A stretch of DNA of 64,000 bases from Candidatus Bathyarchaeota archaeon (lineage in GTDB: Archaea; Thermoproteota; Bathyarchaeia; Bathyarchaeales; Bathycorpusculaceae): NCBI GenBank assembly GCA_963772455.1, contig CAVYXJ010000012.1, positions 32,001 through 96,000 on the forward strand. Reading direction: 5' to 3'. The first letter of the stretch is position 1; each line of letters begins with the position of its first letter. Under the pieces are notes generated by a model. The model saw only the letters and a program-made list of their open reading frames with translations. It ran no database searches and was not told where the DNA came from. Made by a program: the position numbers and the translations under genes. Positions 1-64,000 of the stretch are shown here, in pieces.

Positions 1-389
1 TCGTTTGTTTTTGGTAACCCATCTAATGAGACAAATAATCTGTGATTAAATTTTTCAGGTATCCTGATTGTTCCGTTTGTTATAACGTAGACCAAAGGGA
101 ATATTTTATCAGCAAGCATTAAAACATCCTGCCTAAGCGCGGGTTCGCCTCCTACCAGCAAAACTGCCCTTATTCCTGATTTGAAAAGATTTTTAAATCT
201 TTTTTCCCAAATAGAAATTTGCAACTCTTGCTTTTTTAGATCTTCTTTACCGTGAAAATGATAACAGTGTTTGCACCTGAGGTTACAATTGTCGGTGACA
301 TCAATTTCCGCGAAAAATTTTGTTCTGAACATAATTCTCTTCAGATCAAGCCAAAAGAAGAGCAAAATTGTTTGCAGTTGCTTTTTCAT
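1..389 (-). CDS. Radical SAM protein (3' end runs off the window)
   Basis: Manual translation MKKQLQTILL...DVTDNCNLRCKHCY...LVGGEPAL...ITNG...VSLDG: CxxxCxxC, GGEP, TNG and SLDG motifs; not in the ORF track. Confidence 0.9.
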   Translation of the reverse strand, partial: MKKQLQTILLFFWLDLKRIMFRTKFFAEIDVTDNCNLRCKHCYHFHGKEDLKKQELQISIWEKRFKNLFKSGIRAVLLVGGEPALRQDVLMLADKIFPLVYVITNGTIRIPEKFNHRLFVSLDGLPKTN

Positions 390-598
390 TATAGAATTAC
401 AAGTGTTAAAACATTTAAAGCCTTATTAATTCTTTAGAAATAATTGATGCAACGTGCCCGACCCACTTTGTTTTTGGATAATGTTAAAACGACGGTTTAA
501 ACGACAGTGTGTGAAGCTAGCCCTCGGCACCACTAATTTTTACAAAATTCAATAATTTGAAGAATTGTTTATTATATTACAGATATTATTGAAAATGC

Positions 599-1198
599 AT
601 GTTTGAGTTCCTTGTTGTCATTGCAGCGGTTGCATCTTTTATTGGCGCCTCTATTTACATACGTTCGATGTTCGTTGGAGGTACCAAACCTAATCGTGTG
701 ACTTGGTTAATGTGGGCTATCGCGCCTTTAATTGCAACTGCCGCTGCTATATCAAATGGTGTAGGTTGGGCTGTTTTGCCTGTTTTTATGGCAGGTTTTT
801 CGCCTTTTCTAATTTTTGCTGCATCTTTTTTCGCAAAGAAGGCTTACTGGAGACTTTCAAGTTTTGATTATATCTGTGGTGTGCTCTCTGGATTTGCGCT
901 TGTCATGTGGTGGTTAACCAAAGATCCCAATGTGGCAATCGTTTTTGCTATATCGAGTGATGGATTGGCATCGATACCGACTTTTAAAAAGGCTTGGACA
1001 AATCCAGAAACAGAATCGGTTTGGCCCTTCTTAATTGGCACATTCGCTGCAGCTTCAAGTTTGGTTGTTGCTACTCTATGGATTTTTTCGGAATACGCCT
1101 TTCCTATTTATCTAATTATAGTTAACATTATAATTCTTTTAGTGCTCTACAATAAACATCTAATAGTGCTGTTGAAGAAACCAGGTAAAGTTTCCTAA
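599..1198 (+). CDS. Uncharacterised multi-pass membrane protein
   Basis: 199 aa with several hydrophobic segments; KPNRVTW and PETES motifs. Confidence 0.75.
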   Translation: MFEFLVVIAAVASFIGASIYIRSMFVGGTKPNRVTWLMWAIAPLIATAAAISNGVGWAVLPVFMAGFSPFLIFAASFFAKKAYWRLSSFDYICGVLSGFALVMWWLTKDPNVAIVFAISSDGLASIPTFKKAWTNPETESVWPFLIGTFAAASSLVVATLWIFSEYAFPIYLIIVNIIILLVLYNKHLIVLLKKPGKVS

Positions 1199-1241
1199 AA
1201 GTTTTATAATACCAAAAATGTTGCATCGATAGGAATTTCAT

Positions 1242-1796
1242 ATGGAACTTGATGTTTGTATTAAAGGTAGAAGAAGCGTAAGGGCTTACACTAATGAATC
1301 TGTTTTGAAAGAGCAAATTGAAGCTGTTTTGGATGCAGGAACTTGGGCTCCAACTGGGATGCATCGAGAACCTTGGAAATTTATTGTTATTGAAGATAAG
1401 CAATTAATCAAATACATATCCGAAGAAACAAAGTCGTTAGTTCAACAAATGATGCCTCCTTTAGCCAGTCAATTTTCAACAGACGCCGACATAGTCTGCT
1501 ACAATGCACCTGTACTCATTTTGTTATGTACTGAAAAAGATGAACAATGGGATAACGTGAATCTACTCGATTGTGTTCTAGCTACTCAGAACATGTTTCT
1601 AAAAGCATACGAACTGGGTCTTGGAACCTGTTACATGGGATTCATTAATTTCCTAAACAACAAACCAGAGGCACTCAAGAAAGCTGGAGTTCCAGAGAAC
1701 TGCAAAATGATGGTTCCATTTATTTTGGGGCACCCTAAAACAGTTCAGGGCAAAGGAAAAAGAAACAAACCCGTAATTCAAAAATGGATTAAATGA
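1242..1796 (+). CDS. Nitroreductase family protein
   Basis: RRSVRAY, AP...EPWKFIVI and LGLGTC motifs. Confidence 0.92.
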   Translation: MELDVCIKGRRSVRAYTNESVLKEQIEAVLDAGTWAPTGMHREPWKFIVIEDKQLIKYISEETKSLVQQMMPPLASQFSTDADIVCYNAPVLILLCTEKDEQWDNVNLLDCVLATQNMFLKAYELGLGTCYMGFINFLNNKPEALKKAGVPENCKMMVPFILGHPKTVQGKGKRNKPVIQKWIK

Positions 1797-1988
1797 TCTA
1801 TCGATCTTTTCAAACCATAATCATTTATCTGATTCACCCATTATTTTTATTTTTAAATTCTTTATAGTTTATGTTTTGTTTATTTGTTAATTGTGGAAAA
1901 TCCTTAAGAAAGACGATGAAATCTGGCATTGGCTATGACCAGTAAGCGAGTATTAATCTTGTAGGTTCTCTCTGAGGCTTGATGTTAA

Positions 1989-4900
1989 ATGTCAAAATCT
2001 CTTTTCGATTCACTAAACAATTTCATTCGCAAACGGCACAGATTGATAATAATCGCCTGGGTAGTTGTAGTGCTGCTTTCGCTTATTCTTGATCCCCAGC
2101 TTTTTCTCAGCAGTTTCTTATGACTTAACTGGAGGATTTGGTTCCCGTTCAGATACTGAGTCAGATAGAGCTTCAAAAATAATAGATGCACAATTCCATA
2201 CATCTAGTAATGGAACTAGAAATAGTTCTGGTAGTGAAAACAACAGCATAATAGTTGTTCTTCAAGGAGTACCCGTATATTCTGATGCATTAAAACAAAA
2301 AGTGCTCACCTTAAACGATACTCTATCTAAAAATGCTGGCATATCAAATTACACTGGTCAAACAAGCCTTTACACATTGGAAGCTAGCCTTCTTAATTCG
2401 TCTTTATCAGATTTAATTAATCAGACTGCGAGTCTCCAATCCAATATAATCGAGATTAATTCTGGATTATTTACTTTAAGAGACAATTTTTCGGTGTTGA
2501 GCGAAAACTTGTTTGGGTTACAAACCGGTATCAATCAAACTGCTCAACTAGTTTTCGGTGTGCCCACAGCTTTCGTTGGTGTCTGGCAAGGTATAACTGC
2601 GCAGGGTGTATCGGACCCAATTATTGCGAACATACAAGCTAATGCAACATTGTATGTTTTAACCTCTAATTTCGGAGGCGATGCTCAATCAATAGGGTAT
2701 TACACGGCATTCTATAATGCATGGGATATCAGTTTTCAAGCACTTCCAAACGATATATCCATTGCAGACCGCGAAGCTTTTGCAATAGGACAATCTGTTT
2801 TAGGTTTCTTAAATAACCCGCAAATTGATTCACAAACAAAACAAATGATTGGTCTTGTTGCTTCGGGTTTAAATGTCAATACTTGGAATCGACCTGCAGC
2901 AATAACGAATCTAACAGTCACAACTATTGCCTCAAGCATACCTGAAGAATTTTCAACTGCACTAGGTGCCTCTCCCCTCAGTGTTGTCAATAGATTATAT
3001 GGATTTGGAGAGTCTCCTTCAAATGCAATACTTGGTAGTTACGCAATTTCGCTTTTGGAAAATTCTTATTCTAACCTGACATCTTCGGATGTAGGCTTTT
3101 CAATCTCTGATTTGTTAGGTGCCTCTTATCAACTTGGAGTATCTCCAAACAATTCACAAACATGGAAATTAGCAAGCGATTTTATTTCAAATGCCACCCA
3201 AAGCACCCTCTCTGATTCACCACTTTTCACAATAAATGCCACATCACTTAGTAATTTTATTTCAGAAATATCGCCAAATTCTACAACACCTGATTTGAAC
3301 CTTGCAATTGACGATTTAATTGCAACTCAACCTTACGTCAATTATCCTTTCATGCCTTCAAATGCTTTAACGGGCAATTTTGTTAATTCCAAAAATGATT
3401 CTATGTTAATTATTCTGGGATTCTCAAGTGAAACCAACCAAAACACGATTGCCCAAGTTGAGTCAGATGTGCAGAATTCTGGATTAAAAGACTTTGGAGC
3501 GGTTTATGTAACTGGTGGCTCAGTTTTAAGTAGAGATGTTGAGAAAGCCTTTTTGCCTGCTCTTGAAGTAACGGCGGGACCGGGAATAGCGATTTCTCTG
3601 TTAATCGTTGGACTCCTGTTTATGGCTCCGGTTGCTGCTTTGATTCCCGTAATTTTAGGAGGCATTTCAGTTTCGGTATCCCTAGCTGCAATTTACATTT
3701 CAGTTGTAGAAGTTGGTCATTCAACTTTGACTTTTCTAACACCAACATTAACCATTTTACTCATGTTAGGATTAGCAGTAGACTATGCGGTTTTGCAGCT
3801 TAAACGGACACGTGAAGAACGCCAGAAAGGCAAATCCATTGAAGAAAGTGTGGCTATTTCCCTTAAGTGGGCAGGTCAAGCAGTTCTTACTGCTGGGTTG
3901 ACGGTTATTGTTGCATACATCGTTATGGCTGTTGCAAACGTTCCAATATTTAGCGATGTTGGAATCGCTATTGCCTTAGGTGTTTCAATTTTACTTTTTG
4001 CATCACTTACTCTTTTGCCTGCTCTTGAAATTGCTTTAGGAGATAAGATATTCTGGCCTGGACTAAAGAAATTAGCTAAAAAATCTGATCCAAACAAGAA
4101 TGTACTAAAACGATTAGCGCAAGGCACACTTAAACATAAAGTTCCCATTGTAATAATGATCAGTTTACTTTCTTTAGGCGCTTTCTTTGTTGTTGCCAAT
4201 ACTCCTACTAGCGAAGATTTTCTCAGTTTGATTCCAAAATTCGAAAGCAATCAGGGACTTACCGTTATAGCTGACAGTTTTGGCAGCGGAACAATAGAAC
4301 CTACACAAATTGTCATTGTTACTACTTCACAAGTAACCTATGGAAACAACCAGTTTAACCAGACCTTGCTTAATCAGATTGAACAAATAACAGCCACCGC
4401 TGCAGAATCTAAGGGGGTAGCAACTGTTTCAAGTCCTACTAGACCTTTTGGAAATGCTTTTAACTATTCATCTATTGAGACCATGCCTGAACTGTTGCGT
4501 CTGCAATATCAGAGTCAAATGTTTTCGATGATTGGACAAGATAATAAGACAGTTGTTATCAATGTTGGATTTTCAAATTCAGCTTTTAGTCAAGGCGCCT
4601 TAGACTCATTGCAAACAATGGAGAAAAACATTAACGATCTCCCTGACTTGAGCGGTTTAACAATTTACTTTGGAGGCGCAACTCCATCAGCCTATGAAAG
4701 CCATTCGTTTATGACTTCATTAATTCCTCAAGTTGTAATAATTCTGTCAGCAGCAGTTTTCGTAATATTATTCTTCCAATTGCGTTCAGCTTTTACACCG
4801 ATTCGACTGATAATTACAATATTGTGTAGCGTCGTTTTTTCTTTAGCAATCATTTCTGCAATATTCTATTTCGCTCTGAATCTGCCAATTTTAGACTTCG

Positions 4901-5268
4901 CACCTTTGTTTGTTGTAGTAACTATGCTGGGAGTAGGAATTGACTATGACATATTCTTCCTCACACGAATTCGAGAAGAAGTCCTCAATGGGAAAACCGA
5001 CAATGAAGCAATTATAACAGCTATCGATAAGGTCTGGGTAACTATATTTTGTTTAGGGCTAGTTCTTGCAACTGTCTTCGCCTCGCTGATACTGACCAAC
5101 ATTCCAATTCTCCAAGAAATTAGCCTAGCAGTCGCTGCCGCGGTTATGATAGATGTAAGCGTTATCATACTTTTCTTCGTTCCTGCACTCATGGGTTTAG
5201 CACAAAAATACAATTGGTGGCCTTACAAAATTGTACGAAATAAAACAATCGAAAATGATTCGGAATAA
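1989..5268 (+). CDS. MMPL/RND family transporter with large extracellular insert (one extra base near 2088)
   Basis: Two TM clusters with GLAVDY and GVGIDY motifs; N-terminus MSKSLFDSLNNFIRKRHRLIIIAWVVVVLLSLI from ATG 1989 joins the 2089 ORF if C2088 is removed. Confidence 0.88.
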
Positions 5269-5570
5269 ATTCCAACAATTTTTATTTATTTATTTTTTTA
5301 GAAATAGAATCATCGTTTTACGTTACTAGTCTTGGCTTAGTGCTTCATAGTTTATTTTTTTTCGAAATAAAACAATTTTTTAGGGCTTCGTACGTTGCAA
5401 GCGTTAAGTTGGCTCACCGCAATTAACCATTCAGAAGCCCTTTGTTTCAATAAAAAATAGTAAATTCAACATGATTTTCTATTAAAAAAGCTCGATTTTA
5501 GGCATTTAACAAGCAAATGATAGAAAGTGTTTTAAACACATAGATACGATACGTCATCAGAGGAATAATT

Positions 5571-5735
5571 ATGGCAAAATGCCCAACATGTGGAAAAGAC
5601 GCAAAGACCCCAAAAAAAACTTGGAAGATGGCTGGTAAACCAGACAAGAAAGGTAAACGGACACAACTTACCATAGCGCTCTATGATTGCTGCGGTAAGA
5701 CTTTCCGAGAAGTCTTAGATAAGAAAAAGATCTAA
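5571..5735 (+). CDS. Cren7-like small chromatin protein with Cys residues (54 aa)
   Basis: MAKCPTCGKDAKTPKKTWKMAGKPDKKGKRTQLTIALYDCCGKTFREVLDKKKI; K-x-W...KG...I-x-L-Y/F...GK-x-FR pattern as in Cren7; TTTAAA box and GAGG upstream; below the ORF track cutoff. Confidence 0.75.
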   Translation: MAKCPTCGKDAKTPKKTWKMAGKPDKKGKRTQLTIALYDCCGKTFREVLDKKKI

Positions 5736-5815
5736 ACAAGGAAAATCTTCCATTTCCTTTTTCTATTTTTTCTTCATTTAAAATTTAGCCTTATTGGTTA
5801 ACTAATCTTGGGGTA

Positions 5816-6487
5816 TTACCCTTTGATTAGTGTAAAAATTGAATTTTGACCTGCCATTATTGATTTGATCCGTTCTGGAAATAATCCGTTAACAACAAAA
5901 CAATTAATTGGTGTTTTCAAAAGCAGTTTAGGTAAGGCTTGGTCTACACTTGTTCGCTTATCCATGGCTAATAAATCGTTTACTGATATTTGTTTTATTA
6001 ATTTAGCTTCTGAAAATTTTTTGGGGTCGTTATTGAAGATTCCATCGACATCCGTAACCAATATAACTTTAGCAACTTTCAATCTGCCAGCAATGTATAC
6101 GGCGATTGAGTCAGATGTTACAGCCCAAGAATTTTCCAAGGGGTCTTCTTGAAGTAGCAGATTTGAAGGCAAGAAAATGGGTATCTTGTTCAAATCTATA
6201 ATTCGTTTTATTTCTTCAAGTGTATTTGTTGTAATCGAACCAGGAATCAAATCTGACAGTAGCATTCCATATTGATCCATGCCTAAAATTGCCATCTTGT
6301 GAGATGTACTGGCCGACAAATGGAAACTTTTATCTAAACATCGTACAACATCAGCGAATTCGCCTCCACCAGGAATCACAATCAATTTTTGTTCCATTGA
6401 AATTTCACTTAATTTTATGCATAAAGCTCTCACCTTTTTGGGGTATACCGATAAACTGCCGCCAACTTTTACGACCGTAGCATTCAT
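5816..6487 (-). CDS. mfnE: Amino-acid-kinase family, [5-(aminomethyl)furan-3-yl]methyl phosphate kinase
   Basis: VKVGGS, PGGGEFAD, SWAVTSDSIA and TDVDGIF motifs; mfn operon context. Confidence 0.85.
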   Translation of the reverse strand: MNATVVKVGGSLSVYPKKVRALCIKLSEISMEQKLIVIPGGGEFADVVRCLDKSFHLSASTSHKMAILGMDQYGMLLSDLIPGSITTNTLEEIKRIIDLNKIPIFLPSNLLLQEDPLENSWAVTSDSIAVYIAGRLKVAKVILVTDVDGIFNNDPKKFSEAKLIKQISVNDLLAMDKRTSVDQALPKLLLKTPINCFVVNGLFPERIKSIMAGQNSIFTLIKG

Positions 6488-7545
6488 TTGATGTTTTCTC
6501 CTTCAAGTTTACTTGCAGCCATTATAGCAACTCCGAAGGCTGGAGTAGCTAAAACAGCCTGATTAGACAGTATTTTTCCTAAATCAATTATTTCGTCCAC
6601 ACATAATTTTTCAGCGGCTTTTCGTGCGATAAAGTTTTTTCCAAGTCCAGTAATTACGATGGGAACTTTACTTGAAGTTAATGATTTGGTGAAGGAATAG
6701 ACTTTTCTTAAACCCTCTACAACGTCTTGAATTTGTTTATCCGAAATATATTCTGCCATTTTGACAATTTCTTGTTTGGTTAACATTTCGGTATCTGCAC
6801 ATACGACTCGGGCAATTCGCGCTAATGCTTCAGGTATAGTTTTTCCTTTTCCGTCTGCAGTCTCGCTTGAATATTCATCCTTGTGTATATTGCCTAAAAC
6901 CAGATGGATATCGCCTGATAATGCGAAAAGCTCAGATGCAACACCTGCAACGGCATTTCTAATTGGAATTGAATGTACGATTGTTGCAACGTTTGTTCTT
7001 AAGCTTCCAGTATAAACAAGCTCACCACAGATGAGTTTGTCCAAATCAGTCTTACCAAGTGCTACAACCTTACTGTTTACAACGGGGATTATGGTAGTGC
7101 TTGTGCTTCCAACATCGACGATAACGCAGTTCTTGAGTTTTTTAGCTACTAACCAACCGGTTGCCGCCCAATTTGCTGCTGCTATATCGAGCGGTTTGTG
7201 CTTAGCAATATCCAAGGTTACCATTTCAGCACTTGTGTTTAGTACGAGAACTGGTGTTTTAGGAAAAGTCTTTGAAACGCAGTTTAAAATGTCGGTGACA
7301 CCTTCCCGTTTGGTTTGATAAGCATCGGAAAGTTCAGCGGTCATGGTTAAACCAACACCATCTAAATCGCTCGCATCTAACTGCCGTTTAAGGTTGAGAA
7401 GAACTTGTGCGAGTTTTTCGGGTTTTTTCCAGATTGGAAAATACTTAACCGCAACTTTCGCTTCTATAAGCTTACCTCCTTTGACGCATACGAGTGCAGC
7501 TTTGGTGTTTGCTCCGCCGACATCGTAGCCTAACACATGAACCAA
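6484..7545 (-). CDS. mfnF: Hydantoinase/oxoprolinase-like methanofuran coupling enzyme
   Basis: GYDVGGANTK, TMTAELSD, AAANW and DVGSTST motifs. Confidence 0.88.
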   Translation of the reverse strand: MVHVLGYDVGGANTKAALVCVKGGKLIEAKVAVKYFPIWKKPEKLAQVLLNLKRQLDASDLDGVGLTMTAELSDAYQTKREGVTDILNCVSKTFPKTPVLVLNTSAEMVTLDIAKHKPLDIAAANWAATGWLVAKKLKNCVIVDVGSTSTTIIPVVNSKVVALGKTDLDKLICGELVYTGSLRTNVATIVHSIPIRNAVAGVASELFALSGDIHLVLGNIHKDEYSSETADGKGKTIPEALARIARVVCADTEMLTKQEIVKMAEYISDKQIQDVVEGLRKVYSFTKSLTSSKVPIVITGLGKNFIARKAAEKLCVDEIIDLGKILSNQAVLATPAFGVAIMAASKLEGENIK

Positions 7546-7554
7546 ATGTCTTCC

Positions 7555-8775
7555 TCAAGTGATAATGTTGTGTATAGTCTTTTTAGCTTCTTCTAAATGG
7601 ATCTTTGCATCAGTTAAGGTGATGCCTTCACCGATGATTAGAGCAATTGACTTTTTGTTTTCGCTTAAAGGAAAAGGTGGTGCAACAACAGAACTCATTT
7701 CCTTTATTTTTTGAAAAGCCGTAGTTGTTGGTTTGGATATTTCTACTTTTGAGAAACAGGCAAATGCTTTATTTTCGAGTTTACTTGGAAGCATATCTTT
7801 CAAAACAGCATCTACCAAAGCTTTGGCAACATTAAACCGCGCAACTTTTCGCAAGCCAATATACGAGGTTGTCAATCTTGGGTTAACGTCAACAACGAAC
7901 GGTTTATGCTCTGTGAAAACGAAATCTACTCCAACATATCCTTTCAAATCAGAGAAGGTTTCGACTACTTTTTCTGCAATCTCGAATGCTTCTTGTTTAA
8001 GCCAATTCTCAAAAGGGACTTCGCCACCTTCGTAACTTGAAGTTGCATCTGAACCAGCAAGGTAAATGTCTTGTTTGTTTAAGCTAATCGCTTTGGCTTT
8101 TTTGCCTGTGGACAGCAGACTGACGCTTGCAGCTTGGCCTTTGATAAATTCTTGGGCAATAAAACATTTACACATAGATACAACGCTTATTTTTTTGATG
8201 GCGTCAGAAAGTTGGGTTTCTCTATTAACCAAACTTAATCCGCTACAGCCTACCCCATCGGCAGGTTTCAAAATTAATGGATAACCTAAGCTTTTCTTAA
8301 TTGTTTCTTTAATTTTGTTTAATCCATCGTCCATTCCAAGTATCACTGTTTTCGGTGAAACTCCAAGTTTTTGCAGTACTTCAGACAAAACTGTCTTATC
8401 AGCTACTTTCTTGATTGTGCGGGATTTACAATTTAACGATTTTTTACCCGTTTGCTCTGCAAGTTCTACAAACGATTGCAGTGTTTGTTCAGTTTCAGGT
8501 GCTATAACATAAATTGCATCGTTAATTTTGGAAATATTGGTAAAAACTTTTTCAAGGTCATTGAGATTAAATATTTTCTCAGTACAATCGGCATCTAAGA
8601 GTGGGTTAAGTTTTGATAGTCGTGAATCAATTAAAACTGTTACTTCATGGCCTGCGACTTTAAAATCTTCAACTATGCAGCGGAGCATGCCAAATCCTTC
8701 TGCTAATACACTTGGAGAAATATCTTGACCTGCATAACCTCCGCCTGAAACATGCTCGTAAACAAAAATCTTCAA
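7555..8775 (-). CDS. mfnD: ATP-grasp tyramine-L-glutamate ligase
   Basis: EGFGML, IAPE, KPADGVG and DVNPRLTTSY motifs. Confidence 0.88.
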   Translation of the reverse strand: MKIFVYEHVSGGGYAGQDISPSVLAEGFGMLRCIVEDFKVAGHEVTVLIDSRLSKLNPLLDADCTEKIFNLNDLEKVFTNISKINDAIYVIAPETEQTLQSFVELAEQTGKKSLNCKSRTIKKVADKTVLSEVLQKLGVSPKTVILGMDDGLNKIKETIKKSLGYPLILKPADGVGCSGLSLVNRETQLSDAIKKISVVSMCKCFIAQEFIKGQAASVSLLSTGKKAKAISLNKQDIYLAGSDATSSYEGGEVPFENWLKQEAFEIAEKVVETFSDLKGYVGVDFVFTEHKPFVVDVNPRLTTSYIGLRKVARFNVAKALVDAVLKDMLPSKLENKAFACFSKVEISKPTTTAFQKIKEMSSVVAPPFPLSENKKSIALIIGEGITLTDAKIHLEEAKKTIHNIIT

Positions 8776-8811
8776 AACTAACTCCTTTCCAGAATCAATT
8801 GAAAAATCATA

Positions 8812-9956
8812 TTACTTTTCAACCTTTTCTATCTCAGCCAAATCTTGCAGAAACTTTTTGATATGTTTACTTTTTACATGTGGCATAACAACAATCCTTA
8901 TGCAGTCATGCCTTGGAACATAAGAAACAAACCAACCTTTCGCCCGCAACCTCTCAGACAAAACCTTTGTATTTTCGCTTCGAAAAGCAACAATATTCAA
9001 AGTGGGTTTCACAACAAGATTAAAACCAGCTTTTTCGACGCCATCAACGAGCAACTTTGTGTTCTTCATGCAAGTGCCCACGATTTTTTGGAAGCCTTCC
9101 GTGCCTAATGTCTTGAAAACTGCCCATGCTGAAGCGACTGCGGCTCCAGATCTTGTTCCTGCAAATGTGTATTGGACCTTGTCGGTTATGTAAGGTGTTT
9201 CAGTTTTGAGATAATTCAGGGTTGTTGCATCTTTGAAGAGGATGCCTCCTGCAGGAATTGCTGCCATTCCCATCTTGTGTGGGTCAACTGTAATGGATTT
9301 AACGCCTTCTAAGCTGAAGTCAAAGATTGGTTTTATGTTGGGTAAAAAAGGAATTATTAATCCGCCAAAGGCTGCATCAACGTGCAAGTATATGTTATGA
9401 CGCAGTGCAATTTCGGAAAGCTTATCGATGGGGTCGACCACTCCTAATTCTGCTGTTCCAGCAGTTCCAACAATTGCTATTGTGTTTTTGTTTATGCATT
9501 TTTTGACTTCTGATGTGTCAACTCTAAGAGAACTATCTAACTCTGCATACACAGGTTTCAAATTCAGAAGATTACAGATTTTGGTAAATGAGAAGTGAAC
9601 TGACTTTGGCAAAACCACTTCAGGTTGACTGATGTTTGCCATATTTTTTGCTGCTAAGTAAAGCCATTAGATTTGCTTCTGTGCCCCCTGAAACAACAAA
9701 TCCACTTGCATTCTCTTTGTGGAGTAACAGTTGAAAGTGCATGGACGACTTCTTTTTCTATTAGCAAGGTTCCAGCAAAAAGTCCTGAATCCCCCAGATT
9801 TGATTCAAAAAACATTTGGTAAGCTTTTTTTGCTATAGGATGAGGAGTTGTACACATTGAACATAGAACTCTTCCATCAACATATTGTTGATCTAAATTA
9901 TGCAACTTTTTTAGTTCAGCCAAAACAGTTTTTCCGCTTAACCCTTTTTGTTGCAA
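8812..9956 (-). CDS. mfnA: PLP-dependent L-tyrosine decarboxylase (one extra base near 9728)
   Basis: SMCTTPHP and NLGD in the 5' piece; HVDAAFGG and VDPHK in the 3' piece; GGTEAN restored on removing one base. Confidence 0.9.
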
Positions 9957-9958
9957 GG

Positions 9959-10699
9959 CTAAGCCCTCTTAAAGTTGGCTCTTGTTTCCGCCTGTTTAAC
10001 TTCATCAACGAGTTCACTTACTAGTTTTCTGGTGATTTGACCTGTTTCTCGATTGTTGTTTGTACATGCTGCACCTCGTAATCCAGCGATGTCTGCATTT
10101 AAACCGTAAACTACCGGCAAATCCTGTTTTCTCAGTGAACCAGCCAAGGCGGTTACAAGGCCAAAACTATGTGCTAAGTTAACAAATTTTCTAAGTTGCT
10201 CAATTGTTAAGTAATCAAATAGGTTTTTGCCATCTTTAATCGATGTATCTAGCATTGCAACCTCGACTTGAGCTTTGTTTGCTATTTCAGGAATAAGCAA
10301 AGGATCTATTGTGCCGATTTTTTCGGCATCTGCATAACCGGCTAAAGCAACCTTGATGTTAGGATTGCATTCTTTAGCGGCTCTATTTACTTTTTGCAGT
10401 AGAAAAATTGCTTCTTTTGGCGTTTTAATTCCGAAAAGACCTACTTTAATGTAATCTACTCCAAGTGATGCAGCTCCCACAGCTGCCAGTGAAAATGAAC
10501 CAGGGAGATTTCCAATTTCTCCTAATGTACAGCTGACCTCGAGTTTTTTTGGAGTAATATCTTTTATTTTCTTAATAACCCATGGATAATTTGCGCCAAG
10601 TGCACCTTCTTCAGGGTTCTTTACATCGATTATGTCGGCGCCTCCAGCGATTGCTTCTAAAGCTTCTTTTTCGTTCATGGGGCTTATGAGCAGCTTCAA
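9959..10699 (-). CDS. mfnB: (5-formylfuran-3-yl)methyl phosphate synthase
   Basis: KLLISP, DIIDVKNPEEGALGA, YIKVG and ALAGSL motifs. Confidence 0.93.
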   Translation of the reverse strand: MKLLISPMNEKEALEAIAGGADIIDVKNPEEGALGANYPWVIKKIKDITPKKLEVSCTLGEIGNLPGSFSLAAVGAASLGVDYIKVGLFGIKTPKEAIFLLQKVNRAAKECNPNIKVALAGYADAEKIGTIDPLLIPEIANKAQVEVAMLDTSIKDGKNLFDYLTIEQLRKFVNLAHSFGLVTALAGSLRKQDLPVVYGLNADIAGLRGAACTNNNRETGQITRKLVSELVDEVKQAETRANFKRA

Positions 10700-10971
10700 G
10701 TGGTATCACATTGATGCGGCTTATTGGTGCCTTTAAAGTTTTCCTGTGATAGGGGGAAATTTCTTTATTGATAAAATTGTCTCCGGTTTTGTAAGAAATA
10801 GACTTCCTATGTTGAGTTTGCTGTCTTTTAAGTTGTTTTTATCTGGTTTTTTTGTGTAAACTGTTTTTCAAAGGTGCATTGGCTACAATAATTTAGTAGC
10901 AGGAATACAATTATTCAAGAAGAGGTATGTTTTTGTGGGACTGTAAAGTTCAATTCTGGTGAGGCTGTAAC

Positions 10972-11703
10972 TTGAAAGTTATTCCGGTAATTGATATTTT
11001 AAACGGAATAGTTGTGCATGCGGTTAGAGGTGTAAGAAAAGAGTATCAGCCTCTACGAAGCGTGCTTACGTATTCGGTTGATCCCTCAGAAGTGGCAATG
11101 GCATTCAAGAATATCGGGTTTAGCGACTTGTATGTGGCTGATTTGGATGCAATAATCGATTGTTCAACTAGCTTTGATATTTTAAAAAAAATAAATGATG
11201 AAACTAGCTTGAAATTAATGGTTGATGCAGGAGTAACAAGCAATGAAAGAGCACAAAAATTGTTGGACAGCGGAGTTTCCAAACTTATTATTGGAACAGA
11301 AACTCTTCAAAGGAAAAGTTTTGTTTCAGATGCTATAGGTCTTTTTGGGTCAGAACGTGTTGTTGTTAGCTTGGATTTGAAAGGAAATAAAGTTCTTGTG
11401 AAGTTAGGATTTGATGGGTGTAGTGATGTTTTTTGTCTTCTTAAACAGTTTAAGGAGATGGGAGTTTCGCAATTGATTGTTTTGGATCTTTTGCGCGTTG
11501 GCAGCGGTGAAGGCGTAGACATTGATTTTCTTAAGAAGGTGATTGCTGAAGTTGGCATTGACGTTTATGTTGGAGGCGGTGTTCGAGACATCAACGATTT
11601 AATTGAATTAAGAAGCATTGGTATTTCAGGTGCTTTGGTTGCTACTGCGTTACATACAGGTAAGATCTCTATTAACCAGCTAAAACAAGAGCACTTTCTT
11701 TAA
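10972..11703 (+). CDS. HisA/HisF-related TIM-barrel protein of the type linked to C1-cofactor gene clusters
   Basis: IPVIDILNGIVVHAVRG, LYVADLDAI and VGGGVR motifs; divergent from mfnB. Confidence 0.85.
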   Translation: MKVIPVIDILNGIVVHAVRGVRKEYQPLRSVLTYSVDPSEVAMAFKNIGFSDLYVADLDAIIDCSTSFDILKKINDETSLKLMVDAGVTSNERAQKLLDSGVSKLIIGTETLQRKSFVSDAIGLFGSERVVVSLDLKGNKVLVKLGFDGCSDVFCLLKQFKEMGVSQLIVLDLLRVGSGEGVDIDFLKKVIAEVGIDVYVGGGVRDINDLIELRSIGISGALVATALHTGKISINQLKQEHFL

Positions 11704-12440
11704 TCGTGTTTTGCCAAACATACAATACCGCCTAATTGCGTAAGGCGTGCACCTGCGTTTGATTCACTACTTATTACTCTTGTTTTAACTCCGTTTTTTG
11801 CAGCAATCATCATTAGACGATTTATTCTGTTTTTTTGGCGACTACTTGCAAGATAATCATCTGTTAACATTAAGTATTCAGGCTGAGGTTTTCCCGGTGC
11901 CTGAGGGTTTAAGATGAGAGTTTCTGCTTCTTGCAAAGAAAAGAGCACCAGATTATCGGTTTTACTTAGTCGTTTTTCGAGAATTTCAAGCAGGTTCTCG
12001 GTTTCTTCAGTTGCATTTTCCTGTATTAGTTGTTTGAAAGCGGATGTCTTAGTTAAGGCTGCTACTTGTGGAGGTGAGCTTGCGGAACCTGTTATTTGTG
12101 AGAATGATGCTTTGTTTGTTCCCTGAGTGAGCCATGCATGATGGGATTTAATGTGGCAAAGGAATTCTTGTGCATAGTTGGTTCTTGGAGGCGAAGCTAC
12201 TACCATGCTTCTTACGCCTTCTTTTAGAACTGGTCTTAATGCGTTTACGATGGTTTCATGGAAGTTGTAGAGTATTTTTTGGTCTTTTCGTTCACCATTT
12301 ATTGAAATAGTCTGTTGGGGTTTGGCAACTTGACTAAAGATCTGCCATAATGCTGCGTGGTCAGCCTCAATTCCAATTAGCATTGCCACAGGGTATCCGC
12401 GTCTATAGTTTTTCGGCTTCATCTTATTTCTGTTATTCAT
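11700..12440 (-). CDS. Pelota/aRF1-like paralogue containing only domains 2 and 3
   Basis: VVASP motif; C-terminal VISSESNAGARLTQLGGIVCL parallels pelota VVSTEHEAGAKLIALGGIAALL in this window. Confidence 0.7.
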   Translation of the reverse strand: MNNRNKMKPKNYRRGYPVAMLIGIEADHAALWQIFSQVAKPQQTISINGERKDQKILYNFHETIVNALRPVLKEGVRSMVVASPPRTNYAQEFLCHIKSHHAWLTQGTNKASFSQITGSASSPPQVAALTKTSAFKQLIQENATEETENLLEILEKRLSKTDNLVLFSLQEAETLILNPQAPGKPQPEYLMLTDDYLASSRQKNRINRLMMIAAKNGVKTRVISSESNAGARLTQLGGIVCLAKHD

Positions 12441-12526
12441 CTGTTGCCAAGGTTATTTTAGGTGTTGCTCTGAGAATAAAGTAGGAAAATTTAAGAAACA
12501 CTAAACTGTTTTTAACTTGGATAATT

Positions 12527-12853
12527 ATGCTCAAAGTATATACCCAAAAAGATCTTGATTCTGAATTAAAGAACAGTAAGCAAGTTTTGGCGTTATTTTA
12601 TTCTGCTTGGTGTCCTTATTGTGTTAGGTTTGTTCCAGTTTTTGATAAAACTGTCGCCAAAATGGGTTTTGAGCGAGTTATTCATGTGCTTTTAGATGAC
12701 TATGATAATCCAATGTGGGATGAATATGATGTACCGGCTGTACCTACAATTATTCTGTTTGAGGAAGGTAAGGTTAGTAAACGTCTAAATGGACAACTTG
12801 GTAGTGGTCTAAGTTTAGAGAAATTTAGGGTTTGGATTGAAGAATTTAAGTAA
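12527..12853 (+). CDS. Thioredoxin family protein
   Basis: WCPYC active site, VPT cis-Pro loop. Confidence 0.9.
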   Translation: MLKVYTQKDLDSELKNSKQVLALFYSAWCPYCVRFVPVFDKTVAKMGFERVIHVLLDDYDNPMWDEYDVPAVPTIILFEEGKVSKRLNGQLGSGLSLEKFRVWIEEFK

Positions 12854-12934
12854 ATCTAAAAATATTTAAGTCGGATATTTTTTTTATAATTTTTTTGTTC
12901 TTAAAAAAGAAAAAAAGAAAAGAATTGTAGATTT

Positions 12935-13423
12935 TTAAGTTGGTGGTGGCGGTGGTGGTGGAGGCGTTGATTGGAATGCTTGTCTGGCTTGGATAACAAT
13001 TGTTCCTGCGTAGCGGTCGGTGAATTTTTGGCGTTTATCTCCAGTTGTAATGACTCCGATGAGCCAATCTAAGAATAGAAATAAACCGTAGATTTTGCTT
13101 ATGTTGCGTATAAATGATTTGCCGTATGGTACTTTTCCTCCGTTTACCATTTGCACTTGTAAGCCCATGAGTCTTTTTCCAATTGTTGCGCCCCAAGCTG
13201 TGTCAAGTATCATAAAGTAGAGAAACTGTAGAATTCCGAATATAAACGGAAGTATTAGCCAGCCTCCATATGCAAAAAAGAAAGGATTAGCAACAAATGC
13301 CGCTAGGATTATGACGAAATATATGATCGCTGCAGGAATGCCGATTATTATGCTGTCGATTATGTATGCGATTAAGCGGTAGAGCCAATGAGTAAAATCA
13401 ATTTGTTCATTACTAGTTGTCAT
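12935..13423 (-). CDS. RDD family membrane protein with poly-Pro tail
   Basis: RLIAYIID, TIGKRLMGL and QKFTDRYAGT motifs; ATG 13423 preferred over the upstream TTG. Confidence 0.88.
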   Translation of the reverse strand: MTTSNEQIDFTHWLYRLIAYIIDSIIIGIPAAIIYFVIILAAFVANPFFFAYGGWLILPFIFGILQFLYFMILDTAWGATIGKRLMGLQVQMVNGGKVPYGKSFIRNISKIYGLFLFLDWLIGVITTGDKRQKFTDRYAGTIVIQARQAFQSTPPPPPPPPT

Positions 13424-13502
13424 TTTCTTATAAAACTCCTTATAACACTTTTGAGATTTTGTTATTAATATCTTTCTATCATTCAATATAGCCCTAAAGA
13501 AA

Positions 13503-14153
13503 TTAGGGTTTGAAACCGACTAAAAGCGCTAATTCCAGCCATTTCCAGTTGCAATCAACATCTACAAAACCGATTTCTCGCAACCATTCAAGTTGCGTAT
13601 GGACGTCTAAGAGTTTATTTGATGGATCTTCACTTTCGGGCGTCCAACCTATGGCTGATAAGAATTTCATATGCAAGTTTTCGGTTGATGAAGACACGTG
13701 TTCGAGGTTACAGAATATGCCTTTTGGGTTTAGAAGGTAAAATATTTCTGTGTAGAGTTGTTTTTTTCTTGGATGTGTCAAATGATGAATCGCTAAACTA
13801 GAGACGACTGCATCAAAACGTCCCAATTGGTCTGTGGGAAGAGGCAAGCTGAAATCATGCTTAATTATTGAAACGTGTTTATCGTGTCCGAATCGTTTTT
13901 TTGCTTGTTCAATCATCGGATCAGAAAAATCAAGAGCAACTCCATCAACAGCTTGATTATTCAATCTAATCAAGGCAAGCAATCTTCCGTCGCCGGTGCC
14001 CAAATCCAGAACCCGCTTGGCGTTAATTGGAATTTGTTCCAATAATGCTTTTTCGCCTTCTGTGCGATGGGGCAGTTTGTCTGCTCTTGCTAAATATGTG
14101 AGTGCATGCTCGATTGTTTGCCATTCGTTTGTTGGTGTAACTTGGTTTGGCAT
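13503..14153 (-). CDS. Class I SAM-dependent methyltransferase
   Basis: VLDLGTGDG and FDAVVSSLAIHHL motifs. Confidence 0.9.
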   Translation of the reverse strand: MPNQVTPTNEWQTIEHALTYLARADKLPHRTEGEKALLEQIPINAKRVLDLGTGDGRLLALIRLNNQAVDGVALDFSDPMIEQAKKRFGHDKHVSIIKHDFSLPLPTDQLGRFDAVVSSLAIHHLTHPRKKQLYTEIFYLLNPKGIFCNLEHVSSSTENLHMKFLSAIGWTPESEDPSNKLLDVHTQLEWLREIGFVDVDCNWKWLELALLVGFKP

Positions 14154-14301
14154 GTTTTGACCCTTTTTTGATTAGGTTGTGAAATGAATATTCTAATTAA
14201 AGTTTGTTACCTCTTCCACTCTGATTTTATTTGATTTAAAAAAATAAGCCTTATATCTTATTTGTTTGCTTTATGGAAAGGTAAAGTGAGGATTTTGATT
14301 T

Positions 14302-14652
14302 ATGGAGTTTTGTCCAAAATGCGGTTGCCGTCTTGAACCAAAAAGAACCGTTGGCAACGCTTTTGAATTATGCTGCTCAAAATGTAACTTTACAAAGCAG
14401 CCTGTAGATAAGAAAACTGAGGCGCGAACAGGCGCAGTTATAACGCCTAAACTTAAACCCAAACCTTTCATGACTATTATTTCTGAAGAAGAGTCAAAGA
14501 TGCAAACTATGCAGACAATAAAAATGAAGTGTGATAAATGCGACAACAACATGGTTTATGTATGGCAAGTGCAGACTCGCGGCGGCGATGAAGCGTCAAC
14601 TCAGTTTATGCGATGTACAAAATGCGGTCACACGTTCAGAGAATACACTTAA
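14302..14652 (+). CDS. tfs: Transcription factor S / RpoM family (two Zn ribbons)
   Basis: FCPKCG...CSKC and CDKC...QTRGGDEASTQFMRCTKC with acidic DE retained. Confidence 0.9.
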   Translation: MEFCPKCGCRLEPKRTVGNAFELCCSKCNFTKQPVDKKTEARTGAVITPKLKPKPFMTIISEEESKMQTMQTIKMKCDKCDNNMVYVWQVQTRGGDEASTQFMRCTKCGHTFREYT

Positions 14653-14711
14653 TTTTTGGAAAGTTATTAAAGCATGTTATCGCTATAGGAATAATCTCGG
14701 AGTAAAACCCG

Positions 14712-14804
14712 ATGCCGAAAAAAGAAAAACCGTTAACAAAGAAAGAACGCGATGAGAAACGTAAAGCAAAGAAAGACAAGAAGAGCAAAACACAGACTAG
14801 TTAA
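14712..14804 (+). CDS. Small Lys-rich protein (30 aa)
   Basis: MPKKEKPLTKKERDEKRKAKKDKKSKTQTS; GGAG and TTATTAAA upstream; T-tract downstream. Confidence 0.55.
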   Translation: MPKKEKPLTKKERDEKRKAKKDKKSKTQTS

Positions 14805-14923
14805 ATTAGTCTGAACTTGTTTTTACTCTCCCCTTACAGTTTTATTTTTTTTTCTATTTTAATAATTAAATAATTGATATTGTTTTGAATGGTTTATTTT
14901 TATTTGACATTGCACATTAGTGG

Positions 14924-15004
14924 TTGCCTATGATGATTAACACGTCAGTCTGAGATGGATTGGTAGTCCTACAAATGATGTCAGTTATACGAATTCTGAG
15001 GCAA
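14924..15004 (+). ncRNA. Box C/D guide sRNA 1
   Basis: Terminal stem TTGCC/GGCAA; C box ATGATGA 14930; D' CTGA 14950; C' ATGATGT 14975; D CTGA 14996. Confidence 0.8.
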
Positions 15005-15046
15005 TACATTTCTTTTTTAAGCATAGATAAGTTAACTTAATCGTTT

Positions 15047-15138
15047 AGCGCCTGTGATGAGAATTGCACGAAAGTATGGAGTTACAGATAATTCTGTTGC
15101 TCTTACATGACTGAAAAAAATAACGGTTCTGAGGCGCT
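15047..15138 (+). ncRNA. Box C/D guide sRNA 2
   Basis: Terminal stem AGCGCC/GGCGCT; C box GTGATGA 15054; D box CTGA 15129; degenerate internal boxes; TTTTAAG box about 25-30 nt upstream. Confidence 0.78.
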
Positions 15139-15198
15139 CAAATTTATTTTAATGGACAAAGTTAATTACAATCACCTAACGATATAGCTACGATTATT

Positions 15199-15519
15199 AT
15201 GAACAAACCTGCTCCAATTGCTTACTGCTGGTTCATTCGAGATGGAGAAAAATTAATCCAGACAACCAAAGAAGGCTTTGACAAAGCCATAGTTGAAGGT
15301 AAAAGTGTAAAATACCGGGGGTATGCAAATAAAAGAGCTGAGAACATTTCTGAGCAATTGGAAAAATCTCGAATGGAGTTTCTTTCGAATCCTGAGCTTT
15401 CCCCAAAATTCCGAACCGCTATAACTAATCCGAGCAATGTCTGTGAAGTTCAAATCATACAAGCTGATGATCCTCTATTTTGGGTAAAAGAAGCAAAACG
15501 TCCAAAATATCATCAATAA
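15199..15519 (+). CDS. Hypothetical protein
   Basis: 106-aa ATG ORF, no recognised motif. Confidence 0.6.
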   Translation: MNKPAPIAYCWFIRDGEKLIQTTKEGFDKAIVEGKSVKYRGYANKRAENISEQLEKSRMEFLSNPELSPKFRTAITNPSNVCEVQIIQADDPLFWVKEAKRPKYHQ

Positions 15520-15567
15520 ATTATTTTAAAGAATTTTTATTTCTCTACCTTTCATATCATCGCATTT

Positions 15568-15771
15568 TTAGAGTGGTCTTCTTCCAACTCTTCTCAGCAA
15601 CAAGTTAGCTACAGCTGCCACAGCCAAATCAGCTACAACCCAAACAAGAAAAGAAATATGTAGAAAAATAGCTAAAACTGTAATTAGCATAAGAAGAGTA
15701 ATTGCAATTATCCCTATCGTTCTTTTTCTGCGGCGAATTTTTTCATAATCAACATCAACCTTAGGAGCCAT
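15568..15771 (-). CDS. Small two-TM membrane protein
   Basis: Basic N-terminus plus hydrophobic hairpin; GAGTGA upstream. Confidence 0.7.
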   Translation of the reverse strand: MAPKVDVDYEKIRRRKRTIGIIAITLLMLITVLAIFLHISFLVWVVADLAVAAVANLLLRRVGRRPL

Positions 15772-15921
15772 ATTCAGTCACTCTTATCCTCATAATCAAC
15801 TGTATCTAAAATACATTAAAGAATTATCTTCTTTTTTTTTCCAAAAGTTCGAGTTAATGAATTATTTCTTCTTTTTCACCGCACAACCTAAATAAACCAT
15901 TTTGCCCCATCCACATTTACC

Positions 15922-16455
15922 TTGAAGTTCGAAAATGTCATCTTCCCTGATTCTGTGGGTTTCCAATGCAAAAATTGTGGCATTTGCTGTCGAATGCAGC
16001 CACCCGACATAAGTAAAACTGAACAAAAACGAATTGAGGCCAGAGGTTTCAAAGGTTTTTTGAGTGAACCTGACGAAAATGGAGTCTGTTGGATTCACAG
16101 AAAAGAAGATGGCGCCTGTTTCTTTCTTACAAAAGAAAACAAATGTGCAATCTATCCAGTTAGACCCCAAGTATGCAGGTTAGAACCATTTACCATCGTA
16201 GACTACGATTACAAGAAAAATATTATTGAATTACAATTGAACTTTCCATTTGCACAATGTTGTATAGGAGCATGTGATGAGAAAGCCGATCCACCTATTC
16301 AAGAAATTGGGCGGGCTGCTCAAATTCTTGTGCAAAAAATCTTGGCCTTAACAGCAAATGACCTTGATCTTCCAATAACTGATGAGAGGGTTCTTTCTGA
16401 AACTCGATCGAGGTTACTTCGCAGAACTGTTGAGATGGCAGACCTACAATTGTGA
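15922..16455 (+). CDS. YkgJ / CxxCxxCC Fe-S or Zn cluster protein
   Basis: CKNCGICC...CFFL...CAIYPVRPQVCR. Confidence 0.9.
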   Translation: MKFENVIFPDSVGFQCKNCGICCRMQPPDISKTEQKRIEARGFKGFLSEPDENGVCWIHRKEDGACFFLTKENKCAIYPVRPQVCRLEPFTIVDYDYKKNIIELQLNFPFAQCCIGACDEKADPPIQEIGRAAQILVQKILALTANDLDLPITDERVLSETRSRLLRRTVEMADLQL

Positions 16456-16607
16456 TTAAGATTGAATTCTTTTGAGATATAAAATGTTGAAGAAGTCAAG
16501 TCTGTGAAGAAGGATGACTTAATGATTTAAGTTCTTAAAAAATTTTTAATATTATTAAAAAAGAAAAAGGATTATTGTTAAACGAGTAAGATGTTAAGCT
16601 TATGAGC

Positions 16608-16751
16608 TTAGTATCGGCGTGGTGGTCTTCGTTTTGCGTAGCATTCTCGGCAGTATACTGGCCTGCTTCCGTCTGGCTTGAAAGGAACATCACATTCTTT
16701 TCCGCAGTCTGCGCAGGTTGCCTTGTGCATCTCTTTTGGATATGAGGACAT
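16608..16751 (-). CDS. CxxC-x17-CxxC zinc-binding protein (47 aa)
   Basis: MSSYPKEMHKATCADCGKECDVPFKPDGSRPVYCRECYAKRRPPRRY; below the ORF track cutoff. Confidence 0.9.
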   Translation of the reverse strand: MSSYPKEMHKATCADCGKECDVPFKPDGSRPVYCRECYAKRRPPRRY

Positions 16752-17111
16752 TTAATTTTTCACTTCCTGTTTTATTGCTTTTGCAAATTACTTTGCAAGG
16801 TTGTTTAATGCTGACCTTACTATAAAGCTTATCCGTAGACAAAAAACAAAAGAGGTATTTCTTCACTTACAATTTTTAGGGTTACTTTCTTAAATATTTC
16901 TCATTTACAGCCATAAAACGTTTAAATGGATAAAAAAGAATTGAACTATTAATCAAAGAAGTTAATTGTCGAAATAATCTTTGGTATAATTATTTGTCAA
17001 CTATTGAGTGTGCTGTTTTGACTTTTTTTCTAATGTTCTAAATGGTACAATTTTTTCAGATTTTGTAGTGTAGATGTCACAAAATATAAGTTGAACTTGA
17101 TTCTTAGTTGT

Positions 17112-17351
17112 TTATGCAGGTCTGGGAGCAAGCTTTAGATGTAATGCATTGAGGCATAGAGTGCATTAATTAGAACAGCGAAAAATTAGTGCGCGATAAA
17201 GTCTTTGCCTTTATGGGCTGAACATGCATAGCGTTGGAATCATCTAAGCTGTGAAGTGGTAGGTTCAAAACGGCTGCAAGAATCTGCTGCGATTAAGGAA
17301 TTGCTTAGGTGGGTCGTAACCAGCGATAAGGCTCAGACTAGACCTGTGTAA
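17112..17351 (+). ncRNA. Unassigned structured RNA, about 240 nt
   Basis: 13-bp closing stem plus at least six internal helices with G-U pairs favouring the + strand; TATA-like AATATAAG at 17083-17090; GC raised over the flanks. Confidence 0.75.
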
Positions 17352-17514
17352 TTTAAGTGGAAAAAAATAGATATAGAAATATTCTAAAAATTCCACTTTT
17401 TTTTAATATTTAATTGAACGAGTCTTGGTTTTAGTTTAATGCGTCTATTCTTTGAAGAGCTTTATCTTTTTTATATGACATAGTTATTTACAGAATTTTT
17501 GCCAAGTGTTGTAT

Positions 17515-17572
17515 AGTTAGTAAAGAAAGTTTGACTAAGCATTTTTAAAAGTTAGTAAAGAAACCTTTACGA
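17515..17572. promoter_or_regulatory. Tandem operator-like repeat
   Basis: AGTTAGTAAAGAAA at 17515 and 17550, each the left arm of an imperfect palindrome (GTAAAG-aaac-CTTTAC in copy 2). Confidence 0.6.
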
Positions 17573-17605
17573 AAAAGCTCTTAAGAACTGGGCATCAACG
17601 ATATT

Positions 17606-18801
17606 TTGATGGAAATGAAAGCTTTCAATACTTTAATTCTGGCAGTAATGATCGTTTCTATTTCTATTGTTTTCTTTCCTGTGAGTGCTAACGATAATTT
17701 TTCGGTAGGTGTCAAAAAAGGTGATTGGATTGAATATACCGTTAACATTACGGGTCCTACTTCGGCTCCAATTCATAATATCAGTTGGTTTAGAATTGAA
17801 ATTTTAGATGTTGAGGGTGTAGCGTTTGATGCAAATGTTACGGTTAGGAATGTTAATGGGTCATTGAGCAGTTCGATTTGGGAGTTTAACTTCTCCGAGG
17901 GGAATGTTGAAGGTTGGGTAATAATTCCTTCGAACTTAGGTGTTGGCGATATTTTTTATGATTCTTCAAAGCCTGCAAACATTACTATTTTGGGTGAAGA
18001 ACAAAAAATTGTGGCTGGTGCAACCCGAACAATAACACATTCTTCTGATTCTACAAGACCGATCAAGGAATGGGATAAAGCTACAGGTGTATACACTTAT
18101 TCGGTAGAATACCCAAAAAACTTCACAGTAATATCCCAAGCTATTTCAACAAATATGTGGAATCCTCAAACTCTGGACTTAAACAAGACGACATTTAACG
18201 CAGTGGTTGCGCTAAGTATTGTTTTAACAGGATTCATTGCATCGTCTTTAGTTATTACACGAAGAGATAAAATAAGAAAGCTCACTTTGATTCATTCATC
18301 GCAAGGAAAAATCGCAGTCCTTACTATTCTTAGCAACAGTTTTAGGAATAATTGGAGCCATAGTGTTCTTCCCTTTTTCTATAGGTAGGGTTGAGTTTTG
18401 CTGAGATTAACCTTATTATGCAAACTATATGGACAAGTTTGATTTTAGTGAGCATGTTTTTTAGATTTAAAGGAAAATATTTTGTTCATGAGATTACAAT
18501 GTTAATTGCAATTTGTGCCTTGTTAGTTAGTTTTTCTGCTGTAATATTTATGGGTCCGCTAACTACCAGTTCCGCTTTCTCTAGTTCACTTTCTCGTTTG
18601 GTTATGAATAGTTTGCATGGTATTTTTTCTATTCCCGCAATAGTTTTTGGAGTATGGCTAGTATTACTTTGGCGTCCAGGGTCAGATTCGTTTGCGTTTA
18701 AGAGTAAAAGAATAGCGCAATTAACAATAATTTTTTGGGTCCCATCGTATGTGGTGGGTGTTTTAGATTTTATTTTACTTCATACCAGTTTCTTTGGATA
18801 A
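17606..18801 (+). CDS. Secreted N-terminal domain fused to a multi-TM C-terminal domain (two extra bases near 18329 and 18384)
   Basis: Signal peptide and VGVKKGDWIEY motif; the frames of ORFs 17606 and 18391 differ by +2, matching two +1 insertions that restore a TM helix. Confidence 0.65.
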
Positions 18802-18913
18802 AAAAAATCTTTTTTCTTGTTGTGAACATAAAAAAAATTGTGTTTATTAATGTTCAATATTTGACAAGTATTAAAAAGAAAAAAATCGCTTTAAAGGTAA
18901 GGGGAAAGGGAAT

Positions 18914-19051
18914 TTGGAACAAGAGAGAAGCGATATAACTGATTTGATAGAATACCGTGAGTCAGTAAATAATCAACCTGAAACGCAGTTCCAGAAAATA
19001 ACTTTGGAAATTGTAGATAAGGCAATAGAGAACCTATTGAAAAAACGTTAA
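18914..19051 (+). CDS. Possible small protein (45 aa)
   Basis: TTG-start ORF EQERSDITDLIEYRES...IVDKAIENLLKKR after a TTTAAA box and purine-rich leader. Confidence 0.35.
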   Translation: MEQERSDITDLIEYRESVNNQPETQFQKITLEIVDKAIENLLKKR

Positions 19052-19411
19052 TCTCAAGATTATGGTTTATTTTTTTAACTCAAAAGGAAGCCAAAACTCA
19101 GCTAATCACAATATCAGTAACGTGCATGTATAACAGAGAATTTTAACTGTCAAAAAACCTGTTGAAACTGTCTTGGTTTCCGTGCCCGAATAAAATGGCA
19201 TGAAATACTGGCAATCCAATGTGAGCTCTAATTCCGAGTGAGCCAACCTCACTATCACATTTTGTCTCCAAATGAGCCTCATCATTATGGTAAATTTGGA
19301 TGTCATGGTAAATATTTGGCAAAACAAAGTTATGCTTCAAGAAAATATATTTAAGAGAAGAAGAAGAGAAAAAAATTTGCACTTCTTCTACCTTTAACAT
19401 TCTTCTACTTG

Positions 19412-19683
19412 GATGGAGAATCATTTTACTACGACTTTCACGGAATCCGCAATGCGTTGGCGGTTGGGTGAGATCCAAAAGTGAGGCATGTTTGGAAGCC
19501 TCTTAGGTCTTCAGACGTTTTTGATATGGCTAATGCAGTTGCAGCTCTCTACAGTAACGGTTTAGGAATTTTAGGAGAAGAACCCGAAATCGCTTATGAC
19601 ATGATGGGTTGGCCTAAAACAAAGCTGTTGGAGCGCGAAGAAAATATGTCTTCTGCGCCCCCTCGTCTATACCCGTTGCATCG
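19412..19683 (+). pseudogene. Gene fragment with an in-frame stop, possibly a viral portal C-terminus
   Basis: DGESFYYDFHGIRNALAVG*DPKVRHVWKPLRSSDVFDMANAVAALYSNGLGILGEEPEIAYDMMGWP; no proper start; runs into the convergent DUF1428 gene. Confidence 0.3.
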
Positions 19684-20064
19684 TTATCCTTCGACTTTTA
19701 CTGTAAATCCTCCCACCGAGAAACGTTTCATGTCAAATGGCATTGAGACATCTTTCTTTCCTTCTGCCTGCTTCATCCCTTCTTCCATCACTTTTGCATT
19801 GATTTCATCCCGCTTCTCTTTAGACTCATAAACAATAAAGGAGAACCATACCGTGTCGGTTGGTTGCGCTTTTGTTAACTCCCTAAATGAAAGTGGCTTC
19901 ATGCCGCCCATGTCTTTTGGTTCAAGATCTTCACCAGCACATTCCATGTATTCGAGTGCGCCATATTTCATCCACATATCCCGTCCTTCCCGAGCCATTT
20001 TTTCGTATTCTTCAACCTTGTCTTTAGGAACCACAAACACAAAACCATCAACATATTTCGCCAA
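19684..20064 (-). CDS. DUF1428 (YbaA-like) protein
   Basis: YVDGFVFVVP, GALEYMEC and MPFDMKRF motifs. Confidence 0.9.
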   Translation of the reverse strand: MAKYVDGFVFVVPKDKVEEYEKMAREGRDMWMKYGALEYMECAGEDLEPKDMGGMKPLSFRELTKAQPTDTVWFSFIVYESKEKRDEINAKVMEEGMKQAEGKKDVSMPFDMKRFSVGGFTVKVEG

Positions 20065-20204
20065 AACGCTTCACCTAACTATTGGGATTAATGGACCTGT
20101 GGATTTGAGCTTTTGTGGTTGTTTATCGGTAGTCACAAGTATAGTGTCTAGAAGAACTCTAACAAAAATATAGAACATCGGAGAGCAAAAAATTACTAAG
20201 CCCA

Positions 20205-20227
20205 AAGGCGAGTTACAACCAACACAC
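20205..20227 (+). repeat. Copy of the RNase P RNA 3' segment, inverted relative to rnpB
   Basis: AAGGCGAGTTACAACCAACACAC matches the reverse complement of 25163-25185 at 22 of 23 nt. Confidence 0.8.
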
Positions 20228-20243
20228 AACACCCACTTGCCTG

Positions 20244-20618
20244 TTAAATTATTTTTATTCTTTCATCGTTTATGTTAGCAAATTTTTTGTCTCTTGTTAA
20301 CAATTCTTCGTCGTTGGCAAGTGAAATTCCAGCGATAAGCAAGTCATTCTCGTTAATCATCTTTCCGTTTTCTTTCAGTCTCTCATAAACTGAGGCTGCT
20401 TTTCTAGCAGATGCACTATCAAAGGGGCAGACAGTTATTTCCGATAAGAAATCCTCCGCAAGGTGCTTTTTCAGAGCATTTTTATGCTTAAGCAATTCAT
20501 ACTCCGTTATCGTGGTTGTTTTGAGGTGCTCTGTCTTAGCGAACTTCTTCACGAAAGCGATAACCTTTTCGTCGCCTGCTAGGAAAGCTATTATAACGCT
20601 TGTATCGAGGAAGGTCAT
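20244..20618 (-). CDS. vapC: PIN-domain toxin
   Basis: FLDTSVII, TEYE, DLLIA and LLTRD acidic residues. Confidence 0.92.
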   Translation of the reverse strand: MTFLDTSVIIAFLAGDEKVIAFVKKFAKTEHLKTTTITEYELLKHKNALKKHLAEDFLSEITVCPFDSASARKAASVYERLKENGKMINENDLLIAGISLANDEELLTRDKKFANINDERIKII

Positions 20619-20851
20619 TTGCTCTCTTCAAAGTCCCTTCCGTAGTTAACTTCTCTTTCGGCAGCTATTGTTGCGTTCAATTCCTCAAGTTTCTTTCTTT
20701 CGTTTTTCATGGAACCCGCGAAACGCATAATATCCTTTTTTTCTTCTTTTAAACATAGGTTTTCTTTTATGACCTCTGAAAAGCTCTTTTTGCCTTTTCT
20801 TTTTGAGAGAAGTTCGTAGACTTCATTTGAAATTGAAATCTGCCTTGCCAC
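20615..20851 (-). CDS. vapB: Antitoxin (archaeal VapB/DUF217-like)
   Basis: ISISNEVYELL...KSFSEVI; 4-nt overlap with vapC. Confidence 0.88.
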   Translation of the reverse strand: MARQISISNEVYELLSKRKGKKSFSEVIKENLCLKEEKKDIMRFAGSMKNERKKLEELNATIAAEREVNYGRDFEESK

Positions 20852-20861
20852 ATTTATCGCC

Positions 20862-20876
20862 TATACATAATGTATA
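20862..20876. promoter_or_regulatory. Palindromic operator upstream of vapBC
   Basis: Perfect 7-1-7 palindrome TATACAT-A-ATGTATA 10 nt upstream of the vapB start. Confidence 0.65.
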
Positions 20877-21348
20877 CATGGCACAGCAATAAACATTTTC
20901 AATACATTTTTGATAAACAACAGATTCCTATCCCGATTCCCTCGAGAGTTTGCCCTTTAAATCTTGAAATAAGAAAAACTGTAAACCTTAATTTGTTTTT
21001 CACACTTTCACTATTTCGTAGTTGTTTTGACCTTGCTTAAAAAATTATGCAGGAACTATGAAGAGGTCTGTTTTACTGTTATTTTTCTAAAATGGAAGTA
21101 AACAGCAATAGCTACCAAGATTATTCTTATAGACTCAATTACTAACTACAACTACCATGAACTTCTTTTCGGGCCTATTTTTGTAATCACTTAAGCCTTG
21201 GGTTTACAGTCGCAGAATTATTTATTCTCTTTTTCAGTTAAGTGCATATGATTTTTTTTGGGTTGTGTTGTACAATTGATCTATTTGTTAAGTAAATCGT
21301 AACATTTAATATAATATTGTTATTAAATTTTTCTTGGGGCAAAGATAA

Positions 21349-21762
21349 TTGGGTGTTTACAAGAAAATATTTTTTGTTGGATTCGTAATTGTCGCTGTGA
21401 GCTTTGTAATAATTAATACTAACGCGTTAAGCCTATTCGAAAAACCTATCAATTTGGGGTTAATAGCTGAACAAGCTGTCATCCAAAAGGCATCATTTGA
21501 TAGTTCCAACAATAACACACTCTTGCTAAATGTTAAATCGTTATTTAGTCAAACTATTGTCTTTAATACTGCCATAATTAAGAATTCACAACAAAATACT
21601 GTCGCAACAATTGTTTCATTCCATCATGAGCTTCCAGCCCAAAATAATGTAATAGTACCAATTGACCTCAATGGCATTGGTTTGAGTTCTGGAAATTACA
21701 CAATAGATCTTTGGACAACAAAAAGTCATCATTTCTCTTCACCGTCGTTTACAATAAAGTAA
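21349..21762 (+). CDS. Membrane-anchored or secreted beta-rich hypothetical protein
   Basis: N-terminal hydrophobic helix; GNYTIDLWT motif. Confidence 0.7.
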   Translation: MGVYKKIFFVGFVIVAVSFVIINTNALSLFEKPINLGLIAEQAVIQKASFDSSNNNTLLLNVKSLFSQTIVFNTAIIKNSQQNTVATIVSFHHELPAQNNVIVPIDLNGIGLSSGNYTIDLWTTKSHHFSSPSFTIK

Positions 21763-21870
21763 AATAGCAGAAGGAATTCTTTCGACAAAAATATATTTTC
21801 ATCCTAGCATTTTTGAACGTTTCTAAAGAATTAAATATGTTAGTTAACCTAATTTAGCTGGGTTTAATGG

Positions 21871-22092
21871 ATGGATAGAATCAAAGCTCTCGAAGTAATG
21901 AAAGAACTTATTGAACATCAATTCATACATGCGGCTAATGTTTCTTTGCAATGGGATAAAGGCAATGTTTACAGTCTTATTTTGAAGAGTGGAAACTCGC
22001 TGTTTTTAAGCGCGTTTACTTCTGATAGAAATTTATCAGTACATGAGAATAAAGCTAAAGGCATTGTTAAAATATCTTCTCATGACCCATAG
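21871..22092 (+). CDS. Small hypothetical protein, probable paralogue of 58381-58611
   Basis: 73-aa ATG ORF with similar pattern (A-x-x-hydrophobic-K...FT...NL). Confidence 0.65.
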   Translation: MDRIKALEVMKELIEHQFIHAANVSLQWDKGNVYSLILKSGNSLFLSAFTSDRNLSVHENKAKGIVKISSHDP

Positions 22093-22270
22093 TTCTTCAT
22101 TATTGCTTACCTGATTTTCATTGCAGAGCATAATTCATCAAGGGTCACTATTATTTGATCATATGTGAAAATATTAATTAAATAAAGTCTTGTCTAAGGC
22201 AAAATGGTTTTTTCAAATTTTTCTTTTTGAATAGGCAAGTAAGGTTAAAACTAAAAAACATTATAGCCTT

Positions 22271-23422
22271 TTATGCGCCTAATGGAAGCTCAATATTAAA
22301 GCGTGTCCCTTTCCCTATCTCGCTCTCAAATGTGACTGTACCGTTTAATGCTTCAGTGAGTTTTTTAACTACTGCTAATCCAAAACCTTGACCTTTAGGC
22401 TTTGTTGTAACCAAAGGCGTAAAAATTCTGCCTCTTACTTCAACGGGTATCCCTTGACCCGTATCTTCAACACTTAGAAACACTTTGTCTTCTTTGCGTT
22501 TCACCTTTATAGATATTTTTCCGCCATTTGGCAACGCTTGTATTGCGTTAGAGATCAAATTTGTAAGTATTCTCTTCATATAAGTTGGGTCGGTCTTTAA
22601 GGCCAGAGAATTATCGTCAAGTGAAAGAGTTATTCTTACAGTCTCTGGAACATCGGTTGTTGATAATACATCTTGAACGATTTTTTCGATAGCAACTTCT
22701 TCAAACGTTGGCTTTGGTGGCTTAGCATAATCTTGTAAATCATTAACAATCTTGTTTATGTAAGACAGGGATTCTTCTATGTTGCTGAGACCTTCTTTAA
22801 AGCATTCTTTGACTTCTCCTTTAGGTAGAGATTCGATTTCGTTTTTCAACAGGTATGTTTCTCCAAATATTGATTGTAATGGATTTCTTATATCGTGCCC
22901 AATCATGCCTGCGGTTTGTCCTATTGCTGAGAGTCTTTCAGCATTCTTAAGTTGTTCAACCTGTTGTAAAACGAGCTTTTCCAAATCATTCATTTGTAGG
23001 CTGAGTTTTTTTTCAAGTTCTCGCTTTTCTGTGATGTCTTCAAAAATGGTGACAGCGCCTATAATTTCACCTTTTGAATCAGGTAGTGGAGCTGAGGTTG
23101 AGGAAACAATTATTCTTGAACCATCGGGCCTTTCAATTATTGCTTCGTCATTAACTATTTTTTGTCCTCTAAGAGCACCATTTGCTGGAAGTTTTTCGGA
23201 AGGATAAATTTCGCCATTTGGTTTAAGTAGCTTCACCATTTTTTTTGACAGGTTGCAGATTTCCAGTCCTATTGGGTTGATGCCATAAAGCTCGATGGCA
23301 CGGTCGTTAGCGTATGTAATTCTTCCTGTCGGATTTTCAAGAATAATTATGCCTACAGGAACAAGCCTCAAAATTGAGTATATTCCAGTTCCAGCAAATT
23401 CACCATTAAACTTGTTTGGCAC
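22271..23422 (-). CDS. PAS-domain sensor histidine kinase
   Basis: H box GHDIRNPL, N box NLISNA, G1 DTGQGI, G2 GQGFGL. Confidence 0.93.
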   Translation of the reverse strand: MPNKFNGEFAGTGIYSILRLVPVGIIILENPTGRITYANDRAIELYGINPIGLEICNLSKKMVKLLKPNGEIYPSEKLPANGALRGQKIVNDEAIIERPDGSRIIVSSTSAPLPDSKGEIIGAVTIFEDITEKRELEKKLSLQMNDLEKLVLQQVEQLKNAERLSAIGQTAGMIGHDIRNPLQSIFGETYLLKNEIESLPKGEVKECFKEGLSNIEESLSYINKIVNDLQDYAKPPKPTFEEVAIEKIVQDVLSTTDVPETVRITLSLDDNSLALKTDPTYMKRILTNLISNAIQALPNGGKISIKVKRKEDKVFLSVEDTGQGIPVEVRGRIFTPLVTTKPKGQGFGLAVVKKLTEALNGTVTFESEIGKGTRFNIELPLGA

Positions 23423-23626
23423 AGTATCCCCTAAGTTAAGTACTTTTTAAAAATAAGCTCTTTGTTGCATATAATTATTTTGTAATTTCAATTCCTCGTT
23501 GCTTGCGGGGAGAATACCTCTTAGAAGCAAAATCCATGCTGTAGTATCTAGTTATGAGCATTTAGGAAACTTGAATGAAAAAAGATATAGTTAATAATTT
23601 AACAAATCTTTATTCAAAAGACCCTA

Positions 23627-24530
23627 ATGAAACATGAGCATCAACCAAGAATAGATAAACTATCCGATATCCATGAGTACAAAGGAGCTACAAAAAAGCG
23701 TCTTTTACTTTCTATGATCATCACCGCCTCAGTAATGGTTATCGAAGTCATCGGAAGCACGTTAACAGGCAGCTTGGCATTAGCAAGTGATGCAGCACAT
23801 ATGTTTACGCATTTGTTTGCGTTAGCAATTAGTTTTACAGCCATTATAATTGCATGTAAAAAACCATGCCACCATAGAACATATCGGTTACTTCAGAGCC
23901 GAAATTCTCGCCGCTTTGTTTAATAGTATTTTCCTTTTTGCAGTAACCGCATACATATTATACGAAGGGATAGAACGGTTACTAAATCCGCAACCAGTTT
24001 TGGGCTTTGAAATGTTTTTGGTTGCCTTGGCGGGGTTGGCCGCGAATGGATTTAGCATACTCATTCTTCGCAACAGCATGAGAAACGACCTAAATGTTAG
24101 AGGAGCTTTTCTTCACATGTTTGCAGATGCTGCATCCTCGGTCGCCATCATATTTGGAGCAATAATTGTTGCTTATAGTGGATGGTATTTTATTGACCCG
24201 CTATTAGGAATAGGGATATCCGTATTGATTTTTGTTTGGGCATACGGGCTATTGCGCGACTCCATTAATGTTTTAATGGAAACTGCTCCAAAAGGCATGA
24301 ATATTGACTTGGTAACAGCGCAAATTAAGGAAAATATTCCTGAGGTGGTGGCAATAAATGATATTCATATTTGGGAAATTACTTCTGGAATGTATTCTTT
24401 AACTGCTCATGTAGAGGCAAATATAACTGATGAGAATATAGAGGATATTATCGCTAGAATAAACAAGTTGTTGGCGGATAAATTCGCAATCGAGCACACG
24501 ACATTACAAATTCAGCCCAAGAAGATATAA
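23627..24530 (+). CDS. CDF family Zn/Co/Cd efflux transporter, CzcD-like (one extra base near 23885)
   Basis: SLALASDAAHM, GYFRAEILAA, AFLHMFAD and DIHIW motifs. Confidence 0.9.
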
Positions 24531-24676
24531 TAAGTCCCCGTTACCGGTGGCCTTGAAAAGATTCTTTTTCAACATTAATTGTTTGCAAGACAGAGTCCTT
24601 ACTTGCGAGGAGGGCACTGTTGAGGGGGTTACTCGCTAAGCGAGGTGTCTTGCTTAATAAGTAAAATTTCTGATGC

Positions 24677-24967
24677 TCATATTGATTTGCACCCCGAGAT
24701 TTCGGGGTGTCGGGTTAATTCATCAAGACATTTGTTTAGCAATATGTTGTCTCCGACTTTAGATACCAATGAGATAGGCAAGCATGCGGTTGAGCTGCCA
24801 ATTCTTTTCTTAAATCCAAGGTCTTCGGATGCTGATTTTGACAACTTGATATGTAAATGGGTAACTTGCCAAGTATCAACATTAATTTCTACTCCATTAA
24901 TCTTTCCAAGGTCAAAACCGCCTGCACAAATTACGAATTTATCTGAAAGGTCTTTGAAGGTAACCAA
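24677..24967 (-). CDS. PRC-barrel domain protein
   Basis: GFDLGKINGVEINVDTWQVTHL...VSKVGDNILL. Confidence 0.8.
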   Translation of the reverse strand: MVTFKDLSDKFVICAGGFDLGKINGVEINVDTWQVTHLHIKLSKSASEDLGFKKRIGSSTACLPISLVSKVGDNILLNKCLDELTRHPEISGCKSI

Positions 24968-25156
24968 ACATAAACACCACTTTTAGTACATTATATCTTT
25001 GAATATAATACTTTTCATAGTGCTCTCGCTTTGGAAGTGTTTTTTAGGTCTTAGGGCACCAAAAAACGGCTTTCTGATTTCTCTCTTGTGCAGACATAGA
25101 GTAATTCTTTGCTTCTTTACAAAAAAGGAACAATCCGTTAATTAGACAGTTGAATT

Positions 25157-25469
25157 GGGCTGGTGTGTTGGTTGTAACCCGCCTTCTGTTGTCTGTGGCA
25201 TTCGGCTAATCGGGCTACCCGCGCCTTCCGGTAGATTCTTCATCGGCGACTGTTTGCCCTTTCCACATGCAGGACGGCCGTTTCACCGCTTCCAGCCCAG
25301 CACACTCGACATCACAAATGTCTCATAGCCTATCTGGGTGGACGTTTCGTTTCTGCTCCGTTGCCAAGGCTCTCGCCTTGTTCCCTGCGGAACTGCACTT
25401 CTACTTGTGGGCGGAGTTTCCTCAGACCCAAATTTTGGGTCCGAAAGCCACACACCAACTCGCCAGCCC
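25157..25469 (-). ncRNA. rnpB: RNase P RNA (archaeal)
   Basis: P1 GGGCUGG/CCAGCCC; GAGGAAACUCCGCC; CAGAAAC; GGUGAAACGGCC; AACAGAAGGCGGGUUA. Confidence 0.96.
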
Positions 25470-25576
25470 ATCACAGAAAGCTAAGTCGTGAGCAATAAAC
25501 ATACTCGTAACACTAAACCCTGAGCATTCAAATAATAACTAATGCGCAACCAATAATTATCACAGCTATCCAACAT

Positions 25577-26164
25577 ATGTTCATGAAACGAGTCATACTT
25601 ATAACAGGAACGCCATGCGTTGGAAAGACAACGACAGCAAAACAACTCGCCGCCAAAATAAGCGGACAATACTTAAACTTAACCGATTATGCTAAAACAT
25701 ACGGCTTAACGTTGGGTGAAGATACAGAACGAAAAACCACAATTATTGATGAAGAAAAAATGCGAATCAAGTTAGCTCAAACAATAGAGGCATCAGAAAA
25801 TAACAATATTATTGTAGATGGGCATTATGCAGCTGCAGTTACCCCAACAAATCTAGTAAACAATGTTTTTGTTTTGCGGCGAAATCCCAAAGAACTTAAA
25901 GAGTTCATGCTAAAATGTGACTTTAATAATGCCAAACTAAATGAAAATTTGTCAGCTGAAATTCTTGATAGTTGCCTTATTGAAGCTATGCAAACACAGC
26001 AAGGAAAGGTTTGCGAACTTGATGTAACAGGAAAAACTGTGGATGAAAATGTGGCAGAAATCCTTAGCGTTTTGAACGGAGACAAGAAATGCTTTGTTGG
26101 AGTAGTGGATTGGCTTGGTCTTCTTGAAAGCGAAGGCACATTAGATGAATATCTTAAGGTTTAG
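25577..26164 (+). CDS. Adenylate kinase AK6/Fap7-type
   Basis: ITGTPCVGKTT P-loop, VDGH and ENLSAEI motifs. Confidence 0.9.
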   Translation: MFMKRVILITGTPCVGKTTTAKQLAAKISGQYLNLTDYAKTYGLTLGEDTERKTTIIDEEKMRIKLAQTIEASENNNIIVDGHYAAAVTPTNLVNNVFVLRRNPKELKEFMLKCDFNNAKLNENLSAEILDSCLIEAMQTQQGKVCELDVTGKTVDENVAEILSVLNGDKKCFVGVVDWLGLLESEGTLDEYLKV

Positions 26165-26527
26165 TTATCGGAAGCTGCCGATTTTCTGTTTGGTTAGCAA
26201 TGTTATTTTTCGTCTATTGCTGTAGGATTTGGCGTGGTCGCTGAATTTTTCGCCAATCAGAATAGGACTTGATAAATCAACATCTTCAGATGATGTATCC
26301 AAATGAATAATGACGTTAACTCCGATTGTTCGGTTCCAGTCACGGACCCAAACACCCTGTTCTAAGCGTCCTTTTTGAACAATTAAGTCAAAATGCCGTG
26401 CAACGCCACTTTGTCCTTCCAATTTGATGTTTTCGCTATTAACTTTGTAACCTTCCTTCTTGAAGTATTGAATCGCCAAATCAGTCAAATGAGTTCTAGA
26501 TTTAAACTGGTCTCCATCAACGGTCAT
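26165..26527 (-). CDS. Stand-alone Mrr-like PD-(D/E)XK-fold domain
   Basis: YFKKEGYKV...LEGQSG...HFDLIV...FSDHAKSY...ITLL pattern. Confidence 0.7.
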   Translation of the reverse strand: MTVDGDQFKSRTHLTDLAIQYFKKEGYKVNSENIKLEGQSGVARHFDLIVQKGRLEQGVWVRDWNRTIGVNVIIHLDTSSEDVDLSSPILIGEKFSDHAKSYSNRRKITLLTKQKIGSFR

Positions 26528-26598
26528 AATGCTCGCTCTACCCTACCAAACAATTAATGAACCTGTGTGATGAAAAGCCTTTCGGAAGCAACCCAAAA

Positions 26599-26820
26599 AT
26601 GGGTGTAACACTCATCATAAAATGTACTCAATGCGGCGGTTTGACGTTAAGCCCTAAGGGTCAGAAAACAAAAATATGCCCCTACTGCGGCTCAAAAATA
26701 ATTCTTCTAAAAGCCCAAAAGGTAGTTGCCGCAAGCACAGCCATTGAAGCTTCTGAGATATTGCGCAGATTAAAAAGTGAACAAAAAATTAATCACAAAA
26801 AACCTAGCGGACATGCCTAA
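26599..26820 (+). CDS. DUF1922-like Zn-ribbon protein
   Basis: CTQCG...KTKICPYCG. Confidence 0.8.
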   Translation: MGVTLIIKCTQCGGLTLSPKGQKTKICPYCGSKIILLKAQKVVAASTAIEASEILRRLKSEQKINHKKPSGHA

Positions 26821-27742
26821 GTAACTCACATGCTTTACACATATCGAGCGCAGAAGGTTCACCACATTCACTACATGTTTTAAAATCTTCTTTTTTAGCA
26901 GTTTCCTCAAGTGCTGGTCGAAGACGTTCAATGGCTTTTGAAACAGTGAATTTTGTTCCTGCATGTTTTTCTTCCATGCGGTTAATCATTCCTCGAATGT
27001 CATTACGAAGGGCTTCAGAAGCGTATGGACAAGGAGTATCTTGGAACTCGATTTGTTTGGCATATGCATAAAGTGCACTTTCTTTTTCGGGGATTTCGCA
27101 TAAAGGCTTAATCTTTTGAACAAACATTGGGTGCACTTCACTTGTGACTGGTTTCTCTTTGGCTAATCTTGCTATGTCTCCGTGGAAAATATTCATTAAA
27201 ACCGTTTGTACCTCATCATCAAGGGTATGTCCGGTAGCGACTTTGTTGGCTTTAACTTGTCGTGCTCCAGCGTTGATAGCTTTGCGTCGCAGAACACCGC
27301 AGTAAGCGCAAGCAGTCAATTCTGTTTGCCCGTTTTTTCTTGCTTTAGAAATCATTTCGTCGAGTGTAAAACCGTAGAGATCTTTGAATGAAACAATGTG
27401 ATGTGGGATTTCAAGTTTTTTGCAGTTTGCTGCTGCAATTTCTAAAGCTTCATCACGATAGCCCTTGATTCCCTCATCCACTGTGACTGCTGTAAGGTTA
27501 GTCTTTGGCCTGGACCGTTTGAGTTTAGCTATTATATGAAGTATACTTAAGCTATCTTTTCCACCTGAAACTGCCACAGCCAAATGATCATTATAGCTTA
27601 GCATGTGGTAACGGGTAATTGTTGCTCTCACTTTTGCTTCAATGGATTCGGTGAAACACTTTTTGCACAAGCGCTCGCCTGAGTATTGTCTGTAAAAAAA
27701 GGCTTCACGAGTTTTGCATGCGCTACACACAGGTGTATCCAT
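26804..27742 (-). CDS. ncsA: tRNA 2-thiolation protein (NcsA/TtuA/Ncs6 family)
   Basis: SGGKDS PP-loop, CAYCGVLRR, GHTLDD, CPY and terminal Zn fingers. Confidence 0.9.
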   Translation of the reverse strand: MDTPVCSACKTREAFFYRQYSGERLCKKCFTESIEAKVRATITRYHMLSYNDHLAVAVSGGKDSLSILHIIAKLKRSRPKTNLTAVTVDEGIKGYRDEALEIAAANCKKLEIPHHIVSFKDLYGFTLDEMISKARKNGQTELTACAYCGVLRRKAINAGARQVKANKVATGHTLDDEVQTVLMNIFHGDIARLAKEKPVTSEVHPMFVQKIKPLCEIPEKESALYAYAKQIEFQDTPCPYASEALRNDIRGMINRMEEKHAGTKFTVSKAIERLRPALEETAKKEDFKTCSECGEPSALDMCKACELLRHVR

Positions 27743-27963
27743 TGGCTTTCCTTCATTGCTTGATTGGTAAATTAGACTAAATGAAGGTTTAGCTGAAGAT
27801 AACCCAACTTCTTCCACACATCTTTCTTTTTTTCTTTCCGTTGCAAATAAAGTCTTCTTATGCATGAAAATCTAACCAAACAACCATAAACCACGACGAC
27901 CAAAATTGCCTTATGCCAAATTTAAATATACTTGTTTTCTAATAAAATATAAGAGGCTTTTTA

Positions 27964-28275
27964 ATGGGAGATTCTGAACAACAGTATTTAGAAAAAATAT
28001 CCAAAACCAAATTTAATTCAAGTAAAAAAGTTACTGAAATTCTAGACGTTTTTGGCAAGTCACAAAAATTAAAAGCTGAATCATTAAAGAAGACTGAAGA
28101 AATGATGACAAAAGCTGCAAGCGATTTGGAGAAGCTTGAACGCGATAAGGGAAAAAACCAAGATTTGTCCGCTGAGTCTCAGAAAAAAATTAATGACGAG
28201 ATTGCAATTGCTAGGAATGAAGTACGACATAAGTATGACGAACTAAAAGCGCGAATTGTTAATCGGTTAGAATAA
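27964..28275 (+). CDS. Helical/coiled-coil hypothetical protein
   Basis: 103 aa, K/E-rich. Confidence 0.65.
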   Translation: MGDSEQQYLEKISKTKFNSSKKVTEILDVFGKSQKLKAESLKKTEEMMTKAASDLEKLERDKGKNQDLSAESQKKINDEIAIARNEVRHKYDELKARIVNRLE

Positions 28276-28342
28276 AACTGCCTAAGAATAATCAAGTAAC
28301 GAAAAAAAGAAAAAAATATAAATAAAATAAAAAATTAAAAAA

Positions 28343-28930
28343 GTGATAAAAATGAGTGAGAAACCTTCTAGTAAAAGTTTAGTTGATAAGTTACCAGGCG
28401 GTTTAAAAAAGAATCTTTCTCCTGGCGAAGAAGTTATCAGTTCCCTCAACAGCTTCGTTATAGCTGAACGAACAAATTACATAGTACTTACGAACATTCG
28501 CCTTATCTACTTCGACGAAAAACATTTGGGTAGATACGACTTCAAATCATTGCCTTTGCAGAAGGTACTTCAAATTAGTGCGCATAGAGGCGCAGTTGTA
28601 TGGGGAGAAGTTACGGTTAAAATGGAGGACGGTGCTATTTTTACGGTGGAGAGAGTAAATCGCGGGGATATGGCTAATTTTATTGATGCTTTGGAAATTG
28701 CATATAATGGTATTGCGGTTGAGCCGGTTTCAATGAAACGTAAAGGTGAGCTTCTTGGTATGGCGGATTGGGAGTTTAATAAGCCTAAGGAGATGATTTT
28801 TAGGCAGAATACTTCTGTTCAAGCTCAATCTGTTGAAGACCCGTCAGTTCAGTTGAAATTGAGGTTTATTAAGGGAGAAATATCTGAAGAAGAATATAAA
28901 ACCAAACTTAGGGTGTTACAAGAGAAATAA
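28343..28930 (+). CDS. Bacterial-type PH domain protein with C-terminal SHOCT motif
   Basis: LSPGEEV...LTNIRLI; LKLRFIKGEISEEEYKTKLRVL. Confidence 0.8.
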   Translation: MIKMSEKPSSKSLVDKLPGGLKKNLSPGEEVISSLNSFVIAERTNYIVLTNIRLIYFDEKHLGRYDFKSLPLQKVLQISAHRGAVVWGEVTVKMEDGAIFTVERVNRGDMANFIDALEIAYNGIAVEPVSMKRKGELLGMADWEFNKPKEMIFRQNTSVQAQSVEDPSVQLKLRFIKGEISEEEYKTKLRVLQEK

Positions 28931-29197
28931 AACGCAGATACATTTGGTTGGATTAAGTAATCCAGCCAATCTTGTTTAATTTATTTTTTTTTGAGGATAG
29001 GCTTGAATAACCAGTCTTTGCATTTCTACAGTAGCTTTAGCCCAGTAGTCTGTTTTGGGAAAAGTTGCCTATTAAAATAGACTGGCCTTAACGTTGAAAC
29101 ATTACTACTGTAGTAAACCAACCAGAGGGTAGCTCTAATCTTGAAGGATTGGAGGTAACGCAACAAACCATTGTAATAGCCCAAAAATACATAGAAA

Positions 29198-29917
29198 GTG
29201 CGGCGCTTTAAATTGGCTGTTAAAACAACTAAGCATGACGAATACAAAGAGGTTACTTATTCTAGTTTACGTTGGAAACAACTAACGGCTCTTAGGAGTA
29301 AAGCAGTTTGGGTAATGGAGGCGCTTGAGGATTTTCATTTGAGTTCACTTACGCATGGAAGCATAGCTAGAGGCGATGTAAATCAGGGCAGTGACGTTGA
29401 TGTGTTCATTCCTGAAGTCCAAAGCAGTTTTGTTGTTGAAACAGCTCTGGAAAAAGCAAAAATACCAATAAACTCAAGGTTAATTGTTCAAGCAACGCCA
29501 ACCTATGCAATGAAAGCCCATGTCGAAATTGACGAGAAAACAACCGTTTCATTTCCCCTTATGGAGATGCGCCGAGTGGAGAGAGAATTTTATGGGTTTG
29601 GTGGCGAAGTGAACCTGAAACAACTAAAAATGAATGCGCGTGTCGCTGGTGTAGATAAACGGCTTATGCTCATTGATCCTACAGAGAAAGGTCACGTGGA
29701 AACCAGTGTCATCGGAAAAGAAGAGGTTACCGCTAGAATTTTGGAAATTGCAGCTGAAACAGTTTTTGATAGAGTACACGCTTTAATAAAACGAGATACT
29801 GTTGGGCGAACTGGTGTTTTTGTTAAAAGAGAGTTGATGCAAGAAGAAACTTTTGAGTTAGCTTTAAAAAAACTCGCTGAGTTAAATCCTGCAGTTAGAC
29901 GAAGAATGAAAAAATAG
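29198..29917 (+). CDS. Pol-beta-superfamily nucleotidyltransferase (archaeal COG2413-like)
   Basis: HGSIARGDV...SDVDV, GVDKRL and GRTGVF motifs. Confidence 0.85.
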   Translation: MRRFKLAVKTTKHDEYKEVTYSSLRWKQLTALRSKAVWVMEALEDFHLSSLTHGSIARGDVNQGSDVDVFIPEVQSSFVVETALEKAKIPINSRLIVQATPTYAMKAHVEIDEKTTVSFPLMEMRRVEREFYGFGGEVNLKQLKMNARVAGVDKRLMLIDPTEKGHVETSVIGKEEVTARILEIAAETVFDRVHALIKRDTVGRTGVFVKRELMQEETFELALKKLAELNPAVRRRMKK

Positions 29918-29918
29918 G

Positions 29919-30488
29919 TTATGGGGGAGCGGGGTAGTATATGAGTTCTTTTTCTTCGAGTAGCAACTGAATTTTGTCGACTGCTTCGTAGACTTGTTCT
30001 TCTTTTTTAGCGCCTACACAGACGAGTTTGCCTGCTGAGAAAATTAGGAATACTACTTTTGGTTCGTCCATTCGGTAGACTGCGCCCGGGAATTGCTCGG
30101 GTTCATACATGACTTTGCTGAGTTTGTAGACGAGGCTTTCTAAGTCTATTTCGCCGCCTAATTCAGCGGATGCAACGATGTTTTGAATCATTACAACTGG
30201 TTTCTCTGTAATTTGGATGCCTTCGCCACGGAGTTCTTTAACTACCTTTTCCACTGCACTACGTGATTCTTTTTCTGATTTAGCACCTGTGCAGACCATT
30301 TTGCCTGTTCCGAAAATGAGAGTTGCTGTTTTAGGTTTTTTTAGTCTGAAAACAAGTCCTGGGAACACGCTTGGGTTATATTCGGTTTGGGGGAATTTTT
30401 CAACGATTTTTTGTAAGTCGATTTTCTGGTTAAGTGAGACTGAGGCCACAATGTTTTGGATCTTAATGATTGGTTTTCTTTTACTCAT
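29919..30488 (-). CDS. tbp: TATA-box binding protein
   Basis: Two repeats IQNIVAS...Y(N/E)PxxFPG...LIFxxGK. Confidence 0.98.
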   Translation of the reverse strand: MSKRKPIIKIQNIVASVSLNQKIDLQKIVEKFPQTEYNPSVFPGLVFRLKKPKTATLIFGTGKMVCTGAKSEKESRSAVEKVVKELRGEGIQITEKPVVMIQNIVASAELGGEIDLESLVYKLSKVMYEPEQFPGAVYRMDEPKVVFLIFSAGKLVCVGAKKEEQVYEAVDKIQLLLEEKELIYYPAPP

Positions 30489-30693
30489 GTCAAGTCACGG
30501 TTAAATATTTAAAGAGAGGAGGGGTATATAAAGCATCTATTTATAAAGGGTCTATAATTGCTATTTAATTATTAATCTCATTTATTAAAGTACAAACATG
30601 CTTTACAATACATGTTTCTATTGTCTTGTAGTTTCTCAAAAAAAAATCAATTCATAATTTCTGTAGTGTTCAATTCACCATAATCGGAAGAAA

Positions 30694-31783
30694 TTAATTG
30701 GCAGTATCTCGATATATTTGAAATCTTAGCAAGGCAGCTATTCCACCCAGCGCTATGAGTTTTGCTCCAGCTTCATGTTCTGTGCTTACCACTGTTACAG
30801 ATGCATTTCGCTTTTCCACTTGATGCATCAAATCTTCAAGTTTTAGCCGTTTTGCTTCGTCTACATCCCTAAGAGTAGTGTCTGCGACCACAAGCTTCTC
30901 CACTGCACCCATCAATATCGCATTTTCCACTGCATCCAAGCCATAAGTAACAGTTCCTTCACCTTTACCCAACCGCTTCATAACTTCCTCCATAGTCTCC
31001 GTTTCATCCACAATACGAAGTTGATGGGAAGCTTTCAACAATAAACCCGAACGAAGAGCCTCGTAAATACCTGATGTACCTCCGTTGTTGACGCTTTTTA
31101 CATCAACAATGGATTTTGACATTTCCTTGGCTTCTTCGGAAAGATAACTAACAAAATCACCCTTAACAAAACCCACCCCAATAACCACAATTAAACTATG
31201 GCTGTGAACCCACAATTGGCTTAGGCTGTTTAATGCTCTTTTGAAATAAGCTTTGGTTGCTTCCACACGCTTATCCGCTTCTTGTTTACCAGGCAACCTC
31301 ATTCGTTCTTCCACACGAATCTCCACACCATACTGTTTGGTTTCGGCAATGGCAAAGCCTTCGTCGTCGATCGAGATTATTAATAGAGGTTTTTCAGATT
31401 CACTTGCCCTGATAATACGGTCAAGAAGGTGTTTTGGCCATTCCTTTTTAACGATGGTAACAGGTTGATTCAACGCTACACTAATAGTATGATGAGCTCC
31501 TGTAGGAACTATGTCGGGGGCATGGCAAATTGTACCATGAACACGCAGTTTTCCTAAAAACTTGTCCCAGCCAACCGAAATCACATTTACACCCATAAAT
31601 GCTGAAAACCGCTCGCCACTTTTAGGGCGTGATCCTTCAGTGTCGCTTTTTAATGGCTCTTGAACTGTAAGCGTAAACCTCATCACCCGTATAGATGACG
31701 TTGTATAAGTGCCAAAGGTCATCTGGCGAATCTGGAACCACTTTCATGAAGCCTTGGGGTAGATTCTTTTCAATAATCTTCAA
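30694..31783 (-). CDS. pelA: Pelota ribosome rescue factor (one extra base near 31651)
   Basis: N-terminus KIIEKN...DDLWHLYNVI...GDEV in another frame from TTG 31783; GAHHTI, PGK, YG and LGGIAALLRF motifs. Confidence 0.92.
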
Positions 31784-32007
31784 ACGGGTCCATCTCAATT
31801 AGCAATGTGAATGAGTGTCGAAGTAAAAATATACTGCGGAACAAGCAACAAGTTTAATGTTTACTAATCCAATAAAAAGAAAAATTAAATCCTTTCCCAG
31901 TTGGAATAGAAAAGCAACAAACAAACCTCTAAATTCAAAGTGAAATAAGTCAATTCCAACTAATTCAAACTATAAAATAACCGCTTTATCAATCTTTCAT
32001 TAATATT

Positions 32008-32409
32008 TCACGCCAATTTTTTCTTTTTCACCTTGGTTGCGCGGTATAATTCAAGTATTTCCCAAGTGGCGTTGGAAACTTTCAGATTTGAACCAGTAAA
32101 ATAGTCTATGTAATTGATTTCGCTACTTGGCTTAGCAATCCCATTGGTTTCCACTAAGAAGACTTCGTGGTTGTCAAATAATGATTCGTATTTAAAAAGA
32201 AATCTGCAAGCAACTGTTTCAAGGCTAGTTTCTTCTTTTATTTCTCTGATTGCAGCGGTTTTTTGGCTTTCACCTTTTTCTGCTCCGCCACCGGGCAAAT
32301 AAAAAGTCCGATTGTCATGGCTAACAACAAGGATTCCCCTTAAAGTTTCTACTATGGCGGTTCCTCGTCGCCTTTTAGAATCCAGCATATTGCATATTTG
32401 GTGCACCAT
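32008..32409 (-). CDS. NUDIX hydrolase
   Basis: LPGGGAEKGESQKTAAIREIKEET. Confidence 0.9.
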   Translation of the reverse strand: MVHQICNMLDSKRRRGTAIVETLRGILVVSHDNRTFYLPGGGAEKGESQKTAAIREIKEETSLETVACRFLFKYESLFDNHEVFLVETNGIAKPSSEINYIDYFTGSNLKVSNATWEILELYRATKVKKKKLA

Positions 32410-32550
32410 TTTCTAATAAGCAATACGCTCTATGAATTGCAGGTTCACTTTAGAGATGATTAATACCAAATCTGAAAAATCTAGTTATCTGTATCTAAAG
32501 AAGAAAAAAGTTTTTTTTAAGGGAAGAGAAAAACTTCCCTATTATACCGT

Positions 32551-34702
32551 TTAGATGAGACCCAATAGGTTCATGAAGAGCGGAATGAAAACGATGGACA
32601 GCGTGCTTAGCAGTTTTATGAGCACGTGTAGGCTTGGTCCTGCTGTGTCTTTGAGTGGGTCACCGACTGTGTCACCGACAACTGCTGCTGCATGTGCAGG
32701 TGAACGTTTGCCGCCGAATTTACCGGATTCAATCAATTTCTTCGCGTTATCCCATGCACCGCCACCTGTGTTCATGAATAGCGCTAGTGGAACTGCTGTA
32801 AGTGTGGTTCCGATGACGACTGCACCGACTGCGACAGGTCCTAAGAGGATACCGATGACTATTGGAACTACAACCACTATTACACCTGGAATGACCATAC
32901 CTTTGAGTGCTGCTTTGGTGCTGATGTCTACTGCTTTGCCATAGTCTGGTTTACCTGTGCCCTCCATGATGCCGGGGATTTCTTTGAATTGGCGTCTGAC
33001 TTCGTTAACCATTTGTGTGGCTGCTTTGCCGACTGCGCTGATTGCTAGCGAGCTGAACAGGAAGGGTAGCATTGCGCCGATAAAGCCTGCAACAAGTACT
33101 GCTGGCTGGGAAATGTCTACTACTAGGGTCACACCAAGCTTCGCATACACTTCTTCCGCATAGGTCTGGAAGAGTAATTGAGCTGCAAGTAACGCGGATC
33201 CTAAGGCGAAACCTTTGGTTAAGGCTTTAGTTGTGTTACCAACTGCATCTAGGGCTTCCATGGTTTCTATTCCTGTTTTTTCGCCTGCCATCTCTGCGAT
33301 GCCTGCTGCGTTGTCAGCGATTGGACCAAAACCGTCGAGTGCTAAAACCATACCCATGACTGCGAGCATACCCATGGTTGCAAGTGCGGTGCCGTAGACA
33401 CCACCTGTGTAAGCAGGTATACCGACGTTTGTGGCAAATTGTGCGCCTAAGCACGTAGGACACGAGCAGTGAAATTACTAGTGTAATTATTGGAAAAGCG
33501 GTCGTTTCTAATCCGACTGCGAAACCTGTGATGATGTTTGTTGCGCTTCCAGTTTGGCTTGCTGCTGCGATGCTGCCGACTGGTTTTCTGTCACGTCCTG
33601 TGTAGTAGTCTGTGATTTGGTCGATTAGTACGCTTGCAACTAAGCCTGTTAATAGACAACCAAAGATGTAGTACCAGTTACTTCCAAAGAAGGCTATTGA
33701 GGCTATAGCGAACATTATTGCTGATACAATGGTTGCTGCGTTTAGACCTTTGCGTAGAGCCTTCATTGGAGTGTGTACTTCGCTGGCGTTTAGCTTAACA
33801 AATGGCATAGCAATCATTGTTGCGAAGATGCCTAAAGCTCGGACAATCAGTGGGAAGATCAGGAACAATATGTTGCCTGTTGCTGCACTGACGAGTCCAC
33901 CGATAACCATTCCACCGATGTTTTCGCCAACTGCAGATTCGAATAGGTCTGCGCCGCGTCCTGCTGAGTCTCCAACGTTGTCGCCGACGTTATCAGCGAT
34001 GACTGCAGGGTTTCTTGGGTCATCTTCCGGGATGCCTGCTTCAACTTTGCCGACGAGGTCTGCACCTACGTCAGCTGCTTTAGTGTAGATACCCCCGCCT
34101 AACTGAGCGAATAATGCAACTAAAGATGCACCAAAACCCATACCTACTATTGCGCTTGCGGCTGTTGTTCCTGCATTTGCAGGAGGAGCAGTTCCAAATA
34201 AAACATCCCAACCACCATATGCCAAGAAAAGTAAACTTACACTCAACAAAGATAAACCGACCACAGCAAAACCCATAGTTGCGCCACCATAAAACGCCGT
34301 TTGCAGCGCAGCATTAGGACCGTTTTTGCCTGCTGCCACAGTACGCACGTTTGCTTTAGTGGCGTTATCCATGGCGATGTAGCCGGCGGCTAATGAGGCA
34401 ATAGAGCCTATCAGGAAAGCAATCGCCGTGCCAATGCCGAGAGCTACAGCAATCAGTGCAAAGAGCACAATGATGATTGCGCTAATAGTTTTGTATTGAC
34501 GTTTTAGGAACGCATAAGCGCCTTCGCGGATTGCGTTTCCAACTTCAATAGCCTTCGGCGAACCGGGGTCCATTTTATTGATCTTACGCATTAGTAAGAG
34601 GGAGACTAGTATAGCAATTATGCCCGCTATAGGGGCAATCCAAAATACAGATGGATTATCAAGGAATGTTAGGCTTTGTAAGAGTATGAACATATTTATC
34701 AA
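32551..34702 (-). CDS. hppA: Membrane H+-translocating pyrophosphatase, K+-independent signature (one extra base near 33451)
   Basis: DVGADLVGKVE, DNVGDNVGD, GNTTKA and GDTVGDPLKD motifs. Confidence 0.95.
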
Positions 34703-34863
34703 CCGATATCCATATTCCTTATATATTTTTCCAAAAAAATTCTGTTCTTACACATCAAAAATATAAATTTTAAGTCAATAAAACAAATTTTTATTTCGAC
34801 GTTTGGTTGCATTTTTAAGCAAGTCAACACCTATTTCAAATAAGTCTTACCAAAAGGGATTGA

Positions 34864-35994
34864 ATGATGCCTTCAAGATTAATAGTGGTTAAAGTCGGCA
34901 CCAGCGGAATAACAACAGGCGAGGGAAAGCTAGACGAAATAGAAATGGAAAAATTAGCTTGCCAAATAGCTGTCGCGAGTAAACAAGGTGACAAGATAGT
35001 TCTTGTAACTTCAGGTGCAGTTGCAGCTGGAATCGCTGAACTCGAAATCCCTCCCAAACCCAAAGATGTGGCGTTTCAACAAGCAGCCGCGGCCACAGGT
35101 CAGAGCGTACTTATGGCAAAATACCGCGACCTCTTTAAAAAACATAATTTAAAAGTTGCTCAAATTCTACTAACAGCCGAAGACCTCTCTAACAGGGCAT
35201 CATACGTTCACACGTGTGACGTGCTAAGTTTACTTCTCAAAATCGGTGTTATCCCAATAATAAACGAAAACGATGTTGTCTCAGTTGATGAACTCATGAG
35301 GACTGAAGGCTACAAAGTAAACTTCAGTGACAATGACATACTCTCGGTTCTTGTTGCCGGAGCAGTCTGTGCTGATTTAGTGATTATACTCTCTGATGTT
35401 GAAGGATTATTCACTTGTGATCCCTCGGAGCCTGGAGCTAAACTGATAAAAACAGTTGATACAATCACAACAGAATTAAAAAATTCTCTTAATGGCAAAA
35501 GCAAACTTGGAAGAGGAGGAATTCAAAGCAAAATTAAAGCCGCAGAAATCGCTACTTCATGTGGTATCCCAGTTGTTATTGCGAATAGCCGAAGAGAAAA
35601 CGTTATTCACGACATTTTATCAGGTAAAGACATTGGCACATTTTTTAAACCTCAAAGTCGTATGCCCGCTGTAAAACGTTGGATAGCTTACGGTGCAGCT
35701 GTAAAAGGACAAATTCACATTAATGAAGGCGCTAAAAAAGCCATTTTGGAAGGCTCCAGCCTATTACCCGTTGGAGTTTTAAGAGTAGTTGGGAACTTTA
35801 ACGTTGGCGACGTTGTAAGCGTTGTAGATGAAAACAATATTGCGTTTGCAAAGGGAAACCCAAACTTCACCAGCGGAGAATTAAACCTAATTAAAGGCTT
35901 ACAAGTAACAGAAGTACACAAAAAACTTGGCAATGAAAAATCTAAAGAAGTTATCGAGCACCGAAATATACATTTATGCGAGGTAGAAAAATGA
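34864..35994 (+). CDS. proB: Glutamate 5-kinase with PUA domain
   Basis: VVKVGT, SGAVAAG, NEND and FSDND motifs. Confidence 0.96.
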   Translation: MMPSRLIVVKVGTSGITTGEGKLDEIEMEKLACQIAVASKQGDKIVLVTSGAVAAGIAELEIPPKPKDVAFQQAAAATGQSVLMAKYRDLFKKHNLKVAQILLTAEDLSNRASYVHTCDVLSLLLKIGVIPIINENDVVSVDELMRTEGYKVNFSDNDILSVLVAGAVCADLVIILSDVEGLFTCDPSEPGAKLIKTVDTITTELKNSLNGKSKLGRGGIQSKIKAAEIATSCGIPVVIANSRRENVIHDILSGKDIGTFFKPQSRMPAVKRWIAYGAAVKGQIHINEGAKKAILEGSSLLPVGVLRVVGNFNVGDVVSVVDENNIAFAKGNPNFTSGELNLIKGLQVTEVHKKLGNEKSKEVIEHRNIHLCEVEK

Positions 35995-37234
35995 TCAAAG
36001 AAATATGCCTGAAAGCCAAAATTGCTTCTGTTGAGATGGCAAAGCTCTCTGCAGAAGCTAAAAGCGCTGCAATTTGCAAGATGGCAGACGCGCTTGAAGC
36101 TAATGTTGAAAAGATTTTGATTGCAAACAAAAAGGACGTAAAAGCCGCCAAAGCCAAAGGTCTCAAAAACGCTTTACTTGACCGATTAGCGTTGGACCAA
36201 AAGAAAATTCAGACTATGGCTAAAGAACTAAGAGAAGTCTCGGCGCTCCCTGATCCTATTGGTGCAATCCTTCAGTAGTTGGACACGCCCAAACGGTTTG
36301 ATAATAAGTCAAGTACGTGTTCCACTAGGCGTCGTCGGCATAATCTATGAATCACGACCCAATGTTACCGCGGATTCTTCGGGAATCTGCATCAAATCGG
36401 GCAACGCAGTTATACTTCGTGGAGGATCAGATGCGTTGAATTCCAATATAGCCATCGGCGAAGTTTTGCGTGAATCATTGATTGGAACAGATGTGCCCAT
36501 TGATGCAGTTCAAGTGATTAATTCTCCTGATCGCAAAATTGCTGAAGAATTGATGGGCATGCGTGAATACATTGATGTTTTGATTCCTCGGGGTGGAGCT
36601 GACTTAATTAAGACAGTGGTAGAAAAGTCACGAATTCCAGTAATTGAAACAGGAACAGGCAATTGCCACATCTACGTTGAAGAAGACGCAGACCTCGAAA
36701 AAGCAACCCCCATTGTAATAAACGCAAAGGTCCAAAGACCAGGAACTTGCAACGCTGCCGAGAAGCTATTAGTTCACAGCAAAATCGCAAAAAGCTACCT
36801 ACCAATCGTGATTTCTGAGCTTCGAAAAAACGGTGTAGAAATTCGAGGCGACAAAGAAACATGCAAGATAGTTCCTGACGTAAAAGAAGCAACCGAAGCA
36901 TGACTGGAAAACTGAATACTTAGACCTAATAATAGGAATTAAAGTGGTGAAAAACTTAGATGAAGCTATCGTGCACATCAATAAGTACGGCACAAAACAT
37001 TCTGACAGCATCCTAACTAGAGACTTCGACAAAGCAATGAAGTTCATAAAAGAAATTGATTCAGCAGCAGTTTACTGGAACGCTTCGACGCGCTTCACTG
37101 ATGGTAACCAGTTTGGACTTGGTGCAGAAATCGGAATAAGCACCCAAAAACTACATGCTCGAGGACCTATGAGCGTGCAACATTTAACGACAACAAAATA
37201 CGTGATTATAGGCGATGGCCAGATTCGAAAATAA
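35991..37234 (+). CDS. proA: Gamma-glutamyl phosphate reductase (extra bases near 36273 and 36901)
   Basis: [23 protein letters not shown] and KLHARGP motifs across three ORF pieces. Confidence 0.95.
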
Positions 37235-37360
37235 TTTTTTTCCTTAAATATTTGTTAGATTTTGAGTTGCATAGTTACTTTTATTTTTAGGCTAAAAGAA
37301 AAAGGGTTAACTTACTTATCTGCCGCCACTTTTTGAAAAATCAAGAAGAGTTGGTTTGTT

Positions 37361-38881
37361 TTATATCGATGGTATTAACGAAGATAGTTGTTGCGATGCA
37401 GGATGAATTAGTTGAAGGACTAAGTCTGGGAATAAGCCTAAGATAAAGATTGCAGCGACGAGTATGAAGACTGGGATGAGTATTCGATAGGATTCTTTTA
37501 TACGAGTTTCATCCGTGGCTTTCTTTCCATACATGGTGTTCATTAGTCTGAAGATGTAAGCTGTTTGTAGTACGCTAGTTAAGACTCCTATTATTGCTAA
37601 CCAGCTCAGGTTTGCTTGCAGTGCAGCGGTGAAGACGAGGTATTTGCCTATGAATCCCCCAAGTGGTGGGACACCAGCGAATGATAAGCCCGCAATTACT
37701 AAAGCTATACTTACCAAGGGTGCTTTCTTGCCGAATCCAGCGAAGTCTTTGAGAGTTTTTATGCCGTAACGGTTTATGATGCCTATTGTCATGAAGGCTA
37801 AAGCAGTGGTTAATCCTCCGATGAGGAAGAAGTAAAGGTTGCCTTCGAGACCAAGAGATTTAATGCTTGTTATAGCCACAAGGTTGTAGCCAACATCTGC
37901 AACACAGATGTATGCGATTAAACGTTTCACATCATTTTGAATTAAGGCAAAGATGTTTCCAACTACCATCGTGATTGCTGCGAGGATAGCTAACATGAGG
38001 GTCCAATCTAAAACTTGGTTTGGACCCGTTGGAATTATTATAAAGAGAAGTATTCGGATAACGATGTAATAGCTGCCTTGGTCAACTAATGCCGAGAGGA
38101 ATGCAGCTGAAGGTGCTGGAGCTGCGGTGTATGCATCTGGTAGCCAAAAGTGGAATGGAACAATTGCTGCTTCAATAGCGTATCCAGCTGCAACGAAGAC
38201 GAATGCTATTATGAGCAAGTTCATGTTAGATGCCACATTTGTGGCGTTCAAAGCTTCTCGGACTGCTGTGTAATTTAAGCTGCCTGTTAAGCCGTAAATG
38301 ATGGACATGCCAAATAATACGAATGCTGATGCGATGATGACCATTACTAAGAATTTCAGGGTTGCGTTGAGGCTAAAAGCGTTTTTGCGATACATCATCA
38401 GGAATGCTGCAGATGCGGTTGCTGCTTCCCAGAATATGAAGAATGTTAAGAGGTCGCCTGAAAGAACTGCACCAAGTAAGGCTGCTGTTAGGATGAGCAT
38501 TATAGCAAAGTATCGATCTGATGGACGCTCGTTTGAGTCAACGAAAAATACGCTGTAAACTATGACTACAGCGCTGATTCCAATAATAATTATTGCCATG
38601 TAAATTGAAATGGCGTCTATCAGGAAGGAGCTTGAAACTGCCGAAGATACACTTCCGTCGAGTGCTAAATTTAGCGGAAGTGGATTGGCAGTACTATAAT
38701 AGGTTAATGCCAAGTTAGCGACGGTTGCGCCAGCGATCAAGAAGACAATTAAGAACCAGCCTAATGTGTAGGCGGTCTTGTGGTTTTGGTGTTTTCTAAT
38801 TATCTTGAATACTGGAATGGTCAATAAAGCTGCGATAACAAGAGTAAATATCGGCAATATTACATCTAATATTTGTACCAT
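37361..38881 (-). CDS. Antiporter-like subunit (NuoN/MrpD-like)
   Basis: FWE, PFHFWLPDAY and GVPPLGGF motifs. Confidence 0.88.
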   Translation of the reverse strand: MVQILDVILPIFTLVIAALLTIPVFKIIRKHQNHKTAYTLGWFLIVFLIAGATVANLALTYYSTANPLPLNLALDGSVSSAVSSSFLIDAISIYMAIIIIGISAVVIVYSVFFVDSNERPSDRYFAIMLILTAALLGAVLSGDLLTFFIFWEAATASAAFLMMYRKNAFSLNATLKFLVMVIIASAFVLFGMSIIYGLTGSLNYTAVREALNATNVASNMNLLIIAFVFVAAGYAIEAAIVPFHFWLPDAYTAAPAPSAAFLSALVDQGSYYIVIRILLFIIIPTGPNQVLDWTLMLAILAAITMVVGNIFALIQNDVKRLIAYICVADVGYNLVAITSIKSLGLEGNLYFFLIGGLTTALAFMTIGIINRYGIKTLKDFAGFGKKAPLVSIALVIAGLSFAGVPPLGGFIGKYLVFTAALQANLSWLAIIGVLTSVLQTAYIFRLMNTMYGKKATDETRIKESYRILIPVFILVAAIFILGLFPDLVLQLIHPASQQLSSLIPSI

Positions 38882-38897
38882 CAGTTTTCACCTTCTC

Positions 38898-40464
38898 CTA
38901 TCCAAATGTCACCGTTTGTATTAGATTCATGAAGAACGTCGGGTAGATTCCAATTAGAACAACCAGAACAACCAGAATTGCCAATGCAACTTTCATATAT
39001 ATGGGAACATCGACTATTCTGTGTTTTTCATGTCCTTCTTCTCCAACGCTGTGTTCGTCCATTGGTTGTCCAAGAAAAACTTTTGAAATAAATCTCAATG
39101 CATAAGCCAACGAGAAAACCGTCGCAATAAGCATAAGAGCTGTGGGTATAATGTAAAAACTGCTAAGGCCACCAGTTGAATTGATAATCTGGATTGCGCC
39201 GACGAATATGAGAAACTCACTGATGAAACATGCTAATGGAGGAGCTCCAGCAATGCTCAAAGCAGCTATAGTTCCTGAGACAGTTGAGAATGGCATCTTG
39301 CCAGCTAAGCCACCCATTTTGCGAATGTCTCGCTCTTCGGTTTGATGCATAATTCCTCCAGCCGTAAGGAAGAAGAGACCTTTGCTCGCAGCATGAGTAA
39401 CGATATGCAAGACCGTGCCCACGATTGCCGTGGCTGAAACAAGGAGAACTGCTGTTCCTCCAGCTAAACTTACTGGAAACAGCGAAAGCCCAAACATTAT
39501 GTAACCCATGTGGGCGATGCTCGAGTATGCAATAAGGCGTTTTATGTCAGTTGCTACCAACGCGAGGAATGAACCGAAAAACGCTGTTATTACACCTATA
39601 ATTGATAATACTTGAAGGAAACCTGTTCCGAACTCTATTCCGACTGCCGGGAAAACAATCCCGAAAGATAACCTTAAGATGGCGTAAGCTCCGGCGCTGA
39701 TGATAACTCCGCTTAATAGTGCAGACATTGGTGCAGGGGCTTCTGAGTGCGCATCGGGCAGCCACATATGCACTGGGAAAACAGCCATTTTCACTGCGAA
39801 TCCAGCTGTAAGGGCGATTATTATCCATTTAGCAATGACGTCTGGGAAAGCAGTCAATTAGGGCTGCTTGGGCTTGGAACATATCTGTTGTCTGGTTAAG
39901 TAATAGATTGCTCCGATTCCTAAGAGCACAAAGACTGCGCCTGCATGGGTAAATATGAATAGTTTGAAGGCGGATTTGTATGAGTTTCTGTATCCCCATT
40001 CGCCCACTATGAAGTAAGCTGGAACAAGCATGAGTTCCCAACAGAAATAGAATAGAAGCAAATTAGATGTTAAGAAGACTCCAACTAAACCTACGGAGAG
40101 CATGCATAAGAGGGCATAGTATGATGGAAGGTTCTTTTTTCCAGCCATGTAATTAACTGAGAAGAGCGCAGCTACGAAGATTAAGACTAAACTGATGAGG
40201 GCAACGGAAGCGCTAATTCCATCAAGAAAAAGCGAAAATTGCGTATTGTTCAATGTTGGAATCCATAGTATAAGATTCCGTGTATACGTGCGTTGCACCA
40301 TAGAGAATCGTTGGAACAGTCGATAAGACCAAAGAGATGTTAATCAATGCGATCAAAGCAACAAAGAAGGCTGCGGCTTTAGGTGATTTCTTTCCAGCTA
40401 AGTAAACGAAAGGTATGCTTATGGATGGGATTGCAAATACAGCTAAAAGAATTGGTAGTGTCAT
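38898..40464 (-). CDS. Antiporter-like subunit (NuoM-like), split by indels near 40266, 39895 and 39855
   Basis: FYFCWELMLVP, HMWLPDAHSEAP and AYSSIAHMG motifs across pieces. Confidence 0.88.
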
Positions 40465-40468
40465 TTTC

Positions 40469-42397
40469 TTACACCCTTATTCCTACAGTTAATATTATCA
40501 GCACAACGATCAAGATGAATCCAAGCACTGCTGCCGCAACATAATTTCTAAATGAATCTGAAGGTCCTTGCTTCAATGTTGTAGCGTGTCCTGGTTCTGC
40601 AGCTTCGCTAACTTGCGTGCCTGCTGAATCGGGGTATCTACCGAAGAGGGAATTTTCTATCCTTGTAAGACCGCCTGAGAAACGTTCTATTCCTTTTGAT
40701 ACAGCGCCATAGAAATCGTCGAAGAAGTAAGCGTGCTTAAGCATGGTCACTATTGGGTTTTTGCTTGCTGCAAAGTTTCTGATGCCTTTGAAGCCCTTGT
40801 AGTATGAATAGTATGCGAGTAATCCTGTGGGTATAAGCAAACCAAGGAAGATTGGAGTCTCAATGTTTAGGAATGCTCCTACCAAGCCTTCAGTTAAGTT
40901 TACATGCATGAAACTGGCGACCAATGGCTCAGATAAGCCCCAAACAATGCAGAAACCAGCTAGAATTGCTGCTGGAATGAGCATAACTTTGGGTGCTTCA
41001 TGAACATGCTGTTTCTCTAAGTGTTCAGATTTGTTACCCATAAAGGTCAAGCTAAACATGCGCACAACATATGCGAATGTTATAGCCGTAGTTGCATAAA
41101 GCAAAATTGTTTGTATAAGATTACCTGTGTCGGTTATGCTGGTAATGATTAATCCTTTGCTGAAGAAGGCGGCGAAAGGAGGCAAACCGCTTGTAGTAAT
41201 AATCATTATTGCCATTAAGATAAATGAAATTGGCATCATTTTTCGCAAGCCACCCATCAGCCGCATGTCTCTTGTTCCGATTGCATGGATGATTCCTCCT
41301 GCCAATAAGAATCCTAGACCTTCAAAGAAGGCATGGCTAACCATGTGGAATAAACTTGCAAACCAACCAACAGATGCTGCTCCTTCAACTGCTGCGCCTA
41401 ATCCAGCCATCATGAAGCCGATTTGACTAACGGTTGAATATGCAAGCACTCCTTTGATGTCGGTGGTTGTTAAGGCAAGTGTTGCGCCCACTAATGCGGT
41501 TAAGACACCTATCCAAGATATTGTGGCAAACCAGAACTGGTCACCAAGAGCTGTGATTAAACCGGGTGCTACAGAGAATATTAGGATAAACCTTGCAAGA
41601 AGGTAGACACCTGCTTTAACCATCGTTGCAGCGTGTAAGAGAGCACTGACGGATGTAGGTGCTTCCATAGCACTATACAGCCAAGTGAATAACGGAAGTT
41701 GAGCCGACTTTGCAATGGCACCACCTAAAACTAAGAACGCCACAGCAACCAAGAGACTAGTGTTCAGTGTATTTGCTGCAGCTGCCTCTTGTATTCCAGT
41801 TATTACGCCGTGGAAACTGAAGGTATTAAACATCATGTATAGGATACCGATGGCGGCGAGTAATGCTATGTCGCCAATGCGAGTCATTATAAAAACTTTG
41901 ACACCTGCTTTGATTGATTCAGGTTTTTTATACCAGAAAGAAATCAATGCATACGAGCATAAGCCTACCATTTCCCAAAAGATGAACATCTGGAGCATAT
42001 TATCGGATATTACTAGACCGATCATTGAACCGATGAAGAGCAAGATGAGGTAATAGTACCGTGTTAAGCCTTCTTCACCTTTCATATAACCTATTGAATA
42101 TACTGCGATGATCAAGGCGAAGAAAGAAACAAGGCATGTGAATAGAACGCTTAGTGGGTCAATGTATACTCCTGCTTGGAGTCCTGGAATCCAATCTACA
42201 GTGAAACTTGTGGCTGCTCCGTTGCCTAACCAAACACTTGGCACCAATGATAATGCCAAAATCGCCGTGACCGCGGCTATGGCAACAACAAAGTAGTTTC
42301 GAGCTTTATCACTATATTTACCGATGACTGGTACGAATAAGCTGGCTATTAGTGGAAGGACCCAAACAAACCATGCTGAGAATTCTTCAAGAATCAT
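40469..42397 (-). CDS. Antiporter-like subunit (NuoL-like)
   Basis: WEMVGLCSY, KSAQLP and AMEAPTSVSALLHAATMV motifs. Confidence 0.92.
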   Translation of the reverse strand: MILEEFSAWFVWVLPLIASLFVPVIGKYSDKARNYFVVAIAAVTAILALSLVPSVWLGNGAATSFTVDWIPGLQAGVYIDPLSVLFTCLVSFFALIIAVYSIGYMKGEEGLTRYYYLILLFIGSMIGLVISDNMLQMFIFWEMVGLCSYALISFWYKKPESIKAGVKVFIMTRIGDIALLAAIGILYMMFNTFSFHGVITGIQEAAAANTLNTSLLVAVAFLVLGGAIAKSAQLPLFTWLYSAMEAPTSVSALLHAATMVKAGVYLLARFILIFSVAPGLITALGDQFWFATISWIGVLTALVGATLALTTTDIKGVLAYSTVSQIGFMMAGLGAAVEGAASVGWFASLFHMVSHAFFEGLGFLLAGGIIHAIGTRDMRLMGGLRKMMPISFILMAIMIITTSGLPPFAAFFSKGLIITSITDTGNLIQTILLYATTAITFAYVVRMFSLTFMGNKSEHLEKQHVHEAPKVMLIPAAILAGFCIVWGLSEPLVASFMHVNLTEGLVGAFLNIETPIFLGLLIPTGLLAYYSYYKGFKGIRNFAASKNPIVTMLKHAYFFDDFYGAVSKGIERFSGGLTRIENSLFGRYPDSAGTQVSEAAEPGHATTLKQGPSDSFRNYVAAAVLGFILIVVLIILTVGIRV

Positions 42398-42714
42398 TGC
42401 ACTTCATCCTCGCTTTCGCCTTTATCTTTCAAAATCTGTATTATTTTGCCCATGTCGCTTGTGCCATACTTTTTGGATACAATGACAAGTAACGCTAAGA
42501 TTACTCCGCTTACGGCGGTATCTGTTGAGAATGCTAAGATTAAGAATGCTTGTCCTAAACCTACACCCATCGAAGAAGCAAGCATAACAAAATTCAATGT
42601 GGCTGCTGTAGCGATTAATTCAACGGATATGAAGACTTTCAAGAGTTGGCGATTGGTGAGCAATCCGTAGATTCCGATTGCTAGCATAACAAGTGATAAA
42701 ATAACAAAGTCCAT
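42394..42714 (-). CDS. NuoK-like subunit
   Basis: IGIYGLL...ISVELI; three TM segments. Confidence 0.85.
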   Translation of the reverse strand: MDFVILSLVMLAIGIYGLLTNRQLLKVFISVELIATAATLNFVMLASSMGVGLGQAFLILAFSTDTAVSGVILALLVIVSKKYGTSDMGKIIQILKDKGESEDEVQ

Positions 42715-43178
42715 TATTGACCACCCTTTTTCTTCTTCTCATACAAGACTACAGCTATTCCAAGCGCCACCGTCAAAATAACTATACCTTGCAAAACAAC
42801 ATCTAAGCCTCTTACATTCCATAAAGCGTCGCCGAAATCGAGGTTAGAAGTTGTGCCGGTTGAACCGGAAACAGAGAGGAAAATTGCTGGTAATGATAAG
42901 ATTGCTCCAGCACCAATCAAAGCGCCGGTGCGTTTTGGAGAAGCTTTCTTTTTCGGTTTATCCCCTAACATTTCTCCTGATAAGAATAATATTGCTAATG
43001 TGCCAACACCAACGGCAAGTTGAAAAACAGCTGCAAATATTGCACCGTTTGCCACGTAGATTAATGCGACAAAAAAGAAGGTTGCTGATAGTGCAGCAAC
43101 GGCGTAGATTACTTCATCAAGGAAAAGAGCCAATACGGCAGAAATTATTAATCCTACTGCAAGAATTTCAAAGATCAC
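42714..43178 (-). CDS. NuoJ-like subunit
   Basis: Five TM segments, FAAVFQLAVGVG and GDALW motifs; operon position. Confidence 0.8.
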   Translation of the reverse strand: MIFEILAVGLIISAVLALFLDEVIYAVAALSATFFFVALIYVANGAIFAAVFQLAVGVGTLAILFLSGEMLGDKPKKKASPKRTGALIGAGAILSLPAIFLSVSGSTGTTSNLDFGDALWNVRGLDVVLQGIVILTVALGIAVVLYEKKKKGGQ

Positions 43179-43181
43179 TAT

Positions 43182-43625
43182 TTAGGCCTCCGTTGGTTTC
43201 AAGTTTGAATGTGGCTTTTGGATTAATGCACATTTGTCTGTTGTCGCCATTTCATAGAAAACCGAGCTTTTAATTGCACCTCTGGGACAACTTTCAACAC
43301 ATTGGTGGCAGAAAATGCATTTATCGAAACGAATTTGTGGCCTTCTTTTGCCTTCCACTTCAACGATTTCAATTGCACCAGCAGGACAATCTCGAACACA
43401 GACTTTACAATTAGAGCCAACAATTGAACTTACATCCAAAGTTAACCCTTTCTTGCCCGTTCCAATATCGATTACGTTGCAAGCTTCAATCGTGTAAACT
43501 GTCTTGCATCTAGCGTCATCAGGAAGTACAGGTTTCACAAAAGGATACTTCGTAGTTGCTGGCTTAGTGAATATGTGTGATGCTACCCGTTTGAATATTG
43601 GAGATATGCGTGATTTTTTGACCAT
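43182..43625 (-). CDS. NuoI-like 2x[4Fe-4S] subunit
   Basis: ATTKYP; C-x23-CKVCVRDCP and CIFCHQCVESCP. Confidence 0.9.
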   Translation of the reverse strand: MVKKSRISPIFKRVASHIFTKPATTKYPFVKPVLPDDARCKTVYTIEACNVIDIGTGKKGLTLDVSSIVGSNCKVCVRDCPAGAIEIVEVEGKRRPQIRFDKCIFCHQCVESCPRGAIKSSVFYEMATTDKCALIQKPHSNLKPTEA

Positions 43626-43629
43626 CTTG

Positions 43630-44646
43630 CTACACTCCTAATGGATGAAAAACCCAGTTTACCAATGCCACCGTAAGCATGAGAGAAAGCAATGACGCAG
43701 GCAGTAGGATTCGCCAATTACCCGATAGTACTTGATCGATGCGGAAGCGTGCGAATACGACTGTAATGTATTCGGATATCATTACAACTACTAGCAGTTT
43801 GAGCACAAACCAAAGCGTATACCAGAACCACGATGGTCCAAAAAATACTGGTCCATATGGACCTCCTAGGAATAATTCAACCACCAAGGCTGAACCAAAT
43901 ATTATTTGCACATCACGAGTTAAGTGAAGGAAAGCTAGTTTGGCTCCAGTGAATTCTGTTTCTAATCCTCCTACTAGTTCGCTTTCAGAGTGAGGTACGT
44001 CGAAGGGGTCTTTTTCGAGTTCTGCCTGCATAGTTATTACGAATAAGACGAAAGCCCATGGCGCCAATAATATGAATGGAAGAGCATGAATAGATTGGAA
44101 TTGGGCTATCTGTGAAATTTGTAGACTTCCAGCTATGAATGCTGGAGTTAATGCAATAAGAAAGAGAGGTATGTCATAACCTAAAAATTGAGTTAAGACT
44201 CTTGCTGAACCAATTGTGCCATATGGGTTACATGATGCCCAACCAGCCAAGAACAACAAAAAGTTCGCAACTGTGGCAAAAGCCAAAATAATAATTAAAT
44301 CGCCACTAAATCCGCCAATAGAACCATCAACGGTAAGGACACTTGCGCCGTCAATAGGCAGGAAGCATAACGCAAAAATCATAATTGTAAACGCAACAAG
44401 AGGAGCAAACTTAAAAATTGTTTTCTTAGCTTCTCTTGGCGTAATATCTTCTTTTGTTAAGAGCTTAATAAAATCTGCTAAAGGTTGAAGAATGCCGCCT
44501 GGACCCGCAACCATGGGACCAACACGATTTTGCAGACGTGCCTCGATTTTTCGCTCCATCCAATCGCAAAAGAGAGTCAAAAGTAATAGAAATGTGAAAC
44601 CTGGGAAAACGAGTATGCGGAAGATTAGGAGGAAATAATCGATCAT
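43630..44646 (-). CDS. NuoH-like membrane subunit
   Basis: ERKIEARLQNRVGP, QPLADFIKLLTKE and PFD...ESELVGG motifs. Confidence 0.93.
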   Translation of the reverse strand: MIDYFLLIFRILVFPGFTFLLLLTLFCDWMERKIEARLQNRVGPMVAGPGGILQPLADFIKLLTKEDITPREAKKTIFKFAPLVAFTIMIFALCFLPIDGASVLTVDGSIGGFSGDLIIILAFATVANFLLFLAGWASCNPYGTIGSARVLTQFLGYDIPLFLIALTPAFIAGSLQISQIAQFQSIHALPFILLAPWAFVLFVITMQAELEKDPFDVPHSESELVGGLETEFTGAKLAFLHLTRDVQIIFGSALVVELFLGGPYGPVFFGPSWFWYTLWFVLKLLVVVMISEYITVVFARFRIDQVLSGNWRILLPASLLSLMLTVALVNWVFHPLGV

Positions 44647-44653
44647 TTATGTA

Positions 44654-46231
44654 TCACCGATCTGTACATGAAAAGCAAGGGTCTAAACTGACAAAGTTAG
44701 CAGGAACATCAGCTATGCTTTCACCTATTGCTGATTTAAGGAATGAAGGTATATTGGCGAATGTTGGTGTGCGGACTTTAACGCGATCAGGCATGTCGGT
44801 TCCGTTACTTCTAACGTAGTAGAATAGTTCGCCTCTTGGAGCTTCAAGGCGATGTATTGCTTCTCCTGCAGGAACAGATCGAGGAACGTCAATTCGGAAT
44901 GGCCCTGAAGGCATATGGTCAAGAGCATAATCGATGATGTTGATACTTTCTTCCACTTCATCCATGCGAACATTCATTCTTGCCCATACATCGCCAGATG
45001 TATAGACTATTTCTTTAAACGGAATTTCGCCGTAGGCTTCATGAGGATCATCTTTGCGCACGTCAATATCAACACCTGAACCTCGAGCAACTGGACCAAC
45101 TACTGATAGTTTGAGTGCATCTTCTTTTGAGAGTACGCCCACATCTTTCATACGCAGTCTTAGAGTAGGTTCATTTTCGTAAACTTGTCTATAGAAAGGT
45201 AATTTGCCTCGAAGATCTTTGAGTATAGATCTGATTTTTGGCATGTCTTCGTCTTTTATGTCACGTCTAACTCCTCCCACAGTCATGAGAGAACCATAAA
45301 CGCGGTTGCCACTAGTTAATTCAACTAAATCCATTACTGGTTCTCGATCTCTCCAAAAATACTGGAAGACGCTTTCATAACCGATTTCTAAACCAGCATG
45401 ACCTAAAGTCAAAAGATGACTATGCAACCTGTTAAGTTCTAAGGCAATAACTCGCAGGTATTTGGCTCTGGGTGGAACATCAAGTTTCATGATTTTTTCC
45501 ACAGCACCAACAAAACCGTAAGCATGACAAGCATTGCAAATGCCGCAAATGCGCTCTACTAAGTAAACGTCTTGGAGGTAAGTGCGTGTTTCAGTTGCTT
45601 TTTCAATGCCTCTATGTACATAGCCGATTCGAGGTTCAACATTAGTTACTGTTTCTCCGTCAACTGTTACTGCGAATTTTTCAGGTTCCAATAGTGCTGG
45701 ATGCTGAGGTCCGATTATGATTTTAACGAGTCTACTGTTCTCAGGATTTTTATTTTCTTCTGAAGCTGGTGTTGGAACCATTTTTACCTCGTTAGCCTTA
45801 ACATCTTTTCTTAATGGATAGACACCTTGAGGCCAATTTTCTGATAAAACGAAGTGACCTGGCGTTGGGTGACCTTCAAAAACTACACCTAAGAGATCTG
45901 CAACTTCCATTTCATGGAATGTTGCGCCTGGATGAATGTCTACTATTGTTTTGATTTTAGGGTTTTCTTTAGGCACTTCTGTTTTTATTGTTAGAAAAGC
46001 TTTGGATGTATGAATGTGGTAGTAGACACCAAGGTTTGCTCCAAGGTCTAAACCTGTTATGGCAGTTATACCTGTTTTTGCGTCAGCTTCAATCATAGCT
46101 TTTAGGACATCATGGTGCAAACCATTACTCACGGTTATTGCAGCTACGCCAAGCTGACCCAATTGAATTTGGACTTTATCGCCAAATTTAGATTTTATTA
46201 ATTCAATCATGTCTATTTTATTGTTTGACAA
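44654..46231 (-). CDS. Fused NuoC + group 4 [NiFe] hydrogenase large subunit
   Basis: NuoC-like FEGHP...YPLRKD; GPQHP, GYVHRGIEK, L1 ERICGIC and L2 DPCFSCTDR. Confidence 0.93.
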   Translation of the reverse strand: MSNNKIDMIELIKSKFGDKVQIQLGQLGVAAITVSNGLHHDVLKAMIEADAKTGITAITGLDLGANLGVYYHIHTSKAFLTIKTEVPKENPKIKTIVDIHPGATFHEMEVADLLGVVFEGHPTPGHFVLSENWPQGVYPLRKDVKANEVKMVPTPASEENKNPENSRLVKIIIGPQHPALLEPEKFAVTVDGETVTNVEPRIGYVHRGIEKATETRTYLQDVYLVERICGICNACHAYGFVGAVEKIMKLDVPPRAKYLRVIALELNRLHSHLLTLGHAGLEIGYESVFQYFWRDREPVMDLVELTSGNRVYGSLMTVGGVRRDIKDEDMPKIRSILKDLRGKLPFYRQVYENEPTLRLRMKDVGVLSKEDALKLSVVGPVARGSGVDIDVRKDDPHEAYGEIPFKEIVYTSGDVWARMNVRMDEVEESINIIDYALDHMPSGPFRIDVPRSVPAGEAIHRLEAPRGELFYYVRSNGTDMPDRVKVRTPTFANIPSFLKSAIGESIADVPANFVSLDPCFSCTDR

Positions 46232-46748
46232 TTGGTTCTTCCTCCTTAACTTCCATTTGAGCCGATTTTGTTTCGGCTTCAGTTTTATTAACCTCTTTTT
46301 CTTGTTTAGACTGTTTTTTTGGTTTAGGTGGATTTAATGCGTTTAGAAGCTTCACTACGCCATCTAGGATTGCTTCGGGACGCGGTGGACAACCTGGTAT
46401 GTAAGCTGTTACGGGAATTACTTTGTCGACTCCGCCTACTACGTTATAGTTTCCTTCAAAGACTCCGCCGCTGCATGCACAAGCACCGATGGCTACTACG
46501 AATTTGGGTTGGGGCATTTGGTCATAGATGCTTTTTAGTCGTTCTGCACATTGCTGTGTTACACAGCCTGTTACTAGTAAAACGTCAGCGTGTCTTGGTG
46601 AAGGTTCAAGTTTTACGCCAAAACGTTCAACATCATATTTTGGGGTTAATAATGCTACTATTTCTATGTCGCATCCGTTGCAGGCACCTGAATTAAAATG
46701 CAAGACCCAAGGTGATTTTACTCGAGCCCATGTTTTTGTATCAGTCAT
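46218..46748 (-). CDS. Hydrogenase small subunit / NuoB-like
   Basis: CNGCDIE, SPRHAD, GACA and PGCPP motifs. Confidence 0.93.
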   Translation of the reverse strand: MTDTKTWARVKSPWVLHFNSGACNGCDIEIVALLTPKYDVERFGVKLEPSPRHADVLLVTGCVTQQCAERLKSIYDQMPQPKFVVAIGACACSGGVFEGNYNVVGGVDKVIPVTAYIPGCPPRPEAILDGVVKLLNALNPPKPKKQSKQEKEVNKTEAETKSAQMEVKEEEPIVKQ

Positions 46749-47076
46749 ATTCTTTTCCTCCTTCAACGAGAACTAAACCTGCTGCAAGAACTATACCAAT
46801 ATAGAGAATTAACAGAAGTGGGTTTAAAGCAGTTAAATTAAAAGCAGCAAAAGCAAGGACTAATACTGCTGAGTCAAAAACCACAAAGTAAATCAAATAT
46901 TTGTACAATGAAACGTTAATTTTTAATCCAAAAAAGGATACTTTTTCTCCACAAGCATAGGATGCTTGAGCGTTTTCGCTTATGGTAGTTTTAGGAGCCG
47001 ATCTCTGGCCTATTGTGTAGATTGCCATTGCTGAAATAAAGATTAATACGAATGCTATGAGGGCTTCTTCAAGCAT
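46741..47076 (-). CDS. NuoA-like subunit
   Basis: YACGE loop, FVVFD motif, three TM segments. Confidence 0.85.
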   Translation of the reverse strand: MLEEALIAFVLIFISAMAIYTIGQRSAPKTTISENAQASYACGEKVSFFGLKINVSLYKYLIYFVVFDSAVLVLAFAAFNLTALNPLLLILYIGIVLAAGLVLVEGGKEYD

Positions 47077-47412
47077 AGTTCTTCTCTCCGTTTTTTGTCT
47101 TAACCATTAAACCCATCTCGAGGTTAAAGCGAGAATTACATATGTTATATTCAGAAGACTTACAATGAACGCATTTATATTTATCTATACAAAAACTGTG
47201 CAATCGGACATTATTTTGGGTAATTGACAGATAGTCGTCTTCTATGTATCGGACTTCTTTCCAAGCGAAGCCGCCTAGTATGCCCTCTCCACTCGCTCTG
47301 TTTTCTCCCATACTACCCCGAGCTAGTTCATTTAGAAATACTTCACTTGCTTTTAAATTTTAAGCACAAAAAAATGCGAAATTTCATACTTCTTTGAAAA
47401 ATATAAGGAGAG

Positions 47413-47910
47413 CTAGTCAGTTTCAGCTGTTCCATGCCATCGTCTTTCCAAGTAAAGAATCAAGCTGAACAAACCTCGGCTGAATATTACCAAAATCAGT
47501 AATTCAAACTCAGGAATGGTTCTTGTGGCTACAGTACGAATGATTTCTGCTCCGATAAAGAAGTTTAAACTCAAGGTTAAGTACCCAGATAAGTAATGCG
47601 TAGATGATGAGGGTTGATATGGATCTTTTAGTTTGCTTTGAACAAATCGGATAATCACCAAAATTGCACCAAAAGTTATTACTCCGCCGCCGAAAAGATA
47701 GAGAGCGTCAGCAGCCAAAGTAAGTATAACGTATATTGCATCGTAAATAGCTCCTCCTGAAACGTAGGTTCCTCCTGAAAGTGAACTTATAAAGTCAGGG
47801 TTAAGCAACGAAATAATAGATCCTAAAATAGCTGCGACAACTATTACAACAAATATTATTAGTGCTAAGTAATTGTTCCTTTGCTTTTCTTTTTTAGAAT
47901 TTTGGGTCAT
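47413..47910 (-). CDS. DUF1622-like membrane protein
   Basis: LTLSLNFFIGAEIIRT...ILYLE. Confidence 0.75.
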   Translation of the reverse strand: MTQNSKKEKQRNNYLALIIFVVIVVAAILGSIISLLNPDFISSLSGGTYVSGGAIYDAIYVILTLAADALYLFGGGVITFGAILVIIRFVQSKLKDPYQPSSSTHYLSGYLTLSLNFFIGAEIIRTVATRTIPEFELLILVIFSRGLFSLILYLERRWHGTAETD

Positions 47911-48037
47911 AAAATTTAGGCAACCTAAACTTACAATTATTTAAGGTATGTTTTCCTTAATAAATTTGATTTAGAAGTGACTTAACATTTATCAAAATTC
48001 AGATAAAAAAGAAAAAATGGTTGAGTTGAGAGATAAT

Positions 48038-49138
48038 TTAGACTTTGATTTCTTCGGCCAAGCCTGCTGCAGGATATGGAAACAAATGAGCTTTGTCTAG
48101 TGGATAAGTAATTGAAACGTCTTCTCCGATTTTTATCCAATCTTCAGTTAGCGATGGTCTGTTGATAACAAATCGGTCACCGTTTTCGAGCCTAATATCG
48201 TAACGAACAACTATACCTTCAAATGTACTTTTTTCAACTTTTCCATAAAGACTATTTTCAGCAGCGATACGCCCTTTTTTCATTTCACATGTTTCAGGTC
48301 TAATTGCTAATACCACTCTTTCTTCTTGTTTGATATTCATTTGATTTAATGCATTAATCTTTAGTCCCTGACGCAACTCAATTTCTGTTTGACCATTTGC
48401 TTTAGTGATATAACCTTCTAAAAAGTTTGATTCCCCAATAAAGAAAGCTACAAACAAGCTGTTAGGATCCATATAGAGTTCCTGCGATGTCCCAACCTGT
48501 ACAATCTTACCTTTCTTCATCACAGCAATTCGGTCAGAAATGGACATTGCTTCAGATTGATCATGAGTAACGTGGATTGCTGTGAGTTTGAGGTCTTTTG
48601 CCATTCGTCGAATTTCATACCTAATCTCGTTTCGCACTTTGGCATCAAGTTGACCCAAAGGTTCATCCAAAAGCAGAGTTTTAGCGCCTGCTGCCAATGC
48701 ACGAGCGACGGCAATTCGCTGCATCATTCCGCCGCTAAGTTCACTGGGGTAGGCATTCAAACGTTCGTTAAGTTTGACAAGTTCGAGAACTTCATGTCCA
48801 ATCGTTTCTGCTTGTTTAGCATCATAATTTTTAACTTTTGGACCATACAAAACATTACTCCACGCAGTCATATGCGGAAATAAGGCGAATGTTTGGAAGA
48901 CGAACCCTATGTCACGGTCTTCCGGCGGAATTTTATCAACTCTTCTATCACCTATGTAGATTTCACCGCTGTCAGGCTCGATTAACCCTGCTATAACTCT
49001 TAGTAATGTGGTTTTGCCGCAACCGCTTGGACCAAGCAAAGAGAAGTATTCCTGGTCATGAATAGTTAAGCTGACATTGTCTAAAGCGTAGACATTTCCA
49101 TATTTCTTTGTTACATTTACGACTCTGACATCAGGCAT
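48038..49138 (-). CDS. ABC ATPase (Fe3+/polyamine/oxyanion type) with TOBE domain
   Basis: GPSGCGKT, LSGG, LLLDEP and VTHD motifs. Confidence 0.93.
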   Translation of the reverse strand: MPDVRVVNVTKKYGNVYALDNVSLTIHDQEYFSLLGPSGCGKTTLLRVIAGLIEPDSGEIYIGDRRVDKIPPEDRDIGFVFQTFALFPHMTAWSNVLYGPKVKNYDAKQAETIGHEVLELVKLNERLNAYPSELSGGMMQRIAVARALAAGAKTLLLDEPLGQLDAKVRNEIRYEIRRMAKDLKLTAIHVTHDQSEAMSISDRIAVMKKGKIVQVGTSQELYMDPNSLFVAFFIGESNFLEGYITKANGQTEIELRQGLKINALNQMNIKQEERVVLAIRPETCEMKKGRIAAENSLYGKVEKSTFEGIVVRYDIRLENGDRFVINRPSLTEDWIKIGEDVSITYPLDKAHLFPYPAAGLAEEIKV

Positions 49139-49173
49139 TGTTAGCTCTCCTTATTGCATTTTTAATTGACATT

Positions 49174-50862
49174 CTAAACCTTTCCTTTCCTTGTTAAAAT
49201 CCTTAAAACCAATAGAATTACGAAACTAAACAGAATTAGCAAACCGCAAGCTAAACCAACAATTAACTCATTGACTCCGACAATCGGGGATATTGTACCT
49301 CTAACAGAATTCACCCAACTCACTATCAAAACGGGTGCCGTCTGCAACTTATTAGCAACCGCAAGAGTTGCACCTGTTTCACTAATGCTTCTTGTAAATA
49401 CGATAATTGCGCCCGAAAAGATTGAGTATTTTGTTATGGGCCAAACGATGGTTCTAAAAACAGCGAAAGGTTTAGCTCCCAATGTTCTCGCAGCTTCTTC
49501 CATGTCAAGGCTAATTCGTTCCATCGCCGCTGACATCGACCTGACAAAGTAGGGGTACGTAATTGATAGATGTGCAAACACTAATAATAAAAATTCAGGA
49601 AGGCCAGATACCCCTTGCCAGAAAAATTTAAGAGATATTCCTAGAGCTATGGATGGTACAATTATCGGAACATAAATCAACGTGTCCAGAAATGCTGAAG
49701 GCCATTTTCCAAAAGTTTTACGAGCAATCAATATTGCCATTGGTAATCCAAGCAGTATTCCTAAAACTGTCACAATAGCTGCTAAACTATACGATAGCAG
49801 TAGACTTTGCCAAAAACTTGCCCAAACTCCAGAGCCTGTGAAAGCCTGAACCAAAGTAGGCCCAGTAGCTATCGCTTGGAAGGCAGGTAAGGCTACGAAC
49901 ATTGAAGGAATAAGAATTATTAAAAAGAAAACTAGCAAAGCAATACTGTTACGCGACCAAGCACCTTTTTTATAACTCAATTTCTTTTCAAAAGAAGGCA
50001 ATCCGTGGCCAAATGGCAGTTTAAACCTATTTCCGACTATTCGTATCAATGCAAAGATTGTCAGAGAGACAGAAATCAAGATTATGCTGGCGAAAACTGT
50101 TGCTCCTTCGTAGGTTCCTTGCGTTATTGCACCCGATTTAAATTGGTTGCTTACGGTTTGGATAAAAACTGGTCCATTAAGGAAAACACCCGCAGCCACA
50201 ATGAAAGTTGCGCCAGTTTCAGATAGTGATCTAGCAAATGCAAGTGTAAATGCTGCAATTAACGAGGGCTTAAGTATAGGAAAAGTTACGGTTCTGGAAG
50301 CCGTCATCGGAGGTGCTCCCAATGTTCTTGAAGCTCTTTCATATTCCATCTTATAGTCGAGAAGGGCGCCCACCATTACTCGAACAACAACCGGAAATGA
50401 AAATGTAAAGTGTAAAATCATTACAAGAAGCCATCCAGGAGAAACAAGCGATGAACCGAAAATTGATGAGATTCCACCACTTGAACTCCAAAAGAGGAGA
50501 AGTGAATAACCCAGTGCAGCTGTTGGCACAACAAAAGGAAGATCAGCCAAGGTATCTAAGATTGGCAGCCATCTTGATTTTCCCCTAGTAATAAGCCATG
50601 CTAACGGAACGCCAGCAAGCAAATCCAAGGCTGAAACAATTAAACCAATAATAAACGAGTTTGCAATTGCTCCCAAAGCAGTATTCATCAATTCAGGTTG
50701 ATCAATAATATTTTGAAGACTTCCGGCTTTGATCAATATACCAAGTATGGGTGGAATTAGTATAATTCCAAAAAATATGATTATTGCTGAAAGATAGAGG
50801 GTGTACTTTAAGGGTTTTTTAGAGGAAAGTTTGTTTAGTGCATTCCAGAGTTTGCTAAGCAC
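49174..50862 (-). CDS. ABC importer permease with two fused TM domains
   Basis: Two EAA loops (ERASRTLGA, EEAARTLGA). Confidence 0.9.
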   Translation of the reverse strand: MLSKLWNALNKLSSKKPLKYTLYLSAIIIFFGIILIPPILGILIKAGSLQNIIDQPELMNTALGAIANSFIIGLIVSALDLLAGVPLAWLITRGKSRWLPILDTLADLPFVVPTAALGYSLLLFWSSSGGISSIFGSSLVSPGWLLVMILHFTFSFPVVVRVMVGALLDYKMEYERASRTLGAPPMTASRTVTFPILKPSLIAAFTLAFARSLSETGATFIVAAGVFLNGPVFIQTVSNQFKSGAITQGTYEGATVFASIILISVSLTIFALIRIVGNRFKLPFGHGLPSFEKKLSYKKGAWSRNSIALLVFFLIILIPSMFVALPAFQAIATGPTLVQAFTGSGVWASFWQSLLLSYSLAAIVTVLGILLGLPMAILIARKTFGKWPSAFLDTLIYVPIIVPSIALGISLKFFWQGVSGLPEFLLLVFAHLSITYPYFVRSMSAAMERISLDMEEAARTLGAKPFAVFRTIVWPITKYSIFSGAIIVFTRSISETGATLAVANKLQTAPVLIVSWVNSVRGTISPIVGVNELIVGLACGLLILFSFVILLVLRILTRKGKV

Positions 50863-51109
50863 AGCCCCGCTCCTTTCATCGAGTTTCCTTTTGGCTAAGC
50901 TGTCAAAATAATTCGTTCAAGTATATTAGTCGTTACATAGAACAAACGTTTTTTTCCATATTCTTGAATTATATTAAGTAGTCAATTTAGATGAAACCTA
51001 AAAGGGTTAGATGCAATTCAACCTGAAGTAATTGAAGTAAGAATAAAGCGGATACCTAAACCATCTAAAGTTGACACGCATAGCTACCCTTCTAAAAAAA
51101 TCAGCTCTT

Positions 51110-51883
51110 TTAGCTGACTACTTTTCTGAACTGGTAGAGCGTTGCACTCAATGTTATGATCGCCACTAGCCCGATTACTCCCCAAGCAGGAAGAATCGTA
51201 GCCCAATCATAACCATTAATCATTAGTACACGACAGGCGTCGACGGCGTAACTCACTGGGTTAAACTTGGAAACGGTCTGTACCCATTCAGGCAAGAAGC
51301 TAATTGGAAATAATGCAGAACTTAAGAACAGTAATGGGAAAGTGATGACACCGCCAATTGCAAAAACGGTTTCTGCACTTCTTGTCTTCATTCCTAAAGC
51401 TAGAGAAATTCCAGACCACGCAAGACCAAAGAACGCAATCGTGAAGAAGATCAATAGAATTCCAATAATTCCTGTTGTAACGAAGGCACCTAACAAGTAT
51501 GCTAAACCCAAAATTATGGCGGTTTGAACAACAACTCTGAAGGCATCACTTGTCAAGCGTCCTAGAAGAATTGCGGGACGGCTCATTGGTGTTACGAGCA
51601 TTTTTTGTAAGAAACCTGAGTCAATGTCAGCTACAATAGAGTTACCTGATTGCAAGGCACTTCCAAAAGCGTTTTGCATTAGAATTCCTGCAGTTGCAAA
51701 CTCTAAATAGCCTACTCCTGGCGGCAGAATTCCTGGAAAATTGCCAAGTCTTGTCAGTAATTGTGTGAATAATACAAGAAATAGGATAGGCTGAAAGAGC
51801 GAAAAGAAGAGTAGGATAGGAGTTCGTACAAGTTTTCTCATGTATCTAACAAAAACGTACCATGTGTCTGAAAGTAAAGTCAA
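51110..51883 (-). CDS. ABC-2 type permease
   Basis: FSLFQP, LVTPMSR and NPVSYAVD motifs. Confidence 0.9.
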   Translation of the reverse strand: MTLLSDTWYVFVRYMRKLVRTPILLFFSLFQPILFLVLFTQLLTRLGNFPGILPPGVGYLEFATAGILMQNAFGSALQSGNSIVADIDSGFLQKMLVTPMSRPAILLGRLTSDAFRVVVQTAIILGLAYLLGAFVTTGIIGILLIFFTIAFFGLAWSGISLALGMKTRSAETVFAIGGVITFPLLFLSSALFPISFLPEWVQTVSKFNPVSYAVDACRVLMINGYDWATILPAWGVIGLVAIITLSATLYQFRKVVS

Positions 51884-52878
51884 TAACGTCGACCTCCAAA
51901 CATTCTACTTGGCGCTTTAATCAGTTCTTCAGTTCGAATTCTTTTGCCAGTGTGTTTCATGAAAACGTCATCTAATGAAGGAGAAGAAAAAGTTACAGAC
52001 GCAATCCGAATGTCGCTGCTATCTAAAGCCCGCACAATGTCAGCTATGAGCAAACCTGCATTTTTGGCATAAACCGTCAAGCATTCTTCTGAATCTAAAA
52101 TTTGATTGACATCATTGAGGCTCTTGATGAGTTCTTTTGCTCTTTCTTTGTCCTTTTCACAATTTTCAAGTGAAATCCTAATGGAATCGGCTCCAATTTC
52201 ACGTTTAAGTTCCAAAGGAGATCCGCTTGCAACTATTTTTCCAATATCAATAATCGAAAGCCGCTTACATAACTTGTCTGCTTCTTCAAGATACTGAGTT
52301 GTCAAGAAAATTGTAATGCCCTGTTCTTTGTTTAGTTTTTCCAAATAACTCCAAATCGCTGAACGCGACTGAGGATCCAAACCTGTTGTTGGTTCATCAA
52401 GAAACAAGATTTTAGGCTTATGAATAAGAGCTGTTGCCAAGTCAAGACGTTTTTTCATGCCACCAGAATAATTTCTAGCACGTTTTTCTGAAGCTGATTC
52501 AAGCCCCACAAGAACCAATAGCTCATCCACACGTTTCTTAATTTCATCTCCATTCATTTGATGGAAATGACCTTGAAGTGTAATGTTTTCTCTACCCGTT
52601 AAATCGCCATCAACAGTTGTTTCTTGACTCTGAACACCAATAATCTTACGTATTGCAGCAGCCTGTTTGTCAACATCATATCCTGCTATGTTAACTGTGC
52701 CTGATGTTTTTCTTAGAAGTGTAGTAAGAATTTTGATTGTGGTACTTTTTCCGGCTCCGTTTGGACCTAAGAACCCGAAAAATTCGCCTTCTGCTACGTT
52801 GAAAGAAACATCGTCAACGGCTTTGGTGCCATCAGAATATATTTCAACAAGATTCTTTACAGTTATTATGTCTGTCAT
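51880..52878 (-). CDS. DrrA-like ABC exporter ATPase
   Basis: GPNGAGKST, YSGGMKKR and DEPTTGLDP motifs. Confidence 0.93.
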   Translation of the reverse strand: MTDIITVKNLVEIYSDGTKAVDDVSFNVAEGEFFGFLGPNGAGKSTTIKILTTLLRKTSGTVNIAGYDVDKQAAAIRKIIGVQSQETTVDGDLTGRENITLQGHFHQMNGDEIKKRVDELLVLVGLESASEKRARNYSGGMKKRLDLATALIHKPKILFLDEPTTGLDPQSRSAIWSYLEKLNKEQGITIFLTTQYLEEADKLCKRLSIIDIGKIVASGSPLELKREIGADSIRISLENCEKDKERAKELIKSLNDVNQILDSEECLTVYAKNAGLLIADIVRALDSSDIRIASVTFSSPSLDDVFMKHTGKRIRTEELIKAPSRMFGGRRY

Positions 52879-53081
52879 TAACTGTCTAGAGTCAATTTTG
52901 CACTTAATAAAATAACTGTATGTAACTGCAATCTAACTACAACAGCAAGAAAGTATAATGATAACCAATTCCAAAATCTGTTTCTTCATATTTTCTACAC
53001 TAAGAAGATTTTCTCACCGTTCGCTTGAAAAAAAAAGGTTTTATTTCATATTTTACAATATAAGGTCTTGGCTATAGACTG

Positions 53082-53882
53082 ATGAAGAATTCTAAAGATA
53101 GTCAATACATGCCTGTTTTGTTTCTGGGACATGGCAGCCCAATGAATGCTATTGAAGAAAATGAATTCGTAACTGGATTCAGAGACATTGCAACAAAAAT
53201 ACCCAAGCCAAGAAAGATACTTTGCGTGTCAGCACATTGGGAAACAAATGGAGTATTTGTGACTGCAATGGATAAACCAAAAACAATTCATGACTTTTTT
53301 GGGTTTCCAAAAGAATTATATGAGGTCCAATATCCTGCACCTGGAAGCTCTGATTTGGCAAAAGAAATCGTAGGCATCATTTCAAAAACAAACGTAGGGT
53401 TGGATTATCAATGGGGACTCGACCATGGATGCTGGGTTGTGCTAAAACACATTTTTCCGGATGCTGACATACCCGTGGTTCAGATGAGTCTGGACTATAC
53501 TAAAAATGCGCAGTTTCATTATCAATTAGCAAAAGAACTTTCCTTACTTCGAAGAAAAGGAGTATTGATAATTGGAAGCGGAAATATGGTTCATAATTTA
53601 GGCATGATTTCATGGAATAATATTGATTGGCCCGAATTTGGTTTTGATTGGGCAATCGAAGCAAGTAATCGAATGAAAAAATTCATTCTTAACAATGAAC
53701 ATCAACAGTTAATAGACTACGAATCACAAGGCCGGAATTTTAAATTAGCAATTCCCACTCCAGAACATTACCTACCGCTACTCTACATGCTTGCACTAAA
53801 AAATGAGGAGGACAAAATAATGCTATTCAACGATAAACCATTCGCAGGATCAATAACTATGACCTCGTTAAAGATCAGTTGA
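53082..53882 (+). CDS. ygiD: 4,5-DOPA extradiol dioxygenase (LigB family)
   Basis: GHGSPMN, SAHW, DHG, GSGNMVHN and PEHYLP motifs. Confidence 0.92.
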   Translation: MKNSKDSQYMPVLFLGHGSPMNAIEENEFVTGFRDIATKIPKPRKILCVSAHWETNGVFVTAMDKPKTIHDFFGFPKELYEVQYPAPGSSDLAKEIVGIISKTNVGLDYQWGLDHGCWVVLKHIFPDADIPVVQMSLDYTKNAQFHYQLAKELSLLRRKGVLIIGSGNMVHNLGMISWNNIDWPEFGFDWAIEASNRMKKFILNNEHQQLIDYESQGRNFKLAIPTPEHYLPLLYMLALKNEEDKIMLFNDKPFAGSITMTSLKIS

Positions 53883-53974
53883 AACACTAAACCACCAAAG
53901 CACATACTACAAATCATATATGACAAATTATTAATGCAAGTTGACATGTAACAGGCACACATAGGGATTCGACC

Positions 53975-55777
53975 ATGACTGCTACGCTAACGTTTTATGG
54001 TGGGGTCAATGAAATCGGCGGCAACAAAATACTCCTCCAAACAAATGATGGTTCTGTTCTCTTAGATTTTGGCCGCAGAATGGGTGAATATGGCAAGTTC
54101 TTTTCAGAGTTCCTTGTAGCACGTTCAAAGAATGCTTTGCGGGATATGCTTAGGTTGGAGATTCTGCCTAAAATCGATGGAATCTATACACCACACTTGG
54201 TCGATATGACTCTGCTATTTGAGAGCCAGCATGTTAACGAAAAAGTTCCACTAGACAAAGCGCTAGATTATTGGAAAACCATAGATGTTTCCCCCTGCAA
54301 TCCCGAGCAACCATTAATTGATGGCGTTTTCGTTTCGCATGCTCATTTTGACCATATCCAAGATGTTAGTTTTCTTGATCCATGTATCCCAATTTACTGT
54401 ACAGAAAAAACCAAAGTTTTGGCAAAAGCAATGACTGACGTCTCTGTCTCTGGAATCGACGACCAATATTACAAAATCGCCAAGAAAGTCACAATTAGAA
54501 GTAAAGAAGAAAGTTTTAAGACCCTCTGTCCAGGTGAATTCGCTTGTATTGAAGATAAAGAAACCGAGCACCCAGTCGTTGAAGATCCTAAAACTAAATT
54601 CAAGTTCACGTATGATATTGTACCCTTGATTAGAAAATTTAACATTGCTAATGAAGGACAGATAAAAGGCATCAAATACAAGTTAATTCCAGTCGGTCAC
54701 TCTGTTCCAGGTGCCTGTTCGGTCTTGCTAACCCTTCCAGAAGGTAAACGTGTCCTCTATACTGGGGACATAAGGTTTCATGGTGTATGTGAAGTTTCGA
54801 TGGATGAATATGTTCGCTCGATTGACGGTACTGTAGATATTTTAATAATTGAAGGAACTCGAGTTGGCTCAAATGAAGTATTGACTGAGACTGATGTCGG
54901 AAAAGAGATAAGTGCTGACATTGAACGCTCTGCAGGATTAGTTCTCATTAACTTCGGTTGGAAAGATCTCACGCGATTTAAGACCATCTATCAAGCCACA
55001 AAAGAAAACGGCAGGATATTAGTAATTTCTCCAAAGTTAGCGTATCTTCTTTACGAAATGCACACCAATTTCCCTGCTGAATACCCCGACCCAAGAACTC
55101 AAACAAACCTCAAAGTCTACGTGAAGCGTGAAGGAGATCTTCTTTATTCAAAAGCAGATTATGAAAAATACAAAATGGGTTACCTCCACTATCATGGAAG
55201 AAACATTGCTCAGTCAGATCTTAATATTGTTCGTGTTGCAGAAAGGTTGGGAGTTGGCGGTGACCCAAACAATCCCAAGAATCCATTGCCATCCACAAGT
55301 GATGGAGAATTATACGATTATAATGAACTATATGGGTTAGCTATCCACCATTTGGAGAACGGCGTTAGAGCTTATCAGATTAGGCAAACCCCCTCTGAAT
55401 TCGTTTTGATGTTTTCGTATTGGGATGCAAACGAGCTCTTTGACGTAATCCCCCATGTAAGCAATCATAAGACGAGCTTTATTTCTGCATCAACTGAACC
55501 CTTTAACGAAGAAATGGAAATAGATGAAACAAAAATGTTGAATTGGCTAGATTTCTTCGAAATTTCTTATGATTATGACTTCAACGAGAAAGGGCAAAAA
55601 CAATTTACAAGAAGGCATGTTTCAGGACACGCTTCTAAAACAGAACTCAAAGAACTTATAGAGAGAATTAATCCAGCAAAAATTATTCCAATCCACACTA
55701 CCAATCTCAACGTATTTCAAGAATTATTTGGAGACAAAATCATTTACCCCAAGTACGGTCAACTCATCGAAGTGTAG
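53975..55777 (+). CDS. MBL-fold beta-CASP nuclease (RNase J-like), long form
   Basis: GGVNEIGGN, DFG, SHAHFDH, GHS, YTGD, HVSGH and PIH motifs. Confidence 0.88.
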   Translation: MTATLTFYGGVNEIGGNKILLQTNDGSVLLDFGRRMGEYGKFFSEFLVARSKNALRDMLRLEILPKIDGIYTPHLVDMTLLFESQHVNEKVPLDKALDYWKTIDVSPCNPEQPLIDGVFVSHAHFDHIQDVSFLDPCIPIYCTEKTKVLAKAMTDVSVSGIDDQYYKIAKKVTIRSKEESFKTLCPGEFACIEDKETEHPVVEDPKTKFKFTYDIVPLIRKFNIANEGQIKGIKYKLIPVGHSVPGACSVLLTLPEGKRVLYTGDIRFHGVCEVSMDEYVRSIDGTVDILIIEGTRVGSNEVLTETDVGKEISADIERSAGLVLINFGWKDLTRFKTIYQATKENGRILVISPKLAYLLYEMHTNFPAEYPDPRTQTNLKVYVKREGDLLYSKADYEKYKMGYLHYHGRNIAQSDLNIVRVAERLGVGGDPNNPKNPLPSTSDGELYDYNELYGLAIHHLENGVRAYQIRQTPSEFVLMFSYWDANELFDVIPHVSNHKTSFISASTEPFNEEMEIDETKMLNWLDFFEISYDYDFNEKGQKQFTRRHVSGHASKTELKELIERINPAKIIPIHTTNLNVFQELFGDKIIYPKYGQLIEV

Positions 55778-55819
55778 CGTCATTTTAAAGCGATCTCAGA
55801 GTTTCTCTCAAAACGAAAA

Positions 55820-56410
55820 TTGTTTATAGTCAAACAAAACATATGGCAATATAGTGGTTTAATGGTTAGAAAAAAAGGTGCCATCGCTAAGAACGTAAAT
55901 TCAAAAGATGAGAATATTTCTGGAAATGAAGGAATTCTTGAAGACAAAATAATTTATGCAATATCTAACACCAGCATAATTCTAATGAGCATGATGATGG
56001 GTGCATTCACACAAGTAATTGGATCCACCATGGGCGCCATGGCTTCAGGTATGGCAGAAGCTATAGGTGGAAAAGAAGCATCAGACAAAGTTGATAAAGA
56101 AATAAAAAAGGAACAACCTGAACTTGACGCGAAAATGAAATCAATGATTTCTGAAATAAGAAAAGATATTTACTCACAAATGAAACAAAAAAAGAAAGAG
56201 TTAGAACAGATTTTTTCTGATCCAACGTTTGCAGTTGGACCAAAAATTATCGAAAAATATAACTTTAATTTACCAATGCTTACTCAAGAATTGGACGATA
56301 ATGCCTTATCTCAGTATTCACAAATGCTTGTCAGTGAAGATGAATGTTTTGTGAAAATGTTCAAGGAACTTACTGAATGGATTAATTCCCTTCCCAAATC
56401 TAATGAGTAG
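55820..56410 (+). CDS. Helical hypothetical protein
   Basis: 196-aa ORF with a Met/Gly-rich segment; start uncertain. Confidence 0.65.
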   Translation: MFIVKQNIWQYSGLMVRKKGAIAKNVNSKDENISGNEGILEDKIIYAISNTSIILMSMMMGAFTQVIGSTMGAMASGMAEAIGGKEASDKVDKEIKKEQPELDAKMKSMISEIRKDIYSQMKQKKKELEQIFSDPTFAVGPKIIEKYNFNLPMLTQELDDNALSQYSQMLVSEDECFVKMFKELTEWINSLPKSNE

Positions 56411-56485
56411 GATAGTAGAAATATTCACTATGCCTACTGCGATGTAAGACTGTTTTAAACAACATTTTATAAGTAAAGTTAACTA

Positions 56486-56505
56486 CTCGCCTCGGAAGAG
56501 GCGAG
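56486..56505 (+). promoter_or_regulatory. Perfect hairpin just upstream of the DUF72 pair
   Basis: CTCGCCTC-GGAA-GAGGCGAG, 8 bp with GNRA loop, between TTTATAAG and the start codon. Confidence 0.55.
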
Positions 56506-56512
56506 ATGTGAA

Positions 56513-57433
56513 TTGTTACGTTTGCCTGAATACCTCATTGGAACAGGCGGTTGGGCTTATTTTAAAGTACCAAACAAGCCCTCCCTCAAAGCCTACTCTG
56601 AAGTATTCAACTTTGTAGAAGTGAATTACACTTTCTATCAGTATCCCAATATACGATTGGTTGAAGGATGGCGAAAAATTGTCCCTAAAGATTTTACTTT
56701 TTCGGTTCGGTGTCACCAAGACTTAACTCATCGGATTGGCTTGAAAGCCGTTGATGAAGCGCATAAAGTTTTTGAACAAATGTTAACTTACTGCAGAATT
56801 CTGGATTCACCGTTTCTTGTTTTGGAAACGCCTGCCAGTTATGTCCTTGACAACAGTAGCTTAAACGATGCTAAGGATTTTTTTGCTTCAGTTAGTTTTG
56901 AAGGAGTTAAGGTTGTTTGGGAAATAAGAGCCCCAATAATTGAGCAAGCAGTCGAGTTAATGAAAGATTTTAACATTATTCATTGCATTGATATTTCTAT
57001 TAACAAACCAATTGAATGGTCAGACATAGGTTATGCGAGGATTTTCGGTCAAGGTAAGCATAACCTTTGGCAATTCACCGACGAAGAACTACAAACAATC
57101 AACAAAAATGCGTCCGAAAGCAAAGCCAAAGTAGTTGCGTTGTCTTTCCACAGTGCAAGAATGATTAAAGACACCTTAAGGTTTAATCAATTTAAACTAA
57201 CGGGCAATTTCCCACAAGTAACTCCTTTCACGGGTTTGGATTCTGTAAGATCAATACTTTGTGAGGATGCAATTTTTCCATCTTCAAAGCAGACTTTGAT
57301 AAGTGATCAGGGCTGGAAAGTGTACGATGAGTCTTCTGAGAAGAGAATTCATCTGTCAGTATTGCTCTCTAAATTACCTGAGAAAACTTACTCCTCAATA
57401 GACGAAGTCATCAGAGCATTGGAGTCAAAATAA
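56513..57433 (+). CDS. DUF72 (YecE-like) protein with DUF2795-like C-terminal extension
   Basis: IGTGGW, VEVNYTFY and FTFSVR motifs; tail FPSSKQTLI...LPEKTYSSIDEV. Confidence 0.82.
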   Translation: MLRLPEYLIGTGGWAYFKVPNKPSLKAYSEVFNFVEVNYTFYQYPNIRLVEGWRKIVPKDFTFSVRCHQDLTHRIGLKAVDEAHKVFEQMLTYCRILDSPFLVLETPASYVLDNSSLNDAKDFFASVSFEGVKVVWEIRAPIIEQAVELMKDFNIIHCIDISINKPIEWSDIGYARIFGQGKHNLWQFTDEELQTINKNASESKAKVVALSFHSARMIKDTLRFNQFKLTGNFPQVTPFTGLDSVRSILCEDAIFPSSKQTLISDQGWKVYDESSEKRIHLSVLLSKLPEKTYSSIDEVIRALESK

Positions 57434-58251
57434 TGAGCGAATCAAATATTCATCTGGGAACCTCGGGTTGGAGCTATAAAGAGTGGGAAGGACCTTTCTA
57501 TCGGAGAGGTGAAAAAAGAAAACTCCGTGTATACTCAGGCGTTTTCAAAATCGTAGAAATAGACTCTACTTTTTATCGTAACCCTTCTAAGGGGACGGTA
57601 TTGGGCTGGCTGAAATACTCGCCTCCCGACTTCATGTTTACTGCAAAAATGCCCAAATTAATAACGCATGACAAACGCCTAGGTTTGAAAACCGACATCA
57701 AATCTGATTTAGATACTTATTTTGATTTAATGCGTCCATTACAGCTTGGTGGTAAACTGGGTTGTTTTCTGATTCAACTGCCCCCAAAATGCGACTGCAA
57801 CTATGACAATCTTGAATCTTTTTTTGGCTTGCTAGATCCCATGTTTAGGTACGCAATTGAGTTTCGCAATCTCTCCTGGTTAAAGGATGAAACTTGGGAG
57901 TTACTAAAAAAATACGATATTGCCTACACTATTGTTGACGAACCTCTATTGCCCCCGGAAGTTCATTTGACAACTGACTTTACGTATTTCCGTTGGCACG
58001 GCAAGGGAGAGAATACCTGGTTTGATTACAATTACGCAACAGAAGAACTGGACAGTTGGGCTCCTAAAATCTTGCAAACAAGCAAAAATGTAAAGAATGT
58101 AGTTGGATTCTTCAACAACCACTATCATGGATATGCTCCAGAAAACTGCTTATATATGCTTGAAAAACTCGGATTGCTGTCAGAGAGTCAGAAAAAAGCA
58201 AAGGATAAATTAAAAGTAAAGCAAATGCATTTGGGATCTTTTTTCAGCTGA
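57433..58251 (+). CDS. DUF72 (YecE-like) protein with C-terminal PIP box
   Basis: GTSGWSY, VEIDSTFY, QLPP, EFR, YFRWHG and FNNH motifs; ends QMHLGSFFS. Confidence 0.92.
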   Translation: MSESNIHLGTSGWSYKEWEGPFYRRGEKRKLRVYSGVFKIVEIDSTFYRNPSKGTVLGWLKYSPPDFMFTAKMPKLITHDKRLGLKTDIKSDLDTYFDLMRPLQLGGKLGCFLIQLPPKCDCNYDNLESFFGLLDPMFRYAIEFRNLSWLKDETWELLKKYDIAYTIVDEPLLPPEVHLTTDFTYFRWHGKGENTWFDYNYATEELDSWAPKILQTSKNVKNVVGFFNNHYHGYAPENCLYMLEKLGLLSESQKKAKDKLKVKQMHLGSFFS

Positions 58252-58380
58252 ATGCGAAGCCAAATATCGATTCGGAAACGTTAATACTTACAAAATTTTT
58301 GACAAAACAAATTTAACACTACCATGCATAAAGTGTTTTGACAACTCTTCCATTAAAAAGTTAGGTATTATTTTTATGGT

Positions 58381-58611
58381 CTAATGAGGCGGCAGCAAAT
58401 TCTTAGATACTATAAAATTGCCGATATCAAGTTGCAAATTCAAATTGTTCTGAGCTGTAAAATCAGCAAGAAGCTTGTATGCACTAACGTCAATTTCTTT
58501 TCTTTCAATATACAGAACAAGTCCGTCTTCAGAAGTGTCAAGCATTTTGAGATTAATGCCGCAGTTGGAAAGAATTTTTGTTTTGAATTTCATTGCTTCA
58601 GAAATATTCAT
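58381..58611 (-). CDS. Small hypothetical protein, probable paralogue of 21871-22092
   Basis: 76-aa ATG ORF. Confidence 0.65.
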   Translation of the reverse strand: MNISEAMKFKTKILSNCGINLKMLDTSEDGLVLYIERKEIDVSAYKLLADFTAQNNLNLQLDIGNFIVSKNLLPPH

Positions 58612-59006
58612 CGTAAATCATCTTCCAGACGGGCTGCATTAATGCTTGATTGAGTAATTGAACATTGCCATTAAAACATAATTATTGTAAGACAAAACAG
58701 AGAAACCTAATAGATTTATTGCATTATTTTATACTTACGATAATTAATCTAAACACAAAATCACTTGACTCTGATTAGTTGTTGAATAACCTTAATGGTT
58801 TTTTTAAAGTCTAAAGAATTAAGGTCAACATCAATTTTTAAAAATTATTCTGTGTAATGACTATAATTGTTATAATTATTGAGATTTAAGGTCTTCTTTT
58901 AGTTTAAATAAGTTTTTTAGGAGTTCAGTTGTATCAAACACCTAATAATGATAAGACTTAAAAGCAGTGGAAGGGAAATACCACTTACGCAACTGGAGAA
59001 CTGGCC

Positions 59007-59282
59007 TTGCAGTCTAAAAAATCAAAACTTGAACAGTATCTCGATGTCCTGAAAGTTTTAAGACATAACGGTCCATTAACACTTAATCAGATAATAAAAA
59101 AGGCGAGCCTCGAGAGCACCATTTTCAAAAATCATGTTGATTTTCTAATTAAACAAGGAATGATTGAAAAACAAGTTTTGAAATCAAACAATGTTGTTTT
59201 CTCAATCACTCAACGTGGTACAAATGTATTGGGGTATTTCAAAGATTTTGCTCAAATTCCACCTTTAATAGAAGACATTTGA
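59007..59282 (+). CDS. Winged-helix DNA-binding protein
   Basis: SKLEQYLDVLKVL...FLIKQGMI...FSITQRG; GGAG upstream. Confidence 0.85.
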   Translation: MQSKKSKLEQYLDVLKVLRHNGPLTLNQIIKKASLESTIFKNHVDFLIKQGMIEKQVLKSNNVVFSITQRGTNVLGYFKDFAQIPPLIEDI

Positions 59283-59368
59283 ATGCGAATCTTTAGCTCA
59301 AAAACAATTCGATACCATAGAAATGCAATTGCAGATAACCTTAAGAACACACAATTTCATTTTAAAGA

Positions 59369-60691
59369 ATGATGAAGACTCGATTTCTTGGATTCTCATT
59401 ATTTATAATATTGTTTTGTTCATTTTTACTAGGTGTCTTCCCTTCTGCAAGTGTTAAAGCCGAGACTATACCAGATGTCTTTGTAGGTATAGATCTAGCC
59501 TACGGTAATTTAGATCAGATTAAGCAGTGGGTTGATGAAGTAAGTTCGTACACTAACCTTTTTGTTTTGGGTTGCACTGGGGTCACTCAAAACAGGCTTG
59601 CGTTAGAAGAGGCATGTCAGTATCTTTTTGATAAAGGTATGTTTTTTATTGTTTACCAGGATTATCCTTTGGATTTTAGTTGGTTTTCAAAAGATCAATC
59701 GACTTGGCTATTAGAGGCTAAGGCTCGCTGGGGAAATCAATTCATGGGTTTTTACTATATGGATGAAGTTGGTGGGCGACAGTTAGATTTTGATCCTCAT
59801 TGGACAACTGTAAAAAAAGCAGATAACTACACTAACGCTAATACCATATTCAACAATAGGACAAGCCACGCGGTAGATTGGTTTAGAGATTCTTATGTTG
59901 GCGGAGAGAATGTTACTTTATTTATGTCAGATTATGCGTTTTACCATTTTGATTATCAGGCAGGATACGATGTGCTTTTAGCCCAATTTGGTTGGAACTA
60001 TAGCAGGCAGTTGAATGCTGCACTCTGCAGGGGTGCCGCAACAGCGCAAGAAAAAGAATGGGGAGTCATGATAACTTGGACATATCGGCAACCTCCGTAC
60101 ATAGAGTCCGGGCAAGAATTGTATAATGATCTTTTATTAGCCTATGATAGTGGAGCAAAATACATTTTGGTTTTCAACTCAAATAAAATGTATACAGACA
60201 ATATTCTAATGAAAGAACACTTAGATGCCTTAAAACAATTCTGGCAGTATTCTCAACATAACCCTCGAAAATCAAATCTAGTTAGCGATCGAACTGCTTA
60301 TGTTCTCCCTAAGGATTATGCGTACGGTTTTCGAGGTCCAGACGATAAGATTTGGGGATTATGGGAAGCTGACAATCTATCATCAACAATTAGCATTGAA
60401 CTTGGAAACTTAATTCAACAGTACAATTTCCAATTAGACATAGTCTACCAAGATGTTCTCGGACTTGGCAGAACCAACGAATACAAATCAATCATATATT
60501 CCAATATTTCATCTGTTTTGCCCCCAACTCCCCAAGGTACAACTTCAAAACAAAACACTGACGGAACTTCAACCCCCTACATTCTTTGCGTTTTAATAAT
60601 TATTTCAACAACTTTAGCAGTAGCAGTAGGTTCCAAACTTTATCTTAACAAATTAAACAAAAAAATTAATAAATTAGAAATTAGAAAATAA
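59369..60691 (+). CDS. Secreted, C-terminally anchored protein of unknown function
   Basis: Signal peptide, YMDEVGG, CRGAA and WGVMITW motifs, PT linker, TM and basic tail. Confidence 0.8.
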   Translation: MMKTRFLGFSLFIILFCSFLLGVFPSASVKAETIPDVFVGIDLAYGNLDQIKQWVDEVSSYTNLFVLGCTGVTQNRLALEEACQYLFDKGMFFIVYQDYPLDFSWFSKDQSTWLLEAKARWGNQFMGFYYMDEVGGRQLDFDPHWTTVKKADNYTNANTIFNNRTSHAVDWFRDSYVGGENVTLFMSDYAFYHFDYQAGYDVLLAQFGWNYSRQLNAALCRGAATAQEKEWGVMITWTYRQPPYIESGQELYNDLLLAYDSGAKYILVFNSNKMYTDNILMKEHLDALKQFWQYSQHNPRKSNLVSDRTAYVLPKDYAYGFRGPDDKIWGLWEADNLSSTISIELGNLIQQYNFQLDIVYQDVLGLGRTNEYKSIIYSNISSVLPPTPQGTTSKQNTDGTSTPYILCVLIIISTTLAVAVGSKLYLNKLNKKINKLEIRK

Positions 60692-62114
60692 TATTAAATT
60701 TTCTTTCCTTGTTGCCACTTATTTTTTTTGGAAAATAGTATGGTTGTAGTGGCGATAATTACGAGGACTAATAGAATTATTATTGATGGAACTTCTGAAA
60801 TAGTTGGTGTAGGGGTTGGATTTGTAGTGGGTGTGATGCTGGGTGACGATGTTGCTGTGGGACTTGGGATATTGGTTGGTATTATGGTTGGATTTGGGGT
60901 TGGAAGAGTAATGGGGTTGGTGTAGGAGTAGGGTTAGGTGTTGGTGACGCTGTGGGCGCAATAGCTGATGTGAGTAGATAGATTTTTCCATCTAGGGCAC
61001 AGATGTAAAGATTATTTTGTTCATCTACTCCGAACGAAGAAATATTTAGACCAGTAGTAATTAACAAGGTATTCACAGGTGTAGATACTCCGTCGTATTG
61101 AAGTGCCCAAATCTTGCCTGACCCGTAATCACCATAAATATATTTTAAGTAAAGATTTGCCAAAGTAGACCCACGGTATACGTAACCACCCACAACTGCT
61201 ATACCTTCTGAATGAGTATACTCCCATACAGGTAATTCAAGACCAACTTGACTTCCACTAGAGTATGTTAGTGAGCCTTCCATAATGTTCCAACCATAAT
61301 TCTTTGAAATCCTAACTAGGTCAATTTCTTCCATTAAGTTTTGTCCCACATCTCCAACCCACAGATTTCCAGTTGTTGAATCGAAACTAAATCGCCAAGG
61401 ATTCCGGAACCCGTAGGCGTAGATCTCTTCTTGATAACCCAAATTATTGCCTACATAGGGATTGTCGGGCGGTATGCTATAATTTCGGTTTTGGGAGGAC
61501 GAATCAACGTTGATGCGCAAGATTTTGCCCAGAAGTGTTGAGCGATTCTGTCCGTTTCCAAATGGGTCTCCTCCTGAGCCTCCATCTCCTAGTCCAATGT
61601 ACAGGTAACCATCTGGACCAAATGCAATTTGTCCACCTTTGTGGTTTGAAAAAGGTTGATTCACTTCAAGCAAAACATTTTCACTACTAACAAGTGCCTG
61701 ATTTGGATTGTTTTGAGAAACTTGATATCTTGCAATTACTGTTCGCAGGGGATTATTGGTGACGTAGTCAACATAGAAAAAACCGTTCTGAGAGTAATTT
61801 GGGTGAAAAGCAAGACCAAGGAGCCCTTGTTCGCCACCAAAAACAACTTTATTGGTTATATTGAGAAAAACAGTTGAATCTGCAGCTGTCTGAGAGTTTT
61901 CAAATACTCGAATGATTCCTGGTTGCTCAATCACAAAAAGCCTATTTGTATTATCTCCTGAATTCACTATTCCCACGGGCTGGTTAAATGTCAAGTTTGG
62001 AAAAGCAATCTGAATCAAATAATTAGTGTCTATTTGTCCTAAACTCTTGGGAGCACTCCAAGAAAAAAAAGCAACCAATAGAAAACCCAATATCAATATT
62101 ATGGTACATGACAT
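60674..62114 (-). CDS. PQQ-dependent glucose/sorbosone dehydrogenase family protein with Pro/Thr linker and membrane anchor (one base missing near 60915)
   Basis: EQGLLGLAFHP, NHKGG, GKILRI and GFRNPWR motifs; shifted frame continues PTPNPT...TISEVPSIIILLVLVII...KK. Confidence 0.88.
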
Positions 62115-62342
62115 CGTTACGATTTTTCGTCGATTAATGTATTTTCATCCCTTAAATTTATCTCGATTACTTGGATTCACAACATACTAAAAATCAATTA
62201 ATTCATAGCCAAGTAAAATATAGTGTTCCAGAAACATAAAAAGATGTGTCCAACAGTTCAATACCTTTATAGGTTTTTGGGAAAGGTAAAAAAACAAGTC
62301 CTTCAACATAATGGAATTACTAAATAGAGATTTGAGTCCATT

Positions 62343-62468
62343 ATGCCACCGTATTGCTTTGGAAAATTCGTGTGCTCAGAAGGACAGAAATTGACATGTA
62401 AATATGCTGATTTATGCCAAATGAAACAAATCGCTTCTCAACAACAACTTATCCTAAGTTTGCATTAA
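62343..62468 (+). CDS. Small four-Cys protein (41 aa)
   Basis: MPPYCFGKFVCSEGQKLTCKYADLCQMKQIASQQQLILSLH. Confidence 0.5.
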   Translation: MPPYCFGKFVCSEGQKLTCKYADLCQMKQIASQQQLILSLH

Positions 62469-62519
62469 ATAAAATAGTCAAATGACCAGATAAAGCAAAT
62501 TGCTTTTCAAACTAAATTA

Positions 62520-62780
62520 TTATTTTGACTTTAATTGTCTTTTTTGGAAAATAACAACTCTTTCTTTAAGTTTAACCTTGCAAGTGTAATTAGAAGATAA
62601 CCCTAATAGGTTTTGGACGCGAGTTCTATTTTTAGAGTTCTCCCAAAATACACGGTAGTTTAGGGCTGTTTTAGGCAATTGTAAACCCAATATATTATAG
62701 ATTTCTTGATTTTGTAAAGTAATGGTTTCTACACCTGAAGAACTTATCTGATCTAAAAGAGGCTGATTCTTGTTCATCAA
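62520..62780 (-). CDS. Small domain with ITL-x-x-x-EI-x-x-ILG-x-x-LP-x-TA...W-x-N pattern (DUF7662-like)
   Basis: Pattern recognised by eye; family assignment tentative. Confidence 0.55.
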   Translation of the reverse strand: MMNKNQPLLDQISSSGVETITLQNQEIYNILGLQLPKTALNYRVFWENSKNRTRVQNLLGLSSNYTCKVKLKERVVIFQKRQLKSK

Positions 62781-63001
62781 TTATCACGTTCCAGTTATTG
62801 TCATCATTTCGTACGACGTAAGATTATGTTAAATAGATTTATGAATTTAAAATCCATAAAAATTGAAGACTGCTAATCTATTTCTGTATAATATTAATAT
62901 ACATTATTATTTTTGTAATGTAACAGAAGTCAAGATACTTTTAGAATCAAAATAATGGTCTTATATGTTCAGCAAGAGTTGAATCCTTGGAGAAGGAGAA
63001 A

Positions 63002-63151
63002 ATGGACATAAAAAGACAAAAAGATGATTTAAACGAAGATGTTGTTCTAGCTGAATTAGAGAAACTAAGTTCAAATTGGAGACTCTACAATCAGCAACCT
63101 ACTAAAGAACGAATAAAACTAATTGAACTAAGCCGTTTAACCCAAAAATAA
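63002..63151 (+). CDS. Small hypothetical protein (49 aa)
   Basis: ATG ORF MDIKRQKDDLNEDVV...LTQK after GGAGAAGGAG. Confidence 0.45.
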   Translation: MDIKRQKDDLNEDVVLAELEKLSSNWRLYNQQPTKERIKLIELSRLTQK

Positions 63152-63315
63152 CTAGATTTCAGTATTCTTTTTTAAGATAGATTCTGTTTCACAAATCGAT
63201 ATGTCTGTGGTAAGAAATTGAAATTAATTTTTTCAATGTGAAGAAAAACGGGAAAAAACGATTGGTTACTGCCCCCTTATTTGATTCCCTGACCAAGTTC
63301 ATTTTCAATTAATAA

Positions 63316-63399
63316 TCAAATTAATATCCAAAGCAAGAACCCGAAAACTACGAAAACACCAATTAATCCTAAACCAAGTTTTACTTGATTGTATGCCAT
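63316..63399 (-). CDS. Single-TM micropeptide (27 aa)
   Basis: MAYNQVKLGLGLIGVFVVFGFLLWILI with AGGTGA RBS. Confidence 0.45.
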   Translation of the reverse strand: MAYNQVKLGLGLIGVFVVFGFLLWILI

Positions 63400-63450
63400 T
63401 TTTTCACCTACATCAACTTTGAATAATTCAAAATAAGACAGATTTCTGAC

Positions 63451-63663
63451 TTAAAGTGTGTCTCCGTTTCTTCTCCAACTGTTTGGGTTTTGATAATTTG
63501 CTCGAGGTCCTTCTTGCCTTATTGTGTCGTAGACTTTAAGAAATTCTTCGCTTGAAAGTTTCTTACGGTTTTGAATCTTGGTGATAACTTGAAGCGTTCC
63601 TTCATCTGGCATATTCGTGTTATGGGAAAGCTTCAAAGTTTCAATTAATCTTTCTTTAAACAT
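63451..63663 (-). CDS. Hypothetical protein (70 aa, from MFKERL)
   Basis: ATG 4 nt after the stop of 63668-63859. Confidence 0.5.
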   Translation of the reverse strand: MFKERLIETLKLSHNTNMPDEGTLQVITKIQNRKKLSSEEFLKVYDTIRQEGPRANYQNPNSWRRNGDTL

Positions 63664-63667
63664 ATTC

Positions 63668-63859
63668 TCACCAATTATAACTTGGGCTTTCTTGACTGGA
63701 TGGTCTTTGAGCCATGGGCTTTTGTTGCAGCTTGGGTTTTGGAATTTCAATCCCCCAAGATTTTTTAAGTGCTGCTCGACATTTTTCAGCAAAGTCATCC
63801 TCAAGATTTTGGGGGATTTTTTGGGTTACCATTTTATTTTTCACATCATCATATTTCAA
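63668..63859 (-). CDS. Hypothetical protein
   Basis: 63-aa ORF coupled to the downstream small gene. Confidence 0.45.
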   Translation of the reverse strand: MKYDDVKNKMVTQKIPQNLEDDFAEKCRAALKKSWGIEIPKPKLQQKPMAQRPSSQESPSYNW

Positions 63860-64000
63860 TTGAAAACAATAAAAGCAATATTTCTAGCGCGTGCATATAT
63901 CAAAAACGAAAATATTGTCGTCACAGTTACTTTCCCAAAGGTGATACGTTAGAATTTTTATGGGCAAAGAATTTTATTTAATTTTGGCAAGATTGTGATT

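Follow-up and report, generated by a model that had tools for sequence, protein, structure and literature searches.

The closest described systems are RNAs that are cut out and closed into circles, most of them at a motif of the bulge-helix-bulge (BHB) type. In Thermoproteus the SRP RNA gene is permuted, and the SRP fold is regained once the RNA is circularised (Plagens et al. 2015, eLife, PMC4731332). Circular pre-16S and pre-23S rRNA intermediates and circular 23S rRNA are excised at BHB motifs in processing stems (PMC7714728, PMC12918454). A 46-nt BHB intron, for which the excerpted part of the source reports no conserved structure, lies in the 5′ UTR of Haloferax volcanii HVO_1309 (PMC7714728). 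Further circles are archaeal stable tRNA introns and metazoan tricRNAs (PMC4536317), which are by-products of a host tRNA, and the omega-RNAs of IS200/IS605 elements in Halobacterium, which have circular isoforms and lie beside TnpB (PMC12558985). These descriptions follow excerpts of the cited papers, as do the comparisons below.

Here we describe a locus in a stretch of 64,000 nucleotides, referred to as the window, from a soil archaeon (Candidatus Bathyarchaeota archaeon). Bathyarchaeia are almost uncultured, with representatives in culture from one genus (g16), and to our knowledge very little is known about their RNA biology. We conclude, with a probability of about 0.8, that positions 17114-17349 on the + strand are a gene dedicated to a non-coding RNA that is circular and highly structured. 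As for the Thermoproteus SRP RNA, which comes from the same phylum-level group, a non-coding RNA gene would yield its functional product via BHB cleavage and circularisation; unlike there, our gene is colinear, its fold fits no known family and the genome has a normal SRP RNA besides. The pre-rRNA circles resemble our RNA in that the 5′ and 3′ flanks form a long processing stem with a BHB and the excised RNA is ligated into a circle, whereas our locus and its relatives carry, in place of rRNA, an RNA of 106-205 nt under its own promoter. The HVO_1309 intron is likewise a BHB-flanked piece outside tRNA and rRNA that is excised as a circle, and leader-like copies of our RNA in one genus (g16) are similarly placed, but the excised part is here conserved, structured and modular, and most copies have no downstream ORF. 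With tRNA-intron circles the RNA shares the circular topology and, by inference, the enzymes, but its flanking 'exons' are short and consist of a stem, their only conserved part. The Halobacterium omega-RNAs are also structured archaeal non-coding RNAs found as circles; in contrast to them, the ORFs that lie within 1.5 kb of our RNA in the window do not exceed 260 aa, and Pfam revealed no transposase family among the scanned ORFs adjoining it. If our reading is correct, this is a widespread, well-conserved, genome-encoded circular RNA with tandem fold-back pseudoknots from a dedicated gene, and BHB processing would serve to make the gene's main product, a stable and structured circle; such a role goes beyond intron removal and the maturation of rRNA or SRP RNA.

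The gene and its processing signal

The initial annotation had proposed that the + strand encodes a structured non-coding RNA that stands alone and has a promoter of its own. This part of the proposal is supported, and the sequence elements sit where they had been placed; four of the eight proposed helices and a kissing loop did not survive (see below). The gene and its processing signal comprise the following features.

17074-17090, + strand: promoter with conserved upstream element ATGTCACAAAA followed by the TATA-like box AATATAAG (17083-17090), read from the sequence; start predicted
17114-17125, + strand: 5′ strand of P1, the outer BHB helix h ('exon', outside the circle); pairs with 17338-17349
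17126-17129, + strand: 5′ strand of the central helix H (GAGC, 4 bp); pairs with GCUC at 17331-17334
17130-17132, + strand: 5′ bulge AAG (3 nt), cut between 17131 and 17132; the joint in RNA contigs begins at 17132
17132-17336, + strand: mature circular RNA of 205 nt, with the back-joint 17336->17132 in metatranscriptome contigs
17331-17334, + strand: 3′ strand of the central helix H (GCUC); pairs with GAGC at 17126-17129
17335-17337, + strand: 3′ bulge AGA (3 nt), cut between 17336 and 17337; the joint in RNA contigs ends at 17336
17338-17349, + strand: 3′ strand of P1 ('exon'); pairs with 17114-17125
17355-17404, + strand: hairpin of AAGUGGAA (17355-17362) with UUCCACUU (17391-17398), then eight T (17397-17404), read from the sequence

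The box AATATAAG lies 23 nt before the first paired base (17114). A TATA-like word is found at the matching position in 46 of 49 scorable homologous loci, and the upstream element is closely similar at the second gene copy of this genome. At the other end, the hairpin and its T-run are the likely site of transcription termination; in relatives, a TTTT run occurs no more than 25 nt past P1 in 30 of 49 loci. ORFs overlapping the RNA region encode only 31-43 aa, and the next gene (260 aa, 17606-18388) is 257 nt from the RNA.

A BHB motif has one bulge per strand, in each case located 3′ of the central helix, and the archaeal splicing endonuclease cleaves behind the second nucleotide of either bulge. 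Such a motif, in canonical form, is made here by the closing stem together with GAGC/GCUC, with a 4-bp helix between two 3-nt bulges, an outer helix h of 12 bp (P1) and an inner helix h′ (17133-17135 with 17328-17330). We evaluated the pairing on two structure-blind MAFFT alignments, one of 23 same-genus homologues (A2) and one of 29 sequences (A5). P1 is paired in 85.1% of cells with compensatory changes in 9 of 12 pairs on A2, and in 87.3% with 10 of 12 on A5; for the closing stem as originally proposed the values on A2 are 83.8% and 9 of 11 pairs. Helix H is paired in 100% of cells, in all 23 and all 29 sequences; the initial annotation had listed it as GAGC/GCTC. Its changes are one-sided and keep the pair (G-C, G-U, A-U; C-G, U-G). 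A pattern search found the BHB frame in 50 of 52 homologous loci, four of the 50 being mis-registered by the pattern. Helix H is complete (4/4) and the bulges ANG and AGR are conserved in all 50. Of these loci, 41 form 7 or more of the 8 outer-helix pairs, and 38 form all 3 pairs of the inner helix.

The published hBHBh′ substrate definition includes two 3-nt bulges (PMC7714728). Our locus combines the central helix, the opposed bulges, helices h and h′ of at least two Watson-Crick pairs and a circle joint. The genome encodes two EndA paralogues (PF01974, 99.6 and 76.5 bits) and one RtcB (PF01139, 596 bits). On the basis of the BHB geometry and these genes, the tRNA-splicing enzymes appear to cut out and close the RNA. 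Biogenesis would begin with transcription from the gene's own TATA-box promoter. The 5′ and 3′ ends of the primary transcript would then pair as P1, with GAGC/GCUC forming the BHB, the splicing endonuclease would cut after the second nucleotide of each bulge, and RtcB would join the ends of the excised piece into the 205-nt circle. Such a gene may offer a natural scaffold for circular-RNA expression.

A probable circular product in RNA libraries

The joint 17336->17132 is present, free of ambiguous letters, in assembled metatranscriptome contigs of two studies, and its position is exactly that of the splicing-endonuclease cuts predicted from the BHB geometry. This agreement indicates that the stable product is a 205-nt circle (17132-17336) and not the linear RNA of about 240 nt proposed initially. 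In run X16, a contig of 235 letters (205 + 30) carries the joint. In run X19, a contig matches over 106 nt with 0 mismatches, and its 12 preceding letters correspond to 17325-17336. RNA contigs of diverged relatives and of a second paralogue group contain the same joint at the same motif positions. Among the RNA contigs listed, seven measure 224-236 letters, approximately the circle plus 30 letters. The evidence for the joint consists of assembled contigs and not raw reads; these carry neither strand, ends nor abundance, and the joint was seen in metatranscriptome libraries without RNase R treatment or a DNA control, where DNA contamination is possible.

The joined 14-mer spanning the circle joint is absent from the DNA of the host genome. 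Across the genus it occurs at 16 places in 14 of 120 genomes, versus 4 for a reversed control. Five of the 16 places were inspected; they lie inside conserved protein-coding genes with no match to our one-module model (R2), and we read them as chance words shared by orthologues.

The leading alternative, which we consider improbable, is a linear stand-alone RNA of about 236 nt whose ends are protected by the closing stem, with the joints as minor by-products or assembly artefacts. The strong covariation of the closing stem would suit such an RNA, as would a colinear contig of 229 letters in run X15 that spans 17128 to 17357 and shows that a linear form, a precursor or DNA is present too. Against it stands the recurrence of the joint at both predicted cuts, in two studies, in diverged relatives and in a second paralogue group. 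In four RNA runs from four studies contig cover is confined to 17128-17357, with nothing before 17116 and no contig on the 5′ strand of P1, and cover falls at both cut sites; the missing cover over 16900-17115 and 17359-17493 is uninformative and no proof of absence. Moreover, conservation of the 4-bp helix and of both 3-nt bulges greatly exceeds what a protective stem would require.

Proposed fold of the circle

The + strand folds with -81.3 kcal/mol (z -3.47; 0 of 200 shuffles as good), whereas the - strand does not fold beyond its shuffles (z -0.77; 45 of 200). Together with the counts of G-U versus A-C pairs, this bears out the strand assignment of the initial annotation. Our revised model of the interior contains the following elements, with pair counts taken from A2.

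17132-17137, + strand: 5′ strand of P2 (GCUUUA); pairs with UAAGGC at 17327-17332 in the circle register
17147-17220, + strand: module 1, with P3, P4 and PK1
17147-17156 with 17206-17215, + strand: P3; 92.1% paired, 5 of 10 pairs compensatory
17159-17160, + strand: GA step after P3
17161-17171 with 17184-17194, + strand: P4; 95.6% paired, 7 of 11 compensatory
17172-17183 and 17195-17205, + strand: loop L4 and joining strand J4/3 of module 1
17176-17179 with 17217-17220, + strand: pseudoknot PK1 (CAGC with GCUG); 100% paired
17241-17317, + strand: module 2, with P3′, P4′ and PK2
17241-17248 with 17304-17311, + strand: P3′; 90.2% paired, 7 of 8 compensatory
17258-17265 with 17281-17288, + strand: P4′; 85.3% paired, 6 of 8 compensatory
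17270-17274 with 17313-17317, + strand: pseudoknot PK2 (ACGGC with GUCGU); 90.1% paired, 4 of 5 compensatory

The revised model pairs 91.5% of cells on A2, with 38 of 65 pairs compensatory, and 90.4% on A5, with 42 of 53. The covariation score is 0.382 on A2 versus 0.228 in shuffles, none of 500 reaching 0.382, and 0.514 on A5 versus 0.245 (0 of 500), with slid controls at or below 0.142. Half of the eight helices proposed initially hold on A2. Besides the closing stem and GAGC/GCTC these are CAGC/GCTG (100% paired) and GGTAGGTT/AATCTGCT (85.3%, 6 of 8 compensatory). The others do not: AGC(T)TTAGATG/CATCTAAGCT reaches 70.1%, with four pairs unpaired in 11-20 of the 23 sequences, TAATGCATT/AGTGCATTA 68.6%, ATAAAG/CTTTAT 58.0% and GCGATT/GGTCGT 75.4%. 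The pair counts consequently fail to support the secondary structure drawn for domain 1. AGGCA and TGCCT do pair, as had been noted, yet as the inner half of the nested helix P3 and not as a kissing loop; the contact overlaps the proposed ATAAAG/CTTTAT stem by 2 nt.

The one-module model R2 matches module 1 and module 2 each separately. The two 'domains' of the initial annotation are homologous modules in tandem, about 75 nt in size, and both have a loop-to-tail pseudoknot. Relatives have one module or three, R2 finding three in genome G013; predicted circles measure 106-112 nt in one-module relatives, and others 195-205 nt. PK1 is invariant within the genus or changes on one side only, and its covariation comes solely from other families; in one-module relatives the pseudoknot covaries (GC 19, AU 6, GU 4 at one pair). 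For P2, the precursor register, in which 17133-17135 pair with 17328-17330 as h′, and the circle register both fit the alignments, and covariation does not separate them. P2 reaches 11-12 bp in one-module relatives, with 8 pairs compensatory.

In the proposed architecture, P2 would be capped by a 4-nt loop holding the ligation joint and would carry the two modules in tandem. Each module would be a hairpin of some 23 bp, interrupted by an asymmetric internal loop that contains GA, and would fold back on itself, bringing four or five bases of its loop into pairing with the strand immediately 3′ of it. With low confidence we suggest that the circle is an exonuclease-resistant, long-lived, trans-acting RNA whose repeated pseudoknot modules serve as a protein-binding scaffold or sponge, or possibly recognise a small ligand. 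The module, the pseudoknot and the conserved loops provide a defined target for structure determination and for a search for ligands or protein partners.

GA steps are conserved on both strands of the P3/P4 internal loop. In a K-turn, the motif bound by L7Ae, tandem G-A / A-G pairs are preceded on their 5′ side by a 3-nt bulge, between a C-stem and an NC-stem. As we read the P3/P4 loop, its 7 extra bases are found on the 3′ side of the GA of their strand, the reverse of this order. A K-turn reading was also tried for the GAGC... / ...UYAGA internal loop and was dropped, since the circular joint showed a BHB there. A hammerhead core (CUGANGA ... GAAA) in L4 was rejected by eye; the word is unconserved within the genus, and the loop leaves too little space for the stems. 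SAM-I riboswitches use a K-turn-enabled loop-to-junction pseudoknot, and tandem-aptamer riboswitches exist. Our RNA may be likened to these by analogy, as it has a tandem G-A loop, a hairpin that would fold back to a distant strand and modules in tandem; it differs in having no sequence or Rfam similarity to them and extra bases 3′ of the GA step, and most copies are not leaders.

Distribution, rival readings and the neighbouring protein

Homologues were detected in 96 of 120 genomes of the genus (64 of 73 among high-quality ones), in 74 of 151 of the order and in 28 of 151 of the class Bathyarchaeia, in several families; 131 genomes from other classes within the phylum yielded none. Within the class the distribution is patchy (0 of 14 in f17, 0 of 10 in f31, 0 of 11 in f35 and 1 of 27 in f24), and thus the RNA is either no universal housekeeping RNA or diverged there beyond detection by the model. 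Of 69 matches in a pattern search, 34 are annotated as Bathyarchaeia or Bathyarchaeota (32) or as Thermoproteota archaeon (2); the remaining 35, from bacteria and two other archaea and not model-checked, are probably chance. As for lineage markers, McrA was not detected, and the lack of an AmoA match is uninformative, since that control scored in no genome. Bathyarchaeia as a class occur widely in soils and sediments; the metagenomes examined include soil, wetland, permafrost, freshwater sediment and ice.

The resemblance of the tandem pseudoknotted modules with invariant unpaired bases to riboswitch aptamers raises the reading of a cis-acting leader, either an aptamer or a regulatory 5′-UTR intron, that controls the downstream gene. 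A precedent for the latter is the BHB intron in the Haloferax 5′ UTR, as excerpted (PMC7714728). Genus g16 has 12 extra one-module copies; in at least 6 of these a small ORF on the same strand, preceded by a GAGGUGA ribosome-binding site, follows 29-53 nt downstream, and 3 further such copies were seen by eye; 'stand-alone' is therefore not true of every copy. Some copies are apparently transcribed together with small genes of stress-related appearance. Apart from these copies, the surroundings speak against a leader. In the window the hairpin and T8 follow the RNA, well ahead of the next gene. In groups f11, f5 and f12 both flanking genes are on the strand opposite to the RNA gene, the downstream one convergent and the upstream one divergent, and the downstream genes share no common function across species. 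The conserved part is, moreover, the excised part. We consider control of a downstream gene very improbable as the general role, and keep to a circle from its own gene.

Several genomes in g1 and g16 hold 2-5 copies in varied contexts, which, with a small circle as product, would also be compatible with a selfish or mobile element resembling an intron, or with a viroid-like RNA integrated in the genome. This is highly improbable: each copy has a regular archaeal promoter, most small genomes have one copy at a syntenic place (20 of 20 in g30, for example), ribozyme and Rfam matches are absent, we noticed no target-site duplications, and the RNA does not lie inside a host RNA gene.

No known family accounts for the RNA, in line with the initial annotation, which could match it to neither SRP RNA nor RNase P RNA. 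At Rfam gathering scores, RNase P RNA (25163-25463, - strand, 198.3 bits) is the sole match in the whole window. At E <= 10 the region 16850-17600 gives chance-level matches only (E 1.4-8.7, far below gathering) and offers no support for a C/D-box or H/ACA guide sRNA, and at E <= 5 nothing matches over the RNA in 12 diverse relatives. The archaeal SRP RNA model (RF01857) has no match in the window. A diverged or permuted copy of a universal RNA (SRP, RNase P, 5S or guide sRNA) missed by Rfam, for which the BHB-circularised Thermoproteus SRP RNA is the precedent in the excerpted report (PMC4731332), is extremely improbable, given a normal SRP RNA on other contigs of the host genome (158.2 bits), the RNase P RNA, a 5S rRNA elsewhere in the genome (69.8 bits), a best Rfam match at E = 1.4 and a variable number of modules that fits none of these RNAs. 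We found no description of this family in the literature searched, although similar RNAs may conceivably appear among the circRNAs tabulated in PMC7714728, PMC12558985 and PMC12918454.

In many families the RNA gene adjoins, divergently, a conserved, class-specific gene for a protein with a PD-(D/E)xK fold (P0001), which is 46-81% identical across families. In type III toxin-antitoxin systems, the ToxI RNA consists of tandem pseudoknot repeats directly upstream of, and co-oriented with, a patchy and poorly conserved endoribonuclease toxin gene. We rejected this class for our RNA, as the neighbouring gene is divergent and well conserved across families and, in the window's genome, not adjacent. 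P0001 belongs to no Pfam or NCBIfam family even at lax thresholds, and Foldseek gives only weak matches (best E 1.3e-3).

A tentative and rather doubtful extension of our reading is that the frame of promoter, P1, BHB and P2 is a natural 'circular-RNA display cassette' of Bathyarchaeia, whose circles are RNA partners (guide, regulator or inhibitor) of the nuclease-like protein. The divergent locus would then be ancestral, and the pseudoknot-module RNA of the window one cargo type that was duplicated and moved off the locus. If true, no counterpart of such an RNA-protein system has been described; whether the RNA is linked to this class-specific protein with a nuclease fold is directly testable. 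The P0001 homologue in the window's own genome has no RNA beside it, and no cassette was present at the 7 f24, 2 f17 and 1 g23 loci examined. At the locus divergent from the PD-(D/E)xK-fold gene, at least five unrelated structured cores occur in the same frame in different families, and seven such variant-cargo loci gave no Rfam match over the RNAs at E <= 5.

A dedicated RNA gene in Bathyarchaeia

The sequence elements of the candidate RNA, a box, a long stem and a short helix inside it, lie where the initial annotation had placed them.

Elements of the RNA gene and its upstream neighbour (window positions; the first three from sequence reading)
17083-17090, + strand, TATA-like box AATATAAG
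17114-17125 with 17338-17349, + strand, closing stem P1
immediately within P1, + strand, GAGC/GCUC helix
16608-16751, − strand, zinc-ribbon-like ORF of 47 aa with two CxxC pairs (upstream neighbour)

The + strand folds at -81.3 kcal/mol (z = -3.47), a value equalled by none of 200 shuffles, whereas the − strand is unremarkable (z = -0.77; 45 of 200 shuffles as good). ORFs overlapping the region encode only 31-43 aa, and the downstream neighbour, a gene for a secreted 260-aa protein, lies 257 nt away, past a hairpin and a T8 run. In a DNA search, 21 of 41 related genomes contained the stretch, and the limits of the matches coincided with the closing stem. When 24 copies were aligned with MAFFT and analysed with RNAalifold, the consensus comprised 52 pairs, of which 28 show compensatory changes. 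In this alignment G-U pairs are common and A-C pairs scarce, which fixes the strand as +, as had been annotated.

To map the distribution of the RNA, two covariance models were used: R1, built from 23 copies, and R2 for a single module. R1 matched 96 of the 120 genus genomes (64 of 73 in the high-quality subset), 74 of 151 of the order and 25 of 151 of the class, where R2 matched 28. Within the order, R1 was positive in 33/34 genomes of family f11, 19/19 of genus g16, 20/20 of genus g30 and 4/4 of family f5, but only in 2/25 of family f6. A phylum-wide draw yielded 8 of 151 genomes with R2, every one within the class Bathyarchaeia, and none of 131 genomes of other classes matched. When 185,579 species genomes were scanned with an exact pattern, 69 stretches matched, 32 in Candidatus Bathyarchaeia or Bathyarchaeota and two in 'Thermoproteota archaeon'; the remaining 35 (bacteria and two other archaea), which match by pattern alone, are probably chance.

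Many genomes carry 2-5 copies. The genome of the window has a second, diverged two-module copy on a different contig (G000:C5:51956-52182, + strand; L079:3001-3227; R1 score 182.8 bits). This copy is a member of a second paralogue group, which many genomes of the genus share, and the gene encoded divergently beside it is of the Alba family (Pfam PF01918). In another genome (G015), two full copies stand in tandem on one contig, about 860 nt apart (L018:631-886 and 1490-1745).

The proposal that the RNA has its own promoter is borne out across homologues: of 49 scorable loci, 46 have a TATA-like word 12-42 nt 5′ of P1, often with a conserved GUGCAAAAG-like element 5′ of it, and 30 of 49 have a TTTT run no more than 25 nt past P1. 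A convergent ATP-dependent DNA ligase gene and a divergent gene for a 216-aa protein flank the RNA in families f11, f5 and f12, and therefore the RNA cannot be their leader. The RNA is thus a gene of its own, with the exception of extra copies in genus g16.

These extra g16 copies have one module and lie 29-53 nt 5′ of small ORFs on the same strand, which have GAGGUGA as ribosome-binding site (L093, L095, L120 and L202-L208). The leader position was found in at least 6 of 12 extra copies by ORF listing, and in three more by eye. The ORF products are presumably similar to dodecin, a cold-shock protein and a small zinc-ribbon protein. Such copies would be 5′-leader introns of mRNAs with a motif of the bulge-helix-bulge (BHB) type, of which one is known at Haloferax HVO_1309 (PMC7714728).

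The RNA belongs to no Rfam family in scans of the window, of 16850-17600 at lax thresholds and of 12 relatives. The lax scan gave six matches (E 1.4-8.7), all far under gathering scores. The sole gathering-score match in the window is archaeal RNase P RNA at 25163-25463 (− strand), which the initial annotation had likewise set apart. It had also rejected SRP RNA, which, like 5S rRNA, we located on other contigs of the same genome. The two SRP RNA matches (G000:C2:8678-8992 and G000:C5:140801-141115) both score 158.2 bits and may represent a duplicated assembly region.

Modular pseudoknotted fold

An alignment of diverse members showed two size classes, of about 137-143 nt and 226-236 nt. The long form is the short form with a duplicated core: R2 matches each half of long forms on its own, and one genome carries three modules (L020/L072, G013:C12:34744-35063) through an internal duplication of module 1. 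In each module the outer helix P3 is followed by a GA step, then by the inner helix P4 (about 11 bp), the 12-nt loop L4 (GAAACRGCUGAA as consensus) and a 9-11-nt return strand J4/3 (GAYAAAGAC). Four L4 bases, CRGC, form a pseudoknot with GYYG, one or two bases 3′ of P3. Since P3 and P4 are about equally long, we infer a hairpin bent back on itself at its GA-containing loop, with L4 reaching the foot of P3.

Two structure-blind MAFFT alignments were used to evaluate this fold. The one-module set, A5, comprises 29 sequences and 10 families; paired cells make up 90.4% there, and 42 of 53 pairs are compensatory. Its covariation score is 0.514, versus 0.245 after shuffling (reached by 0 of 500 shuffles) and at most 0.142 with slid partners. 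The pseudoknot is 97.4% paired in A5, and one of its pairs occurs as GC 19, AU 6 and GU 4 times. The two-module set (A2; 23 sequences from the genus) has 91.5% of cells paired and 38 of 65 pairs compensatory; in pseudoknot PK2, pairing reaches 90.1% and four of the five pairs are compensatory.

The structure model of the initial annotation is 78.1% paired on A2, and half of its helices survive. The closing stem, GAGC/GCTC, CAGC/GCTG (which is pseudoknot PK1) and GGTAGGTT/AATCTGCT hold. The domain-1 closure (70.1% paired), TAATGCATT/AGTGCATTA (68.6%), ATAAAG/CTTTAT (58.0%) and GCGATT/GGTCGT (75.4%) do not, and the supposed kissing loop AGGCA/TGCCT belongs to the nested helix P3, of which it forms the inner half.

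BHB motif and circular joint

Contigs from four metatranscriptome runs (four studies) were placed on 16900-17700; as assembled contigs, they do not show strand, ends or abundance. Their cover is limited to 17128-17357, and seven of the contigs listed measure 224-236 letters. Contigs from two studies contain a joint from 17336 to 17132, which goes back 205 positions with no ambiguous letters. One contig (run X19) has no mismatches over 17132-17237, and the 12 letters before it are 17325-17336. Another, of 235 letters (run X16), contains the RNA in circularly permuted form (205 + 30). Contigs of diverged relatives, including a high-depth X16 contig, carry the identical joint at equivalent motif positions, as does an X19 contig of the second paralogue type. 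A linear 229-letter contig is present too.

The archaeal splicing endonuclease cuts each bulge of its substrate after the second base. In the RNA, two 3-nt bulges flank the 4-bp GAGC/GCUC helix (H); P1 lies to the outside and a 3-bp helix to the inside.

Bulges at the circular joint
17130-17132, 5′ bulge AAG, circle end after the second base
17335-17337, 3′ bulge AGA, circle end after the second base

This arrangement is the canonical BHB motif of the archaeal splicing endonuclease (as defined in PMC7714728). The circular joint thus falls at the cuts predicted from the motif, and the closing stem is probably part of a processing signal. Helix H is 100% paired in A2 and A5, with G-C, G-U and A-U alternatives. 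A pattern search recognised the BHB frame at 50 of 52 loci, although it mis-registered four of f21, and the predicted circles measure 106-112 or 195-205 nt. The genome of the window encodes RtcB and two EndA paralogues, the expectation for the (αβ)2 enzyme of the group.

The 14-mer spanning the joint was not found in the DNA of the window's genome. Elsewhere in the genus it is found 16 times, versus 4 for the reversed control; five inspected places lie inside conserved protein genes and have no RNA-model match. After ligation, GCU at the circle start can pair with GGC near its end, closing a UYAG tetraloop that contains the joint; the circle and precursor registers of P2 are not separable by covariation.

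In the proposed pathway, EndA would cut at both bulges and RtcB would ligate the excised ends, giving an exonuclease-resistant circle as the functional product. We assign a probability of about 0.8 to this identity and biogenesis of a circular RNA. The closest cases by biogenesis include the permuted, circularised SRP RNA of Thermoproteus (PMC4731332), circular pre-rRNAs and the HVO_1309 5′-UTR intron of Haloferax. The RNA is most likely a BHB-made archaeal circular RNA; what is new is the fold and the dedicated gene. It is undescribed in the full-text literature searched, including PMC12918454 and PMC7714728.

Possible function and the divergent P0001 gene

Binding sites would be formed by the fold-back pseudoknot modules, whose unpaired bases in L4, J4/3 and the GA step are invariant. 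Because modules number one, two or three and the RNA has no fixed neighbour, we tentatively prefer a putative role in trans, as a scaffold or sponge that binds a protein, to one as a cis regulator. Conceivably, the modules bind a ligand. In some riboswitch aptamers a GA-rich internal loop allows the hairpin loop to contact a distant strand, and the module architecture recalls these by analogy.

The 216-aa protein encoded divergently from the RNA gene (P0001), a possible partner of the RNA, matches nothing in Pfam or NCBIfam. It is strongly conserved and specific to the class: all named members among its 662 relatives are hypothetical proteins of Bathyarchaeia, with 46-81% identity between families. 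Its predicted fold (AF2, high confidence, pLDDT 91.9) gave weak PDB matches (best E 1.3e-3, TM 0.27-0.37), most of them PD-(D/E)xK nucleases (CdiA-CT, XisH, SfsA, FokI, NucS, HindIII, Cas4 and Can2), so the model weakly resembles this group. P0001 is present in 74 of the 151 class genomes and in 26 of the 28 RNA-positive ones, the two exceptions being 85% and 68% complete. It adjoins the RNA gene divergently in 15 of these 26, and the divergent arrangement is seen in many families; in the window's genome the two are not adjacent.

We inspected 20 loci 5′ of P0001 homologues, all from RNA-negative genomes. Eight (three in f14, two in f27 and one each in f10, f20 and f22) have the same promoter/P1/BHB/P2 frame with a different core; no cassette was seen at seven f24, two f17 and one g23 loci. 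Three other genera of the window's family have a 166-nt variant RNA at the P0001 locus. The variant cores are of at least five unrelated types, with predicted circles of 106-141 nt, and the seven variant loci scanned had no Rfam match. Since the same frame carries different cores at P0001 loci, it looks like a conserved cassette for differing cargos.

P0001 and variant-core RNAs
L083:2269-2919, −, P0001 (216 aa)
G000:C7:270044-270667 (L213:1459-2133), −, P0001 homologue in the window's genome
L220:1261-1414, −, variant-core RNA
L221:2208-2358, +, variant-core RNA
L227:2215-2369, +, variant-core RNA
L228:1214-1366, −, variant-core RNA
L229:1206-1357, −, variant-core RNA
L222:1146-1278, −, variant-core RNA
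L223:2324-2491, +, variant-core RNA
L231:2357-2498, +, variant-core RNA
L210:2503-2664, −, variant-core RNA
L211:2503-2665, +, variant-core RNA
L212:2503-2663, −, variant-core RNA
L122:2503-2664, −, variant-core RNA

Elsewhere in the window, 20244-20851 (− strand) holds two overlapping small ORFs of 124 and 78 aa, which by eye we take to resemble a PIN-domain toxin and its antitoxin.
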